Positions 1 to 64,000 are shown, numbered from the stretch's first letter. The stretch is 64,000 nucleotides of DNA from Oikopleura dioica (GCA_907165135.1 OU015568.1:4154001-4218000), one strand, 5' to 3'. The notes: generated by a model from the letters alone, not told the origin. Program-made: numbers and translations.

Positions 1-1315
1 GTCATTTGAGCCAATAACTTCTGATCCCAAAAACTCGTCGTTTTCAATATGAACTCGCTCGACAGGATAAGTTCCATCAGCAGATTTAACATAGCCAGAG
101 ACAACAAAAACGTAATTCCCAATTTTTATAGCAGAAGCAGCATCATAATTCTTAATTTTTATGATTAACTCGTAATTAATTATAATTACTTACACTCAGA
201 ACTTGTCCAAGGATATTCCAGACATCGTCCTTTAGAATCCAAACATTCTTCGACACCTCTTCATCATCCTCTCCACCAATCAATAACAAAGACCCGGAAT
301 CAAGGCCAGTCAAAGTATGCCCATTTATTTTCCTGAAATCATCGATCTCTTTTTAAAATCCGTGAAAAATCTTGCCTTGGATGGTCGGGAAGAGAAGCCC
401 ATCCAGTTGAGTTGTAGGTCTCAACCTTTTGCGCACCACTTTTGTAGTAGCTTCCGACTGTAGTTGGCTGACCCTTGTAAAGCCCTAACTTGCCCCAGTC
501 ATGATTGTTCTGGGCCGAATGAGTGGAAGAGACACTTTCTCCGTCAAATATTTCACAGGCTTCATAAGGTCCGGGAAATCCGGAAAGCAAATAAGCGCTG
601 AAAAGATTGATAAACAGCTAATCTTATTCTAACCTTTTGTTCCATATTCAATCGCAAGTGCTGCGGACCCATCATAAAATCGGTAGCTTAACCTCGCTGA
701 AATCAAGCTAAAACTGCATCCGACGAGTTTTCCTATCTTCTGATTGTCCGCGTTTCCTCCAAAAATAAACAACTCATCCTGCAAAATAGCAAAAGGTGAA
801 CCAGCGACAAAGTCATTTGAAGGAGCGTCTAATTGGGGAGCAACAATGCTGATGCCATCACCAGAATTGATGTAAGAGGAGGTCAAATCATTCAGCAAGA
901 CGGCGAAATGCATGTTTGACTAAACTACTGTCCGAAAAGAAGAGCGGTAAAAAACTTACAAGATCGTCGGGGCAGATCGGGTTTTCACAGTCTTTGCATC
1001 CTTGAGGACAATTCTCTCCACAGGGACACGAATCCAGGCAGACTTTATAAAAAGAAAAAAATATAATTTCAAATTTCAAAGGACTGACTTTCGTATGATC
1101 TTTCGCAAGTTGTGAGGCAGAACTCATCCTCACAGGACAGCCGACATTGAGTGTAAACGATTCGACAGTTGCCATTGCATTCTTCTTGAAGTTCTTGATC
1201 TCTTGAATCATTTTAGTAATCAATTTAGGGCTCAATCTTACGGGCATTTGAGAAGACCTGCTCTAGAATCGATTATAGAGGCGTGAAAAGCCTGAAAAAG
1301 ATTGAAAATAATCAT
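1..1315 (-). CDS. Secreted Cys-rich plus Kelch-like beta-propeller protein, multi-exon; 3' end runs off the window start
   Basis: Hand-spliced: MIIFNLFQAFHASIIDSRAGLLKCP|DQELQEECNGNCRIVYTQCRLSCEDEFCLTTCERSYE|ICLDSCPCGENCPQGCKDCENPIC. Kelch-like blades follow (LFIFGGNADNQ, TTVGSYY, GHTLTGLDSGSLLLIGG, AASAIKIGNYVFVVSG). GT-AG introns lie between the provided ORFs. Confidence 0.75.
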
Positions 1316-1649
1316 TTTCTCTTGAAAATAGTGGAAAAAAATCGAGCTAAAGATACGAATTTTTCGCTAATAATTGATCAGATCATAAACGAGAAAAAAC
1401 ATTTGAAATTTTTACGGAAACACATTTTGTTTGAATAACCATAAAATTTTGAGTTCGAGAAAGTTCAGAGCCAAAACTGTAAAACCGGACTTACATGATC
1501 TCCGATTCTGTCTAAATTTCGCGAAAACATGCATCTGGCGCGAAATCAGCAAAGCCATTTTCGCATTTTTCTTGGCGACCCTCTCATTCCGTTTTATTTT
1601 AAGTTTTCTGAGTTTCAATTTATTTAAGTTTCAATTTTACGTTTTCAAA

Positions 1650-2446
1650 ATGCCACCGCGAGGGAACGATACTGACGTTGAAGAGACGACTAGTTGTGAT
1701 ATCTACGAGATTATTTCGGAAATAAAAGGACTTCAGCTTGAAATAAGTACGAAAATTTTCATCTCAAAATTGAATTCTATGACCCTTAAATTCATCCCTT
1801 TTTTAGAAAAATGCGACGCGAAAATCGACTTGTTGCCAAATCTAGATCTGCCCAATTCGGACTACTTTGGCCCGCCGCTCCCACCTGATTATGAGAAAAA
1901 TAATTTGGTCCAATACATCGAAGGTATGCCAAAAGAGACGGTTAAAGGCTGAAGTCAATTTTTCAGAGCCAAGCTCCAACACTTGCGAGCAGCGTGGATA
2001 TGGTCGCTTCAAATGCGAGTGCGGCCGCTCCTGGGGCAGCAGTTTCAGTTACCTCGGCTACGCGCAAACCTGCTTCACCTGCGGAGAAGACGTTCAGCCC
2101 AGGGAGATAACGCAGATTTCATACGATAAGAAGCAAACCAAACGACGATTCAAGGAAATTGTAAAAAATAACCCCGTCATTTTAAATAACTCGTCATTTG
2201 AATTGAAATTTTCATCATTTTTTTACAATTTTCGAGCCGGAGTGGCGACGATTTTCGCACTCCTACCAGTTCTGCGAAGCATGCAAGCTCAACCAATGCG
2301 CCTGGCGGCCCGAAGAATTCAGGTTTGCTTTGAATAGAGATTCCTTTTCATTATCTTTCTGTAGGACCAACATTCGAACCTTCACTAACGTAACACCCGT
2401 CGGCGGCAAAAAACTAGAACCGAAGAGTTCTCGCCGAAAGGGCTAG
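1650..2446 (+). CDS. 3CxxC-type zinc-finger protein (ZAR1/ZCCHC24/RTP-like domain), 5 exons
   Basis: Introns at about 1747-1806, 1924-1966, 2161-2236 and 2323-2363 give YGRFKCECGRSWGSSFSYLGYAQTCFTCGEDVQPRE...HSYQFCEACKLNQC, which is the 3CxxC Cys/His pattern. ATG at 1650, TAG at 2444-2446. Confidence 0.78.
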
Positions 2447-2585
2447 CAAACCATCTTACTGCCAATCTATTAAATCCTAATTCTGTTTTTCGAATAAACC
2501 AATTTCTTTCAAACTTCGGATTTTTATTCATGATCTGGCAGACGATCTTGTGTCTGAATAGAGTGACTATTATCGCTTTCTGTCA
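2435..2585. repeat. Dispersed ~150-bp repeat, copy 1 (copy 2 at 20209-20360)
   Basis: Both copies start cgaaagggctagcaaaccatctt and stay colinear through gatcttgtgt(c/t)tgaataga. Confidence 0.8.
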
Positions 2586-2787
2586 GGCGCAATAATTTGC
2601 AGGAACTTCGTAAAGAATAGGGATGTAAGTATAATATGTAGGAGTTTGAATTACAAATGTATTGATCAATTGATTGTCTTCGAAATCAAGTCGTTCGATT
2701 CTGTGTGGATATGATTGGCCAGAAGCGATGAAAATCGAGTTTTTGATCATTATTGCGGACCCAAAAGAGAGTTCCTTAATCAGGGGT
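2583..2787 (-). pseudogene. Orphan terminal exon of a Kelch-like family paralog
   Basis: After a tttag acceptor it reads PLIKELSFGSAIMIKNSIFIASGQSYPHRIERLDFEDNQLINTF...PILYEVPANYCA*. This parallels the exon at 1-140 (AASAIKIGNYVFVVSG...PVERVHIEN). No upstream exons were recognised. Confidence 0.5.
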
Positions 2788-3817
2788 CTAAATATCAGCC
2801 AAAATTCTAGGGCGAAAGCGAGCATTTTTTTCCAATTTTGTGCGAAGCGAAAGCGAAGCGAAATATCATTGAAGATTGCGAAAAAAACGAAAATTTTTAC
2901 GCTTGAATTGATATGCATTCTCTGGCAAGAATCTTTAGCGATTTCTAATTGCTAATTAGCCACTCAAAAGCGAAGATGATGTCAAAAACCTATTTTTGGG
3001 GCAGAAAATTGCAAAAAATCTGTTACTGTATTTTTTTTGGCCCGTCAATGTAAGCCGGTTGGTTGGTCTAACTGTTGATAATTCCAAGGTAGTAATAAAC
3101 TCGACAGCAGGGGTGACCATTCGGGCATCGGGCAAAACGGACAATTTTCGGGCAAAATGTGTTCGGCCGGGCATTCGGACGGCTCAGCCCCTTAACTTTT
3201 ACTGGGCAAAAGCGGGCATTTCGGGCATTCGGGCAAGTTGGGCACTACCGGAAAATTCCTAAATTACGCATTCTTTACAATTTTTTTTGCTCTCTTACTT
3301 CTCTAACTGAATCAAAAGCCCTCAAAACTTATTTTTCTAGCCCTGGCGGTCATCTTCGATTCTAGATAAGCCCTGTTCATAAAGATCATTCTGATCATTC
3401 AAAAATTATTCTAGCAAACTTACAATAAAAATGGCTGGTGACAACGAGTTTTCCGAAAACTAGCTTGCTAACCGGCCAATCCTTTGATTTATCAAGAGTA
3501 AGACCTACCATTAGACTCGTCTTGACAAGACGGAGAAAAATTGAAATTCAAAGCGGCATCAATAACGTCCCTCTCCAATTCTTTGATAAAGAATCTTCCG
3601 AATAACAAAGCCGCTTGCTGTGCGAAAATTAAAGCGAAAATTTTGGAATTTTTGCGAAGCGAAAGCGAAGCGAATTCTGCTCTCCAGTCGTGCTCACGCG
3701 AGCTCATGCTCATGGATCTCTGGAAGGGCAAATTCTGTGCTCATGAGCTCGTGAGCACGTGCTCTAAGCTCGAATTAAGACCTGCTCACAGTCGTTAACA
3801 ATTCAAATTGGAAGGTT

Positions 3818-3978
3818 CTCAGCCCCGTTCCTTGATTTCTTAATTTAAGGGGCTTGACAGCCCTTCGGGCCGTATCAGCCCCGTTCCTTGATTTCTTAAT
3901 TTAAGGGGCTTGACGGCCCTTCGGGCCGTCTCAGCCCCGTTTCTTGATTTCTTAATTTAAGGGGCTTGACGGCCCTTC
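3818..3978 (-). repeat. Tandem array, 3 x 56 bp (left arm)
   Basis: Unit tcagccccgttccttgatttcttaatttaaggggcttgacggcccttcgggccgtc. Confidence 0.95.
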
Positions 3979-4390
3979 TGCGCCCAGATGGGTGGGGTTG
4001 CGCCAGTGGAAAAATGGACTTATTTTGCACTTGACCTGGAGGGATGAAATTTTGTGGACATATTTCTGAGGTCCTAATCAAGAAAAAAATCAAAAAAAAT
4101 TTCGAAAAATTAAGGGTATAGCGGTCGAAAAATCGATTTTTTCATTTTTGCAAAATTAAGCCTGAGAAAATCTAGACTATCATTTTAAAAGCTCAAAAAT
4201 GAGTTTTTCGAGTCGAAAAAAGTCGAAGCGAGATAAAGAATCCGCAAATAAAAAAAATCAAATTTTAAACATTCAAATAAAAACCATAATAAAAAGAAAA
4301 ACTTGAATAATTTGTATTTCCACCTCGAATGGGTGTGGGTGGGGTTGGGGACATAACTGAGATTGATCACCTCAGAGTCCAACGCCGATC

Positions 4391-4936
4391 TCAAGCCCCT
4401 TAAATTTAAAAATCAAGGAACGGGGCTGGGACGGCCCGAAGGGCCGTCAAGCCCTTAAATTTAAAAATCAAGGAACGGGGCTGGGACGGCCCGAAGGGCC
4501 GTCAAGCCCCTTAAATTTAAAAATCAAGGAACGGGGCTGGGACGGCCCGAAGGGCCGTCAAGCCCTTAAATTTAAAAATCAAGGAACGGGGCTGGGACGG
4601 CCCGAAGGGCCGTCAAGCCCCTTAAATTTAAAAATCAAGGAACGGGGCTGGGACGGCCCGAAGGGCCGTCAAGCCCCTTAAATTTAAAATCAAGGAACGG
4701 GGCTGGGACGGCCCGAAGGGCCGTCAAGCCCTTAAATTTAAAAATCAAGGAACGGGGCTGGGACGGCCCGAAGGGCCGTCAAGCCCTTAAATTTAAAATC
4801 AAGGAACGGGGCTGGGACGGCCCGAAGGGCCGTCAAGCCCCTTAAATTTAAAAATCAAGGAACGGGGCTGGGACGGCCCGAAGGGCCGTCAAGCCCCTTA
4901 AATTTAAAAATAAAGGAACGGGGCTGAGACGGCCCC
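4391..4936 (+). repeat. Tandem array, ~10 x 55-56 bp (right arm)
   Basis: Unit aagccccttaaatttaaaaatcaaggaacggggctgggacggcccgaagggccgtc. Internal copies differ only in C-run and A-run length. Each unit holds the hairpin GACGGCCC-GAA-GGGCCGTC. Confidence 0.97.
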
Positions 4937-5504
4937 TTCTTTACATTTTTGAGTATTATTTATTAAATTTTTCCAAAGAAAGGCGATTTTCGGCCAAAAC
5001 GGAAATTTTCAAATCGGCCGCATTTTCGTTGCCGGGCGTTACCGGACGAGATAAGAATGCATCTATAGAGAGCATCGTCTGAGCTTTCTTGTGGTGGTTT
5101 CCGTTTGGTTGTGGGTCGTTGTGGTTTCGAGTTATTCGACGAAATGTCCAAAATTCGTGGTATTTTTCCGAAAAATCGCGATTTCACCACCAAAATTCAA
5201 AAATTTCTAATTTTAACTATTTTTTATGAAATCTCCGCCAATTTTTACACATGGTCACGTGGTTTCAGAATTTTTTGAAAACAAACCATTTTTTGCCAAA
5301 ATCCCACCAGCGCAACCCCATCTGAGATGGGTCTATTTTACGCGTTTCACAACACCCGGGACTTGATTTGCTGTTTCTAAATAAATTTAGAACGCTACGA
5401 ATAAATAGAAGAGGGGTTATTTTGGGACAGATTTTAAGAATTTCATCAAAAGATCTTAAAAATCTCTTCATCGGAAAACCATAAATATTAAAAACAGAAC
5501 ACCA

Positions 5505-5648
5505 TGCCAAAAAAGGGCACGGATTACTATAGACTTTCATGCCCAAAAAGGGCAGGAATAATTATAGACTTTCATGCCAGAAAAAAGGACACGAATAACT
5601 TAAGACATCCATGCCCGAAAAAGGGCACGAAATACTATAGTCTATAGA
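5505..5648 (+). repeat. Degenerate minisatellite, ~4 x 35-37 bp
   Basis: atgcc(a/c)aaaaagggcac-N-actatagactttc repeated. Confidence 0.8.
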
Positions 5649-6129
5649 CCAGTCTCTCACACTCGCAATCATATAATGAGTCATTATTAATGAATTTTAG
5701 AAATCCTATTAAATTTTATTTCTCTCTTGCGCAAAAGAAAACTCGAATAATTTAAATCTAAAATTGACCAACAGGAAGAATCAATGGAAAATTTGTTGAA
5801 ATTAAAAAAAGTTAGCTCAGCTTACAAAATTTGCAACTATGGTCATGATCTGTTTGCCTTTCCAAAATGAATCTTCATACGGGAGAAATAAAAATTGGAT
5901 TTATCAACATTAAAACGTTCCCAGTTGTTGAAGCAAATTTATTTCTGACATTGCATCCTGCTTTTCCGTTCTCCCAGAAGGCCAATTCCCTTGAGAATCT
6001 TCAGTTGTTTCCTGGAAACAAAGATTTATAGTCGCAGGGCGCTCTCACTCAACGGTGGATATAGCGTTACGGTTGAGATAAGGAATAGATAAAATAGTCG
6101 GATATGAAATAAAAGGGTTGAAACTTAAA

Positions 6130-7440
6130 ATAGAAGTTTGGAGCTAGAAAGGGCAAAGCTGGTTACGAAAAAGGAAGTTCAAAGCCAGTAAGTGCATATA
6201 TGTTTAGCTATTACTAATAGGCTGGGCTCGGCAACGGGGAGCTGACCTCGGTTCCTCGCCCCGCCCCGCCCCGTTACATTTTCACGGGGTTTGTCCCCGC
6301 CCCGCCCCGTTTTTCCCCGTTTTCCCCGTTATTTTTGAGTGTCTCATTTTTAGATTCTAGAGCGAAAATTGTTTATTTTTGAAGCATTTTTAAGATAATG
6401 GTAACAAAAAATGTTCTAGAAATCTGTATCATGTGCTCTGGCGACTACATGTGCACTAAATCAGTAATGATAATGCACATTTTTTATAAACATTTCATAC
6501 TGTAGAAATATTTTTTTGATTTCGAGAGGTCGAAAAGTCGACTTTGCTTGATAAAAATGCGAAAAAATAGAAACGGGGAAAAAAGTTTAAAAGCGGGGAA
6601 AAAAATTCAGTTCCCCGCCCCGCCCCGCCCCGTAGACGGGGTAAAACGGGGAACGGGGCGGGGAAGTTTCCCCGTTACTTCCTTTTCCGTACTTCCTAGT
6701 AAAGCATACCTATCTTTGTACTTACTGGCTTTGCATTTCCTAACTTCAAAGTTCTTCTTTTTAGTTCCCCTAAGGTTTCTTGAGGAATGAAACGTTTTTT
6801 CAAAAATTCGAAGATTTTTGACTGTTTTTAGCAAAATTAAAACTTCTATTTTTGGCGATACTAAAAAAGGAAGTTTGGAGCCAGGAAGTGCAAAGCCAGT
6901 AAGTACGTAGCTAGGTTGTGCAAAGCCAGTAAGTGATTTTTCTGGCTACCAATAAGATTGCTTAAAATGGCCTACCGGCCAATCAAAACCAACTCCAGAA
7001 ACGGAACTTACTGGCTTTGCACTTCATAGCTTTGTACTTCTTGGGTATCACTTTCTATTTTTCAAAGTTCCTTATTTTAGTATGACCCCCCTTTAATTGT
7101 AAATCGTAATGCTAACAGCGCCTTCAATAGATTGTTTGAAAGATCAGAGGTAGATATCATTTTTGTCAAAGACTTTTGATGGTTGATCAAGTTTTTTTTA
7201 AGGAAATCAAGTCCGTCAAAGTTTGAAACTCGCTAGAAATGGTCCAACAAAACGGCGAAATTCCGAGGGTGTAATGAGGCTTTCGGTCGGGCCCCCGAAC
7301 ATGACTGCTTGTTGGGTTAGGGCGGCCCAACTGATAACCCCCTACTACCATTTCGAGAGATCTGCCCAAACAGCGGACGAAACTAAAAAAAGGAAGTTTG
7401 AAGCTAGGAAGTGCAAACCTAGGAAGTGTCATTTCTGCGA
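6130..7440. repeat. Composite of alternating inverted repeats (aaggaagtttggagccaggaagtgcaaagccagtaagt family) with a ccccg-rich element inserted at about 6218-6690
   Basis: The motif is forward at about 6131, 6863 and 7380 and reverse at about 6720 and 7005. ccccgccccgccccg / cggggcgggg blocks lie at 6240-6330 and 6580-6680. Confidence 0.65.
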
Positions 7441-8163
7441 AGGGGTACGAAATAATTCTGCATGCAGAATAGTTCTGCAAAAGGAGGCGCGGTGGTAGAG
7501 GCTTATCCCCAATTATGCAGTGTCCGAGTAAAACCCATTGAAATCTGAAAACTGTCCTTAAAATCCTTAGAAGGAATTCCTTGCATTTTAGAAAATCTGT
7601 TCATTTTCGTAGATTTTCTCATTGAAAAATTGTTGGAATTATGACACTTGACTGCATAAGAGTGCTATGGTTACGTAAAAATACTTGATATTTAGTTTAT
7701 AGATCCTGTGGGTAGCATAAAAAGCAAAGAAAATTTTATGAAATACAGATAACATGGCAAAATGCGGGCCAAAGAGAACATATTGCAAACAAAAGACAGG
7801 GATTAAACTCGGATTTCCTCCTCCTCCCCGCAATTTAAGAAACTCAGACGCACTTTCATCGCTCCACCCTTGATCAAGTCTATTTAGTATAAATTATGCA
7901 GCATAATTTATGCTGCATCGACGATACAGAAGGAGTCGAATATAAGCGACAGCAAGATAAGGGACTTTTGCTTAAAATCTGTTGCACGATCTGTATAGTT
8001 GTAGTGTCAAATCGTATTAATTAAAGAGACTTCTCTCGAAAATTCGGGAACAAAAAAGTCCCTTATCTTGAATTTCGGCCGTAATAAAGTGTCCAACATA
8101 AATCCCTTAAAATTAATAAAATAACTACAAAGTTGGGTTCCACGAAAGAGAAAACGGGGACGC

Positions 8164-8407
8164 GCGGCTACGTTACTAATTTGTATCGCCGTAACAATTT
8201 TGTAACGCCGTTACAAAAACTCATATTTTTTCGCAATAAAAATTATTTTCCATCCCGTAATTCTTTTTATTTTTGACAGAATAAGCAATAAGGTATACCA
8301 AAAAGTAGTTTCCTTCAATTCAAGCGCGAAGCGCACACTCGTTCAATGATTCTGATTTTGAATTTTTGTAACCCCGTTACAATTTTCACTTCTTGTAACG
8401 TAGCCGC
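8164..8407. mobile_element. Small MITE-like element
   Basis: Terminal gcggctacgttac / gtaacgtagccgc, with internal tgtaac/gttaca repeats. Confidence 0.6.
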
Positions 8408-8436
8408 CCTTAACCCAAAAAACTGAATCTCCTTAA

Positions 8437-8782
8437 GGGGGTGGTGGTCGAAAATTGGGTTCATTTCAACCAAGATTGAAAATAAACCGCCTTGGATATT
8501 TAAATTTTTATTTTAGTTTTATAAAAGATAAAGATTGAGCCGACAATAATACGTGGAGTTTTTGAAAGAATTCTTAAAGAACTTTGCGAAAACTGAATTT
8601 TTCGGATTTTTGCCACGACTGTTGACTGTTTCGGCCGAAATAATCGGTTGGTACTTACGACCTTTTTACGACAATGCAGACTTTTTAACCATTATCTATC
8701 CATTCAAAATGAAAAAATTGCTCGACTCAAGGAAATAATGGATGTTTTCGAAAACCGGGTGGGATTCTCGACCACCACCCCC
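8437..8782. mobile_element. TIR element after a TTAA site (Kolobok-like termini)
   Basis: TTAA|gggggtggtggtcga ... tcgaccaccaccccc|tgag. The right target site is degenerate. Confidence 0.65.
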
Positions 8783-9044
8783 TGAGATCTACCCTTTGCC
8801 TGAAGCAGATGCACTTAATGCACCCGCTCATGCTTTTCTTGCGATTTCTCTCTCGATTTCTCCCAAAATTTTAATAAGAATCTACGTCAAAAATCACATC
8901 AGATCTATTTCGTTAAATTCTATGATCAAGTTTTACAATCAGCTTTAATGGTTTAAAATATCACTTCTTGCAAAATAAGATGAGTACTTTATTCTCGATC
9001 TTATGATCAAGCATATCTATGTTTAATTCCTCATAAGGCTGGAT

Positions 9045-10288
9045 ATTTAGAACACCAATTATTCACATTTTTGCTTGTCCTCACTGTCTTTTTCCCATCG
9101 TCATTCCGAATTTATGTCTCTGGTAAGAGAAATTCTAGAAGAGGGGATTCACATCTTCAATGACAAAAAATCGCACGGACAATTTTAAGCTCAATCAATT
9201 AAAAAGAGCTCGATATCCGAGAAAAAAACTGCCCCCTTTTGCTACAAGCATTAAGGCTTGGACCTTTTTCACATATTACAGATCAAAACACATAGAATAC
9301 TACTTTACGGGGACCTTTACTGGCCGCGCTTATGCGCAGGTAAATTATTGACCTTATTTGCGACTGAGGCAAAATTCTGAAAATCTTTTCGATGTCAAAT
9401 GTAGTCTAGAAGAAGATTGCAAAAGTAAAGAAAATAGTACGGTGGCGTGTGTAAATCATGCACCTTGGTCCAGAAATAAAGAAAGTAAACGAGGCTCTCG
9501 CGCACCGTTGACACAAGATCTAGGGTTGCGGGATATACACATGCATCTGTAAGACTTTGAGACCCTTTGAAACATGCGATTTTTTCCCCTTATATCTATC
9601 ATAATTTTTGTTTCTTGGCTTCACAATTCAATTTATTTTAAGGCCATTTTGTTATTTGATATTCAAAGTCTGTTGTTGCTGCTCCAAAATCATAAGAGCG
9701 AAAGGATGTTGAAAATCTATGGTTTAATTCTTTGTCATTCTGTCGGATCAATCGTCTATTTGGTTTTATGCATTCTTATTGCTTCTGGCTCAATTTATAT
9801 GAAGGTAATTTATCATAATAAGAAATTTGCATGTAAGTTTGATCAAACTTTCCAAAAAATTGATCTTACGCATTATATAAAACTCGAAATTAATATACTA
9901 TAAAATATAGTCTATAATATATCAATCGGTTTCTAACAATTCGCCAGGAAAAGCGAGATCAGATTTTGCTTTGACTTTTAATTGCTTCAAAATTGGGAAA
10001 TTTATTTATTAAAGATGTTGTATATTCCCCTTTCGATTTGCTTGATCCTTTTTTAAGGTAATCTGAATTTAAAGGACGTGTCGAGCAATTTGTTAAAAAT
10101 TGGAAAACTCAATTTCCACCAAACAGATATTTTTAGCCAAATTTACCAACAATTTTAATTTTAGCAAAGTAATTCATCAAACTTTAACCCTTTTGGCATG
10201 TGTGGCGTTTTTAAGCGCCACGAGGACTTTGACGGGCAATTCCGGGGCGGACGGTGCCGGTACCAATCCACAATTTCTCTACGAATAA
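9045..10288 (+). pseudogene. Possible degenerate multi-exon membrane-protein gene
   Basis: Hydrophobic exon-like blocks end in gtaag/gtaaat/gtaatt donors (QLFTFLLVLTVFFPSSF; AILLFDIQSLLLLL...YLVLCILIASGSIYMK). I could not join them into an intact frame. Confidence 0.25.
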
Positions 10289-11336
10289 CTTAGCGAAACG
10301 TTAAAATTTTTTACTTTTTGGAAAATTCGGACATTTTTCTTGCTAGTGATTATTTAAAAAAATTAATGTGCTACAAAAACTTGCTCTTAAATCAAAAAGG
10401 AAAAGTCTGAGTCGGCTAAAATAGGCGTAACTCACTAATAAGGAGATGAACTTCTTGAACTATCAAGAATAAGACCCATTATTCAACTCGTCTCGACGAG
10501 TTAAAGAAAACTTATTTTACAAAATTATAGCTATATACAAAGATTTCTCGATAAATATCCGTGAATTCAATCAGGGTTAAAAAGTGGTCTGCGGTTTAAT
10601 AAACTCAAGGATCAAATAAGTGATGCCGAGAGCTTTGACGTCAATTTCGTGGCCTTAAAATTGTCTACAAAAACCTTTATATTCGGCTTTTCCGTTTTCT
10701 TTGTAGTTAACATTTGATGTTTTTAGGAACCTGGACGAACTTGGACATACAGTTTATTAGCTTTAAGTTTTTGCTGCTCACTTCTTTTCATCCTTCACGG
10801 AATAACGAAACTTTTAGCAACAGGTAGTTTTAATAATATGCCAACCTTGCTATCGTTAAGAGGGCTAATTCTTCGAGGTTATGATTCAAGCCATCAAAAA
10901 TTTCTTAAATTTTGGCTAGGTTTTTGTATAAGTCTTCGGGAAACCTTACGTTTCATGTCTCATACGTAGTCATGGGTGAATACACATGAATGCGACGCGG
11001 TTTTTGTACCACCGGTTTCACAGGTGAAACCGGTTGATTGATTACTTTCTACACTGCGCCATCTATCAATTATCACCCTATTAAACTCGAACTGTTCTCA
11101 ACCAAACACGCACAGTGAGATGCACACGCTAGAGTGCAACTCACGCACAATAAACGGTCACTTAGCCTTGGACATGTAGTTTTTGTACGCAGGCAGCGTT
11201 GGCCAGTCCCAGAACCTTTAATTTGGGTATTAGACTTTTTACAAAGTATTTCAGACTCGTAACCCGAGAAGCGCCGTCAATAAGACATTCGATGCAATTG
11301 ATTGGCTAACAGCTAATTTCGATTTTATATCCATAT

Positions 11337-11717
11337 ATGGAAAGTTTTGATTTCCCGAGGAAAAGGTTGAAATACTCTGTTTGTGGGGCCGATGGCATAC
11401 GTGTTTGGGTTTCTCGAAAGATAACTCCCTTTTTACTAATTTTATTAGTGAACGAAATAGAGGAACAACAAGAAGATATAATTCGGAGAGAAAAACAAAG
11501 GAAAGATGACCTGTACATTTATCGACTTAAAAACGAAATCGAGCGTGCAAAGATAAAAAAGCAAAGAATTTTACTTTGGAAAACGAAGATGATTTACGCT
11601 CTAGGTTTGCATACGAGATACAAACGACATAAAAATTTATGGTTCGACGGGAATATTCTCCATTTCCGAGCTGGCTCTGGCGCTACTTCACGCGCGCCTA
11701 GTATAATTTTTAGTTGA
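11337..11717 (+). CDS. Hypothetical small charged/coiled-coil protein
   Basis: 126-aa ATG ORF with EIEEQQEDIIRREKQRKDD...LKNEIERAKIKKQR. No recognisable domain. Confidence 0.25.
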   Translation: MESFDFPRKRLKYSVCGADGIRVWVSRKITPFLLILLVNEIEEQQEDIIRREKQRKDDLYIYRLKNEIERAKIKKQRILLWKTKMIYALGLHTRYKRHKNLWFDGNILHFRAGSGATSRAPSIIFS

Positions 11718-13070
11718 GATTTTCGAGAACTCTTTTTGAAAACAATATCTACAAACACTCATCTTTCTGCTCCAGCTTTCAGTTTATCTCTACCCTAAAT
11801 ACTTTAGTTGTTATTACGAAAAAGAGAAATTCAACTTCAAAAGGATTGAGCGCTCTCATTTTTAAAGATATGAAGCTTTAAATACATAAAACAGAAAGCC
11901 AAGACAATTCTCTACAAAAGTTAGCATATGGGTGGTCATGACAACAATAACCTGTCAGGATCAAGGGACTTTTTCCAGAGTCAGTCGGTTCCACAGCGGG
12001 CATTCGCGCTGCGCGAAGCATTTTTTGGCTTGTTTGCGCGTGTTTTCCGCAAAGCGAGCGCTTATTTCTCCGGATTAATGATTCTTTCTATACCCGTCAA
12101 TGATTTTAATACTACCTCATAAGCCAGCTTTTGTAGACTTTTTGTAGGCTTTTTGCTGAATGTATTTTAAGCTTCATATCTTTGAAAATGAGGGCGCTAA
12201 ATCCTTTTGCAATTGGACTTCTTTTTTTCGAAATGACAACTTAAGTATTTATGATAGAGATACAGTTTACTCGCACAATTTGGACCTTTTTTGTTTGGCA
12301 GATGAAAGCTGGAGCAGAAAGATGAGTGTTTGTAAATATTAATTTCAAAAAAAGTATTCAAAAATCTTAACCAAAAATTGAATGAGCCGCGCGTGACGTA
12401 GCGCTACAGCCAGCTCGGCAGGGACGCCAGCGCGGAAATAGCCTGGATGGCCTTGTTGACAATTTCACGTTCATCCGATATGACAGCCCTCGGGAGCGGT
12501 CGGTTCAGATAGCAAAGCTTTTCGGTATTCCAATAACGAAATTTTGTTTTCCAAATCCTATTTTTTTTATCAATTTTATATCATAAAATCTCTTTCAGTA
12601 TCTAATAAATTTTTCGGCAGCTTTGTATTCGAATACCAAAATTGATTATAATATCTCGAAGCAAATCTAGATAACGTTTACAATTCTCCATTGAAGCAGA
12701 AAAAGAATTCGAAAGACAGACAGTTGCGGAATCCTTGTATCAAGCAAGTTCGAATTCGAATACTCAGGAAACAACGGCAAAAATATAAATCGGCAGATGA
12801 ATCGAGCAAATGAAATCAAGACTATTGTCGATCAGATGATATTCGAAGAAAAACAGACGAGCTAATCCCGAATACGGATTGGCTGTTACTTTGTGTACCG
12901 AATCGGTTTGGGGTTGGGAAAGAGAGGGTAAGTATATTTATTGACATTCACTAAAAAGAAGAAATTAACGGGGTAGCGGCGCGAATCCACAAGAAATTGC
13001 GACAAACATTTCAAACAAATAGAGCCTTAAGAGAAATAACTTCAATTTTTTGAGAAAATTTATCTCTTAA

Positions 13071-13294
13071 GGACCTCCTCCCATGGTCTGGTTTTTCGAG
13101 AATTTCAAAGCTCTCTAGCGGCTCAGCTAGATGCAACAAATAAATTCCTGAATAAGATCTGACTAGGCTCCTACGGAAAGAATCTGCGTACAGAATGAGC
13201 GTAAAGAATGAGCGTAAAGAATGAAAGTGTAATGATGACGGACATCGATTTTATAGCGATTTAAAAATCCGCAAAACCAGCCCGTCAGGGGTCT
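13071..13294. mobile_element. TTAA-flanked MITE with degenerate TIRs, similar ends to 54691-55027
   Basis: TTAA|ggacctcct...ctggtttt ... aaaaccagcccgtcaggggtct|TTAA. Confidence 0.55.
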
Positions 13295-13298
13295 TTAA

Positions 13299-13645
13299 GG
13301 GTATAGTTAGGGTCCACACGCAAAGAGGCCAGTTTTCGGCTTTAGAGCCGAATATCTAGAAATTTATAATAACGCGTTCCAGTTTTTATTTGCTCATCGT
13401 AATAAGCGCATAAAAATCTACCTTCAGAAAAATTTTTGGTAGCCTAGGGGCATGCGGTCAAATTTCATTACCATATATGGAAATTCGTTTTTCGCGTTTT
13501 TCTCTTGATTTTACAATTACGCGTTCCAGTTTTTTTTATCTTTTCTTGGATAGAATTTCAAGGGCTTCATTTTTCATATTGGTGGTTTTTTCAAAGAATT
13601 ATGCGGTCACCGAATTTTTCTTTGCGTGTGGGCTCAAGGTATAGT
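13299..13645. mobile_element. MITE abutting the previous element at a shared TTAA
   Basis: Begins gggtatagttagggtccacacgcaaaga. The inverted match tttgcgtgtgggc is at about 13620-13633. Confidence 0.45.
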
Positions 13646-13981
13646 ACTCAATTTAAGTCAACTTTCAAATTTCGGTCTCAAGCTTCTTTTTGAATGAATT
13701 TTGACTCAAATCAAGCACTACAGTTTTTATGGAATTTTCGGATAACAAATTTTTGGACATTTTCGGATTTTTATGGGTTGGATGCGCGTCGTTTTCTACG
13801 GTTTTAAGACAAAGTATGGATTTACTTTTCGGCACACGCAGCCTAGATAGAAATCATTTCGAAGGGTTAAATCTGATTAACTTTACGGCACACTGCCGAA
13901 AAGTATTACCATTTTCAAGCCCATTTTTGGAAAGCTTTTCGGCAATGTGCCGAAAAGGAAATTATTATTTTTTGTTGTTAA

Positions 13982-14714
13982 GGGACCCGGGCGAGTAACG
14001 CGAAGGCCAACTTCACGCGCTCGCCATTGATCTTTCAGAAAAGCTTTTTGAAATTTCTTTTTGCTAAACATATTTTCATTCACTCAGCTTTCATCTACAA
14101 CTTTCAGATTTTTATATCATACTTAATTCTTGAGCTAGAGTGAAAAAGAGAACTTCAACTTCAAAAGGCATCAACTCCTGCAAACTTCATTTGATCGACA
14201 TGAAACCAGCACCATTGAAAAGCCCATTAAATTCTGAACAGATCATACTTAATGCGCTAAGCTGAAACTGTACTTATTAGCGATTAAGACCAGATAAACA
14301 AGAAAACTTAGTGCGCGCGCAGCGGAATCATGTCCCGGGAGCCCAAAATAGCCCGATCGGAGTGTCCTGCCTTGCTGAGAGCGCTCAGTCCGTTCGTTTA
14401 TCAGCGCGTTCAGGGCAATTAGTAGAGTTCCAGCTTAGCGCATTAAGTATGATCTGTTCAGAATTTAATGGGCTTTTCAATGGTGCTGGTTTCATGTCGA
14501 TCAAATGAAGTTTGCAGAAGTTGATGCCTTTTGAAGTTGAACTTCTCTTTTTCACTCTAGCTCAAGAATTAAGTATGATATAAAAAATCTGAAAATTGGA
14601 GATGAAAGCTGAGTGAATGAAGATATATTTAGCAAAAAGAAATTTCAAAAAGCTTTTCTGAAAGATCAATGGCGAGCGCGTGAAGTTGGCCTTCGCGTAA
14701 CTCGCCCGGGTCCC
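13982..14714. mobile_element. 733-bp near-palindromic TTAA-flanked MITE, ~290-bp TIRs (Kolobok-like)
   Basis: TTAA|gggacccgggcgag ... ctcgcccgggtccc|TTAA. The arms are nearly identical, which is why the ORF track gives near-identical peptides at 13883-14083(-) and 14613-14798(+). Confidence 0.92.
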
Positions 14715-15351
14715 TTAAGGGAAAAGCTTTTCCGGCATATTTGCCGGAAACAATTACTTTATTTCATCTGTTTTTCGAGAAAGCTTTTCGGCACCTAATG
14801 AAGGAGAAAATGACGAAAGAACTCAAAAATCTAGAAGGAAGTAGAAATTATTTCCTTCCAGGCTCTCAAAAATGCCTCTCAAAAATTTCTAGGTTTCATT
14901 ATTTTTATTTCTTCGTAAAGATTCTTTCGCTTAGACTATTAATTATATTGCTAAAAATAATAATAAACGTTTTTAGTTTTTGTTAAATAAAGGTTAGTGT
15001 TAGGGGCCCCTGCAAAAATGACGAAACAGTTGAACCCGAATAACACTTTAAAATTATTTCTTCAATATATTTGTTATCTTCACAATTTGAAAAGCTGGAA
15101 AATTCATATGATCCGTTTGGTTTAAACGAAATTGGTAGCGCAAAGTCGTCATTTAAATGAAAAAGTCTGCCGAAAAGCTTTTCACGAATTACGCTCTTCT
15201 TTTCGGCAAACTGCCGAAAACCTTTCCTTAAATATTGCTTTTCATTTCGGCATTTAGCCGAAACGCTTTCCAAAATAATAATTTACTTTGCGGCACTTTG
15301 CCGAAAAGCTTTTCCAGAAAAGAACTTGAAAACGGAATTACTTTTCGGCAA

Positions 15352-16385
15352 GGTGCGTCGATTTCTACGGTCAAAAATGATTCATAGAAACCGTGGAAAT
15401 AAACCCACGGTCTTGGGTGGGAATCAACCTACAATGTTACCAAGGTACTGAAAAAATTGGCAAAATCTGGCAATTTCGGTCAATTCGGTCGTGACAATTG
15501 TCGGTTTATGCTTACAATCTCTACTATTTTTTCAATAGACAAAATGGTGGGCATAGTCAATGATCCCTAGGTTAAATCCACAGATTATTTCGAGAATGAG
15601 AAAATTATTTAAATTGGGGGTATTGTATTGTAAAGATATAAAAAGCTTATTTTTGCCCAAAAGGTAGAAACAGCTGGGGTCGGCATCGGTGCGTCGGATT
15701 GTTGTGTCCCGCCCCGCCCCGTTGAATTTTCGGGGTTCTCGAGCCCCGCCCCGCCCAGTGTGCCCCGTTTGCCCCGTGTGCCCCGAGTGCCCCGTTTTGA
15801 TTTCATTTTTCATGTTATTTCAAAATTTGATAATAAGAAAAAGTAATTGAATTTCTATTTTTCTTCGGAATTCCCATATGAGATATTAGTTTCAATCGAA
15901 GTCAGTAGCAAATTCATTTGCTTCGACAAAAATCGAGAGCAGTGCAGTTTCTCCTACTCTCTTATATTTACAGCTTTATTTTTCTTGTTTACTTACTAAC
16001 AGTGGTGTTTGCGGGCTCATCCGTATCAGAAACCGTCTAGACTCTCTAGAGTCTAGAGGGGATGCAATGGAAGACGCTCCAAAAGGAGGAACCCGCGAAC
16101 GCCACTGTATGATTGATAGAAAAACATTCAAAAACCCTTATTTCAAAATTAAAATCTAACAGTATATGCATGAAGTAAGACTTAATTTTTTTAATTTTTT
16201 GTAAGCAAAAAGTGACAACAGACCCATTCCGACGGTCCCTACCGACCGAAATAAGCACAGTTTTTGCCAATTTATCTAACCTACTAACCCGACCTTGGAT
16301 ATTGGTGGTTGATTCCCACCCTAGATAGTGTGTCGATTTCTACGGTCCAAGTGAATCATTTTTGACCGTAGAAATCAACGCACCG
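15352..16385. mobile_element. Older TIR element with a ccccg-rich insert at about 15700-15800
   Basis: ggtgcgtcgatttctacggtcaaaaatgattca...gggtgggaatcaacc at 15352-15465 is inverted at 16255-16385. Confidence 0.65.
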
Positions 16386-16696
16386 TAGCAATCGACGTAA
16401 ACCTCCAAAACGTAGAAAACGACGAGCACCCGGTTTTCTTGGGACAAATTCAAAGAGAGAGATTCTGGACATATTTTCTCAGCAGATATCTTCGACACCT
16501 GAATTTATGGTCAAACTTGAGTTTTTGAAGCCAATTATAGATTGGATTATCATTCTTGAATGACCAAAGTTCGAGTCGTTCCGATATTTAACAATGCAAA
16601 ATATGTCAGAACTATATTACAATAGAGATTAAAACTGGTCACTCAGAAATGATAATCGCGGTATAACAAGACTGACGGCTAAAACGTTATTAAGGC

Positions 16697-17089
16697 TAGG
16701 GTGGTCGATTTTGGCCAAGTCTCAGGTTTTTTGACCCGCATTTTTGGATTCCTCAAAAATTTGGAGCAAAAACTCCTAATGCACTTTTTGGCTATCTCTA
16801 CTCGATCTCCCGGAAATAACGACTAAAGCTGCAGAAAATTAGTGTATTTTGAAAGTGAACCAAATAATTTGAAATTTCAATCCTTTACAATAGTGGCATA
16901 TGATACATTTTTGGTAAGCTAACTCTGCCAACTTTGAAGGCAGCGGAAGTGGCTTTTTTGGGATGACGGAAAAGCTTCTGTAATTCAGAAGATCTAGGAT
17001 AGATCTCTATTTAAAGCTATTATGGGGTACTCTGGCATTCACAAGTCCAGAGTTTATGAGCCCTGCTTTGGGCCAAATCGACCACCCTA
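16697..17089. mobile_element. MITE-like element
   Basis: tagggtggtcgatttt-ggcc ... ggcc-aaatcgaccacccta. Confidence 0.6.
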
Positions 17090-17449
17090 CTAGGTTTACT
17101 TTTAAAATAATTGGAAAAATCGGAAAATTTAGTCGCAAATATTTGTCGATTAGCGTTGCGTTACGGAATCGACATCTCCAACAATATTTTTTAATTGTTT
17201 ACCAATTGGTGATCATTAACAAAGTCTTTCTCATCTCCATCATAATTTTTTAGCTGAATATTATGGTATCGATACAGAAAAATTTCTGCGGAGCTAGGAA
17301 GATAATTCAGACGATATTTAAGAATCCGAAGCCCGATTAAATTAATCATTTTCAAAAATCTCTAGTTAAACAGTTATTCTTTCAGTCATTCTCTAGACCG
17401 AATTTATTTCGCTTAAAATCTCTCATTTTTCAATTCAGTGCACTACTCT

Positions 17450-18073
17450 GATGATTTCAAAAATATTTCGCGGGACCGGAAATCGACGAAAAACTTCTTG
17501 TCTAGTTTTGTAGAGCTCGTCGAGACGAGTCGAATGATATATCAAACTCCTGATAGTTTTAAGATTTTTCGTCAAAAAATAATAATAAGGTGTCTTATCA
17601 AAAATTTTCTGACCGGCGCCGTTTTTGTTCTAGAAAAGCTGAGGTGATGCTTGACCCCGGAAAATGATCCTCATGATCTGTTCTATTACAGCAAAAATTT
17701 CAGCTCGTCCTTACATATCCTGCTGTGCTTATCAGCGAAAAATCAAAAAATTAGTGCATTTTGTTGTCGCTGCACGTTCCTAATTTCTGGCCCATTTTCA
17801 GTCTCATTTCCTTTGAAAATGAAATTTTGCTGTTATAGAACAGATCATGAGGATTATTTTCCGGGGTTAAGCATGATCTCAGCTTTCCTAGAACAAAAAC
17901 GGCGCTAGTCAGAAAATTTTTGATAAGACACCTTCTTATCATTTTTTTGACGGAAAATCTTAAAACTATCAGGAGTCTGATATATCATTCGACTCGTCTC
18001 GACGAGCTCTACAAAACTAGACAAGAAGTTTTTCGACGATTTCCGGGCCCGCGAAATATTTTTTGAAATCATC
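17450..18073. mobile_element. ~620-bp near-palindromic MITE with ~250-bp TIRs
   Basis: gatgatttcaaaaatatttcgcggg ... cccgcgaaatattttttgaaatcatc. No target-site duplication could be identified. Confidence 0.88.
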
Positions 18074-18340
18074 TCTCTCTCAAAGTCTAGCCCTCAAAGG
18101 TTAAATTTTTACTTCTTTTCGTATTACTTTCATTTTATTCTAGTACTGAAGATGGATCTCAGCATCCGAAAGCTTTACTGAAATAAACAAAACCATACCA
18201 ATTTCACCGATGCCAAACAACAAGAAATAAAATATGAGTGTAGTTTGAAAACTTTCCTAGTTGTTTGAGCGAATTTATTTCCATATTCGCGTCTTGTTCT
18301 TGCTAAGATGCGAGAAGCCCGATTCCTTTTAGCATTTAAA

Positions 18341-19641
18341 GGGTAATGGTATACACCGGCGCGGCGCTGCTCACTCGATCCGCGCTCCGCCAGAACCTAT
18401 TTCTCACGGCGGCATAAAATCTGAACGGGTAAAGATTTTTACAAAATTCAAATAGATTTGTAATCCACAAACTCTTTTCTTGTAAAAAACCAAAAATGAT
18501 AGCAATTGTCAACGAGGAACATTTCAGATTTCTGTTTAAGGACCCCCATCATTTATTTTAAGGGTAATGGTATACATCGGCGCGGCGCTGCTCGCTCGAT
18601 CCGCGCTCCGCCAGAACCTATTTCTCTCGAAGCCGTAAAATCTGAACGGACAAAGATTTTTCAAAATTCAAAAATATTCTGAATTATCAAAGCCCCTTCT
18701 ATTGACACAGCAAAAATGGTAATGATTGTCAAAGAGGAACTATCTGAAAATTGCCAGTTTCCTTCAAATGACATTTTCTTCGATATTTCTCATCCAAAAT
18801 TTTTGAAAATTAGACTATCTTGTAGAGAATCGTCAGCTCTACAAATCCTGTTTCTCAGATTTCTGTTTTAAGCCCTTCGGATTTTAATATGCGACCTTGA
18901 AGTCAGCAGCAGAGGTCGTGGCGTGAGAAATAGAGAGCGGATAGGCGCGAGAAGAAGTAGCGCTCTTTACAAATTGCGATGTGAAATTAATGAAAACTTA
19001 AAACGAAAATCCGAAAAACAGGATTTGTAGAGCTGACGATTCTCTACAAGCCAGTGTAATTTTCAAAAATTTTGGATGAGAAATATCGAAGAAAATGTCA
19101 TTTGAAGGAAACTGGCAATTTTCAGATAGTTCCTCTTTGACAATCATTACCATTTTTGCTGTGTCAATAGAAGGGGCTTTGATAATTCAGAATATTTTTG
19201 AATTTTGAAAAAATCTTTGTCCGTTCAGATTTTACGGCTTCGAGAGAAATAGGTTCTGGCGGAGCGCGGATCGAGCGAGCAGCGCCGCGCCGATGTATAC
19301 CATTACCCTTAAATCCAAATTTAAAAGAACTGTGCTCTTTTTCGCGGCTTTCCGCTTCCTATTTCTCACGCCATGAGTTCACAGCGCTGACTTCAAACTC
19401 GCTAAAAAATTTAGTAAGAGCTTAAAACAGAAGTCTGAAAAACAGGATTTGTAGAACAGACGATTCTCTATTAGACAGACGAATTTTTATAAAATTTTAA
19501 CAAGAAATATAGTAGGAAATGTCATTTGAAGGAAACACGCGATTTTAAGAATGTTCCTCGTTGACAATTGCTGTCATTTTTTGTTTGTTGCAAGAAGAGA
19601 GTTTCCCGCGCCGATGTATACGGTATACAGTACCATTACCC
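18341..19641. mobile_element. Older diverged copy of the gggtaatggtatac family, interrupted by a younger copy
   Basis: Starts ttaaa|gggtaatggtatacaccggcgcgg and ends taccattaccc|TTAA. Internal segments resemble the inner element. Confidence 0.72.
18562..19308. mobile_element. 747-bp TTAA-flanked MITE, ~310-bp near-perfect TIRs (Kolobok-like)
   Basis: TTAA|gggtaatggtatacatcggcgcgg ... ccgcgccgatgtataccattaccc|TTAA. Confidence 0.93.
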
Positions 19642-20208
19642 TTAAGATTGTTCTCTGAAAAATGTTATTTTTAATAACTCATGTTATTAAGAGTTATTAT
19701 TTGCAAATTTTCTATACAAACACAGTGAGAACCCTGTCTCAGAATCTGTAAAAATTTTGGAACCTGGCGGACATTTGAACGTTCTGAAATCTCCTGATGA
19801 TCGAGCTCAGGTGACGGCGCGGTAGTGCATTACGGGCGGACCGCAGCTCGGAAATTAGTTTCTCTTACTAAACAACCCGGAAAATTTCTTCGAAAACTCT
19901 AATTTTTATATATATCCTCGAAAAGGCCTTTAGTTAGACTCTGTGAAAATTTGAAGACCAGGCAATTAGTAGAACCCTCCAAAATCAGCGAATAAGTGAG
20001 TGAAAGTGACAAAGCGCTATTGCACTACGCGCTCCGCGGGACGCCCGAAATGCCCCATAATCTCGGCGGGTGCACACTCTGACCTACTGTAGCGGATCAT
20101 TCATAAATAAAACCGGGTAATCTTAGCAAAACAGTTAAAATGTCAAGAGCACTGTTTCACCTTTCAAAGTGCTGTCAGCGGTGATTCAGAGAGTGATTCA
20201 AGTTTTCA

Positions 20209-20360
20209 TCGAAAGGGCTAGCAAACCATCTTTCTCCCAATCTATCAAATCATAGTTCTGCTATTCAAATATATCAATTTCTTTCATTTTTTTATTTGTC
20301 GTTATAATCTGACAAAGGATCTTGTGTTTGAATAGATTGATGTCGGTATCCACTTTTGTG
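20209..20360. repeat. Dispersed ~150-bp repeat, copy 2 (copy 1 at 2435-2585)
   Basis: Colinear similarity to 2435-2585. Confidence 0.8.
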
Positions 20361-20459
20361 TTTTCCATGCATCATGATTTTCGTTTTTATCCCAATCAGT
20401 CCTTCGAAAATATCGCTAAATGGGGATTCAAAATTTTAATAGAAGAATAATTTTATCGA

Positions 20460-22084
20460 TTAATTTTGACACCCCTTGCTGAAAATCATCGCCGAGCTTA
20501 AAATAATCGAATGAATGGACAGTCCAAGAATTAGGCCCAATGCTCCACCACAGTCAGACAAGAACTCGTAAAAAGTGTACATTGGCTTTTCGTAAGTGAA
20601 TATCTCGCTGATGTCTGCTTGATTGATGATGACTCCGACAGCGGCGACGTTCGGGAAGGGAACGGAGATCTTTCGAAGCTTTCCGTACATGATCGAGTCT
20701 TGCTTGTAAACTCTAGAATCGCAGGCGATTTCGCACTTGTTTGGAGCACCCTTGAAGCGCTGGATCAGTGGTGCTTTTCTAGAGGTCAATTTTCCGGCGC
20801 AGAAAATCTGCAGAGAAAGAAATCTTTGACCTCCACCTACGCATTGTGAGTGTTCATGAAAAGAACAATTTCTTGAATAATCTTGCGGGAAATAATGCGG
20901 TAAACAATTGCATGTCGAGTTGATATCTATGGAAGAATATGGAATTGTATGGACTTGTATTTAGGCTTTTAATTTTCTGAAATTCTTTCTTGAACAAGAT
21001 TATCCATCGCGCAAGCTCCTTGGGTATAGATATTTTTGAAATACTTTTGCTGAGTGAGATTTCTTTCCGAATGGCATTCTCTTTACAAAGAATTATATAC
21101 AGCTGTTAAATAAAGTAACCTGTAAGGAGAGCCAATGTACTTCGTCCTCAACTGCTGAATGGAAATGATTGGAGTCAACCCTTCGTAGAGAAACAAAGCT
21201 TGCTTCGGGTCCGGTACAGGATCCATCACGTGATTGTAGTACAAGATCATTCCGTCGAGAGCATCTTCCCAGCCAGCAGTCCAGTCCGACCGGTTGTACC
21301 CTGAGTGGCTGATGATGAGGATGATACCGTGCCCGTTTCCTACCGATAAGAAGAGACAAACTTCGATGATAGCCATAAGAGCTCTTCGCATCGTATTCAT
21401 TACGATGATGCTCAACCGTATTGGGATTGAACTCGACACAGTTTCCGTGCATGCCAACTATTGGCCTCCAAAATGTATCGCCACCAGTGTTCCGGCAGCT
21501 TTTGCCATTATATCTGCAGCTGAAGACGTAATAGTCCGGTCGTGTTTGCGAGTAGAAATCATCGGCAACGGTGAAATTTGGATGGCTGAGAGTTTTGTTG
21601 ACTTGCGTCAAAGCGATACTAGAATTCATTTATGGCCGAAAATAAGGGTCTCATCACGATAAATTCTCGACTTACTGGGAGCCATAATAAGCAGCCATCA
21701 TTGGCTGGGTGAGATTAAACTTCGCGAGTTTCTTATTGCTGTGGAAGCTATTCATACTTTTAAAAGTTCAAACGGTCTAATTATAAAGTGCAATAGCCTT
21801 TGAAAGATATATTCAGTTTGAACCTAGCAAAGCGTGATCTTAGGAAACATGGTAGAATGGGAATGATGGACGCTCTGCATAATGGATTTGCGGTCAAAGT
21901 AAAAGTGGATGTTATTCCAGATCGCCCAAATCGTGTAGATCCAGCCGAAGAGATGGAAAAAGCTCTGCAAATACAAGATCAAATCCTCCTCTAGAATTAA
22001 CCATCTTACCCACAAAAAGCCCAAACAAGTTCCATGGCCTCTCTTTTTACTCCCGCCGCAGCACAAACTCGCCAAAAACCCCAT
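20460..22084 (-). CDS. DEG/ENaC (ASIC/BASIC-like) amiloride-sensitive channel subunit, multi-exon
   Basis: Pre-TM1 HG motif (KRGHG), TM1 (FLWSFFHLFGWIYTIW), FPKITLC, VFSCRYNG...GNCVEFN, the thumb motif INSTCNCLPHYFP...CSFHEHSQC, and TM2 signature FLSDCGGALGLILGLS. Confidence 0.9.
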
Positions 22085-22395
22085 TTCAATCTCTTTCAAA
22101 AGAAAACTTTCATTTCTGTCGTTCTTTATTTGCGCGAAGTTCCATAAAGATTATTAAAAAAGGAAACGATAAATAACTCCGCCGCCATAAAATATAATAA
22201 ATAATGCGCTGGAAAATATTTTTTTGAGTTCAAAAATTAAACATTGAATTTTCGAAAATCGATGCAATAATGGAGGTCTAAGATCTTTAACCATATTTTT
22301 TAAAAACAAAAGAATCGAATAATTTGCTTTTAAAATCTATTCTTTATTTTATTGCACAGTCAAAAAAGTAATTTTACAGTCTCACAACTTGCATT

Positions 22396-22690
22396 TCACA
22401 TGTTTTTAACCAGATTGAAAAAGCTAGGCTTCGGCGACTTTTGCACTTTTTCGGGATTTAGAGTGAGCCTCGCTAGTGGGTTTTTTCCGTTCTTCATGAA
22501 GAAATCCTGAATATACTACCTTAAATACCAATTATGAGGCTTCCTACCTCGATTCCAGAATAAGTCTTGAACAAAGTCTCGGGCGAAGCGGTTCGGATAT
22601 GTGCAGGGTTGATGATGTTCCTGAAGCCGGATCGTTTGTTAAAGTAACTTGTAGTATCATGAAGCAAAGCATAGGGTGACATTCGTAGGG
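22396..22690 (-). CDS. Two terminal exons, probably the C-terminal tail of the giant lectin gene or a separate small gene
   Basis: ag|..LRMSPYALLHDTTSYFNKRSGFRNIINPAHIRTASPETLFKTYSGIE|gtagg...ttcag|DFFMKNGKNPLARLTLNPEKVQKSPKPSFFNLVKNM*. The splice phases agree. Confidence 0.45.
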
Positions 22691-23508
22691 CTAATCAAAA
22701 AGATCAACAAATTATCAATCAAATCTCCTTTTTTCTTTTTTCATTTTGATCTTTAACACTTTCATAAAGGAATATTTCTATTTGTTATACTTCCAAAAAC
22801 ACTGCTCAAAAAGAGCGAGAAAAGAGAAAAAGTAAGTTTCATCTCGTGATTTTTCTCGTTTTTGGCCAAGCCTGCTCCTCCTTTAAATACTTGGCGGTTC
22901 ACGCTTGATCCGCAGCGGTGTTATTATTTCCAGGGCGGAAAAACAACAGATATAATGTGAATAATGCACAGTTCTAATGCGCCTTGCTCCAATGCATATT
23001 GCTGACAGATAACCGCGACGAGATGCCAATTTTGTTCAGAAACAATTCGATTCAACACGAATAACTTTCAAGTCTGTGCGTCAGACACTAAGGACCTAAG
23101 ACCAAGGTAAAAATTGAATTACCAATTTTCGTTTGCAAACCAATTTTCAAATTTCTTTCCGTGATTTCGACTTTTTATTATCAGTAAATACTGCTTATGG
23201 TCCCAGCTTCCACCATCAAACGGCCGTTATTGGCAATTCGATAGCTTGTACTGCTACATTTGCAAATACAGTTATTTTACAAGTTTTTTTTCAGTGAATC
23301 AGATATTTTCACATGTTCTTTCATCGTGAAGAAATTGTTCATCGGCAGTTCTTTTCAGTTGCACGAGGTAGACTTCGGGCTAAAAATGAATAAATATTTG
23401 GTTAAATTAATTGACTTATAAATTATATTGTTATAAGTTATAATTTAATTGTTATTTTATTAAAATTCAAATTATCTAAATTTTTTATTTTTCAAATCAT
23501 TTTTCAAA

Positions 23509-26500
23509 TTAGAAAAATATTTTTATATGAAAACAAAAAATAAAGAAAAAATTATTTATTAAAAATCGTGTCCGTTCAAAAAATGATTGTGCTTTCAAAA
23601 AAAGAAAGAGAATATCCAGTCCTGAATCGTGTCTTTCACAAATTGAGCAGCACTCATCCACGTGATTACAAGAATTTCCAGGGCAGCTCATACCAACCGG
23701 GCAAGCAAAAGAGCAGTCCGAGCTCTTCAAACAGACTTCTTCAATGCAATCCCATCCAGTTCCAAGAAATGAGCAGTCGAAAACACACTCCGAAAGAACT
23801 GTGCATTCAACCGCATCGTCTGTGTTCGAGCAGCCAACGATGCCACCAACGGGGCACATGAGGCCGGGAACGTCTTCGCATTTGAAACCGCTGCAGCCAG
23901 CGTCAACTGCTGGTAATACCGAAGAAAGATCAATTCCACAATCCTCAATATCAAAGCATTGTGCTTTCGGACAAGCAACCCCGCATGGGCAAGTGAAACA
24001 AGAATACGAATCCGCAGCGGAGTTGTAAGTTGCCGGAGTGTTTCCGGGACAAACGCAACTATAAGAAGGCATTCCAAGAAAACTTGGAGCTTTGTTGACG
24101 CATAGAGCAGTGCTATCGCATTTGTGGGTTTCTTCTGTACACTCATTGATGTCAATGCATGTGACGCCGTCGTATGCAAGTCGGTAGCGGACTCCATCAT
24201 ATGCTTCAGGACAACCGCAGCGAAAGTAGGGATATTTGTACTCGTTTTCGCAAATTGATCCGCAGTTGCCAATATCAGAGCAAGCGTCGTAGTCAGGGCA
24301 AACTTCCAAATCATATGTACTTGCATCGTTGTCGGGATCGACCGCATCGCTACCATCTTTGCACTTGCACTCCGAGTTTCCAGGTGTTGTCGCGACACAG
24401 TCATCGAGATTTTTACATGTGGTAATTACATCAGAAATATACACGCACATGACTGTATCCCAATTACTATACGACGCAGCATCATTTTGAAGGTCCATCA
24501 AAGCCCAGTCTCCAGTAGCTGGGTCGATGTAAAAGGCATTTCCATTCGAGAGCTCCTGGAACGCGGCTTGAGCAGCGGTGTTCGATTTTGAGCCCCAGAA
24601 ATTAACGAATCCGTTGTTTGCATTTCCCGGTTTCAACGGCTTGAGAAGACCTGGAGGGAAGAAGATGCCATTTGTCGTCGTTTTGTAAATGGTTTCGAGT
24701 CCAACGATTGCGTAGATTCCAGAAACTGAGCCGGTGTCGATTACTTCGTTAATTCGATCGGACCACCATTGATTTTGTGATTCTATCCACGGGTAGATGA
24801 GCTGCTTTCCGTCGATCGAGCAAGCGGCTTGAGCATCCGCAATGGAGAGAATTTGCCCACTGAGTTTTTTGATCGCTGCCCAATTAAACTGCTTGTATGG
24901 ATGATCATCTGTGGCGAAATCATATGGTCCTGGAAGAATTATTTCTCCGGATAAAACTCGCTCGTATCCAAAATTTGACAAACTCGTGGGTTTCGCATCG
25001 AGAGCACAAATTTCCTTGTCGATCCCGGGTAAGATCTCGCTTCCGACTTTGTAATTTCCGGCGAGGAAGGGGATCATTGCGCATTCTTTCCAGTGAAGAG
25101 AGATTTCCGAAATTTTTATCGCCGTGTTTCCGAAGACCAGTTTGATTTGATTTGTCACTATTGCTGAGTCTTTTGGTCTGAACTCAAACGTGAAGAAGTC
25201 ATCTGTCGGAAGAAGCTCTGAAATCAGTACATCTTCGTATACATTCGTCCACGAGTCGATACTGTTATAATACGCTTTGACTGAGTTGTGAGAAAAGCCC
25301 TTGAAGTCGACATGCTGATTCATCGGGTGTTCAGAGTCGAAATTCGGAAGATAGACAATCTCGTAATTGAATTTGATGACAATTTTTTCGAAAATGACTC
25401 TTCCGAAATCTTCAACCCAGTTTCCATCCTCCACAGTTCCGTCGATGAATCGAAACGTAAGCTCGTATGGTCGGTAGTCTTCTGCACAAGGCTCTTCAAA
25501 AGAAAACCAAGTTGAGTCGTCCCCGTCAAACATGTTTTCAACATCAGAAACATCGTAATCTCCAGTTACTTGAAGCTCGACATCGATGTTTGTTGACGGA
25601 TTCATCAGAAGATCTTGAGACGCGTTGTATCTGAACCAGTCGCTGGCAAGGACAGGAGGAGTGTAAGTTCCAGCAGGATCGACGTGTGGTCCGTTTCCGG
25701 TCCAAATTATGTCTTTGTAGAGATTTACTCGTTCGTATTCGCAGATGTCATCAGGTTCATCAATTTCTCCGATGAATCGAATCGTCGTGCACTGAGTCTC
25801 TGAATATTGACCAGGAAAGACCGATTCGCATTGACCGCACAAGGAATGTTCTGATGTCAATTGTTCTTGAGTTGGAGTCCATTCGCAGATAAAGACGCCA
25901 TTATCTTCGTCAGTGCAGGTCATTCCACTTGGAATCGGTGAAAAAGTTGCGCCACTTAGACGAGCATATTGCCGACCGTCGTAAGTGGTGACGCCTCGCC
26001 AAGGTATTTTAACTGGCGGCACTTTGACTGCATCTTGATCAGTGTTCAACTCGACTTCTACGATGCTGCCGCTCTCTGGCGACGGAAATATCCATTCAGC
26101 ACCACCAAGGCATTTCGCACCTAACGCTGAGCAACCTTCATTCGGTTTGACCATGTAGTAAAATGTTCCAGAAACCGCGCTTCCGTAGGGAATAATTTCA
26201 CAGACTTTCGAATCAAAATCGTAGAGCACATGACCTTCTGTCTTCGAATTACTCACAGAAGCGCAAGGATTCAGTGGAAACTTTCCCTTTGTTTTCAAGA
26301 TATTTCCGTTCGATGATACAATTTCACCTTTCGAAGTCCCTCTGTTATTCAGAAGTACTTTCTTGCCAGTCCCGTCATATGCATCAAGAAATTCTTTATC
26401 TTCTTTTGAGGTTACTTCAAAGAGAGTTTTTCCCGCTTCAATCGATGTTTTGATGAGATCAATTGAGCTTGTAGAGGCCAGCGCGGCGTCACAATCAGCG

Positions 26501-29500
26501 ACAGTGGATGCTGAGCCAGGAAGACATTTTAAATCACCAGTGAATGTTGGTTTTGAGCAGATGAATTTTTTCATTACTGATGAGCAGTCATTGTCGTAGT
26601 TACAACTATCGGCCTGTCCTGAAGGTGGACTATTTTCGTAGGAAATTGAAACGCATCGTTGATTATTTATATCTGTGGTTGGAACAGTCGCTGGACCATT
26701 TACGGACGAATCACAGTGACCATCTAAGACAGCAAAATCAGTGATTGGGTCTGTTGCATAGGGGTCAAAAAATGTTGGTGATGTTCCGTCTCCATACACC
26801 TTTTGACGCACCCAAAGATCTTCTCCAAAGCTTTCGAAAATCATCAACTCATCGAGTGTACTTGGGCCGGCGAGCTCCATATCAGCATTTTGACAATCAG
26901 CCGCTGCGACATCATATGTGGCCGCGTACGTCGAAATGACACATGGCGAAGGAAGAAGACTGGGGCAGTCCAGCAGTGGATGATCACAGATGAACTTTTT
27001 GTTTAGCGACTCGTGCTGATCTGGTTTACAAACAAAATTAGTTCCATCTCCTTGAAAAGAGACGTAGACCTTTTCCGGATTGTCAGATTCAGCTGGAATA
27101 CCATTACCAATGTCGATACAGTTTAAATCAGGCGAGACGTCTTCGGGGGACTCATAGCCTTGGATCGTTGTTGGGCCCTTGGCAATGGCGCTAATCCAAA
27201 TTTCGTCGGTGAATTTTTTAGCGAAATCAATTTCTTCAGTTGTTCGTGGCAGGAAAAGTGAACCGCCGTTGTTTTTACAATGTAGATAGGCTTCATTAAG
27301 ACCCATCGATGCTGTCGATGGAGCACAAAGCCCGTCAAAATTCGGCTCAGCGAGGAGTGAATCGTCTGGTGCGCCTTCTCCGATTTCCGCAACAAGCAGG
27401 ACCGGCATTGAAGATTTGATTTGTGTCGGCACGCCTGGAGTCTGCCACCAGTTCATGAGTTGAGTATAATCAAGGCCTGCGGGGAAATCTTCAACTTGAA
27501 TAGCAATTGGTTTTTGCTTTTTGCCTCTTGGTTTAGTCATATCATCCTCGACATCAAGATCCGGATCGTATTTCAAAACACACGGCCCTTTTGTATAATC
27601 AAAGGTAAACCTGTTGACTCTGTTGTCATCTGCTTCGAAAACAAACGCTTCACGAGCATAGCCACCGGCTTCTTCAAGTGTTGAAAACCGGCAACCAATT
27701 CCATCACCGTCACCATCGGTTGGTTGTAGATCGAAGTAGCTTGGCCCACAACCACCTTTTATGTTCCAGTTGCAGGGAGCGTTGAAAGTTGGCGGGTTGT
27801 TGTCGATCTCGATGATGTGCGCTGAGTATTGCCAGGCAAGATTGTCCCAAGCACCTTGGTTGCCAATTTGATCCATTTTGACGCTTGTATGACCATGTGT
27901 ACAATGACCGGTGGTGTAGGTGAAACTTTTTGAGTTCTTGCCCCAGCCGAGATTCGGTGAACAAAGATATTTGTACGATTCTGAACCGGTCGTCGAATAT
28001 TGACAGCTTGGATTTTGAGATCCATCAACGTAAAAGTAGAAATCAGTGGAAATGGGCGGATGACTGTCCATGCATCTGCTGATGAAGACAGCATTAGATG
28101 AGTCGTAAGTAGCTCCCGTACTTTGTCGAATCCAAATTGGCTCTTCAAATTGCTCGAGATAATTGAAATCCGATTCTGTCAGTGGTTCGAAAATGTCACC
28201 GTGCTCACATCCAGCAGTTGCCGTTGTTCTGTCAACACCAGCAGCAGGTAGATCCCAAACGTCCGTGAAGATATTTCGATCCATTGGGAACTCATAACTT
28301 CCTGCTCCGAAATCTCTATGTACTGGATGTTTACCAAGGCTCATTTCCATGGCCCTAAAAAGCAGTGGCTCAACATGTCCCGGTGGATTTTTGAGCTCTT
28401 GAGTAGTACTACCGGCGTCACAATCTGATGGTCTGTATCCCCTTTTTTGTTCGTTTTTGTAAGCGTCCATCGTATTGAACCCCCAAAGCGGCATAAAATA
28501 CTCTCCAGCGCCTTGTGGCCAAACAAGTTCCCCAGTAGCAAATGTTGGTAGCAGTCTCTGAGCTGAGTTTTCTTTTAACCAAACGGTTTCGCCGCCTATG
28601 ACGCATGTATCGCCTTTTTCTTTTGGATTAAATGCTTTTGATAGTTTGTTAACGCAGAGACTTCTTGTTAGAAGAAATTCCGGTGCAGCAGCGAAATCAG
28701 CGATTCCAGGTTTCTTTTTAAATTGAAGACTCACACTTCTAAAAAACTTCATATTCGAGCCTGGGGTAGGTTTGAGGTCCCCATTGCATTCTCGTTTTTC
28801 CATTCTTTGCGGAGCGGTGTACCGTGCGAAAATATTCCGGGCAAAGGTCGTATTAGTTCCAGCGACTTTATACTGCGTTACTGCACTGAAATCAGGAGCA
28901 GGTTTCGAAGCAATTACATCATTTATCGGCCCATCGGTTGACACAGTGCCGAGATTGTTAACAGCGCAGGTTGTTCGGGTGTTATCATCGTCTGCGCAGA
29001 TGAAGTGGTGTTCTTCGGAGCAATCGACGTTTTCGCTACAACCACCGTCTTCTCGGATGACGATGCAAGAATTTGGAGTCATTGTGAACCAATCATCAAT
29101 GGCCGTCGTAGAACACTTGGCTCCACTTTCGAAATCAGCTGTTACCGCTCCATTTGGATCAACGGCGGAGTCATAAACGTACCCGCTACCGTCGCCGTTC
29201 GCTCTGACTCCGAGGTAATATTCGCTCGAAATTGACCCCATAAAGGCGATATCATCGGCTGTTCTAGGCATGAAGAGTCGGAGACCAAATTGATTGCAAT
29301 GGGATTGAGCATCTGCGTAATTTTTCTTGATTGGACAGACAGTGAAAGTTTCCTCTCCAATTACCTCGTCGGTACAATTAATAGAGTCTGCTTGCAAAGA
29401 GAGCTCACAGTGAAAAGCTGGCTCGTCTGTTGGTGTAGTCGTCACTGAAGTGTCACAGCAACCCGATCCGTCCGTGTAGCATGTTGCACTTTGACAGACA

Positions 29501-29916
29501 TAGCCATAACTGCTACTTGACGAGAGAGCGCATGTTGTTTTCGATACAACAATAGATTTTTCAGATGCGCCAGTTCCTAGGCTTTGGCATTGTGCAAATT
29601 TAGTATCAAGAGCCCAAGTAGACGTGACAAGGGGATGAGTCGCGCCAAAAGTATTCAGGGAGGCTGTTGATTTAACTTGCAAATCTGATCCTTTCAAATA
29701 TACATCCGTATGGATCTCTTGCCCCGAAACTTCTACCCAATCGAAATCGGTCTCTTGCGCTGGAGTCCAAAGTACTCCCCCTAGAGTGTCAGTACAGTAG
29801 GTAAGCGCACTATCAAAAGTAGCAGCTGCTTGCAATTTACAAAAATTTTCATTGCACTTTATCGAATGCGGTAGTAAAAGTAGTATTGAGGATATTATTT
29901 TTATTTTCTCTCTCAT
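23509..29916 (-). CDS. Giant secreted or cell-surface mosaic protein (several C-type-lectin-like domains, two beta-sandwich-type modules, a discoidin-like domain, EGF/cbEGF and Cys-rich repeats); true 3' end spliced, downstream of about 23615
   Basis: 2135-aa ORF with signal-like MREKIKIISSILLLLPHSIKC. CTL-like starts: TFDSALTYC, NYADAQSHC, LNEAYLHC, TYDVAAADC, SIADAQAAC. ENMFDGDDSTWF is F5/8C-like and IDINECTEETHKCDSTALCVN is cbEGF. The last ~25 aa of the ORF read into AT-rich intron-like DNA. Confidence 0.9.
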   Translation of the reverse strand: MREKIKIISSILLLLPHSIKCNENFCKLQAAATFDSALTYCTDTLGGVLWTPAQETDFDWVEVSGQEIHTDVYLKGSDLQVKSTASLNTFGATHPLVTSTWALDTKFAQCQSLGTGASEKSIVVSKTTCALSSSSSYGYVCQSATCYTDGSGCCDTSVTTTPTDEPAFHCELSLQADSINCTDEVIGEETFTVCPIKKNYADAQSHCNQFGLRLFMPRTADDIAFMGSISSEYYLGVRANGDGSGYVYDSAVDPNGAVTADFESGAKCSTTAIDDWFTMTPNSCIVIREDGGCSENVDCSEEHHFICADDDNTRTTCAVNNLGTVSTDGPINDVIASKPAPDFSAVTQYKVAGTNTTFARNIFARYTAPQRMEKRECNGDLKPTPGSNMKFFRSVSLQFKKKPGIADFAAAPEFLLTRSLCVNKLSKAFNPKEKGDTCVIGGETVWLKENSAQRLLPTFATGELVWPQGAGEYFMPLWGFNTMDAYKNEQKRGYRPSDCDAGSTTQELKNPPGHVEPLLFRAMEMSLGKHPVHRDFGAGSYEFPMDRNIFTDVWDLPAAGVDRTTATAGCEHGDIFEPLTESDFNYLEQFEEPIWIRQSTGATYDSSNAVFISRCMDSHPPISTDFYFYVDGSQNPSCQYSTTGSESYKYLCSPNLGWGKNSKSFTYTTGHCTHGHTSVKMDQIGNQGAWDNLAWQYSAHIIEIDNNPPTFNAPCNWNIKGGCGPSYFDLQPTDGDGDGIGCRFSTLEEAGGYAREAFVFEADDNRVNRFTFDYTKGPCVLKYDPDLDVEDDMTKPRGKKQKPIAIQVEDFPAGLDYTQLMNWWQTPGVPTQIKSSMPVLLVAEIGEGAPDDSLLAEPNFDGLCAPSTASMGLNEAYLHCKNNGGSLFLPRTTEEIDFAKKFTDEIWISAIAKGPTTIQGYESPEDVSPDLNCIDIGNGIPAESDNPEKVYVSFQGDGTNFVCKPDQHESLNKKFICDHPLLDCPSLLPSPCVISTYAATYDVAAADCQNADMELAGPSTLDELMIFESFGEDLWVRQKVYGDGTSPTFFDPYATDPITDFAVLDGHCDSSVNGPATVPTTDINNQRCVSISYENSPPSGQADSCNYDNDCSSVMKKFICSKPTFTGDLKCLPGSASTVADCDAALASTSSIDLIKTSIEAGKTLFEVTSKEDKEFLDAYDGTGKKVLLNNRGTSKGEIVSSNGNILKTKGKFPLNPCASVSNSKTEGHVLYDFDSKVCEIIPYGSAVSGTFYYMVKPNEGCSALGAKCLGGAEWIFPSPESGSIVEVELNTDQDAVKVPPVKIPWRGVTTYDGRQYARLSGATFSPIPSGMTCTDEDNGVFICEWTPTQEQLTSEHSLCGQCESVFPGQYSETQCTTIRFIGEIDEPDDICEYERVNLYKDIIWTGNGPHVDPAGTYTPPVLASDWFRYNASQDLLMNPSTNIDVELQVTGDYDVSDVENMFDGDDSTWFSFEEPCAEDYRPYELTFRFIDGTVEDGNWVEDFGRVIFEKIVIKFNYEIVYLPNFDSEHPMNQHVDFKGFSHNSVKAYYNSIDSWTNVYEDVLISELLPTDDFFTFEFRPKDSAIVTNQIKLVFGNTAIKISEISLHWKECAMIPFLAGNYKVGSEILPGIDKEICALDAKPTSLSNFGYERVLSGEIILPGPYDFATDDHPYKQFNWAAIKKLSGQILSIADAQAACSIDGKQLIYPWIESQNQWWSDRINEVIDTGSVSGIYAIVGLETIYKTTTNGIFFPPGLLKPLKPGNANNGFVNFWGSKSNTAAQAAFQELSNGNAFYIDPATGDWALMDLQNDAASYSNWDTVMCVYISDVITTCKNLDDCVATTPGNSECKCKDGSDAVDPDNDASTYDLEVCPDYDACSDIGNCGSICENEYKYPYFRCGCPEAYDGVRYRLAYDGVTCIDINECTEETHKCDSTALCVNKAPSFLGMPSYSCVCPGNTPATYNSAADSYSCFTCPCGVACPKAQCFDIEDCGIDLSSVLPAVDAGCSGFKCEDVPGLMCPVGGIVGCSNTDDAVECTVLSECVFDCSFLGTGWDCIEEVCLKSSDCSFACPVGMSCPGNSCNHVDECCSICERHDSGLDILFLFLKAQSFFERTRFLINNFFFIFCFHIKIFF

Positions 29917-30259
29917 CTCTCAAGGAAATATGAAAATAATTAGGTGCGAGGTCCGTATTTATGAGCAGTCAAATCGAGAATCGGGGTTCCGCTAAGATAA
30001 GAGCGCTCGTCAATGATGTTCAAGATAAAAATGGAGGCTGTTTGGAACAAACGTAAACAAAAACAACAACGTTATCAGAGCTCGAGCTCTACACGATTCT
30101 ATCGGATCTTTTTCCGTACAAATCCAATAACGAGAATTGATAAATTCAGCAGAATCAAATTATCTAGCAACTTGATTGGAACACCGTGACGTTGACTTAT
30201 TCTCAATACAAGATATTCCCCTGCAAAACATTTATTTGACCAAAAACATTTCAGGAAAA

Positions 30260-30776
30260 TCAGTCAATTTGTGGCTCGGGAGAAGCGCTTCGAGAGATTT
30301 CTTCGGTGATTTCAGGATTTTCGGTGATTTCAGATTCGTCTTCGGTTTCTGATTCATCTTCGATTTTTTCACTTTCTTCAAAAATGAATGTATCAAAATC
30401 AACAAGTTTCATTTACCTTTCATCTCATCTTTGATAGTAAATCGGACTTCAAGCTCGACTTGTTTTCCATCAATCGATCGAGCTAGAGCAAAGTGCTTGT
30501 CAATCGGCTGGAGGACCTTTTCAGCGATCTCGTATTTCTCCACGTAGTCTCGGAGGTACTGAGCGATGATTGTCAGGAAGGCAACAGCTTGAAGGAAGAG
30601 GGCATTGAGTTGTTCTTTGCGCAACTTTTAAATGTTCTAGGCAAAAATTGACAGAAACAGCATTTATTTTTTTTTTTCGTAAAAGAAAATTATCTCTAGA
30701 ACGATTCCTGAAGATTCTTCAAATCGGCAACTTTTCCCTGAGAATAGCTCAATACGTTTTCAACAACTTGAATCAT
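30260..30776 (-). CDS. Small hypothetical protein with an acidic C-terminus, 3 exons
   Basis: MIQVVENVLSYSQGKVADLKNLQ|(GA-AG intron)|LRKEQLNALFLQAVAFL...DEMK|(GT-AG)|ESEKIEDESETEDESEITE...EPQID*. Confidence 0.5.
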
Positions 30777-31882
30777 GATGATTTCAAAAAGTGATTTTTC
30801 AAATACCGCTGTTTTGCGAATTTTCTCAATTATAAGCATTCCGTTGCATAATTATCAACGTCAAACATGACGAAAGCGTGAGTCCTCCGGATCAAAGTTC
30901 GTGAGATTTTACTGTTTTCTGGTCAAAAATCACGAATGCACGCATTCTGTGCAAATAAAAAATGAAATGCGATGTTTTCATTTCGAAAAAAAAACTGGGT
31001 CGGATGAGCTTTGACGAGTTCAGTTATTCAAGTTCAATTTTTCACGAATTTTTCGAGCAAAATTATTGCATAATTTCAATCTGTGTTCAATTAGGCTTTC
31101 GTTTTCTCCTCAGAAATTGTGAAATATTCAACGTCACGGTGTTCCAATCAAGTTGTCAGAGAATATCTTTCAGCTAATCATGATAAATATATGTTATTGG
31201 ATTTGTGCGAATGGAGATCCGGAGCATCGCGGAGAGTCGGAGTTCTGATAACACGTTTATTGTTTTTGTTTACGCTTGTTCCAGACAGGCTTTCTTGGTT
31301 CCTCAATTTTATTCCGATTAACTCTTTTCGCTATCTTAAAAAAAATTGAGAAACCTGCGCTACAATCGGGCCCCTTAACCCATTAACGGGCGCGTGGCCG
31401 TCTACCGGCCAGGCGTGAAAATGAGTAGCCAATCGCATGCCCGGATCCATGATTTCACTCAATCACAGACAGGCAAAAGTGTAGGCGAAATTAACTAGCT
31501 TTTTGACGGGTTCACCGATATAAGAGTTCAAATAATTTTCTCCTACCTATAGAAGACCAAACATGTATAAAATGATTTATATCTCCATATGCTTCCACGG
31601 CTGATCGCACCCCGTCACGAATATTTTCCACTTCAACGGCTCATAATTACCCTTCCACTTCCCATATAACTAAGCCTCCTTTCTGGAATCGTCAGTTCCA
31701 AATTTTCTCAAAATTTGCAACTCACCTTTTTTCATAAATTTTGGCTTCATATTTTTTCAAAATAAAAAATCGGTTGCTTCTTTTCGTCTCTTTTCAGGAC
31801 GAAAATAACTAGCTTGTTTTTTTATTTTCAATTTTTTCGATATTTTAGTATTTTTGAACAAACCACGTGAGCTTTATTTTAG

Positions 31883-33243
31883 AAGCGAGAGATGAGAATG
31901 TTTGCGAGAACATTTTTCAAAATCCAGAATTCTTGCCTGTTTTGCAAAATGGAGGTGGCTACTGGCAGGTTTGGCTGACGGATCAATGGGTCAACATCAG
32001 CATGGATCAACCATTTGACAGTAAGTTTCTTTATTGCCCTGAGTAAAGCCATGAGTAAAAACCTGAGTAAAAACCTGTGTAAGAACCTTAGTAAAAACCT
32101 GAGTAAAAACCTGAATAAAAACCTGAAGAACAGGTTTTAAAAGAGAAGCGACTCTGTCTGTAGAAAAAGGAGCTTCAAAGCTTTTCAGAGCCTGAGTCAG
32201 GTTTTTGCCCAGTTTTCTGAGACCAGCTTCGAAGGTCTTAACCTTTTTGTTCAGGAAGATGGACGAACAAAGACAATCAAATTTTCGACAACACTTTGAT
32301 CCGCAAAGTATGCGATTGCTCCTTCAACACTTCTTTTGGCTTTTTATACAACGAGAAGAAGTTCAAATGGGCCAAGGTTTCGAAGCTTGCTCAGATGGGA
32401 CTTTCGATGAAATCCGAGGTAAGAAACCCCTTCGCTTTCTGGCCCTTTCATTTTTTAGAGTGAAACGGCAATCTATCTCCGCTGCAAGCACGGTGGAAGT
32501 AAAAAGGGCCCCGTTCCGATGCGAGTTTGCAAGGACGCGCGAAAAATCACAAGGGTAAATAAAAAGGAGACATTGCAGATATCCAGCCCAAATCCAAGCG
32601 ACGCAGAATTCTGCACGAAAGAAGAGAAACTGCTTGATCTGGCGAAAATCATGAAGCCGCTCAAGAGTCCCAAAATGGTAAGATGTCAGGAGAAATGCTT
32701 TAATAACGAGTTTGTAAAGGGTGTTTTGAAAAAAGCGACAAACGAGCACGCTAAAATCAAGAAACTGTTGATCGGCCCGAAGAAGAAAAAATACTCCGTG
32801 AACGATTGCATGGGCGAAATGAAGCATACTGACTCCAACGAGACCCACCCAGTGTATTTGCTCGATAATACGGACCCGATGAGCTGGAATGACAAGATTT
32901 TGAAGAAGAAATCTTTGCTCGCCAAATGCAAAGTGCCGAAAAAGAGCCTCAGACCGTTAGTGATTTTTAGCAAAATATCATTTTAAATATTTCAAGTGAA
33001 TGGTGCTACGACAAGAATTATCCGATCGATGGTCATTTGGCCAAATGCTCCCTAACTGTTGATGATAAGATCCATCTTATCACAAAAGGAAAGGATCGAC
33101 ATTCGAACCCCTCGGCTAGGACAAAGGATTTTGGGTTAAAGAGGGTGGACTGTCGATCCTATTCAGGCGCGGTGAAGAAGACGCTTCGATTTTTGAACAG
33201 AATGCACAATCATTTCGCAAAAAATCCCTTTTACTGCTTCTAA
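31883..33243 (+). CDS. Hypothetical Lys/Cys-rich protein, multi-exon; first exon not found
   Basis: GT-AG-joined exons: ARDENVCENIF...YWQVWLTDQW|RWTNKDNQIFDNTLIRKVCDCSF|SETAIYLRCKHGG...|EWCYDKNYPIDGHLAKCSL...NPFYCF*. Confidence 0.6.
32038..32128 (+). repeat. Intronic 12-bp tandem repeat, ~7 copies
   Basis: (aaaaacctgagt)n. Confidence 0.85.
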
Positions 33244-33879
33244 AGCCCGTCTTATTCGATAAATAAATTTTAATGTTACTCGTCAAAAATTATTTCTTCA
33301 TGATTTTATTTTTGTTTATTTCAGTATTTCATCGATGTCAAACAACAAGAGATTTTACTTTTATTTTTTTTCGTGTGTTTAACTTGTTCAAATATATAAC
33401 ATAAGCAAAATATAATGCCATTTTTCCTGTCTTTTCGGCGACTTCAAGATCTACTCATGTAAAGAATTGTTTTTCGAGAGAAAACCCGTGAAAATAAAAT
33501 AACTTTTGGCACAAAGATTAAATTAATTTGCTTTTTTATGGGCTCATCTGAAAGAGCATCAAAAACTGGTCTAGAAACTACTTTTCTTGTGCGAATTCAA
33601 TAGAATTTTTTAAATACAAATTTCAATAAAATATATTTTTATTTAAAGCTGTATTTATTTTATGCTATCGCGAGAAATTAAGGGCTAAAACAAACAGTTC
33701 ACTAAGTTTCAAAAGGAATAAATTCATACTGGTGCCTTTTCTCCTAGCGGCGGTGTAGGCCACCCACTCCCTCCGAAGTTCGGAGTCCGAACAGAAATAA
33801 AAATAGAGCGCCAAATTAGCTGAGCCAGCGCTAATTTTCATTCACTAAAATCTGAAACAAGACAAAGAGAAAACTCAAA

Positions 33880-35058
33880 ATGGGAAAAGAAGGGCTTCAA
33901 GTAATCAATGCGGGCTTTTCAAAAACTGGGACGAAGACTATGAATGTCATTCTTACTGTAAGTACCGTTAAGTTACTAGGTTTCCTTATAATAAAGCTAA
34001 GGAACTCGGTTATAAAGTCTGCGACGCTCCTGAAGCTGTGTACCGTCACTGGCAAGATTGGGAGAAAATCGCCAATGGCGAAAAACCAAACGAGGTTATC
34101 CAAAAACTCTTTGGCCCTGGAAATCCGGACGAATACACGGCTTGTGTTGATCTTCCCCACAATGCTTACTGGGAACTCATTTTGAAGCAATTCCCAGATG
34201 CTAAAGGTAATCGAGAAAAAATGCACTTGAAGGAAATTTTATTCTTAGTGATTCTTGTTCTTCGGGATGAAGATAAATGGGCGACATCAGTAGCCAAACA
34301 TCTTCAGGTAAAATAAAATCACAGCAAAAGCTCTTCATCTTTGATCATTTAGGTGGAACGGGATACCTTCCGAGAAATGGGCTGGTGGCGACTCAACAAT
34401 GGAATCTACCGCTGGGTCTTCAACCATGCTGCTCAGGCGATGGGTCTTTACATGGACTGGATTCGCCCACTTCTTCTTGGCCCAGAGTCTCGCAACTTTC
34501 ACGGAGATAACATGGACGTCCTCCGCCTCAAATACAGGTAAGTCTTAATTTCATAGCGGCCGGTCATATTTGTGGTCGATCGATCAAAATTATCATGTCA
34601 CTTTTTCTTCCGAACCAAAAGTAGCTCCAAGGCAGAATTTTTACTATGCTCTAGAATGCACAACCAGTATGTGATGAACAACTGCCCCAAGGATAAGCTA
34701 CTTGTTTGGAGGATTGAAGAAGGCTGGGAGCCGATCTGCAAGTTCTTGGGTAAACCAGTTCCTGATGGACCTCTGCCTCACAAAAACCGACTTGGAGGGG
34801 TTATTCAGGAGCTGGCGGAATCCGTCGACTACCAGGTTTACTCATTTCTAAGAGGAAAACCATAAAACTTTTTCTAAGGCGATGGTTCGTAAGCAAACAA
34901 TTTCACTGGTTCTCCGAATGGGAATCATCGCTGGCGTCTCCTACGGCTGGTACAAGGGACTCATTCAGCCACATCTTCAAGTAGAAGAATCAGCGCCAAT
35001 CAACTGGAAAATGATCGGTGCTGCGATCGCATTTTTGTTCACTATGAGAAACCTCTAG
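33880..35058 (+). CDS. Sulfotransferase family protein (Sulfotransfer_4-type P-loop), copy 1, 6 exons
   Basis: VINAGFSKTGTKTM (5'-PSB-like loop), DLPHNAYW, VILVLRDEDKWATS, HNQYVMNNCPKDKLLVWRIEEGWEPICKFLGKPVPDGPLPHKN, and a hydrophobic C-terminal tail. Confidence 0.88.
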
Positions 35059-35708
35059 AAAATCAATTGAATATTTCCAATAATGGTACTTGCAATAGAA
35101 AAAATAAAAAAAAAACGAATTCTGCGAATCTTTTTCATTGTAATGTTCAAAATGAGAACGTTTATCTACAACCCTAGCGGCGATATGGACCACCCACCTC
35201 CTCTTTTTAACTTCTCAATGCACGTGGTCCAATCATTGGACCACGGCGACTTTGAACCCGTGTAATTCCCGTTGTTGTTATCTGTTTGACCTGAATTTTG
35301 TAATGTGAGCTGACAAGACAAAAACGAACCACTCTGTGAAGTTTCGAATGAAAACTTAAAAGTGGTGGCGTTTTGCGCCAGATTTCTCTTTCGTTCTCTG
35401 GTGAAAAATCGGAACGGATTTTTCGATTTACAATTGTTTATTTTTATAGAAGAGGGTTCAAGCTTTCCAGCAATATATTCACGAGCTTTTTTACCCGACG
35501 GAAACGTCAATTAGAGCCAAAAGTCCTGAGCGCTGTTTTTCACACTCTGAATTTGGCGCGCCGCGCGGGGCTGGATAATGCATTGTGGTCCAATAATTGG
35601 ACCCCGTGTTTTGAGCGCTTAGTCGCGCGCCCGTGTATTGAGAAGTTAATCGTTTTTCCGAAGTTTATAGACTGAGATAAAGAAACTGGCTCGAAAGAGA
35701 AATTGATA

Positions 35709-36805
35709 ATGGGAAAAGAAGGACTTCAAGTTATAAATGCTGGTTATTCAAAAACTGGGACGAAGACCATGAATGTTATACTCACGGTAAGAAATGATAT
35801 CAGCTACCTTATGATCATTTTGTTTTAAAGAAACTTGGTTATAAAGTCTGTGACGCTCCGGAAGCAATTTACAGGCACTGGCAAGAGTGGGAGAAAATTG
35901 CCAACGGCGAAAAACCAAATGAAGTGCTTCAAAAATTATTTGGTCCGGGAAATCCAGATGAGTACACGGCTTGTGTTGATTTGCCCCACAATGCATACTG
36001 GGAATTGCTTTTGAAGCAGTTTCCCGATGCTAAAGGTAAGGCAAGAATAAATGCCAAAAGGAAGATTCGTTTTTTCAGTCATTCTCGTACTGAGGGATGA
36101 AAACAAATGGGCGACATCTCTTACCAAGCATTTGAAGGCAAGAATAATTACGAGCTATATTTTTATAAAGCTAAGGTTGAACGAGAAACGTTCCGGGAAA
36201 TGGCCTGGTGGCGCCTTCACGGTACCATCTATCGCTGGGTTTTCAACCATTCTTCTCGAGCGATGGGTTTGTACATGGATTGGATGCGACCGCTTTGTGG
36301 TGGCGGTGAAGCAAGAAATTTTTATGGCGAGAATATGGATGTTCATAGACTCAAATACAGGTGAGTCTTCCTTTCATCTTTTTCTTGAGGAAATTTTTCC
36401 AAGAATGCACAATCAGTATGTGATGAATAACTGCCCAAAGGAAAAGCTGCTTATTTGGAGAATCGAAGAAGGATGGGAGCCGATTTGCAAGTTCTTGGGC
36501 AAACCAGTTCCAGAAGGTCCCTTGCCCCACGAGAACCGACTTGGTGGTGTTATTCAAGAGCTAGCAAATTCTGTCGATTATCAGGTACGAGCTCATCGCG
36601 ATCAAAAAAAGCTCACGATTTTCAGGCAATGGTCCGTAAGCAGACGATATCTCTTGTCCTCCGAATGGGAATCATCGCTGGAGTCTCCTACGGCTGGTTC
36701 AAGAATCTCATCCAACCTCATCTTCAAGTAGAAGAATCGACTCCTTTCAACTGGAAAATGCTCGGCGCTGCGATCGCCTTTTTGGTCACTATGAGAAAAC
36801 TTTAG
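35709..36805 (+). CDS. Sulfotransferase family protein, copy 2 (tandem paralog)
   Basis: Same motifs and intron positions as copy 1. The third intron is GC-AG (ttgaag|gcaag...ctaag|gttgaa). Confidence 0.88.
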
Positions 36806-36983
36806 AAAATAAACATGTCTTTGATAATTTATTTTAATTCTGGATCTTTTGGAAGAATTCTGACTTTGAGCGGCTCCATCATGTGTTTTGTTTCCTTTTT
36901 GAAATTGACGGATTGAAGACAATAGAGGACTCCTGCGAGAAGGGAGAAAATGAGGACTAGAAAAAATGATGAAAAACAAGCTC

Positions 36984-37642
36984 TTAGGAGTAATATTTAC
37001 ATGATGGTAGCATGTAGTAGAGAAACGTCTCTATTCCAGCGCCAGTCTCATTCGTTTGAACCTTCTGAACGTCTCCAGAAGCCGCTTTTTCACTAAAAAA
37101 CGAGCTAGAAAAAGCACATTCGAGAGTTTTTTTACCAGCCACAGGTCCACTGATTGTCTCCATCAGAAAAACGAACATTCATTTTTTCAACGCCTCTGAT
37201 CCCGGCGAAATTATAAATGCAAAACTGTGCATCTCGAAAATGCTGAAATCCTCTTTGCTGCACGCCGAAAACAGTGAATAATTCATTTCGCCAATAATTG
37301 ATCAGATGGTAAACCCCTGATGAGCCTAATTTACGCGTGCGTAGCATTTTGTTAGTCGGTTAACCAGACTGCTTTCTACAGTGTAGATTTAGCAAAATCT
37401 TCTGCCAAAACTTTTTCAAAAAGTCGCTATTGAACTCGCCTGAGACAAGTTGTGCCTTTCAGGACACGATAATTGTAACTTGAAATCTTTGAGTTGTTTA
37501 TTGAGAAAAAGAGAACACCGATAAATGCACAGAGGGCTGACTTGAATAAATAATTGTATCTCTTATAATAGGTTAACTCTTGGAATAATAAAAGTTAGTA
37601 TACGTTCAATGTCAAAGAAAGTTGTTTCGATTCAAATGCTTT
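36984..37642 (-). CDS. Hypothetical protein with an N-proximal hydrophobic segment; start not found
   Basis: Spliced model KAFESKQLSLTLN|SALCAFIGVLFFSIN...TCLRR|KILLNLHCRKQS|GSSGVYHLINYW...QWTCG|CSFFSEK...PSCKYYS*. Confidence 0.5.
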
Positions 37643-37792
37643 CTGCTCTTTTTTTCAAAAAACTAAAAGAAGAAAAATAAAAAAATATTGAATCTATATT
37701 TTTTTAAAGAGCAAATTTTCGGAAAGAATTTTTCAATAATCATGTTTTTTATTGCAATTTAAGAATTATGATTAGAAGAACATGAATACATT

Positions 37793-38861
37793 CTAGTTAA
37801 CATCCAATCGCTGAGGACAGTCAAGTGCTTTGAGAAGTCTGTTGAAAACTTTCTTCGATCTCCGGAAATCGTCAGCGATTTTCTCGTTTCGTCGTTTCGC
37901 TCTTCTGTTTTCCTTGAGATGAATTCGATCGAGGCAAACCTTGTGGTCGTAAAACTCCATGGCCGAGTCCATAAGCGAGATGAAGCTACCACAGATGTCG
38001 GCTCCGATTTCTGGGATGGTCCATTTTTTTGTGCCAAACGGAGCATTTGTTGAATTCTCACAGGAATCGAATGTGTGCTCGTAGAACCAAGAAAACCGTT
38101 CGGCGACTCGGCGGAATTGCTTCATCTTCTGCTCTGGTTTACGTGTAATTGCTTCGGCCATTGTATTGTCTAGAATATCCCTGAGCTTGGTAAATGAATC
38201 GATCATTTGAATGCTCGGTGTATCGTCAATAGTAGGGCTGCAGACACTATCATCCTGTACTTTAAAAGATCTATTAAAATCATAATCGTGAAGCTGCAGT
38301 ACCTGATGTAACAGAAAGATGGAATCCGCGGTGATTTATCATAGTCTATGATTCATAGAATCACTGATGAAAGTAATACTTATCGAGTTTCCAGGAATAA
38401 AGACTGGTTCTCCGGGCACAAGATCTTCGAATTCCGCCCAAGACTCGGGCTCGCCCCAGTAGTCGTTGTCAAGGTTTTTGAATCGATTGCAGAAAGTCGA
38501 GTTGTAAGTCGAATCTCCATTCGTTATCGTCAATGAGTCCCAATCGCAACGATGGTGCTCTTGAAAGTTTGATTATTCAAGAAAAATATGGCAGTGATCT
38601 ACCTTCAATGTCGAAGTAAGTTGTATCGATTCGAAAGCTCTCGGCGCATTTATCTTGAATATTCCATTCGCAGAAAGTGTTGGATGGATAGAAAATAGAG
38701 GAATCGTCAGACATGGTATGATTAACTGGCGAGAAAATCTCCACACTATTCATATCCATGCTTAACTCAGTGAGTCCTCCACAATCGGAAAACTCGCTGC
38801 GATTACTTTCATCCCTCCTTGCGTTTGCCGCTGCGATGGTAAAAAATTGAAATATTTTCAT
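37793..38861 (-). pseudogene. CUB-domain secreted protein, copy A: internally deleted and frameshifted paralog of 40223-42165
   Basis: Same CUB exons as copy B (DCGG...FCEW...CDWDSLTITNG) and the same C-terminal domain. It carries a 14-nt insertion at about 38340-38360 followed by TGA TAA, and lacks the PAN-like middle region. Confidence 0.7.
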
Positions 38862-39316
38862 TTTTTTTCTGAATATTTTGCTTTTCCCTACTCTCTTTAT
38901 GTGTTGCGCACGGAGGCGCTAGAGAGTGTTAATGAGCGCTCAAGAAGTCCTCGTCATGTAAAAAAATACTCGTGGAGGAATCCTCTTATCGTAAACACAA
39001 CACTTCGACCTGGGAAAGGTTTTAGAACTTGTCGAAGACGACGTTGGTTAGAATGTTCATCAAAAAATTGCTGGCCACAAGGCCAAGTGTAAAAACAGAC
39101 ACGCATTTCCCGCTATGATAAGCTTTCAAGTTGAAGCTGGAAAATCAAAATAACCTGATCGTACTTGAATAATAACTGCTTTTAATGTAAACAAAAAGAC
39201 ACGACGCTTCAATTTAAAAGTCCGTAAACTGAATCATGCGAAAAAGAAAATATCTTTCGATTTAGTCAGATACTTTTTTCACAATCAAAGAAATCAAAAT
39301 ATGCGCATCTTTACTT

Positions 39317-40000
39317 ATGAAGTGGGCAAACACAAAATGCACTAAACCGCAATGTGGGAAGGTTCAACCTTTTTTGGCATCCATCCTCGCTCTCCTTTCC
39401 TTCATAAAAATCATGGGCCACTCAGAAGCCGCCGAGCTTTTTCACCAATTTCTCCATCGGCTCGCGAGTTCTAGAGACACTCCTGGAATTTATGAAAAAG
39501 GGTTGAGATGGGTCGATGACTTTTTAGAGAAGAATTTTTCTGCCACCTTCTGGGGTTACTTTTTCAGAGAGCTCAATTTTTGTCAGAATTTAAAATGCGT
39601 CGATGGACTGTTTTCAGGATTGTCTGCGGAAAAATTTGGGAGGAAATTCGAAGATATTTTTCAACAAGGTAAATTTATGAAATAAGGGTGTCGCTGTCCT
39701 TAGGCAAGCTTTCTTCTGACCCTTGTTTAACTGTATATTTTAGGGTTGCTAGAAGATGCGTCATATTTTCTGACAAAAACGAAGCAAAGAAAAATCCTAA
39801 CGAAGCTTTTTCATTCTACCTGTTTATTCAATATTTCACGAAAATATTTTCCTTTCTTGTCAAAACGAGAGCCTCCGTCTTTGGGCGAACTTTTGCGATG
39901 GAAGATAAGAAAGGATCTTCTGATAAATGAACAAATTATTTTTGCGATTGATGTTCCTTTACATATTCTTCAGATTTTAAAATATGATCTTCCTGTTTGA
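39317..40000 (+). CDS. Small protein with a SOCS-box-like C-terminus
   Basis: The exon join caacaag|gtaaat...ttttag|ggttgcta is in phase. The C-terminus PPSLGELLRWKIRKDLL...IFAIDVPLHILQILKY resembles a SOCS box. Confidence 0.5.
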
Positions 40001-40222
40001 TACGAATAAAAACTTTTAACAATAAAATTTTTCATTCGAGAAAAAATGGTGAATTCATCGCATATCTTGTCGGAACGACTCGTGGATTAAGAAAAGTGGA
40101 CAGACCTTGTTTCCTTCCTCTTCGGGAGTCCTAAATCTCCAGATTTTTTCCGCAAAGCCACGAACTAAGACTATCCTTATAAAAAGAGCCTGCTCTTGTT
40201 ATGAACCTTCGAACTCTTGAAA

Positions 40223-42165
40223 ATGAAAATATTTCGATTTTTAAACATCGCTGCAGCAAACGCGAGAAGAGATGAAAGTGGTCGCAACGAATTTTTCGAT
40301 TGTGGAGGATTAACGGAGTTCAACGACGAAATCAAAAGTGTTGAGATTTTCTCACCTATTGATTTTGCCGCGTCAAACGATTCCTCGAAATTCTATCCAT
40401 ACAATGCTTTTTGCGAATGGGACTTCCACGATGACTGCGCAGATAGCTTCCGAATCGATACAACGTACTTCGACATTGAAGGTAGATCACCGCCATATTT
40501 TTCTCGAATAATCAAACTTTCCCCCAAGGAAACCCTCGTTGCGTTTGGGACTCATTGACGATTACGAATGGAGATTCAACTTACAACTCGACTTTCTGCA
40601 ATCGATTCAACAACGTTGACGACTATTTTTCCGACGACTACTGGGGCGAGCCCGAGTCTTGGGCGGAATTCGAAGATCTTGTGCCCGGTGAACCAGTCTT
40701 CATTCCCGGCAACTCGATGAGCATTACTTTCATCAGTGATGGTGTCATTAATCACAGTGGCTTCCAACTTTCCATTTCACCAGGTAATAATTGACAGCTT
40801 TACCATTCTCTTTTTCATTCATCATCTTAAAGTCCGTGACGATCAGACCTGCAGCTTCACTGAAAACAAACCGGTGTGCGTTTGGCCATACAAAGAGCAC
40901 AACACCGTTTTCATGAAGGCTTGGAACATTGGATCGCAAGACAAACTGACCCCCTTCTCCAACTATGCGGATTCTTTCAACGATGATGACAACGTAGGTA
41001 TTCTCAGTTTTAGAAAGCAATGCGCTGGAAGATGTCGCGATACTCCTGGTTGCTTCAAATTCATGCTTGATGGAGCTTCTACCTGCTTGCTTCGAGGGAA
41101 CGAATTGGAAAATCGCAATCATGATAGTTACGGTAGGATTGACAATTTTAAAAACTATCGTTTTTACCTTACGATTTAGCAATTAACGGAGAAGACTGCC
41201 CATCAGAGCCATCGACTCGCCTTTGGAAGGATTTCAAAACAAGAGCAGTAGTCTTTTGCAAGTTTTATGACGTCTCAGATGCAATTTGGTATTTGAATAA
41301 TCGCCTGCTCAAGTATAATCCCCAAGCATTAAAATGGGTAAGACCGTTTTCCATAATTGATTTTACTTTCATTATAGCCTATAATTTATAGGCTGTTACA
41401 GATGAAAAGGGAGCAACTTTGAAACGAAGAATGTCTCGAAAATGGACGTTTGCGATCGCAGATGATAAAAACAGCGGCGATGGAGTTTGGTACTCCTTCG
41501 AGTCAACTGCATTCATCCGCGAGTACCTCGTCCCTGTCAATGAAACGTCCGCCACCACGACATCTACGGGCACTTTTGGTAGAAGAAAACGAGAGACGAA
41601 CGACTCAGATGTCCTCGTCGACATGACCGGCCAAATAATCCAGGATTTCATCGAGAATCTCGATATCGGAGACGCTCAAGTCGTCGAAACAGAAATCTCC
41701 GATATCGAAGTTGAGAGCTTGGATCCAATCGACGATACACCGAGCAATCACATGATCTACTCATACACCAAACTGAGGGATTTTCTTGAAGTAACCATGG
41801 CCGAAGCAAGCACAAGAAGACCAGGGCAGAAGATGAAGCAATTCCGCCGAGTCACCGAACGGTTCTCTTGGTTCTACGAGCACACGTTCGATTCCTGTGA
41901 AAATCCAACAACTGCTCCGTTTGGCACAGAAAAATGGACCATCCCAGAAGTCGGAACCGACATCTGTGATAGCTTCGTGTCGCTTATGGACTCGACCATG
42001 GAATATTACGACCACAAAGTTTGCCTCGATCGAATTGATCTCAAGGAAAACAGAAGAGCATACCGAAGAAATGGGAAAATCGTCGATGATGTCCGAAGAT
42101 CGAAGAAAGTTTTCAACAGACTTCTCAAAGCACTTGACTGTCCTCAGCGATTGGATGTTAACTAA
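40223..42165 (+). CDS. Secreted CUB plus PAN/apple-like plus Cys-containing helical C-terminal domain protein, copy B (intact)
   Basis: CUB: DCGG...YPYNAFCEW...RCVWDSLTI...TFCN...ITFISDGVINHSGFQL. PAN-like: KQCAGRCRDTPGCFKFML...TCLLRG. An RRKR furin-like site precedes the C-terminal domain. Confidence 0.82.
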
Positions 42166-42209
42166 TATGTTCTCCCTTACCGTTCATGTATACCCTTAAG
42201 TCATCCTTC

Positions 42210-42770
42210 TTATATTTTAATATACAAAAATGACTCTCGAACAAAAAGTACTCGTTGAAGTTTTTGAAGGTTATAATGACTCATTTCAGAAAAAAAAGCT
42301 TTGAGAAATAAGTCTTTTAACAAAAGGCTCTCGTACTTCAAATTGGCTCCGAAAACTTGCCCTTTTGAAATGATGTCTCCCTTTCTCAATGAAGCGCGAA
42401 ACAAAGATCTGAAGAGCGGATTTATATTTTTGTTTTTCTTCTTTCTTCATTTTATTTTCGGGAAAAAAAGAGCAGGAGTGATATTGACCGAGAGGATTTG
42501 ATGATTCGTAAAATGGAGGAGAAAGGCGCAATTATGGCAATCGGCGCGGACTGAGAGATCAAATGGACTCCCAGCACTCATAAATGTGTTGTCTTTGAGC
42601 TCGTCGTTAAAAAGATAAGACGCGTGTTTTCTTGCCATACCAGCCTTGTATATCAAAAAAAGCCAGAGATCAGTCATCAGAAGAGATTTTTTCCCTAGAA
42701 GATAGAAAAAAATGTGAAGATGCTTGCTCTAGAATTCGTGCTATTTTACCTCGGCTCAGGTATTCTTTCT
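42210..42770 (-). CDS. Possible gene fragment next to the hAT MITE
   Basis: Exon-like ORFs (KSLLMTDLWLFLIYKAG...NHQILSVN; SLFRASLRKGDIISKGQVFG) with plausible splice sites. No recognisable domain. Confidence 0.3.
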
Positions 42771-42808
42771 AGCCGATTTTGATAAATTCAGGATCGTTTT
42801 ATTTTGAT

Positions 42809-43273
42809 CAGGGCTCTAAACAGACTAGTCCGGGCTCGGACTAAGTCCGAAGTTCGTCAAGTCTTGTCCGGCCGGACGGACCAGACTTCTGATTTTTTGG
42901 CTGAGAAAATTTTTGGACTAAACCAGACCAGACTTGGCTCTGTCCCCGGACTTAGTCCGAAAAGTCCGAAAAAGCTGGACTACTTCCAGACTTATGTGAC
43001 ATAAGTTATGTCTTAGTCCGAAAAGACTGAGATGTCCAAAAAGTCCGAGAAGACTGGACCACTTCCAGACTACTTACAGACTTATTTTCTGACCACTAGA
43101 ATCCGAAAAAGTCCGAAAAGTCTTCATTTTTCTAAGAAATACGAATATATTTCGAACAAAATACGTAAGTTTTACTTGATTCAGTTCAAAAAATTTTAGA
43201 AAGAATTTCAAATTATCGATGTGTACTTACTGATGAGTTAGTTTCGATTTTTCGCCTCAGATTTAGAGCCCTG
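42809..43273. mobile_element. hAT-type MITE with a perfect 8-bp target-site duplication
   Basis: ATTTTGAT|cagggctctaaa ... tttagagccctg|ATTTTGAT, with subterminal gactaagtccg/ggacttagtcc repeats. Confidence 0.93.
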
Positions 43274-43387
43274 ATTTTGATTTTAAAAAAATTTTGGTCC
43301 ATCTCTTTCAAAATATAGTAGATATTGATGGTTATTTAGTACTTGATTCAAATTTTCTATGTGAATCGAATATAAAAAGATTCAGAG

Positions 43388-46300
43388 TTGTTGAAATTTA
43401 TGGTGTTTAGCTTTTGCCGAAAAACCGAAACGTACAACTTTCCAAAAGGCGTCTTTCCTTTCGAAGATTACCGAGCTGGTCGAATCAGTCTTCACGAGCT
43501 TGGCTTTCCGTCGGAAAAATATGTAATCTCAAAGCCGCCAGTCGAGATCAAAGTCAAAGCAATAGGAGATGATCAGACGGAGAGCGGCGTTTTTATGCGA
43601 CAAGAGCTGCCAAACCATTTTGACGAGCTCATCGCCTCAATTGGCGAAGAAGACGAAGACGAACTGACGATCATACAATTTGACGAAGAAGTCGAGGAGG
43701 GGACGAAAGTCGTCGTCACGCTCAATTTCATCGATGGGAAAGAAGACGAAGCAAAGGTGTTTTAAGATACAGACAAAACGGACAATTCCGGAACGGACAA
43801 TTCCGGAGATTTGAGGGAAATTGGTAAAATTTTGTAAGCGCACAATTCCGAAAATTTCAAACAAAAAATTCAACTGAGAGGTCTATTTTCTATGTTGGAC
43901 CACCTTTTTGCGAAAAAAAACGAATAATTTTCAGAAAAGTAATCAGAGAAAAGCCAAAAAAGCCATCGGCAGCACTTAAAAAAGCCTATTTTCAGGTTGA
44001 CACCCTTCAAAAATTTTTCAAGTAGAATTCGGACAATTCCGGAGATTTGGCGCTTTTCCCCATAAAAAAAACTTCCGGAATTTTCCGTTTTGTCTGTAAT
44101 AAACAAAAACTATTTTTATCATAATTTTCTCAGCAAAACAGCGAATTGGACGTCTACCACATCGACGAAATGGAAATCTCCAGCGAGAGTCCCTTCGACT
44201 CGTCGCAAAAGCATTTGAGCTTTACGATCCGTCCAGTTAAAGGTGAAACAAGTTATAAATGTCAGTTAGCTCGAGTGATCTTCATTTTACGATAATCGCT
44301 TTCTACTTTTTGAAGAGCTGACTTTGAAGTTCATTTATTATGTCGAAATGCGGTTTGAAGAAGTGTTGGTTCTCGTAAATTAAAAGATTAAAATAGCAAC
44401 ATGAATAATGTCAATTTCTCCGGGTTAAAATAAGGTTCCTATCTCCCTAAAAATGCATTCAGAATCAGCTGAGCCAATTGCGATTCGACTGTCAGAACTT
44501 CCAAACGATCCACGAGACTTCAACTTTCTCAAAACCGAAATCATCGAAGAATCTTCCGATGAGAAAATTCTTCTCCGTACTCATTTTGAACTGACTCCAG
44601 AATATCTCGTCGATTCGGTTGTTCAATTCTTCGATTTCAAGAAGCTTTTGGTTCCGCTTGAGCAAGTCATGATTGAGGATGTTGATTGCTTTGAGAAGAG
44701 TGGGGTTGAAATCGACGAGAACGGCATTGTGTTGGTCGACTATTTTTTCTTCCAGGAGAAAGAAATTTGCGAGAAAACTGAGATGCTCATTCTCAATTTG
44801 GCGCAAAAAGAATTTGAGATATTTCTCCCGAAAAACTCGTATGCACCAAAACTGCTTGGCTTCAATTTTACAGCTCTTGAGATCGTCTTTGCCAATGACT
44901 ACATAAGCCCCGCATTGAACAATCTCGCATATCTTCTGGTGGAAGATAAAGACGGGCTGAGTTCCGGAATCGGTCTCCCCAAATTGATGCCGATTTCAAA
45001 GTCATCTGTTTTGGGGTCTTCACTCATTTTTACGCCGATAAAGACGCCTCACGAAAACATTCTTCTCTACGAACTGCGACTATCTTATCCGGAAGATTTA
45101 TTCTCGATAAAGGACTTGCAATCACATTTAGAAATGATTGGCATCAAATACTTGAAAATCTCCGACCAGCCGATTTACGATTCTTTGAGAAAATCATCGA
45201 TTTATCCGTTTTCTCTAAGAAAATGCGAAAAAACGACACATAAATTCATCATTTCAGAAGATTTCAAGGACTGCACGGATGCAAAACTGGCTGTCAAAAT
45301 TCTCAAAGCTCAGCTAGACCCCTGCGATACAGAAGTATTCCTCGATTCTGCATCGAAAACGATCACAATAAGCTCTAAAGACCCACTGGACCGAAAAGTC
45401 ATCGATAAAACGAAAGAAATCCTCGGATGTCTCGTCAGATCTCCACGAACAGATCTCGAGACCGATATTTCTAGCGCAGGAAGTGCGATGAAAACTGAAT
45501 ATCTTCCGTATGCGATTCCCGGGATCGCCTTGGTTTTCATTTTGTGGATATTGGCGAAGGACTTGCTACAGAAACAGAAGGAGAAAGACTCGTTGGAGAG
45601 AATCTTCTTTTTGCTTGAATCGCTGTTCATATTCTTGGATATTTGCTCAACAGGTTTGCTACACATAGTGAACTAGAAGATTTGTTTTTAAATTTTCCAA
45701 TTGACCTGTAGAAAGTTATGAATGAGCACCATAACGGAATGTTAAAGTTCTAGCCATTTAAATTTAAGTCTCTCGCTTCCTTTCTGATTAATTTATTATA
45801 GCTGTTAAATTATCATCAGCTCCTATAAGTCGGATTTTTAAGCTCTCTACGCAAAAATAGAATTGGGTTTATTTTATATTTAGCTGCTGTTCTGTCTATT
45901 TACCTTCAAAAACGCGTCATCTCCGACCTCTCAACTACTTTCATTATTCTGATCATCGTCCTCATGCTCGCTTCTCTTGCCCTACTCATCTTCCGAAACC
46001 TCAAACCAATGGACCACTTCGGCTGGATCATCCTCGATTCATTGAGCATCAAGGGTCTTCAAATTTTTCTCATCGGCCTCTATTTTGTTCCATTCATTCC
46101 AGCAACCTTTGGGTACCCGATCTTTCTGATCATCTTTGCCGTCTTTGGCCTCCTCGGATTTCTTTGGAACATGGTCATGTGGTTCTCGAAATTGACCGAA
46201 GAGCGAGAGCGAACAAAAGTATGATTCCAATCAAGAAAGCTTTTTATCAAAAAAAAAAAATATTTAGGAGATGATATTTTTTGGCATTTCGGGAGTACTC

Positions 46301-46640
46301 GGGCTTACTTCTTGGATTTGCTTTTTGGTCTACATTTTGATGAATTTCGGGCGGACAAATCTTCAATCACAATTCAGGTTAGCACAAATGAAAGCTGTTA
46401 ACTCGAGTCTTTAGGTGCATTGAAATCAAGGAGGACAACAAAATCCCCACTCCGTTTTCTTGCTTCGAAATCGGTCAATTTTTCTTCATCATTCCTGCCG
46501 CTGGAGCTGTGCTCTTTGGACTATTAAACTTATTCCTCTCGCTCAAATCGATATCAGGAAAATTGAAAAACTACAAAACAAAATGTTTTTTCGTAAACTT
46601 TCTTCAATTTTCTAAGATCCTGGACAAAGAAGACTTCTAG
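43388..46640 (+). CDS. Seven-transmembrane protein with a large acidic ectodomain bearing degenerate cadherin-like motifs; start uncertain
   Basis: Exons at about 43388-43756, 44134-44242, 44462-45592, 45884-46219, 46268-46377 and 46415-46640 splice in phase with GT-AG. Seven hydrophobic segments run from YAIPGIALVFILWILA to FFFIIPAAGAVLFGLLNLFLSL. Confidence 0.78.
43770..44096. mobile_element. TA-flanked (Tc1/mariner-like) MITE inside an intron of the 7TM gene
   Basis: TA|cagacaaaacgga ... tccgttttgtctg|TA, with internal cggacaattccgg repeats. Confidence 0.8.
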
Positions 46641-46958
46641 AAAGCCGCGAAGAAGCGCCCTCAAATCGTGATAACCAGACCCTGAGAAAGTGATAAACAC
46701 GACTGTATATGTTTTGAAATGTATATTGTACCAGAATTTACAAACAATAAAAAGAGTTGCTGAACTACAGTACATTTTGTGTGTTTTGACGCAGTGCTTA
46801 TTTTCTGTACAATTGTGTGAGTGTTTTATATGCAGCGAAGAAATTTTAAGTATTTTTGTCAGAATTTGTTAGATTTTTTTCTAAGGGAGAATCCTTTTGG
46901 TGATCCTCATTGATGCTGTTGACTTGGAATTTTCAGAAGTTGTCGAGGTTTTGGCGGT

Positions 46959-49900
46959 TTATGGGTATCCTTGAAGATGAATAGCTAAAAAATGAATAGA
47001 GAGGTTAAACGGGATTTGAATTATGTACAGTTTGGCTCGTGTAAATCACTGTAAAATAAATAGATAAAGAATTATCATTTTTGCGACTTATGGTTTCTCA
47101 AAAGAAATTCTTCCATAACTTACATTGAGCGACATCACGAGCAATTTGATAACAGTAATTCGAGTCACAGGTTCCTTTCTAAAAATGACCGGTTAAAAAG
47201 TTCCCAATGATATATCTTACGTCTCCAGCGCGACCATCTCTTCCATCAGCGCCGTTTCTCCCTGGCGGTCCAGGCGGTCCTGGCGGGCCAACTGGCCCTG
47301 GTGGTCCGTATTCTCCATCTAAAGTTGTCGATAAAGAAGTTATTCGAAGACAGAGGTTAGTAGGTAGAGTATACTGGTTTATAAAATCACCGCCAGTGTA
47401 TCAAAAGAAGATATCACAAGTATTTCTAGAGCAAGTTACAGTGCTGTGATATCTTTTATTCATTTGATACGCGAATAAAACATGATTCAAAGCTATATTT
47501 TTTGCACCAAGCTACTTACGTCTTCGAATCCAGGCTATGAAATGAAGGGTTAGACAAAAATTTCAAGGCAAAGATGAAGATCAGATTTTGTTAGATTTTA
47601 TGGTTGGAAAAATAAGATAAGGCTCTTTACGCTCTAGTTCTCGGATTCTTTACTGATAAAAATCGAATTTCGAATATAAATAAGAATCAATCATTCAATA
47701 ATCAATATTTTTTCTCTATTTTTTAGAAATGAAAATACCCCATGAAGTATAAAAACCGGAATAATGAAAAACTCTTTATCAAAATGTGCTATTTGAAGAA
47801 TGATATCTAAAATAAAAAATTTTGAAAATGAGCCTTTTCTTTTTAAATTCAAAATCTGCACAATTCTTACCTTGGAGATCCCTGTCTCCTCTTCTTCCCC
47901 TTCCATCTCTTCCATCCCTTCCTGGAGGCCCTTGATCTCCTTTTCTCCCATCTTTTCCCATCGGTCCGATTGGTCCAGGATCACCAGGTCTTCCTTGCAG
48001 CCCATCCATTCCCGGTAGACCTGGTTCTCCGGGCGGCCCGGGGGGACCAGGCATGCCAAAGAAAAAGTCTTTCATTTTTGGATTCCACGCGAGCTCGTCA
48101 TTTCTATCCGCTAATGTATCTCTATTTGATCGCCCAGGCTCATCGGATTGATAAGGATGTCTGCCTCCATTTTCAATCAGCTGATAGGTGATTTCCGGAA
48201 TTGCTCGTTTCAGGACTCGGTGAATGATTTCATCCATTTTTGAGTTGACCATTTCCTTCACTTTCACCTAACAAGAAAAGTTTATTCCGGCGCTTAAGAT
48301 TAAGGGTATCGTACCATAAGCTCACGTTCAAGAGAAATATCAACCAAATCCTGGATTTGCCGCTCAATGTCGACTCTTAAAAAATCGTTTAGCCAAATCA
48401 GCGCAATTTGATATTTTCGCGACGCTGATATATTTGACGGGCTGACACTGATTTAGAACCTAATCGATCAATCTATCCCGTTCTTTCCAGCTTTTTAGAT
48501 AAATTTCCAATTTCTTACCGATCAAGTGTCGCGGGCCGCCCAGCATAACCTGGGGGACCCATTGGTCCTCTTGGTCCGGTGTAGCCACTGTCACCTTTGT
48601 CGCCTTTCTTACCGGGGTTGCCTTGATGCCCCTTGTATCCTTTTTCTCCAGGTTTGCCGTTCATTCCATTGTTTCCCTTTTGGCCTTGAATTCCTGGTCG
48701 ACCTTGAGCACCATTCGATCCAGGATTGCCTCTTGGTCCCTCATCTCCCTTGGCACCTGTTCGTCCTGTTTCTCCAGCTGGTCCGGTTGCGCCAGGATGC
48801 CCCTGTGGTCCAATCGGTCCGGGTTCTCCTTTTTGTCCATCGTCACCTTGTGGTCCAATCAGCCCTTGATATCCAGGTGGTCCGGGCAGACCATGTTGTC
48901 CTTGCGTCCCGGGCACTCCCTTGTCTCCCTTTGGCCCGAACGGACCCTGTGGCCCTTGAATTCCTTCATCTCCTCTTTCTCCTTTCGGACCAATTGGGCC
49001 TCTAGGTCCAGCTGGGCCAGACACGCCCGGCAATCCAGGTACTCCATCATTGCCGCTTTTTCCGTCAACTCCTGGCTCGCCTTTTTGTCCATCTTTTCCA
49101 GCTTTTCCATCAAATCCCTGGACTCCCACGCTTCCTTTGTCGCCTTTATCCCCAGTGTCACCGCGAACGCCAGGTGGGCCGCTTTGTCCTTGAGCTCCAA
49201 CTTGGCCGGGCAGCCCAGGGGAACCCTTTTGTCCTTTTATTCCAGTCTCTCCAGGATTTCCTTTCTCGCCGATTTCGCCTTTGTCGCCTCGCGCGCCCGG
49301 ATTTCCTTCTGGGCCAATTATCCCTTGAGGACCTTCAAGGCCAAGAGCACCTGGCTCGCCTTTCTCTCCTTGAATGCCCTGGTCACCTTGTTTTCCTTGG
49401 ACACCAGGCTCGCCTTTTGGACCTTCTGAGCCAGAAGAACCTTTTTGACCTGCATCACCTTCTGGTCCGGGCAAACCTTTCTCGGTTAATAAATTTATTA
49501 TTTCAAATACAGATCAAGACTAGTTTTAAGCGGGGACAAATTACTGGAGAATTTCAAATTTCAGTGCTTCATTTTATTATTATCGATTTCTATATGAGGA
49601 AACACTTTCAGTAATTTCCAACAGGTAGTCTGGTGTCTCAGTCATTTTGCTTCATCTCATAATTTTTTTGCTTTTGAAACGGGGGAATTTTTGACTTTAT
49701 ACTCGCGGTGCAGAGTAATAAATTTTATGATCCGCAATAACTGCATGTAATAATGCTCCGTTATCTATGAAATCATCTTTTGAACCGATTCCTGGAATGC
49801 CGGGAGGTCCAGCTGGACAGGAGCAATTTTTCTCTTCTTCTTGTGATTCTTGAATGACCACTTGCCCAGGAGGACCTGGTGGTCCCGGAAGACCAGGTAA

Positions 49901-52900
49901 TCCTCTTGGTCCTTGAGGACCATCTTCACCTCTTGGTCCGATCGGTCCGGTGATTTCCGTGATATCCCCCGGTTCGCCCTTCTGGCCGGGTAATCCATCT
50001 TTTCCATTTTCTCCAGCAGGTCCCATCGGGCCAACAGCACCAGGGATGCCAGGTTTTCCAATCAGGCCATCTTCTCCTTTAGGTCCAACAGGGCCAATAT
50101 CTCCGCGAGCGCCTTTGTCACCCTTATCACCATCTTCTCCTGGTCTTCCAGCATCGCCAAAACTACCAGGAATGCCAGGAAGACCTGGATCGCCTCGTTG
50201 TCCTTTCGGGCCAGTTTCGCCTTGTGCTCCAACAAGTGGTTCGAGTTTGATAATTTCGCACTCCCCTTTTTCTCCTTTCGGTCCAGCAGGTCCCGTTATG
50301 CTCAGTCCTTCTGGTCCTTGAAAACCTGGTGGTCCGATTGGTCCAGCTGGTCCAGGGGGCCCGGCAGGGCAGTCACAAAGCTGAAGGGCATCTTCTGGGG
50401 GTTGATCAGCGTACAAATTTCGAGGGATGGAAGTAGGAAGGGGAGCGGAAGGAGTGGTAGTCCGTAGAGGGCAGAAATCAATGTTGTCTGGAAGCTCGCA
50501 GCAAAAACGCTCGGCTAGAATTGACGATGAGAGAAGATGCCTAAGACAGAGAGGCTTATATTTGGTACTTACAGTTAAGAGCAGCTTCAGTATCACAGAA
50601 GATGTTTATTTTATCTAGGGTGACATGGGAAGTCTCGTCAGACAAATGAGTGATTCCATTCAACGAAATGTTCGAATCCTTTTGTCGCATCTTTCTGATC
50701 CCGATATGCTCGCAATCGGCATACAACGATACCGAGTTCGCATTGACGGACATCAGAACCTTGTGCCGCCCGGGTTGAAATAAAGGCTCGAGTTTCTTGA
50801 ACTTCCGAAGATCAAATTTGGCCTTTGTTTCGCGTCCGTCAAGTCCAAGTCCGCCAAAAGTCACCAGTTTGTTTCGGAAATCGACTTTTATGACCATCTG
50901 TGTGAGGCCATTTTCATCGTTGATTTCAAGAACTCTCCATATTTTAGGTTTTTCAACATGTTTTTTAAGTAAAAAGTCAATTTTCAAAATAAGTAAAACC
51001 CAAAACCCATGATTTTCTCTTCACTTTTGAGATGTCATAGACGAATACGATAGTATACTGATCTGGTAAACCCTTGGGAAAGATTTCATGTGTTCTTTTT
51101 CGATTCACGAGAAGATTTGAAGGAGATGAAGTTTCGCCAAGAAGATTTTCTAGTGATCGCTGCGTTGATTCATCCGCTGAAATTTTTTCAAACACCATAA
51201 AGAGATTTAAAATACTGAAAACATAGATCTTTTTTGCGTCACCACTTTCGATAGTATATATTAATATTCAGTAGAATTGTTAATTACCCCAACTCCGGAA
51301 ATTGTTGAAAAATGTTAAATCGTGAAAAATCTTACCGAATTTAGTAAACATCTGCAGCAAGTCAAATCCTAAATGACTCTTCTCATCGAGATAGCCAATC
51401 TTCTCCAAAATATTATCAGTCGACATATTCGGGCAAATAGAATGAATGCAAATTGTTCTTCTCAAACTCGACCTTCAATAATTTTTACTAAAAGAATTAT
51501 CGAAAACCCTAACCGTATACTTTCAATGGCGCTGTAGTCAGAAACGGAGAATTTATGGCGATGGGTGGGTTTTGAAGCGATCTCATCGAGCTCGTCTTTG
51601 ATTGCATGGCCGACTCCGACGGCGTAGACAACTATTCCATCTTCCTTTTTAAGACTTTTCTTATAATATCTTCTCAAAACATAATTATGGTGTCTTTTAT
51701 TCAAAACAAAAAAGCCGTTCCTGTGCAATAACCGAGGGCCCAGCTACATTGTCCTGTGCCCTCCCATCCGTTAAGACGATCATAATCCTATTGATGCCCT
51801 CTGATAGTCCTCTAAATAAACGCTCATTATATTCTGAGGTCAGATAAGGACATAATTGGGAGAAGGAGACAAACCTGGCGCCGGAAGTCTCGGCAAAGGC
51901 AACTTCGCTAGCGAAGCGGATACTTTCTCCAGTCAGCGTGTTCCCTCGCTCGTACATCAAACTCTGAGCAAATAAAATCAACACAAGGGTCATGGGCAAT
52001 TATCACTGGCAGACAACATAAAGAGGTTATTCTCTCTTACATGGATCGCTTTAATCAAGTCTTCTTTGCTCAATCCATTTCCCAGCGAAATTTCCATCCT
52101 CGGCGCGTCGGAATAAATGACGACTCCAACTCTGGTTCCGCCGCCATCTTCTTCGATGTCGAAGGTGTCGACCAATTTGCCAATCCATTGGCGAACCTTT
52201 TCGAAATCCTTACAAACGAGATAATTGCCGCCACTTGATTCGGAGTCAGCTTTGAAAGAAGATTATCCCGTGCCTGATCGCCAACAGAAGCCGAGCTGTC
52301 AACGTTGAACACGACGTCGTATTTTACCCGGCGGCACTCTGAATTTTTATGATTTTATGATCAGACATAATTTAAAAGAGGCTGTTCTTTAGTTTTTGTG
52401 GAAATTGACAAAAAAGGCAAAAAAAATTTAAAAATTCGGCAAAAAGGTCTTTTTTGGAAAATTGAAAATTTAGGAATTTTCTTAAGAAAAAATCGACAGT
52501 TTAAGAATTTACTATAGAAAAAATCGATAATTTCAGAATTTGCTTTTAAAACTTTCTTTTTCATTCTTATTTTAGAAAAAATATATTTCATGCATCTGTG
52601 AAGACAGCTATAAACACGTGTGCTTATTTTGTTATTTGAAATTTCCCTTTTCATCGCTCAAAAAAAAAGGTGCCAAATTTAGGCACTGATCGGAATTTTC
52701 CCTCAAGCTGATCTCAACTGATCAGCCCCGACCGCGAAAAATTCTAGCGGTCGAGATAATGCTCCATTTTGGACGCAAAAAGGCTTTTTTCGAAGAAGGG
52801 AATTTTTAAATTTATTGAATTGGACCTGGGTTAACTCTTGAGTTTCCACAGACAAAACGAACTTGAGGATTGTTTGGTTTACTTCTTAATTGGATTTCGT

Positions 52901-54136
52901 GATAAATTCGAAGAACAGACCCGCTTAAGAAAATTAAAACAGCAAAAGTCGATCCCACAGATGTAAATTTTCATGAAAAAATGACACTTCCGCGGTTAAT
53001 TGAATTGCTTTTATCTCAAAAATTATTGATCTAATCGAACATTTTTACAGTCATTTTGTTCAATTATCATGAGTAATCATGAAAAAAGTAAGATAAAGAT
53101 TAATTTCCGGTTTCGATTATTTTGATGGATCAGCCCGATTATCACAACATATGTTTTTGTCAAAGAGCGTTTAGGGTCATGAAAATTTCAAGAAAATCCC
53201 TCTTTATTTGAAAATTGCCGGAAGTGCGGCAGTTTTACAACCTTGAGATAATTCTTGTCATATTTATTTATGATATAATCGAAGAATTTTGCGCTTTCAG
53301 ACGAAAATTTTTGTTCTCAAAGACGAAAAAGAGTCAGTTTTAACAGGACTTTAGGAAAAGATTAAAAAAAGAGGAATTCCAAAACAAAAGGGTTGGAAAA
53401 GATAAGACTCATAAATTTGGAAAGAATCAGATTTGGTACTGGGAGATTGGCAGCAGTCCAACGGTGTGAAAACGCGTGTTTATAGCGTCAGAAAACTTGT
53501 CAGATTGGATCTTATCCACGACGCTTCCGCACCCTTCATGACCTTGGTCAGACTTTGGCCATCTTCCAGCTTGATAGATTCTTTATTTTTAATAAGAGGT
53601 AGAATATGGACCATATAATATGGTCCATATTATATGGTTGCCCTTTTAGAAGAATGGTTTTCATGGATTAAATTATTTTATCATAATTTTCTGAAAATAA
53701 ATTTGTCGGTTTCGAAAATTTGTAAAAGATTTATGGTTTTTTCTTAAAATTACGAATTTTTATACTCATAAGTGTCATGGTTTTTTTTTCAATTTTTCAT
53801 GTTCTGAAAAGGTTATTCGAGTTGAGTCTAGTCGACCCAATCTCGAATCAAAATAAATCACCACCCTTGGCTAATTTTTCATGTCCTCTCTCGTGGAAAT
53901 CCAGCCCGGCACTTTCTCACCCGTTCCTCCTTACTTTTAAAATCCCTAGCTTTTCCTCCAAGAAGAGAAATCTCCGGTATACGAGTTTTATCCGACTTTA
54001 AAAATAACTCACGTGATCCATTTGGCGCTACTCCATCTTGATTTTCCAAAATTGGAACAAGATTTCGTCGATTTCGCGTGCTTCGCTTCTCCGCCGCGGA
54101 ATTGAAAATTGCTAGAAAAGCGAGAAGAATCTTCAT
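46959..54136 (-). CDS. FACIT-type collagen, VWA-TSPN-interrupted triple helix (COL21A1/COL22A1-like)
   Basis: Signal [18 protein letters not shown]: [13 protein letters not shown]...GNTLTGESI...[14 protein letters not shown]: [13 protein letters not shown]...HKVLMSV...LYADC...CCELP. Long Gly-X-Y ORFs follow, and the C-terminus is [11 protein letters not shown]...HLQGYP*. The link to the first exons at 53.9-54.1 kb is less certain. Confidence 0.9.
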
Positions 54137-54690
54137 TTTCAACCTTTTTCTGCTTCTAGCGCTCCAAAAATCTCATTTTCTTTGAATCTCTCCCTCTCTT
54201 TCTTTTCTTCTGAAAAACTTGAAAATACTATAAAAAGAAGGAGTTGGTTTTTATTGATAAGCAACTAGGTTTATCTGGTCGCTAACGAGGGGAGAAATAA
54301 AAAATAATAAGCGTGGAGTAAAAAACACTCGCGGGCGCCCATGAGCGAGACCGAGGGCGCGCCAAAAATTCGGAGACGCATTTTTGAGGGTTGATATCAA
54401 CAATGATAGATCGAAAATGGAATGATGGTAGCGCATCTTGCTACAGCCAAAAGTACCGGTTGATTTATCCTTACAAACCCAGGTAGATTGGATCGATTTT
54501 GAAATATTGTACTTTTTATACAAAAATATGATGCGAAATAATGAGCATTATTTCTAGTGGCCATCAACCGAAAACCATTATTAAAATTAAAATTTTTTAA
54601 ATTTGTTGTTTTTCTTATAAAAATCTATGACAGTAAAAAAAGAAAACTATTACCCAGAAGGTTGGCTCTAGCAGAATAAAACGATCTTAA

Positions 54691-55027
54691 GGACCTCCCC
54701 GTCAGCTTTTTTTGAAAAATCAAATTTCGGAATTTTAAAATTTTGACCTCGGAAATGGATTGTACGGGTCAAAAAACGATTTTGAGGCTGCATTTTTTGG
54801 GGGTCTATCTCGACTCCTTCACCCCCAAAATCGCATTTGAAAATCGGACTTTTCGCCGAAAATTGAGGAATTTGCCCTAATTTTGGCAAAAATGTTGATT
54901 TTTCTTGGTCAAATCTTCGTCTTATCAAGTTTTTGAAGCAAGTTTAACTTGAGGACGTATTAAGAAACAAAAATATGGTGTTTTAAAAGATTTCATTTTT
55001 TCGGAGCAAAAAGCTGACGGGGGTTCC
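54691..55027. mobile_element. TTAA-flanked MITE (Kolobok-like GG...CC termini)
   Basis: TTAA|ggacctccccgtcagcttttt ... aaaaagctgacgggggttcc|TTAA. Confidence 0.82.
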
Positions 55028-55031
55028 TTAA

Positions 55032-55617
55032 CGCATGAACGCACAAAATTTTTTCCTGCTGAACGCATATTGCGCAGATTTCTGCGCAGCACCTTTAGAG
55101 CGCTCTAGCGACGATTGTGGTCGAGATTTGAAAAAATCAAAGCTACCAGAATGAAGCTCAGACGCTTGCAAACAAGCTCATAATAGTTTAAAATCCTAAC
55201 CGTAACCCGAACCTCGGTAAAAATAATGATTTCTAAAGTTACTCGAAAATGAACCATTTTTTCCAATTTTTTTCAATTTCATTGATCGCAAATACAAATG
55301 TACAAAATACATATATACGAATGATATAATTCGATGCAATAATGCGATTAAACGTGGAAAAAAATTTTCATCGACGGAAAAATTAATTCAGAACTGTTGA
55401 AAAGCTAAAAAATCATAATTCGAAAGAATCGGAAATTTTTGTTCTGAAGCCAAATTTTTATCCTGAAGTCAAATTTTTTTCGATGCTAGATTCTGATTCC
55501 TCATCGAAAAAGAGCTCCTAAAGTGGGGGTCCATTTAAAATTTTGGTCAAGTAAAGTATGAGATATCGAGCTTTAAAGGGGCTCTGCGCAGAAATCTGCG
55601 CAATATGCGTTCAAGCG
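55032..55617. mobile_element. Second TTAA-flanked MITE sharing the TTAA at 55028-55031
   Basis: TTAA|cgcatgaacgca...tgaacgcatattgcgcagatttctgcgcag ... ctgcgcagaaatctgcgcaatatgcgttcaagcg|TTAA. Confidence 0.8.
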
Positions 55618-56209
55618 TTAAGATGAAAATATTATTTTTCATTTTTTTTTGTTTGCCACAGCAGGGATTTTATAAGACCAAAATCTATCAAAACCGACCT
55701 TTATAAAAAATCTTTCACTACTGCCACTAGAATGGTGCGATCAGTGGTGCCATTTTCTTACTCACTCCACGCGAAGGTTATGAAATTTCGCGCAGCTTCC
55801 ACAAATTTGGCGAGCAGCCAATTTGTTTACCTTCTGACCTTCTGTAAAGTACTGTACATATTTGAATACGATTGAGAAATATGTCTCTGTTACTAGCGAG
55901 GTCAAAAATGATTCAAAAAATTAAAGCCATAAACCCAATAAATTATTTTTTTACGTTATTTTTTCACATTTTGACATCCGGCCAGCAGCACCGGAAACAG
56001 GCGAAACAAGTTTCTCGTCAATCGTGTCTTTGAGCTTGTGAAAAATTATTTACGGCGTTGATACGATGATAAATCAGGGGGCTAAAATTGAAACGAGTCT
56101 CATAATCAGTTATTCCGTTTTTTGGAGTCGGACCGACATTTTGATTAATAGACTTGATGGACCTGACTTTGATAGATCAGCCTGTTGGCTAGACAATCTG
56201 AGAAAAAAA

Positions 56210-56356
56210 CTGAGTCAGGGTCTAAAAGATCTTTTATAAAAAGCCCTGAATGAAGATATAAATTGATACGGATATTTTCGAAGGCGATTTGCGGCTTTCT
56301 TTTTAAAAAAGCCGCTGCGCGGCTTTTCATTTAAGATCTTTCAGACCCTGACTCAG
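56210..56356. repeat. Short inverted-repeat element
   Basis: ctgagtcagggtctaaaagatctt ... aagatctttcagaccctgactcag. Confidence 0.65.
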
Positions 56357-57466
56357 GATGTCAACACAGGTTGATGCGCTCAGATAAATATTTTTAAGAA
56401 AAAATGATACTAAGATCCATGCTCAAATAAAAAAAGATAACTCGACATACCATTTTTTGCTAGAATCAAGCCGAATCCCATCCATCATTTTTGTCATTTA
56501 TGGAATCGCGGAATGAAAAGTCTGATTTTCATAATTTAATGACGATCTGTGTTTTTATGATGAAGGAAGTCGTTGGAGCTGATTTCTGGAAAATTAATTG
56601 CCGCACGTCGAGGGTGGGCAATTTTTTAGCCGCAACGAGTCGTTCTTGATTTCCGATTTGGTGGTTTATGAAGTTGATCTTAAAGTTCAGAGCTACTTCT
56701 TTTTATTGAAGAAAATTCTCAAAAAAGAGGCTTCAAAGGGATTTTATAACAAATAATAGTGAAAATAAGGGGGTAACTTGGGGTTTAGTTGACTAAAAAG
56801 TCGCCAAAGAATAGGGGATTTTCGGTGAGACACCCTTAAAAGTAATGACAGAATTCTGATCTGGCGCCATTCCAGAGCTGTGGCGTGAGAGGAAATTATA
56901 ATATCAGAATTGGAGGTAATAATGCAAATATCACAAGTTGTGTGCGCATTGCGATCGTCGTTCAGAAGACACGAGTGTTTACAATTGCAAGTATCAATTC
57001 GGGCCTAATAGTCTAAGAACACAAACTTCAAATTTATCGAACCAGCTTTTGCCTGTTTTCAGAATAGATAGAAAAATCACTAGAATTGGATTAAGAGAAG
57101 TGAATTGAAATCAACGAAGAGAATTGACTGAAGATAAGAAACAGGAACGGATCAAAGATAAATTCCCTTCTTTACGGAATAAAACCAATTATTCTCAGAT
57201 AACCATAAAACAGTACGTAGCTCAACGAATTTATTTTTTCCCTATCTTTCATATTCGACGATCATAATTTATCATTCGTAAGTTTCACCCAGGCCAATCT
57301 AGCATAATGCTGACAATTTGTTAAATCCAATTATACTTATCGTAAATCTTTTCAGGATATTTTCAAAATAATAATTATACTTTCCTTCGGCTGAGCTTTG
57401 AGAATCTAAATATATTGCTCCTCAAATACTTCTTTATCGATCCTCAAACTCAGAGTTGCCTGAATC

Positions 57467-60400
57467 ATGTGGTGGTGGTGGCTATTACTAGCCACCGTTC
57501 AAGGCAACAATGACCCTCTTCCTGCGCCCGAGTACACAGGCGGTGCTGGAAAATGCGTCATGTCTTGGACGAAATCAGACGGCTGCGGAAAGAACCCGCG
57601 ACTGACAGCGATCGAGACAGATTTCAGAAGCCTGCCAGATCCGGACTTGGGCTGGATGGATGATAATGGAAGGGAGTGCATTCTGAATAATCGAACAAGG
57701 GACGATCCAGATCCAGGACTGCCAGATCTCAGCCCTTTATTGGACCTCGTTGGACCCAATGCTGCCCCTTGCTATGAACCAGCTGGGATCGATGCTGAGG
57801 AGCCAAACCGTTTGCACCAAAATCTTCTTCAAAAAATCTGCCCGAAATTCGCAGAAACACATGACAAAGTCTGTTGCTCATACCCGCAAATGCAAGATTT
57901 CGACAAGAAATTTAACAAGATGTACAAGGGTTTTTTCCAAGCCTGTCCCTCCTGCCTCAAATCCCAGCTCGAGTACTACTGCAATCTCTACTGTCACCCA
58001 GAGCAGAGCGATTTCATCACTGTCAATCAAGTCTTCAACGCGACAAATGACAAGACGGAAAAACAAGGAGTCGATCATTTTACCGCCGCTCTTCCAATTT
58101 CTTACACAGACGATCTCTTCGACACCTGTAAAACTGTGAAATTTACTTGGTTTGTCAACACTCCTTGCATCAATGATTTGATACCGAGTGATGGCTTGGC
58201 GAGAAATTTGGTCTATGATAGATTCTGCAGGGATGTTCCTTCTAAAGATTGCACTCCATATGTTTGGCTGAACAATCAAGGTCAAGCAATAACAGAATGG
58301 CCTCGCTTTGGAACACTCAACAATGTCAAAGCGGGTCCGGAGGACGGCCCGGCTGGACATGTTTATAGTTGCACTGAAGATCTCACGCCAATATATGCGG
58401 CGCCAGGGATCGATGCCGATACACCTGTGGAATGTGGCTGCCAGAATTGCGCAGAAAGCTGTCCCGAAGTGAAAGAAATCGACCTTCAAGACCCATTTCA
58501 TCTTGACCAAATCGACCGGTCTTTCGGCTCATGTTTGTTTCGACCAACTTGTGGGCCGAATTATTTGATTCCAAACGGCGACGGGTTAAACCGACCAGAT
58601 GTGCCGTGCATGGCATACGATCGCCCAGCCTACGAGTGGAGGGAGGAGAACGATGCGGACAGAGGTTTTCTAGAGCGCTTGTACGAAGTCTGCCCGCGAT
58701 ACTTGAACAATTCCCTCGACGGAACTTATACAATGACATGTTGCGATCAAATCCAAATGAACACTCTTCGCGACCAAGTTTCTCAAATTCGTCAGCTTTT
58801 TGGTCGATGCCCTGCTTGTGTCGAAAATGCCATCAATATGTTTTGCCACTCCACTTGCGCTCCAGATCAGGCGTCCTTCATCGACCCCTGATCGGATTCA
58901 ATACTGTCGATCGAGACGGAAACGAGGCGATTGGAATCCACAGGGTGAATGTTTATCTGACAGAAGATTACGGAGAGCGGCTTTGGCAGAGCTGCAAGGA
59001 TGTCAACTTTCCGCAGACGAATGGAAAAGTCATCGAGGGTTTGATGTGCGATGGGCTTGTAGGAGATGACTGTAACGTCGAAACATGGTTGAATTTCCAA
59101 GGATCCACGAACAATGGCTTTTCCCCGCTGACGTATAACTATATTACCGTCGAGATGGGCGCGAAATCAGGAAAAGAACTCGACTTTGAAAATCGATGGA
59201 AAAAGCCGAGAGGGTTAGAGCCGCTGCCTGAAAGTGATGTTCCAAACGGAGCTATCCCTAAGACCTACGAAACCTTTCAATGCGAAAATGTTTACACAGA
59301 TCCTTACAGTGGAGTAAGCGGAACTTGCTCTTGTCAAGATTGCGAGGCAGTTTGTCCTGGTCTTTACGAGTACCCAGAGCCCGAACCCAAACCGACAATC
59401 GGGTCGATGGATAAATGGGCTTTCGTGGGCATGATGGTCGGAATTCTCCTCGTAGTTTTTGTCGTCACCTTTTAGTCGTCCGAAAAGCAATCAAAAACTG
59501 CCTCAAAGATGATCAAGTTCAAAGTGTTTCTCGAGAAAACATCGAGAAGAAATACGAAAAGAAAACGATCGATCCGTCCGAAATTCCTTGCATGGACAAA
59601 GTGCGATACAAGTCTGTCATGTTTCTCCAGTCAGCGTTTCATTGGTGGGCGAAAAGATTCGTTCTTCGTTTCCCAATACTCAATATTCTATTCTCCGTCG
59701 CTTGGACTGCTACTCTTCTAGCAGGATTCAAAGATATCGAATTCACAACAGATCCGATTCGATTGTGGGCCTCGCCAGAAAGCAGAAGCTTCAAGGAGTA
59801 CACAAAATACAATGAGTATTTCAACCCTTTTTATAGGGCTTCAATGATGATCGCAAGATTGAGGCCGGAATATGCAAAAATGAATGGGGGCGACTTTCAA
59901 TACTCTTCTCCTCAGGAATTGATTGACATCATCCGATGTCAATATTTATGAATAAGGAAAACATGAACTCTTTTAACCTTGACTTCTTCAGCAAGGCCGA
60001 TTGCCTTAGGGAATTGTCTACTAGACAAAGCGACAAAACTCGATAAAAACTCTTTGTCAATCAAATTAAGGGAACATTCACAATCGACAATTCATTAAAA
60101 CGAGAATACTGGGATGAACTGTACGACCTTCAGATGCGTCTCAAGAATCTCAATGCTTCGTATGAGTTTGACGGAGAAAAACGTTATGTTACCTGGGATC
60201 AAACCTGTCTCAATCCTTTGGCGAAAGAAGAAAATGGCTGCTCCTTGTTTTCGCCGTTCAATTACTTTCAAAACGACCGAGATTTGATTTGGAAAGACGA
60301 TTGGTATTTCGTAAAAGTCGATCAAACTCGAGAGGAAACGAGTTATTTGGATCACTTGATTTACTGCGCCAGATCTCCGTCAAGTCTCGGAAACAAGTTC

Positions 60401-63400
60401 TTGGTGAATATCGAAGATGACTTTGTCAATGGACTTCCCTGCGCAGGAGATTTTGGCTCACCAATTTTCCCCTATCTTGCTTTTGGTGGATACGAAGATG
60501 ACGATTACTGGAATGGCGAAGCAATGATTTTCAACTTCATCAATTCGAATGTCGAGGACAAGGATTCGGAAGAATTTGCGCGAGTTATGGCTTGGGAAGC
60601 GGAATTTATCGATATTATGACAGAAGAAGCGCCGAAATTGAAATACTACGATGTTGCGTATTTCTGCGAAAGATCTATCGAAGATGAGATTGACAAGACA
60701 GCTGAAGAAGATGTGGGCATCTTCATCATCGCGTATGTTGTCATTTTCTTGTACATCACTATCGCTCTTGGAAAATATTCGAGCATCAGGCGAGTTCCAA
60801 TCGACATGAAAGTCTCTCTCGCTGTTTCTGGCATCATCGTCATCCTCGCCTCCGCATTCGCAGCTACTGGAATCTTTGGCTGGCTCGGCGTTGCGTCAAA
60901 TTTGATTGTTGTTGAAGTCGTTCCTTTCCTTCTCCTAGCCATTGGCGCGGATAATGTGTTCATTCTCGTCATGGATATTCAGCGAGAAAAGAGAAGAGAT
61001 GGAGAAAGCTTGGACGATTTGATCGCTCGGGTATTTTCAAGAGCTGGACCGAGTATGCTTCTCTGCGCGATAACAGAATCAACGGTGTTTTTCATGGGGT
61101 CTGTGATTGATATGCCAGCGATAAAGGTACGACTAAGAATGCAGGAAGAGGAAATACAAATACGAAATTGCTATCAATGACATTCTTATAATAAAAAGCA
61201 AAATTCGTTAATTATCTTACCTGATTATGGTCTTTCATCTTTCAGTAATACTCGAAAAATTTTAGGTTTTTGCATTGAATGCCGGAATCGCCATCCTCTT
61301 CAACTTTATCCTACAAATCACCGCCTTCCTCGCCATCGTCAAGCTTGACCTATCCCGTCAAAACGGAAATCGATGGGACATCATCTGCTGTTACAAGTCC
61401 CGCTCTGATAAAGATGCGGTCAACGAAAACAAAGAATCAGTCATCGACAAGTTCTTCAGAAATTACTTCACGCCGGTTTTGATGCATGATTTGGTCGGTT
61501 TTGTGGTCATTTGCGCGTTTTCAGCGATGTTTGGTTACAGTTTATACAGTATTTCAACAGGTAATTCTGCACCAATTTACATTTATAAATGAATAAAAAT
61601 TATTATTGATGATCAAGTGAAACATCTTTTTATAAATACCGACAATTCGAGCTGAAAATAATTTTATGGTTTTCAAAAAATGCTTTTAGCTGTGGTTGGA
61701 TTGAATCAAAATCTCTCCGTTCCTCTCAACTCTTACGTCGCCAAGTATTTCGACTTCATGGAGACGTATCTTATGGTCGGCGTCCCTGTATATTTTGTTC
61801 TCGAGGGAAAATACCCATTTCACAAGGAAGAGTTTTCAAATCTGATCTGCGGAACATCTGGCTGCGATTTGTTTTCTCTTTCTGAGCAGATTTCAAGAGC
61901 TTCTCTACAACCTGAAAAGTAAAGTATTTGTCTGATAGACATTGTTTATATTTCAGGTCAAAAATCGCTACCCAAGCAACAATCTGGGTTGACGACTACA
62001 AAGATTGGCTCAAACCCTCTTCCTCTTGCTGCCGAACTGAAAACTGTAACTATCGAATCGACCCCGATGATCCGGAGTACAATCAAAAGTGCGATTTCTG
62101 CCCAGCCAACGTCGACGCTCCTGCTTTCCCAATTTTCGAAAATTCCTGTCTCGACTGCCAACGAGGCATTTTGTCGCCAGAAAAAGCTGAAGAAAGCTTC
62201 AAAACATATCTTGATTACTTTTTGCTAGGTAAAAATTATCTTTCCTTTTTCTTTTTCTTACAAGTTAAGATAAACCAAACGAATTCTGCTCAAAAGGTGG
62301 ATATGCGTCCTACAGTGCAGCTGTTAACTACACGATGGCGGATGAAGTCGTCTATGATTCCATCGCAGCATCAGCTTACATGGCTTATCATCCTGTCTGT
62401 GTTGATTCCGTTGACTGTCAGGTACTGGCCTATTGCTTTTTGGGCATGGGACTCAATTCAGTTTAGGCAAATCTCGAGATGGGACGAGAATTAGCGCATA
62501 ACATCACTTTGACGATTCGAGAAAAAGTTGCCACCATCAACAACCAGTCAGGTCTCGTTCTTGGGGATGAAGACTACGTCGACCCTGAATCCATCTCTGT
62601 CTGGACTTATGCCATCTACTACCCTTACTACGAACAGTACATCACTCTTGGTGGAGATGCTTTGATTCAACTTGGTATTTGTCTCATCCCAGGTTTGAAA
62701 GAAAGAGATGAAACTTGTCGTTCACGTTTCTTTAAGTTTTTGTCTTCACATTCATTCTGCTTGGATTCGACGTTGTTTCCGGACTGATAGTTTTGGTTAC
62801 TGTTGGTTTGATTGTCATTGATACTTATGGCTTCTGCGTTTTGTGGGATGTTGACATGAATGCTCTAACACTTATAATTATGGGCTAAGATTAAGTAGAT
62901 TCAATCAGACAAAACCTTAAAAAATCAGTTTCTTAATCTTCCTTCTCTATCAGATCGATCTTATATTAATTTTAGGTCAGGTTATCACTGTTATAATTTT
63001 ACTCATTAGAAAAGTTAGAAAGCATCCTTTTGGTTTTTGAAACAGATTTTTTCTAGAAAAAGAAGAAGCAATTAAATTAAGCCCCCTCAAGACCTGATTT
63101 CCGCTGCAGGCCTTTCCGTTGAATTCTGTGGACATACAGTCAGAACATTTGCCTTGACAACAGAAGGAACAAGAAAAGACCGAACAATCCAGACGATGTC
63201 TGTCATGGGCCCTAGTGTCCTTCTCGTAAGAAATCAACTGAAAACGAAAACTGAGTGTTTCTATTTAGGGTGTCGCTCTGACAAATTTGCCTGGAATCGT
63301 GTGCCTAAACTGGGCCAGTGCTCAGCTGATCGAAATTTTCTTCTTCAGGATGAATTTTGTCATGACTTTGCTTGGCATTGCTCATGGATTGATTCTCCTG

Positions 63401-63649
63401 CCGGTTATTCTCGCCTATTTCGGTGAGGCTTTCTTCATCACTCGAAACAAAAACCTTTCAGGCCCAAATCCGAACAAAGCAAAAATATACGAAGAACAGC
63501 AAGAAGCTATCGCCGAGCTTGGAAGAACTCGATCAGAAACGAAAACGGACAAAAAGACCGACTCGATCAAAATGAAGCCATCCTCCAAAATCGACCCGGC
63601 GGAGCCATCTGCGCCAGGATACGCTGATTTGGAAGAATCTGCTTTCTGA
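57467..63649 (+). CDS. NPC1: Niemann-Pick C1-like sterol transporter with two N-terminal domains; two apparent -1 frameshifts
   Basis: Signal peptide, two NPC1_N Cys patterns, TTDPIRLWASPES, a sterol-sensing domain (EVVPFLLLAIGADNVFILV), PVYFV...LICGTSGC, WVDDYKDWLKPSSSCCR, CSKGGYASYS, YYPYYEQY, and HGLILLPVILAYFG. It may be NPC1 or NPC1L1-like. Confidence 0.93.
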
Positions 63650-64000
63650 GAGAATCGGACAAAATCGGACAGAGCGAATAGGCTTGTAAAATTTTCACTG
63701 TACAAAATTAGAATTTGAAAAATCCTATGAGATTATGACAATACATCAGTTATTTGAATCTTCAAATCAATTTTCCATTTTCATTCGAGACAGAAAAAGG
63801 TTCTGAATCGCACGATCGTGAGAGAGAGAAAGAGAGAGCAAACAGAGTCAAATGTCGCGTGACTTGAACTTGAACTGTTAAGTTCACTCCAAGGTCCAGT
63901 TGTCTCTCAGACTCGATCCGAGCAGCACGCCGTGGAGACAGAGAAACATGTAAGTTCATTTGTGTAATGAGCAAAGCGCAAATAGAAGTCTGTCAGATTC

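What the first reader, a model, noticed from the sequence alone, without database searches (positions are those of the whole stretch)
57467..59360. NPC1 with two tandem sterol-binding N-terminal domains
Two complete NPC1_N Cys scaffolds precede TM1. NTD-a (about 57550-58475) has CCSYPQM, CPSC, YCHPEQSDF and CGCQNCAESCP. NTD-b (about 58530-59360) has CCDQIQM, CPAC, TCAPDQASF and CSCQDCEAVCP. Both keep the Gln equivalent to sterol-contacting Q79 of human NPC1. NTD-b is closer to the canonical sequence (NGFSPL versus NGQAPF), while NTD-a is divergent with Pro/Asp-rich inserts. Characterised NPC1/NPC1L1 proteins have one NTD. The extra domain could act as a tethered sterol donor replacing NPC2, or bind different dietary algal sterols (hypothesis). 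The whole region is intronless, unlike the rest of the gene.
Basis: partly seen in the sequence, partly recalled or inferred. Interest (0 to 1): 0.76.

Follow-up and report, generated by a model that had tools for sequence, protein, structure and literature searches.

The report
Sterol transporter with two capture domains
This plankton animal's version of the cholesterol-transport protein NPC1 carries two copies of the sterol-catching head domain in a row instead of one, and related plankton species share this layout, which no paper I found describes.

Summary
Window 57467-59355 (+) encodes a signal peptide, a divergent NPC1_N domain (NTD-a), a 23-residue linker and a canonical NPC1_N domain (NTD-b). 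TM1 and the rest of a complete NPC1-type gene follow, ending at 63649.

- **Frame breaks.** The window has two single-base frame breaks, at C-run 58885-58888 and T-run 59470-59473. Both are assembly errors. Every short-read contig of run X1, and those of X2 at the first site, carries one extra base there. A 76%-identical relative (P0165) reads straight through both.
- **NTD-a is a real NPC1_N domain.** It scores 83.7 bits in Pfam against a cut-off of 27. It keeps all 18 scaffold cysteines plus two extra. Its AlphaFold2 model (pLDDT 82) matches the NCR1, NPC1L1 and NPC1 head domains.
- **Conservation.** The tandem layout recurs in at least six divergent, unnamed metagenome lineages. Both domains are under purifying selection.
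The Gln79 equivalent is not fixed in NTD-a: Q in 8 of 11 sequences, L in 2, M in 1. NTD-a also replaces the hydrophobic entrance residues with clade-conserved arginines. NTD-b keeps the canonical residues.
- **Open points.** The idea that NTD-a replaces NPC2 is untested. I obtained no transcript evidence.
- **Other multi-NTD proteins.** They exist unstudied in databases: five in a row in a sea urchin, and NTD-MLD-NTD in molluscs.

Verdict: a new variant of a known kind, of moderate interest.

The parts
57467..57505 (+). Start codon and short hydrophobic N-terminus (MWWWWLLLATVQG), the putative signal peptide
   Evidence: This is the first ATG directly after an in-frame stop. The relative P0165 has a matching, longer hydrophobic start. 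No signal-peptide predictor was run, so this is inferred.
57554..58462 (+). NTD-a, the extra divergent NPC1_N domain (first to last scaffold Cys, residues 30-332)
   Evidence: Pfam PF16414 scores 83.7 bits against a cut-off of 27. It has 20 Cys: all 18 canonical plus C71 and C234. The AF2 model has pLDDT 82.3 and pTM 0.80. Foldseek top hits are the NCR1, NPC1L1 and NPC1 NTDs, with TMt 0.71-0.79.
57599..57766 (+). Pro/Asp-rich insert inside NTD-a (residues 45-100), between the CGKNP motif and the APCYEP motif
   Evidence: It is absent from canonical NTDs in alignment A1. pLDDT is 50-69. It contains 10 Asp and 7 Pro in 56 residues. Identity to P0165 is 68% over residues 1-100, which include the insert.
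58463..58531 (+). 23-residue linker between the last Cys of NTD-a and the first Cys of NTD-b. It has no stop, no Met and no hydrophobic stretch.
   Evidence: Linkers of about 22-27 residues are seen in P0004, P0008, P0003 and P0167.
58532..59355 (+). NTD-b, the canonical NPC1_N domain (18 Cys), interrupted in the window by the first frame break
   Evidence: Pfam scores 77.6 bits (N-half) and 77.1 bits (C-half). The PDB best match is NPC1L1, at E 2.4e-14 and 5.3e-13. In P0165 the domain is unbroken and covers Pfam positions 3-241 of 244.
58885..58888 (+). C-run where the window lacks one base (assembly error), giving an apparent stop at 58889-58891
   Evidence: All depth in X1 (77.8+89.5 of 167.3) and in X2 (7.61+8.58 of 16.2) carries an inserted C or T here. 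P0165 reads through the site.
59470..59473 (+). T-run where the window lacks one base (assembly error), inside TM1
   Evidence: An extra T is present in 212 of 212 depth in X1, but in only 14.9 of 87.5 in X2. P0165 reads VITFLVVRKAIKN across the site.
59416..59483 (+). TM1, preceded by a Pro/Glu-rich neck (59374-59394)
   Evidence: A hydrophobic run begins at WAFVG (59416). It aligns with the TM1 region of human NPC1 via P0023.
59484..59940 (+). Rest of exon 1: cytosolic loop, TM2 region and the start of the middle luminal domain. The exact donor site was not fixed.
   Evidence: tblastn with canonical NPC1 P0023 residues 379-455 hits 59619-59852. The open frame ends at 59948.
60071..63649 (+). 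Downstream short-intron exons: middle luminal domain, sterol-sensing domain, C-terminal luminal domain and TM8-13, then the stop
   Evidence: Pfam finds NPC1_MLD (128.9 bits) and Sterol-sensing (95.4 and 39.1 bits). tblastn is colinear with P0023 residues 471-1321.

Best explanation
Shown:
- The locus is an intact NPC1-family (RND-type) sterol transporter gene of an appendicularian-like animal.
- Its first exon encodes, as one polypeptide, a signal peptide, an extra divergent NPC1_N domain (NTD-a), a 23-residue linker, the canonical NPC1_N domain (NTD-b), a Pro-rich neck and TM1.
- The two frame breaks in the window are homopolymer assembly errors.
- The layout is conserved in several divergent relatives, and both domains are under purifying selection.
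- NTD-a forms its own old clade of NPC1_N domains.

Inferred: NTD-b is the working sterol acceptor that feeds the transporter. It keeps the Q79, L175/L176, Y192 and P202/F203-type residues.

Inferred, less certain: NTD-a is a second luminal lipid-binding module held about 20 residues above NTD-b. It captures sterol or a sterol-like lipid further from the membrane and increases or broadens delivery to NTD-b. Its pocket entrance is rebuilt: Arg replaces L175, Pro-Arg replaces P202-F203, and the Y192 equivalent is polar. Its partner or ligand therefore probably differs from that of a canonical NTD.
For: - **One ORF.** NTD-a and the first half of NTD-b lie in one ORF.
- **Frame breaks refuted.** Short-read contigs and P0165/L003 read through both.
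- **Complete gene.** It is colinear with a canonical 1340-aa NPC1 up to residue 1321, with the middle luminal and sterol-sensing domains found.
- **NTD-a identity.** Pfam 83.7 bits, the 18-Cys scaffold retained, an AF2 model with pLDDT 82, and Foldseek matches to sterol-bound NTD structures.
- **Junction-spanning ORFs in other lineages.** P0003, P0004, P0008/P0019, P0028, P0166 and P0167. L001 and L004 carry the transporter downstream.
- **Selection.** Between the window and L003, synonymous sites are saturated (pS about 0.78). pN is 0.18 for NTD-a and 0.11 for NTD-b.
- **Dependence on the upstream signal peptide.** No Met, signal peptide or stop lies between the domains, so NTD-b can only reach the lumen behind NTD-a's signal peptide.
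- **Site pattern**. It is read against the human sequence and published roles: Q79A and P202A/F203A abolish cholesterol binding (PMC4718804), and L175, L176, E191 and Y192 lie at the NPC2 interface (PMC6163316).
Against: - No RNA evidence. The two bulk RNA runs laid gave 3 reads and 0 reads, so a single transcript and the absence of an NTD-a-skipping isoform are not shown.
- No coordinates were available, so pocket volume and the positions of the arginines in the model were not measured.
- The Q79 equivalent varies in NTD-a (Q, L or M). One lineage (L001/L004) has lost the last scaffold Cys. NTD-a may therefore not bind sterol in the canonical way, or at all.
- A direct pocket-to-pocket hand-off between two like domains is geometrically awkward. 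Both would bury the 3-hydroxyl end first (inference from the published NPC2-to-NTD hand-off model).
Confidence: 0.55

Rival explanations
1. One reading: NTD-a is a tethered sterol donor that replaces soluble NPC2, making a self-contained NPC system in one chain.
For: NTD-a sits on a flexible linker of about 23 residues directly above NTD-b. NTD-b keeps the hydrophobic patch that in human NPC1 faces the donor (PMC6163316). In some lineages the polar Q79 equivalent of NTD-a is L or M, which would suit tail-first binding as in NPC2 (speculative).
Against: NTD-a has the NPC1_N fold, not the ML fold of NPC2. In this window it keeps Q, so a hydroxyl-first orientation is expected, which does not allow a simple sliding hand-off. 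Whether the genome lacks NPC2 is unknown, because only this window could be read and no note or paper addresses it.
Confidence: 0.12
2. NTD-a no longer handles ordinary sterols. It binds a different ligand, for example an anionic sterol derivative or another lipid, or it acts as a spacer, shield or regulatory cap over NTD-b.
For: Clade-conserved Arg replaces the L175 equivalent, and Pro-Arg replaces P202-F203. The Y192 equivalent is polar. The Q79 equivalent is not fixed. NTD-a sits on a long stem branch of 1.5 changes per column as a separate clade. It carries a 56-residue acidic, low-confidence insert. The L001/L004 lineage lost one scaffold Cys.
Against: The full 18-Cys scaffold and the core helices are kept with very high model confidence. 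Q is kept in 8 of 11 sequences. Purifying selection shows function but does not say which.
Confidence: 0.25
3. The gene is a pseudogene, or the tandem is an assembly artefact.
For: The window as given has two frame breaks, with stop codons at 58889 and 59473.
Against: At the first break, all short-read depth of X1 and X2 restores the frame. At the second, all of X1 does, but only 14.9 of 87.5 in X2. Independent contigs L003, L001, L004 and L005 show the same tandem. pN is far below pS.
Confidence: 0.02
4. NTD-a is optional: alternative or trans-splicing yields a canonical single-NTD isoform alongside the double-NTD form.
For: This was not excluded, because no RNA reads were obtained. Relatives have introns inside and after NTD-a.
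Against: In this window the signal peptide, NTD-a and NTD-b lie on one exon. No Met or signal sequence lies before NTD-b.
Confidence: 0.08

Closest known systems
Human NPC1 (PDB 3GKH/3GKI NTD; 3JD8, 5U74, 6W5R full length)
   Same: It has the same overall order: NTD, Pro-rich neck, TM1, middle luminal domain, sterol-sensing domain, C-terminal luminal domain and TM13. NTD-b keeps the 18 Cys, Q79, a hydrophobic pair before C177 and the Pro of P202.
   Different: A second, divergent NPC1_N domain plus a 23-residue linker precedes the canonical one. N41 is Pro in both domains here, as in yeast NCR1.
NPC1L1 (PDB 3QNT NTD; 6V3F, 7DFZ)
   Same: It is the best sequence match for NTD-b in the PDB (E 2.4e-14) and the best TM-score for the NTD-a model (TMt 0.79). 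It takes sterol from the gut lumen with no known NPC2 step, a plausible analogy for a filter feeder (inference).
   Different: NPC1L1 has a single NTD. The cellular location and tissue of the window's protein are unknown.
Yeast NCR1 NTD with ergosterol (PDB 9F40)
   Same: It is the top Foldseek hit for the NTD-a model (E 1.5e-12, TMt 0.73). It shares Pro before the C42 equivalent.
   Different: It has a single NTD and works with a soluble Npc2.
Sea-urchin 'NPC1 N-terminal domain-containing protein' XP_030831391.1 (P0164)
   Same: It has tandem NPC1_N domains in one predicted chain (5 stretches, 943.6 bits).
   Different: Its five repeats are near-identical and recent, and it has no transporter part. 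It is uncharacterised and not related to the NTD-a clade.
Mollusc NPC1-like protein WAR17615.1 (P0027, Mya arenaria) and Logan ORF P0014
   Same: They have two NPC1_N domains ahead of or within an NPC1-type protein.
   Different: The layout is NTD, a fragment of the middle luminal domain, then NTD and the rest, not NTD directly followed by NTD. The two NTDs are close paralogues. It may partly be a fused gene model.

Membership tests
NPC1/NPC1L1/NCR1 sterol transporters | Luminal NPC1_N domain (PF16414) with the nine-disulfide Cys scaffold | tested here: met
   NTD-b scores 77.6 and 77.1 bits and has 18 Cys. The disulfide list comes from PMC6163316.
NPC1/NPC1L1/NCR1 sterol transporters | Middle luminal domain and sterol-sensing domain | tested here: met
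   PF22314 scores 128.9 bits. PF12349 scores 95.4 and 39.1 bits on consecutive exons.
NPC1/NPC1L1/NCR1 sterol transporters | Colinear with a full-length family member through the last TM helices | tested here: met
   tblastn of P0023 residues 59-1321 (of 1340) maps in order across 57827-63502.
NPC1/NPC1L1/NCR1 sterol transporters | A single N-terminal domain, as in all solved and characterised members | tested here: not met
   There are two NPC1_N domains in tandem. This is the variant feature, not a reason to exclude membership.
NPC1/NPC1L1/NCR1 sterol transporters | Sterol binding and transport | not testable with these tools
   This needs binding and transport assays.
NPC1_N domain (for NTD-a) | Pfam score above the gathering threshold | tested here: met
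   83.7 bits against 27, E 2.1e-23.
NPC1_N domain (for NTD-a) | All 18 scaffold cysteines | tested here: met
   C30, 40, 102, 125, 136, 137, 160, 163, 172, 176, 221, 254, 262, 302, 323, 325, 328 and 332 map to human C25 through C247. C71 and C234 are extra.
NPC1_N domain (for NTD-a) | NPC1 NTD fold | tested here: met
   The AF2 model has pLDDT 82.3. Foldseek gives 9f40, 3qnt and 3gkh at probability 1.00 and TMt 0.71-0.79.
NPC1_N domain (for NTD-a) | Gln at the human Q79 position (needed for cholesterol binding in NPC1) | tested here: inconclusive
   It is Q141 in the window. Across the NTD-a clade it is Q in 8, L in 2 and M in 1. In NTD-b it is Q in 7 of 7.
NPC1_N domain (for NTD-a) | Hydrophobic entrance and transfer residues (human L175/L176, Y192, P202/F203) | tested here: not met
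   NTD-a has R-F, a polar residue and P-R at these positions. NTD-b has L-M, F and P-L (and manual reading).
NPC2 / ML-domain sterol carriers (for the 'replaces NPC2' idea) | ML (MD-2-related) beta-sandwich fold | tested here: not met
   NTD-a models as a helical, Cys-rich NPC1_N fold. The Foldseek list contains no ML-domain hit.

The most novel reading that the evidence does not exclude
In appendicularians the NPC hand-off has been internalised. NTD-a, with a rebuilt arginine-lined entrance and a relaxed pocket floor, acts as the first covalently tethered station of a two-step sterol relay. It either stands in for a lost NPC2 or is specialised for algal sterols or sterol sulfates. If so, one polypeptide does what two proteins do in other eukaryotes.
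Probability: 0.12. Interest if true: 0.8.

Novelty: new variant of a known kind. Interest (0 to 1): 0.5.

Why it matters
How sterol passes from a soluble carrier into the NPC1 head domain and on into the transporter is still argued from structures and mutants of single-NTD proteins. A natural, conserved transporter with two different head domains in series offers a built-in comparison. One domain is canonical and the other has an altered entrance. This could be used to test what the entrance residues and the Q79 position do, whether head domains can pass sterol to each other, and how abundant filter feeders cope with mixed algal sterols. It also flags unstudied multi-NTD proteins in sea urchins and molluscs.

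Tried and rejected
1. **RNA support.** The single read-laying run included two bulk oligo-dT RNA runs carrying the same species label. They gave 3 reads and 0 reads at 90% likeness or better, so they test nothing.
2. **Didomain structure.** MAFFT placed the NTD-b rows of relatives onto NTD-a of the query (A2, A3), so I did not submit a misaligned didomain job.
3. **Pocket geometry.** The structure tool returns no coordinates, so only sequence-level site mapping was possible.
4. **Origin of NTD-a.** The tree gives a separate long-stem clade and does not resolve whether it arose from NTD-b.
5. **Annotated full-length protein.** Word searches are limited by length, to 260-830 aa and 407-1295 aa. 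They found only unnamed metagenome ORFs.
6. **Literature.** Searches on tandem NPC1_N and on NPC1 or NPC2 in Oikopleura or tunicates found nothing relevant.
7. **P0011.** This is a 7571-aa fish protein with 13 matched stretches. Pfam reported no NPC1_N in the part scanned (residues 3000-7571), so I did not pursue it.
8. **Joined protein.** I did not build the joined, spliced or frame-bridged full-length protein.

Full report
**What is in the sequence**

The + strand ORF 57467-58891 (474 aa) starts with a short hydrophobic N-terminus. It then contains one full NPC1_N-like Cys scaffold, followed in the same frame by the first half of a second one. Pfam PF16414 hits this ORF at 149.7 bits in two stretches. 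The next frame (58888-59472) continues the second domain at 77.1 bits. Scored apart, NTD-a gives 83.7 bits and the N-half of NTD-b 77.6 bits, against a cut-off of 27. PDB sequence searches align NTD-b to NPC1L1, NPC1 and yeast NCR1 over the whole domain. NTD-a aligns to the same proteins more weakly, at E 1.6e-10 to NPC1L1.

**The two frame breaks are errors of the window**

The window changes frame at the C-run 58885-58888, with a stop at 58889, and again at the T-run 59470-59473, with a stop at 59473. I laid short-read contigs of two DNA runs on the stretch.

- At the first site every contig carries one extra base. It is C in one haplotype and T in the other. This accounts for 77.8+89.5 of 167.3 depth in X1 and 7.61+8.58 of 16.2 in X2.
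- At the second site an extra T is present in 212 of 212 depth in X1, but in only 14.9 of 87.5 in X2.
- Either inserted base at the first site gives the same residues.
- An independent metagenome contig (L003) encodes P0165, which is 76% identical. It reads straight through both places and through TM1 in one ORF.

Exon 1 is therefore continuous from 57467 to about 59940.

**It is a complete NPC1-type gene**

Downstream exons carry the middle luminal domain and the sterol-sensing domain. A canonical 1340-aa NPC1 (P0023) maps colinearly from residue 59 to 1321 across 57827-63502. Its NTD matches twice, at 57827-58468 and at 58670-59463. All searches used the pieces by reference.

**NTD-a is a real, folded NPC1_N domain**

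- It has 20 cysteines. Eighteen map one-to-one onto the human set C25 to C247, using alignment A1, the human sequence printed and the disulfide list in PMC6163316.
- C71 and C234 are extra. Both are also present in P0165.
- An AlphaFold2 model built on a 36-row alignment has mean pLDDT 82.3 and pTM 0.80. Only the Pro/Asp-rich insert (residues about 45-100) is uncertain.
- Foldseek against the PDB returns ergosterol-bound NCR1 NTD (9f40), NPC1L1 NTD (3qnt, TMt 0.79) and NPC1 NTD (3gkh) at probability 1.00.
- NTD-a and NTD-b share only about 24% identity.

**Conservation**

The exhaustive representative search found 446 proteins at E up to 0.001. After the window's own ORF, the best hits are unnamed metagenome ORFs of 37-51% identity. 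Several of them span the NTD-a/NTD-b junction: P0003, P0004, P0008, P0019 and P0028. A second word search added P0166 and P0167.

Contigs L001 and L004/L005 show the NTD-a C-terminal part, the linker, NTD-b and TM1, followed by the middle luminal and sterol-sensing domains. In L001, NTD-a is split over at least four exons. The linker is about 22-27 residues in all of these lineages.

Between the window and L003, synonymous sites are saturated (pS about 0.78). pN is 0.18 for NTD-a and 0.11 for NTD-b. Both domains are therefore constrained, with NTD-a evolving about 1.6 times faster.

In a tree of NTDs, the NTD-a sequences form one clade (SH-aLRT 100) on a long stem. This clade is separate from NTD-b and from all canonical NTDs. 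Its origin is not resolved.

**Functional sites**

I read these against human NPC1 and published mutant data. Q79A and P202A/F203A abolish cholesterol binding (PMC4718804). L175, L176, E191 and Y192 lie at the NPC2 interface (PMC6163316). The site pattern below comes and manual reading.

| Human position | NTD-b | NTD-a |
|---|---|---|
| Q79 | Q in 7 of 7 | Q in 8 of 11, L in 2, M in 1 (M in the 76% relative) |
| L175/L176 | L-M or L-L | R-F in most, also K-F and R-W |
| Y192 | F | variable, polar |
| P202/F203 | P-L | P-R, within a clade-conserved W-P-R motif |

NTD-b therefore looks like the working acceptor. NTD-a keeps the fold but has a rebuilt, partly basic entrance and a less fixed pocket floor. 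One lineage (L001/L004) has also replaced the last scaffold Cys with Trp.

**One polypeptide?**

No stop, Met or hydrophobic segment lies between the domains in any lineage seen. NTD-b has nine disulfides and must enter the lumen, which it can only do behind NTD-a's signal peptide (inference). Direct RNA evidence is missing. The two RNA runs laid gave 3 reads and 0 reads.

**Mechanism**

The best reading is that NTD-a is an extra luminal lipid-binding module, tethered above the canonical NTD. It captures sterol or a related lipid and raises or broadens supply to NTD-b and the transporter.

The NPC2-replacement idea is possible but weakly supported. NTD-a has the NTD fold, not the ML fold. In this species it keeps the polar Q. 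Two like pockets cannot pass a sterol by simple sliding without reversing its orientation (inference from the published hand-off model). NPC2 content of the genome could not be checked.

**Novelty**

I found no paper on tandem NPC1_N domains or on NPC1 or NPC2 in Oikopleura or tunicates. All solved family members have one NTD.

Multi-NTD predictions do exist elsewhere. A sea-urchin protein has five near-identical NTDs and no transporter. Mollusc sequences have NTD, a fragment of the middle luminal domain, then NTD and the rest. The feature is therefore a new, clade-conserved variant of a known family rather than a new kind of system.

**Taxon**

The taxon is inferred only. Earlier notes on this genome mention oikosin-like and hedgehog-loss features. 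The DNA runs assemble to about 40-90 Mb. This fits an appendicularian such as Oikopleura, but names were coded and I did not verify them.

Noticed in passing
window 58885-58888 and 59470-59473: Both are single-base homopolymer deletions in the assembly relative to short-read contigs. Apparent frameshifts elsewhere in this genome may be the same kind of error.
   Followed up: yes
window 57592: One divergent contig of run X2 (9.48 of 15.9 depth) lacks one base inside the NTD-a coding region. It could be a contig error, a haplotype with a compensating change not listed, or a broken allele. X1 does not show it.
   Followed up: no
P0164 (XP_030831391.1, Strongylocentrotus purpuratus): This predicted 1220-aa protein is made of five near-identical tandem NPC1_N domains with no transporter part. 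It appears uncharacterised.
   Followed up: partly
P0027 (WAR17615.1, Mya arenaria) and P0014 (Logan contig ORF, 788 aa): Both show NTD, a fragment of the middle luminal domain, then a second NTD. P0014 is one uninterrupted ORF on a 2.4-kb contig, so the mollusc layout may be real rather than a fused gene model.
   Followed up: partly
L001:4302-5552 and P0167: In this lineage the last scaffold Cys of NTD-a (human C247 equivalent) is Trp, in the motif C-E-R/S-V-W. One disulfide partner is therefore lost while the rest of the domain is kept.
   Followed up: no
window 57150-63149, runs X12 and X13: The two bulk RNA runs with the same species label gave almost no reads at 90% likeness or better. 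Either the gene is barely expressed in those samples, or the runs come from a divergent cryptic lineage.
   Followed up: no
window 59977-60045, 61129-61219 and 61565-61675: Contigs of run X1 skip 67, 89 and 109 bases at three places that fall between coding blocks. These are probably haplotype length differences in short introns.
   Followed up: no
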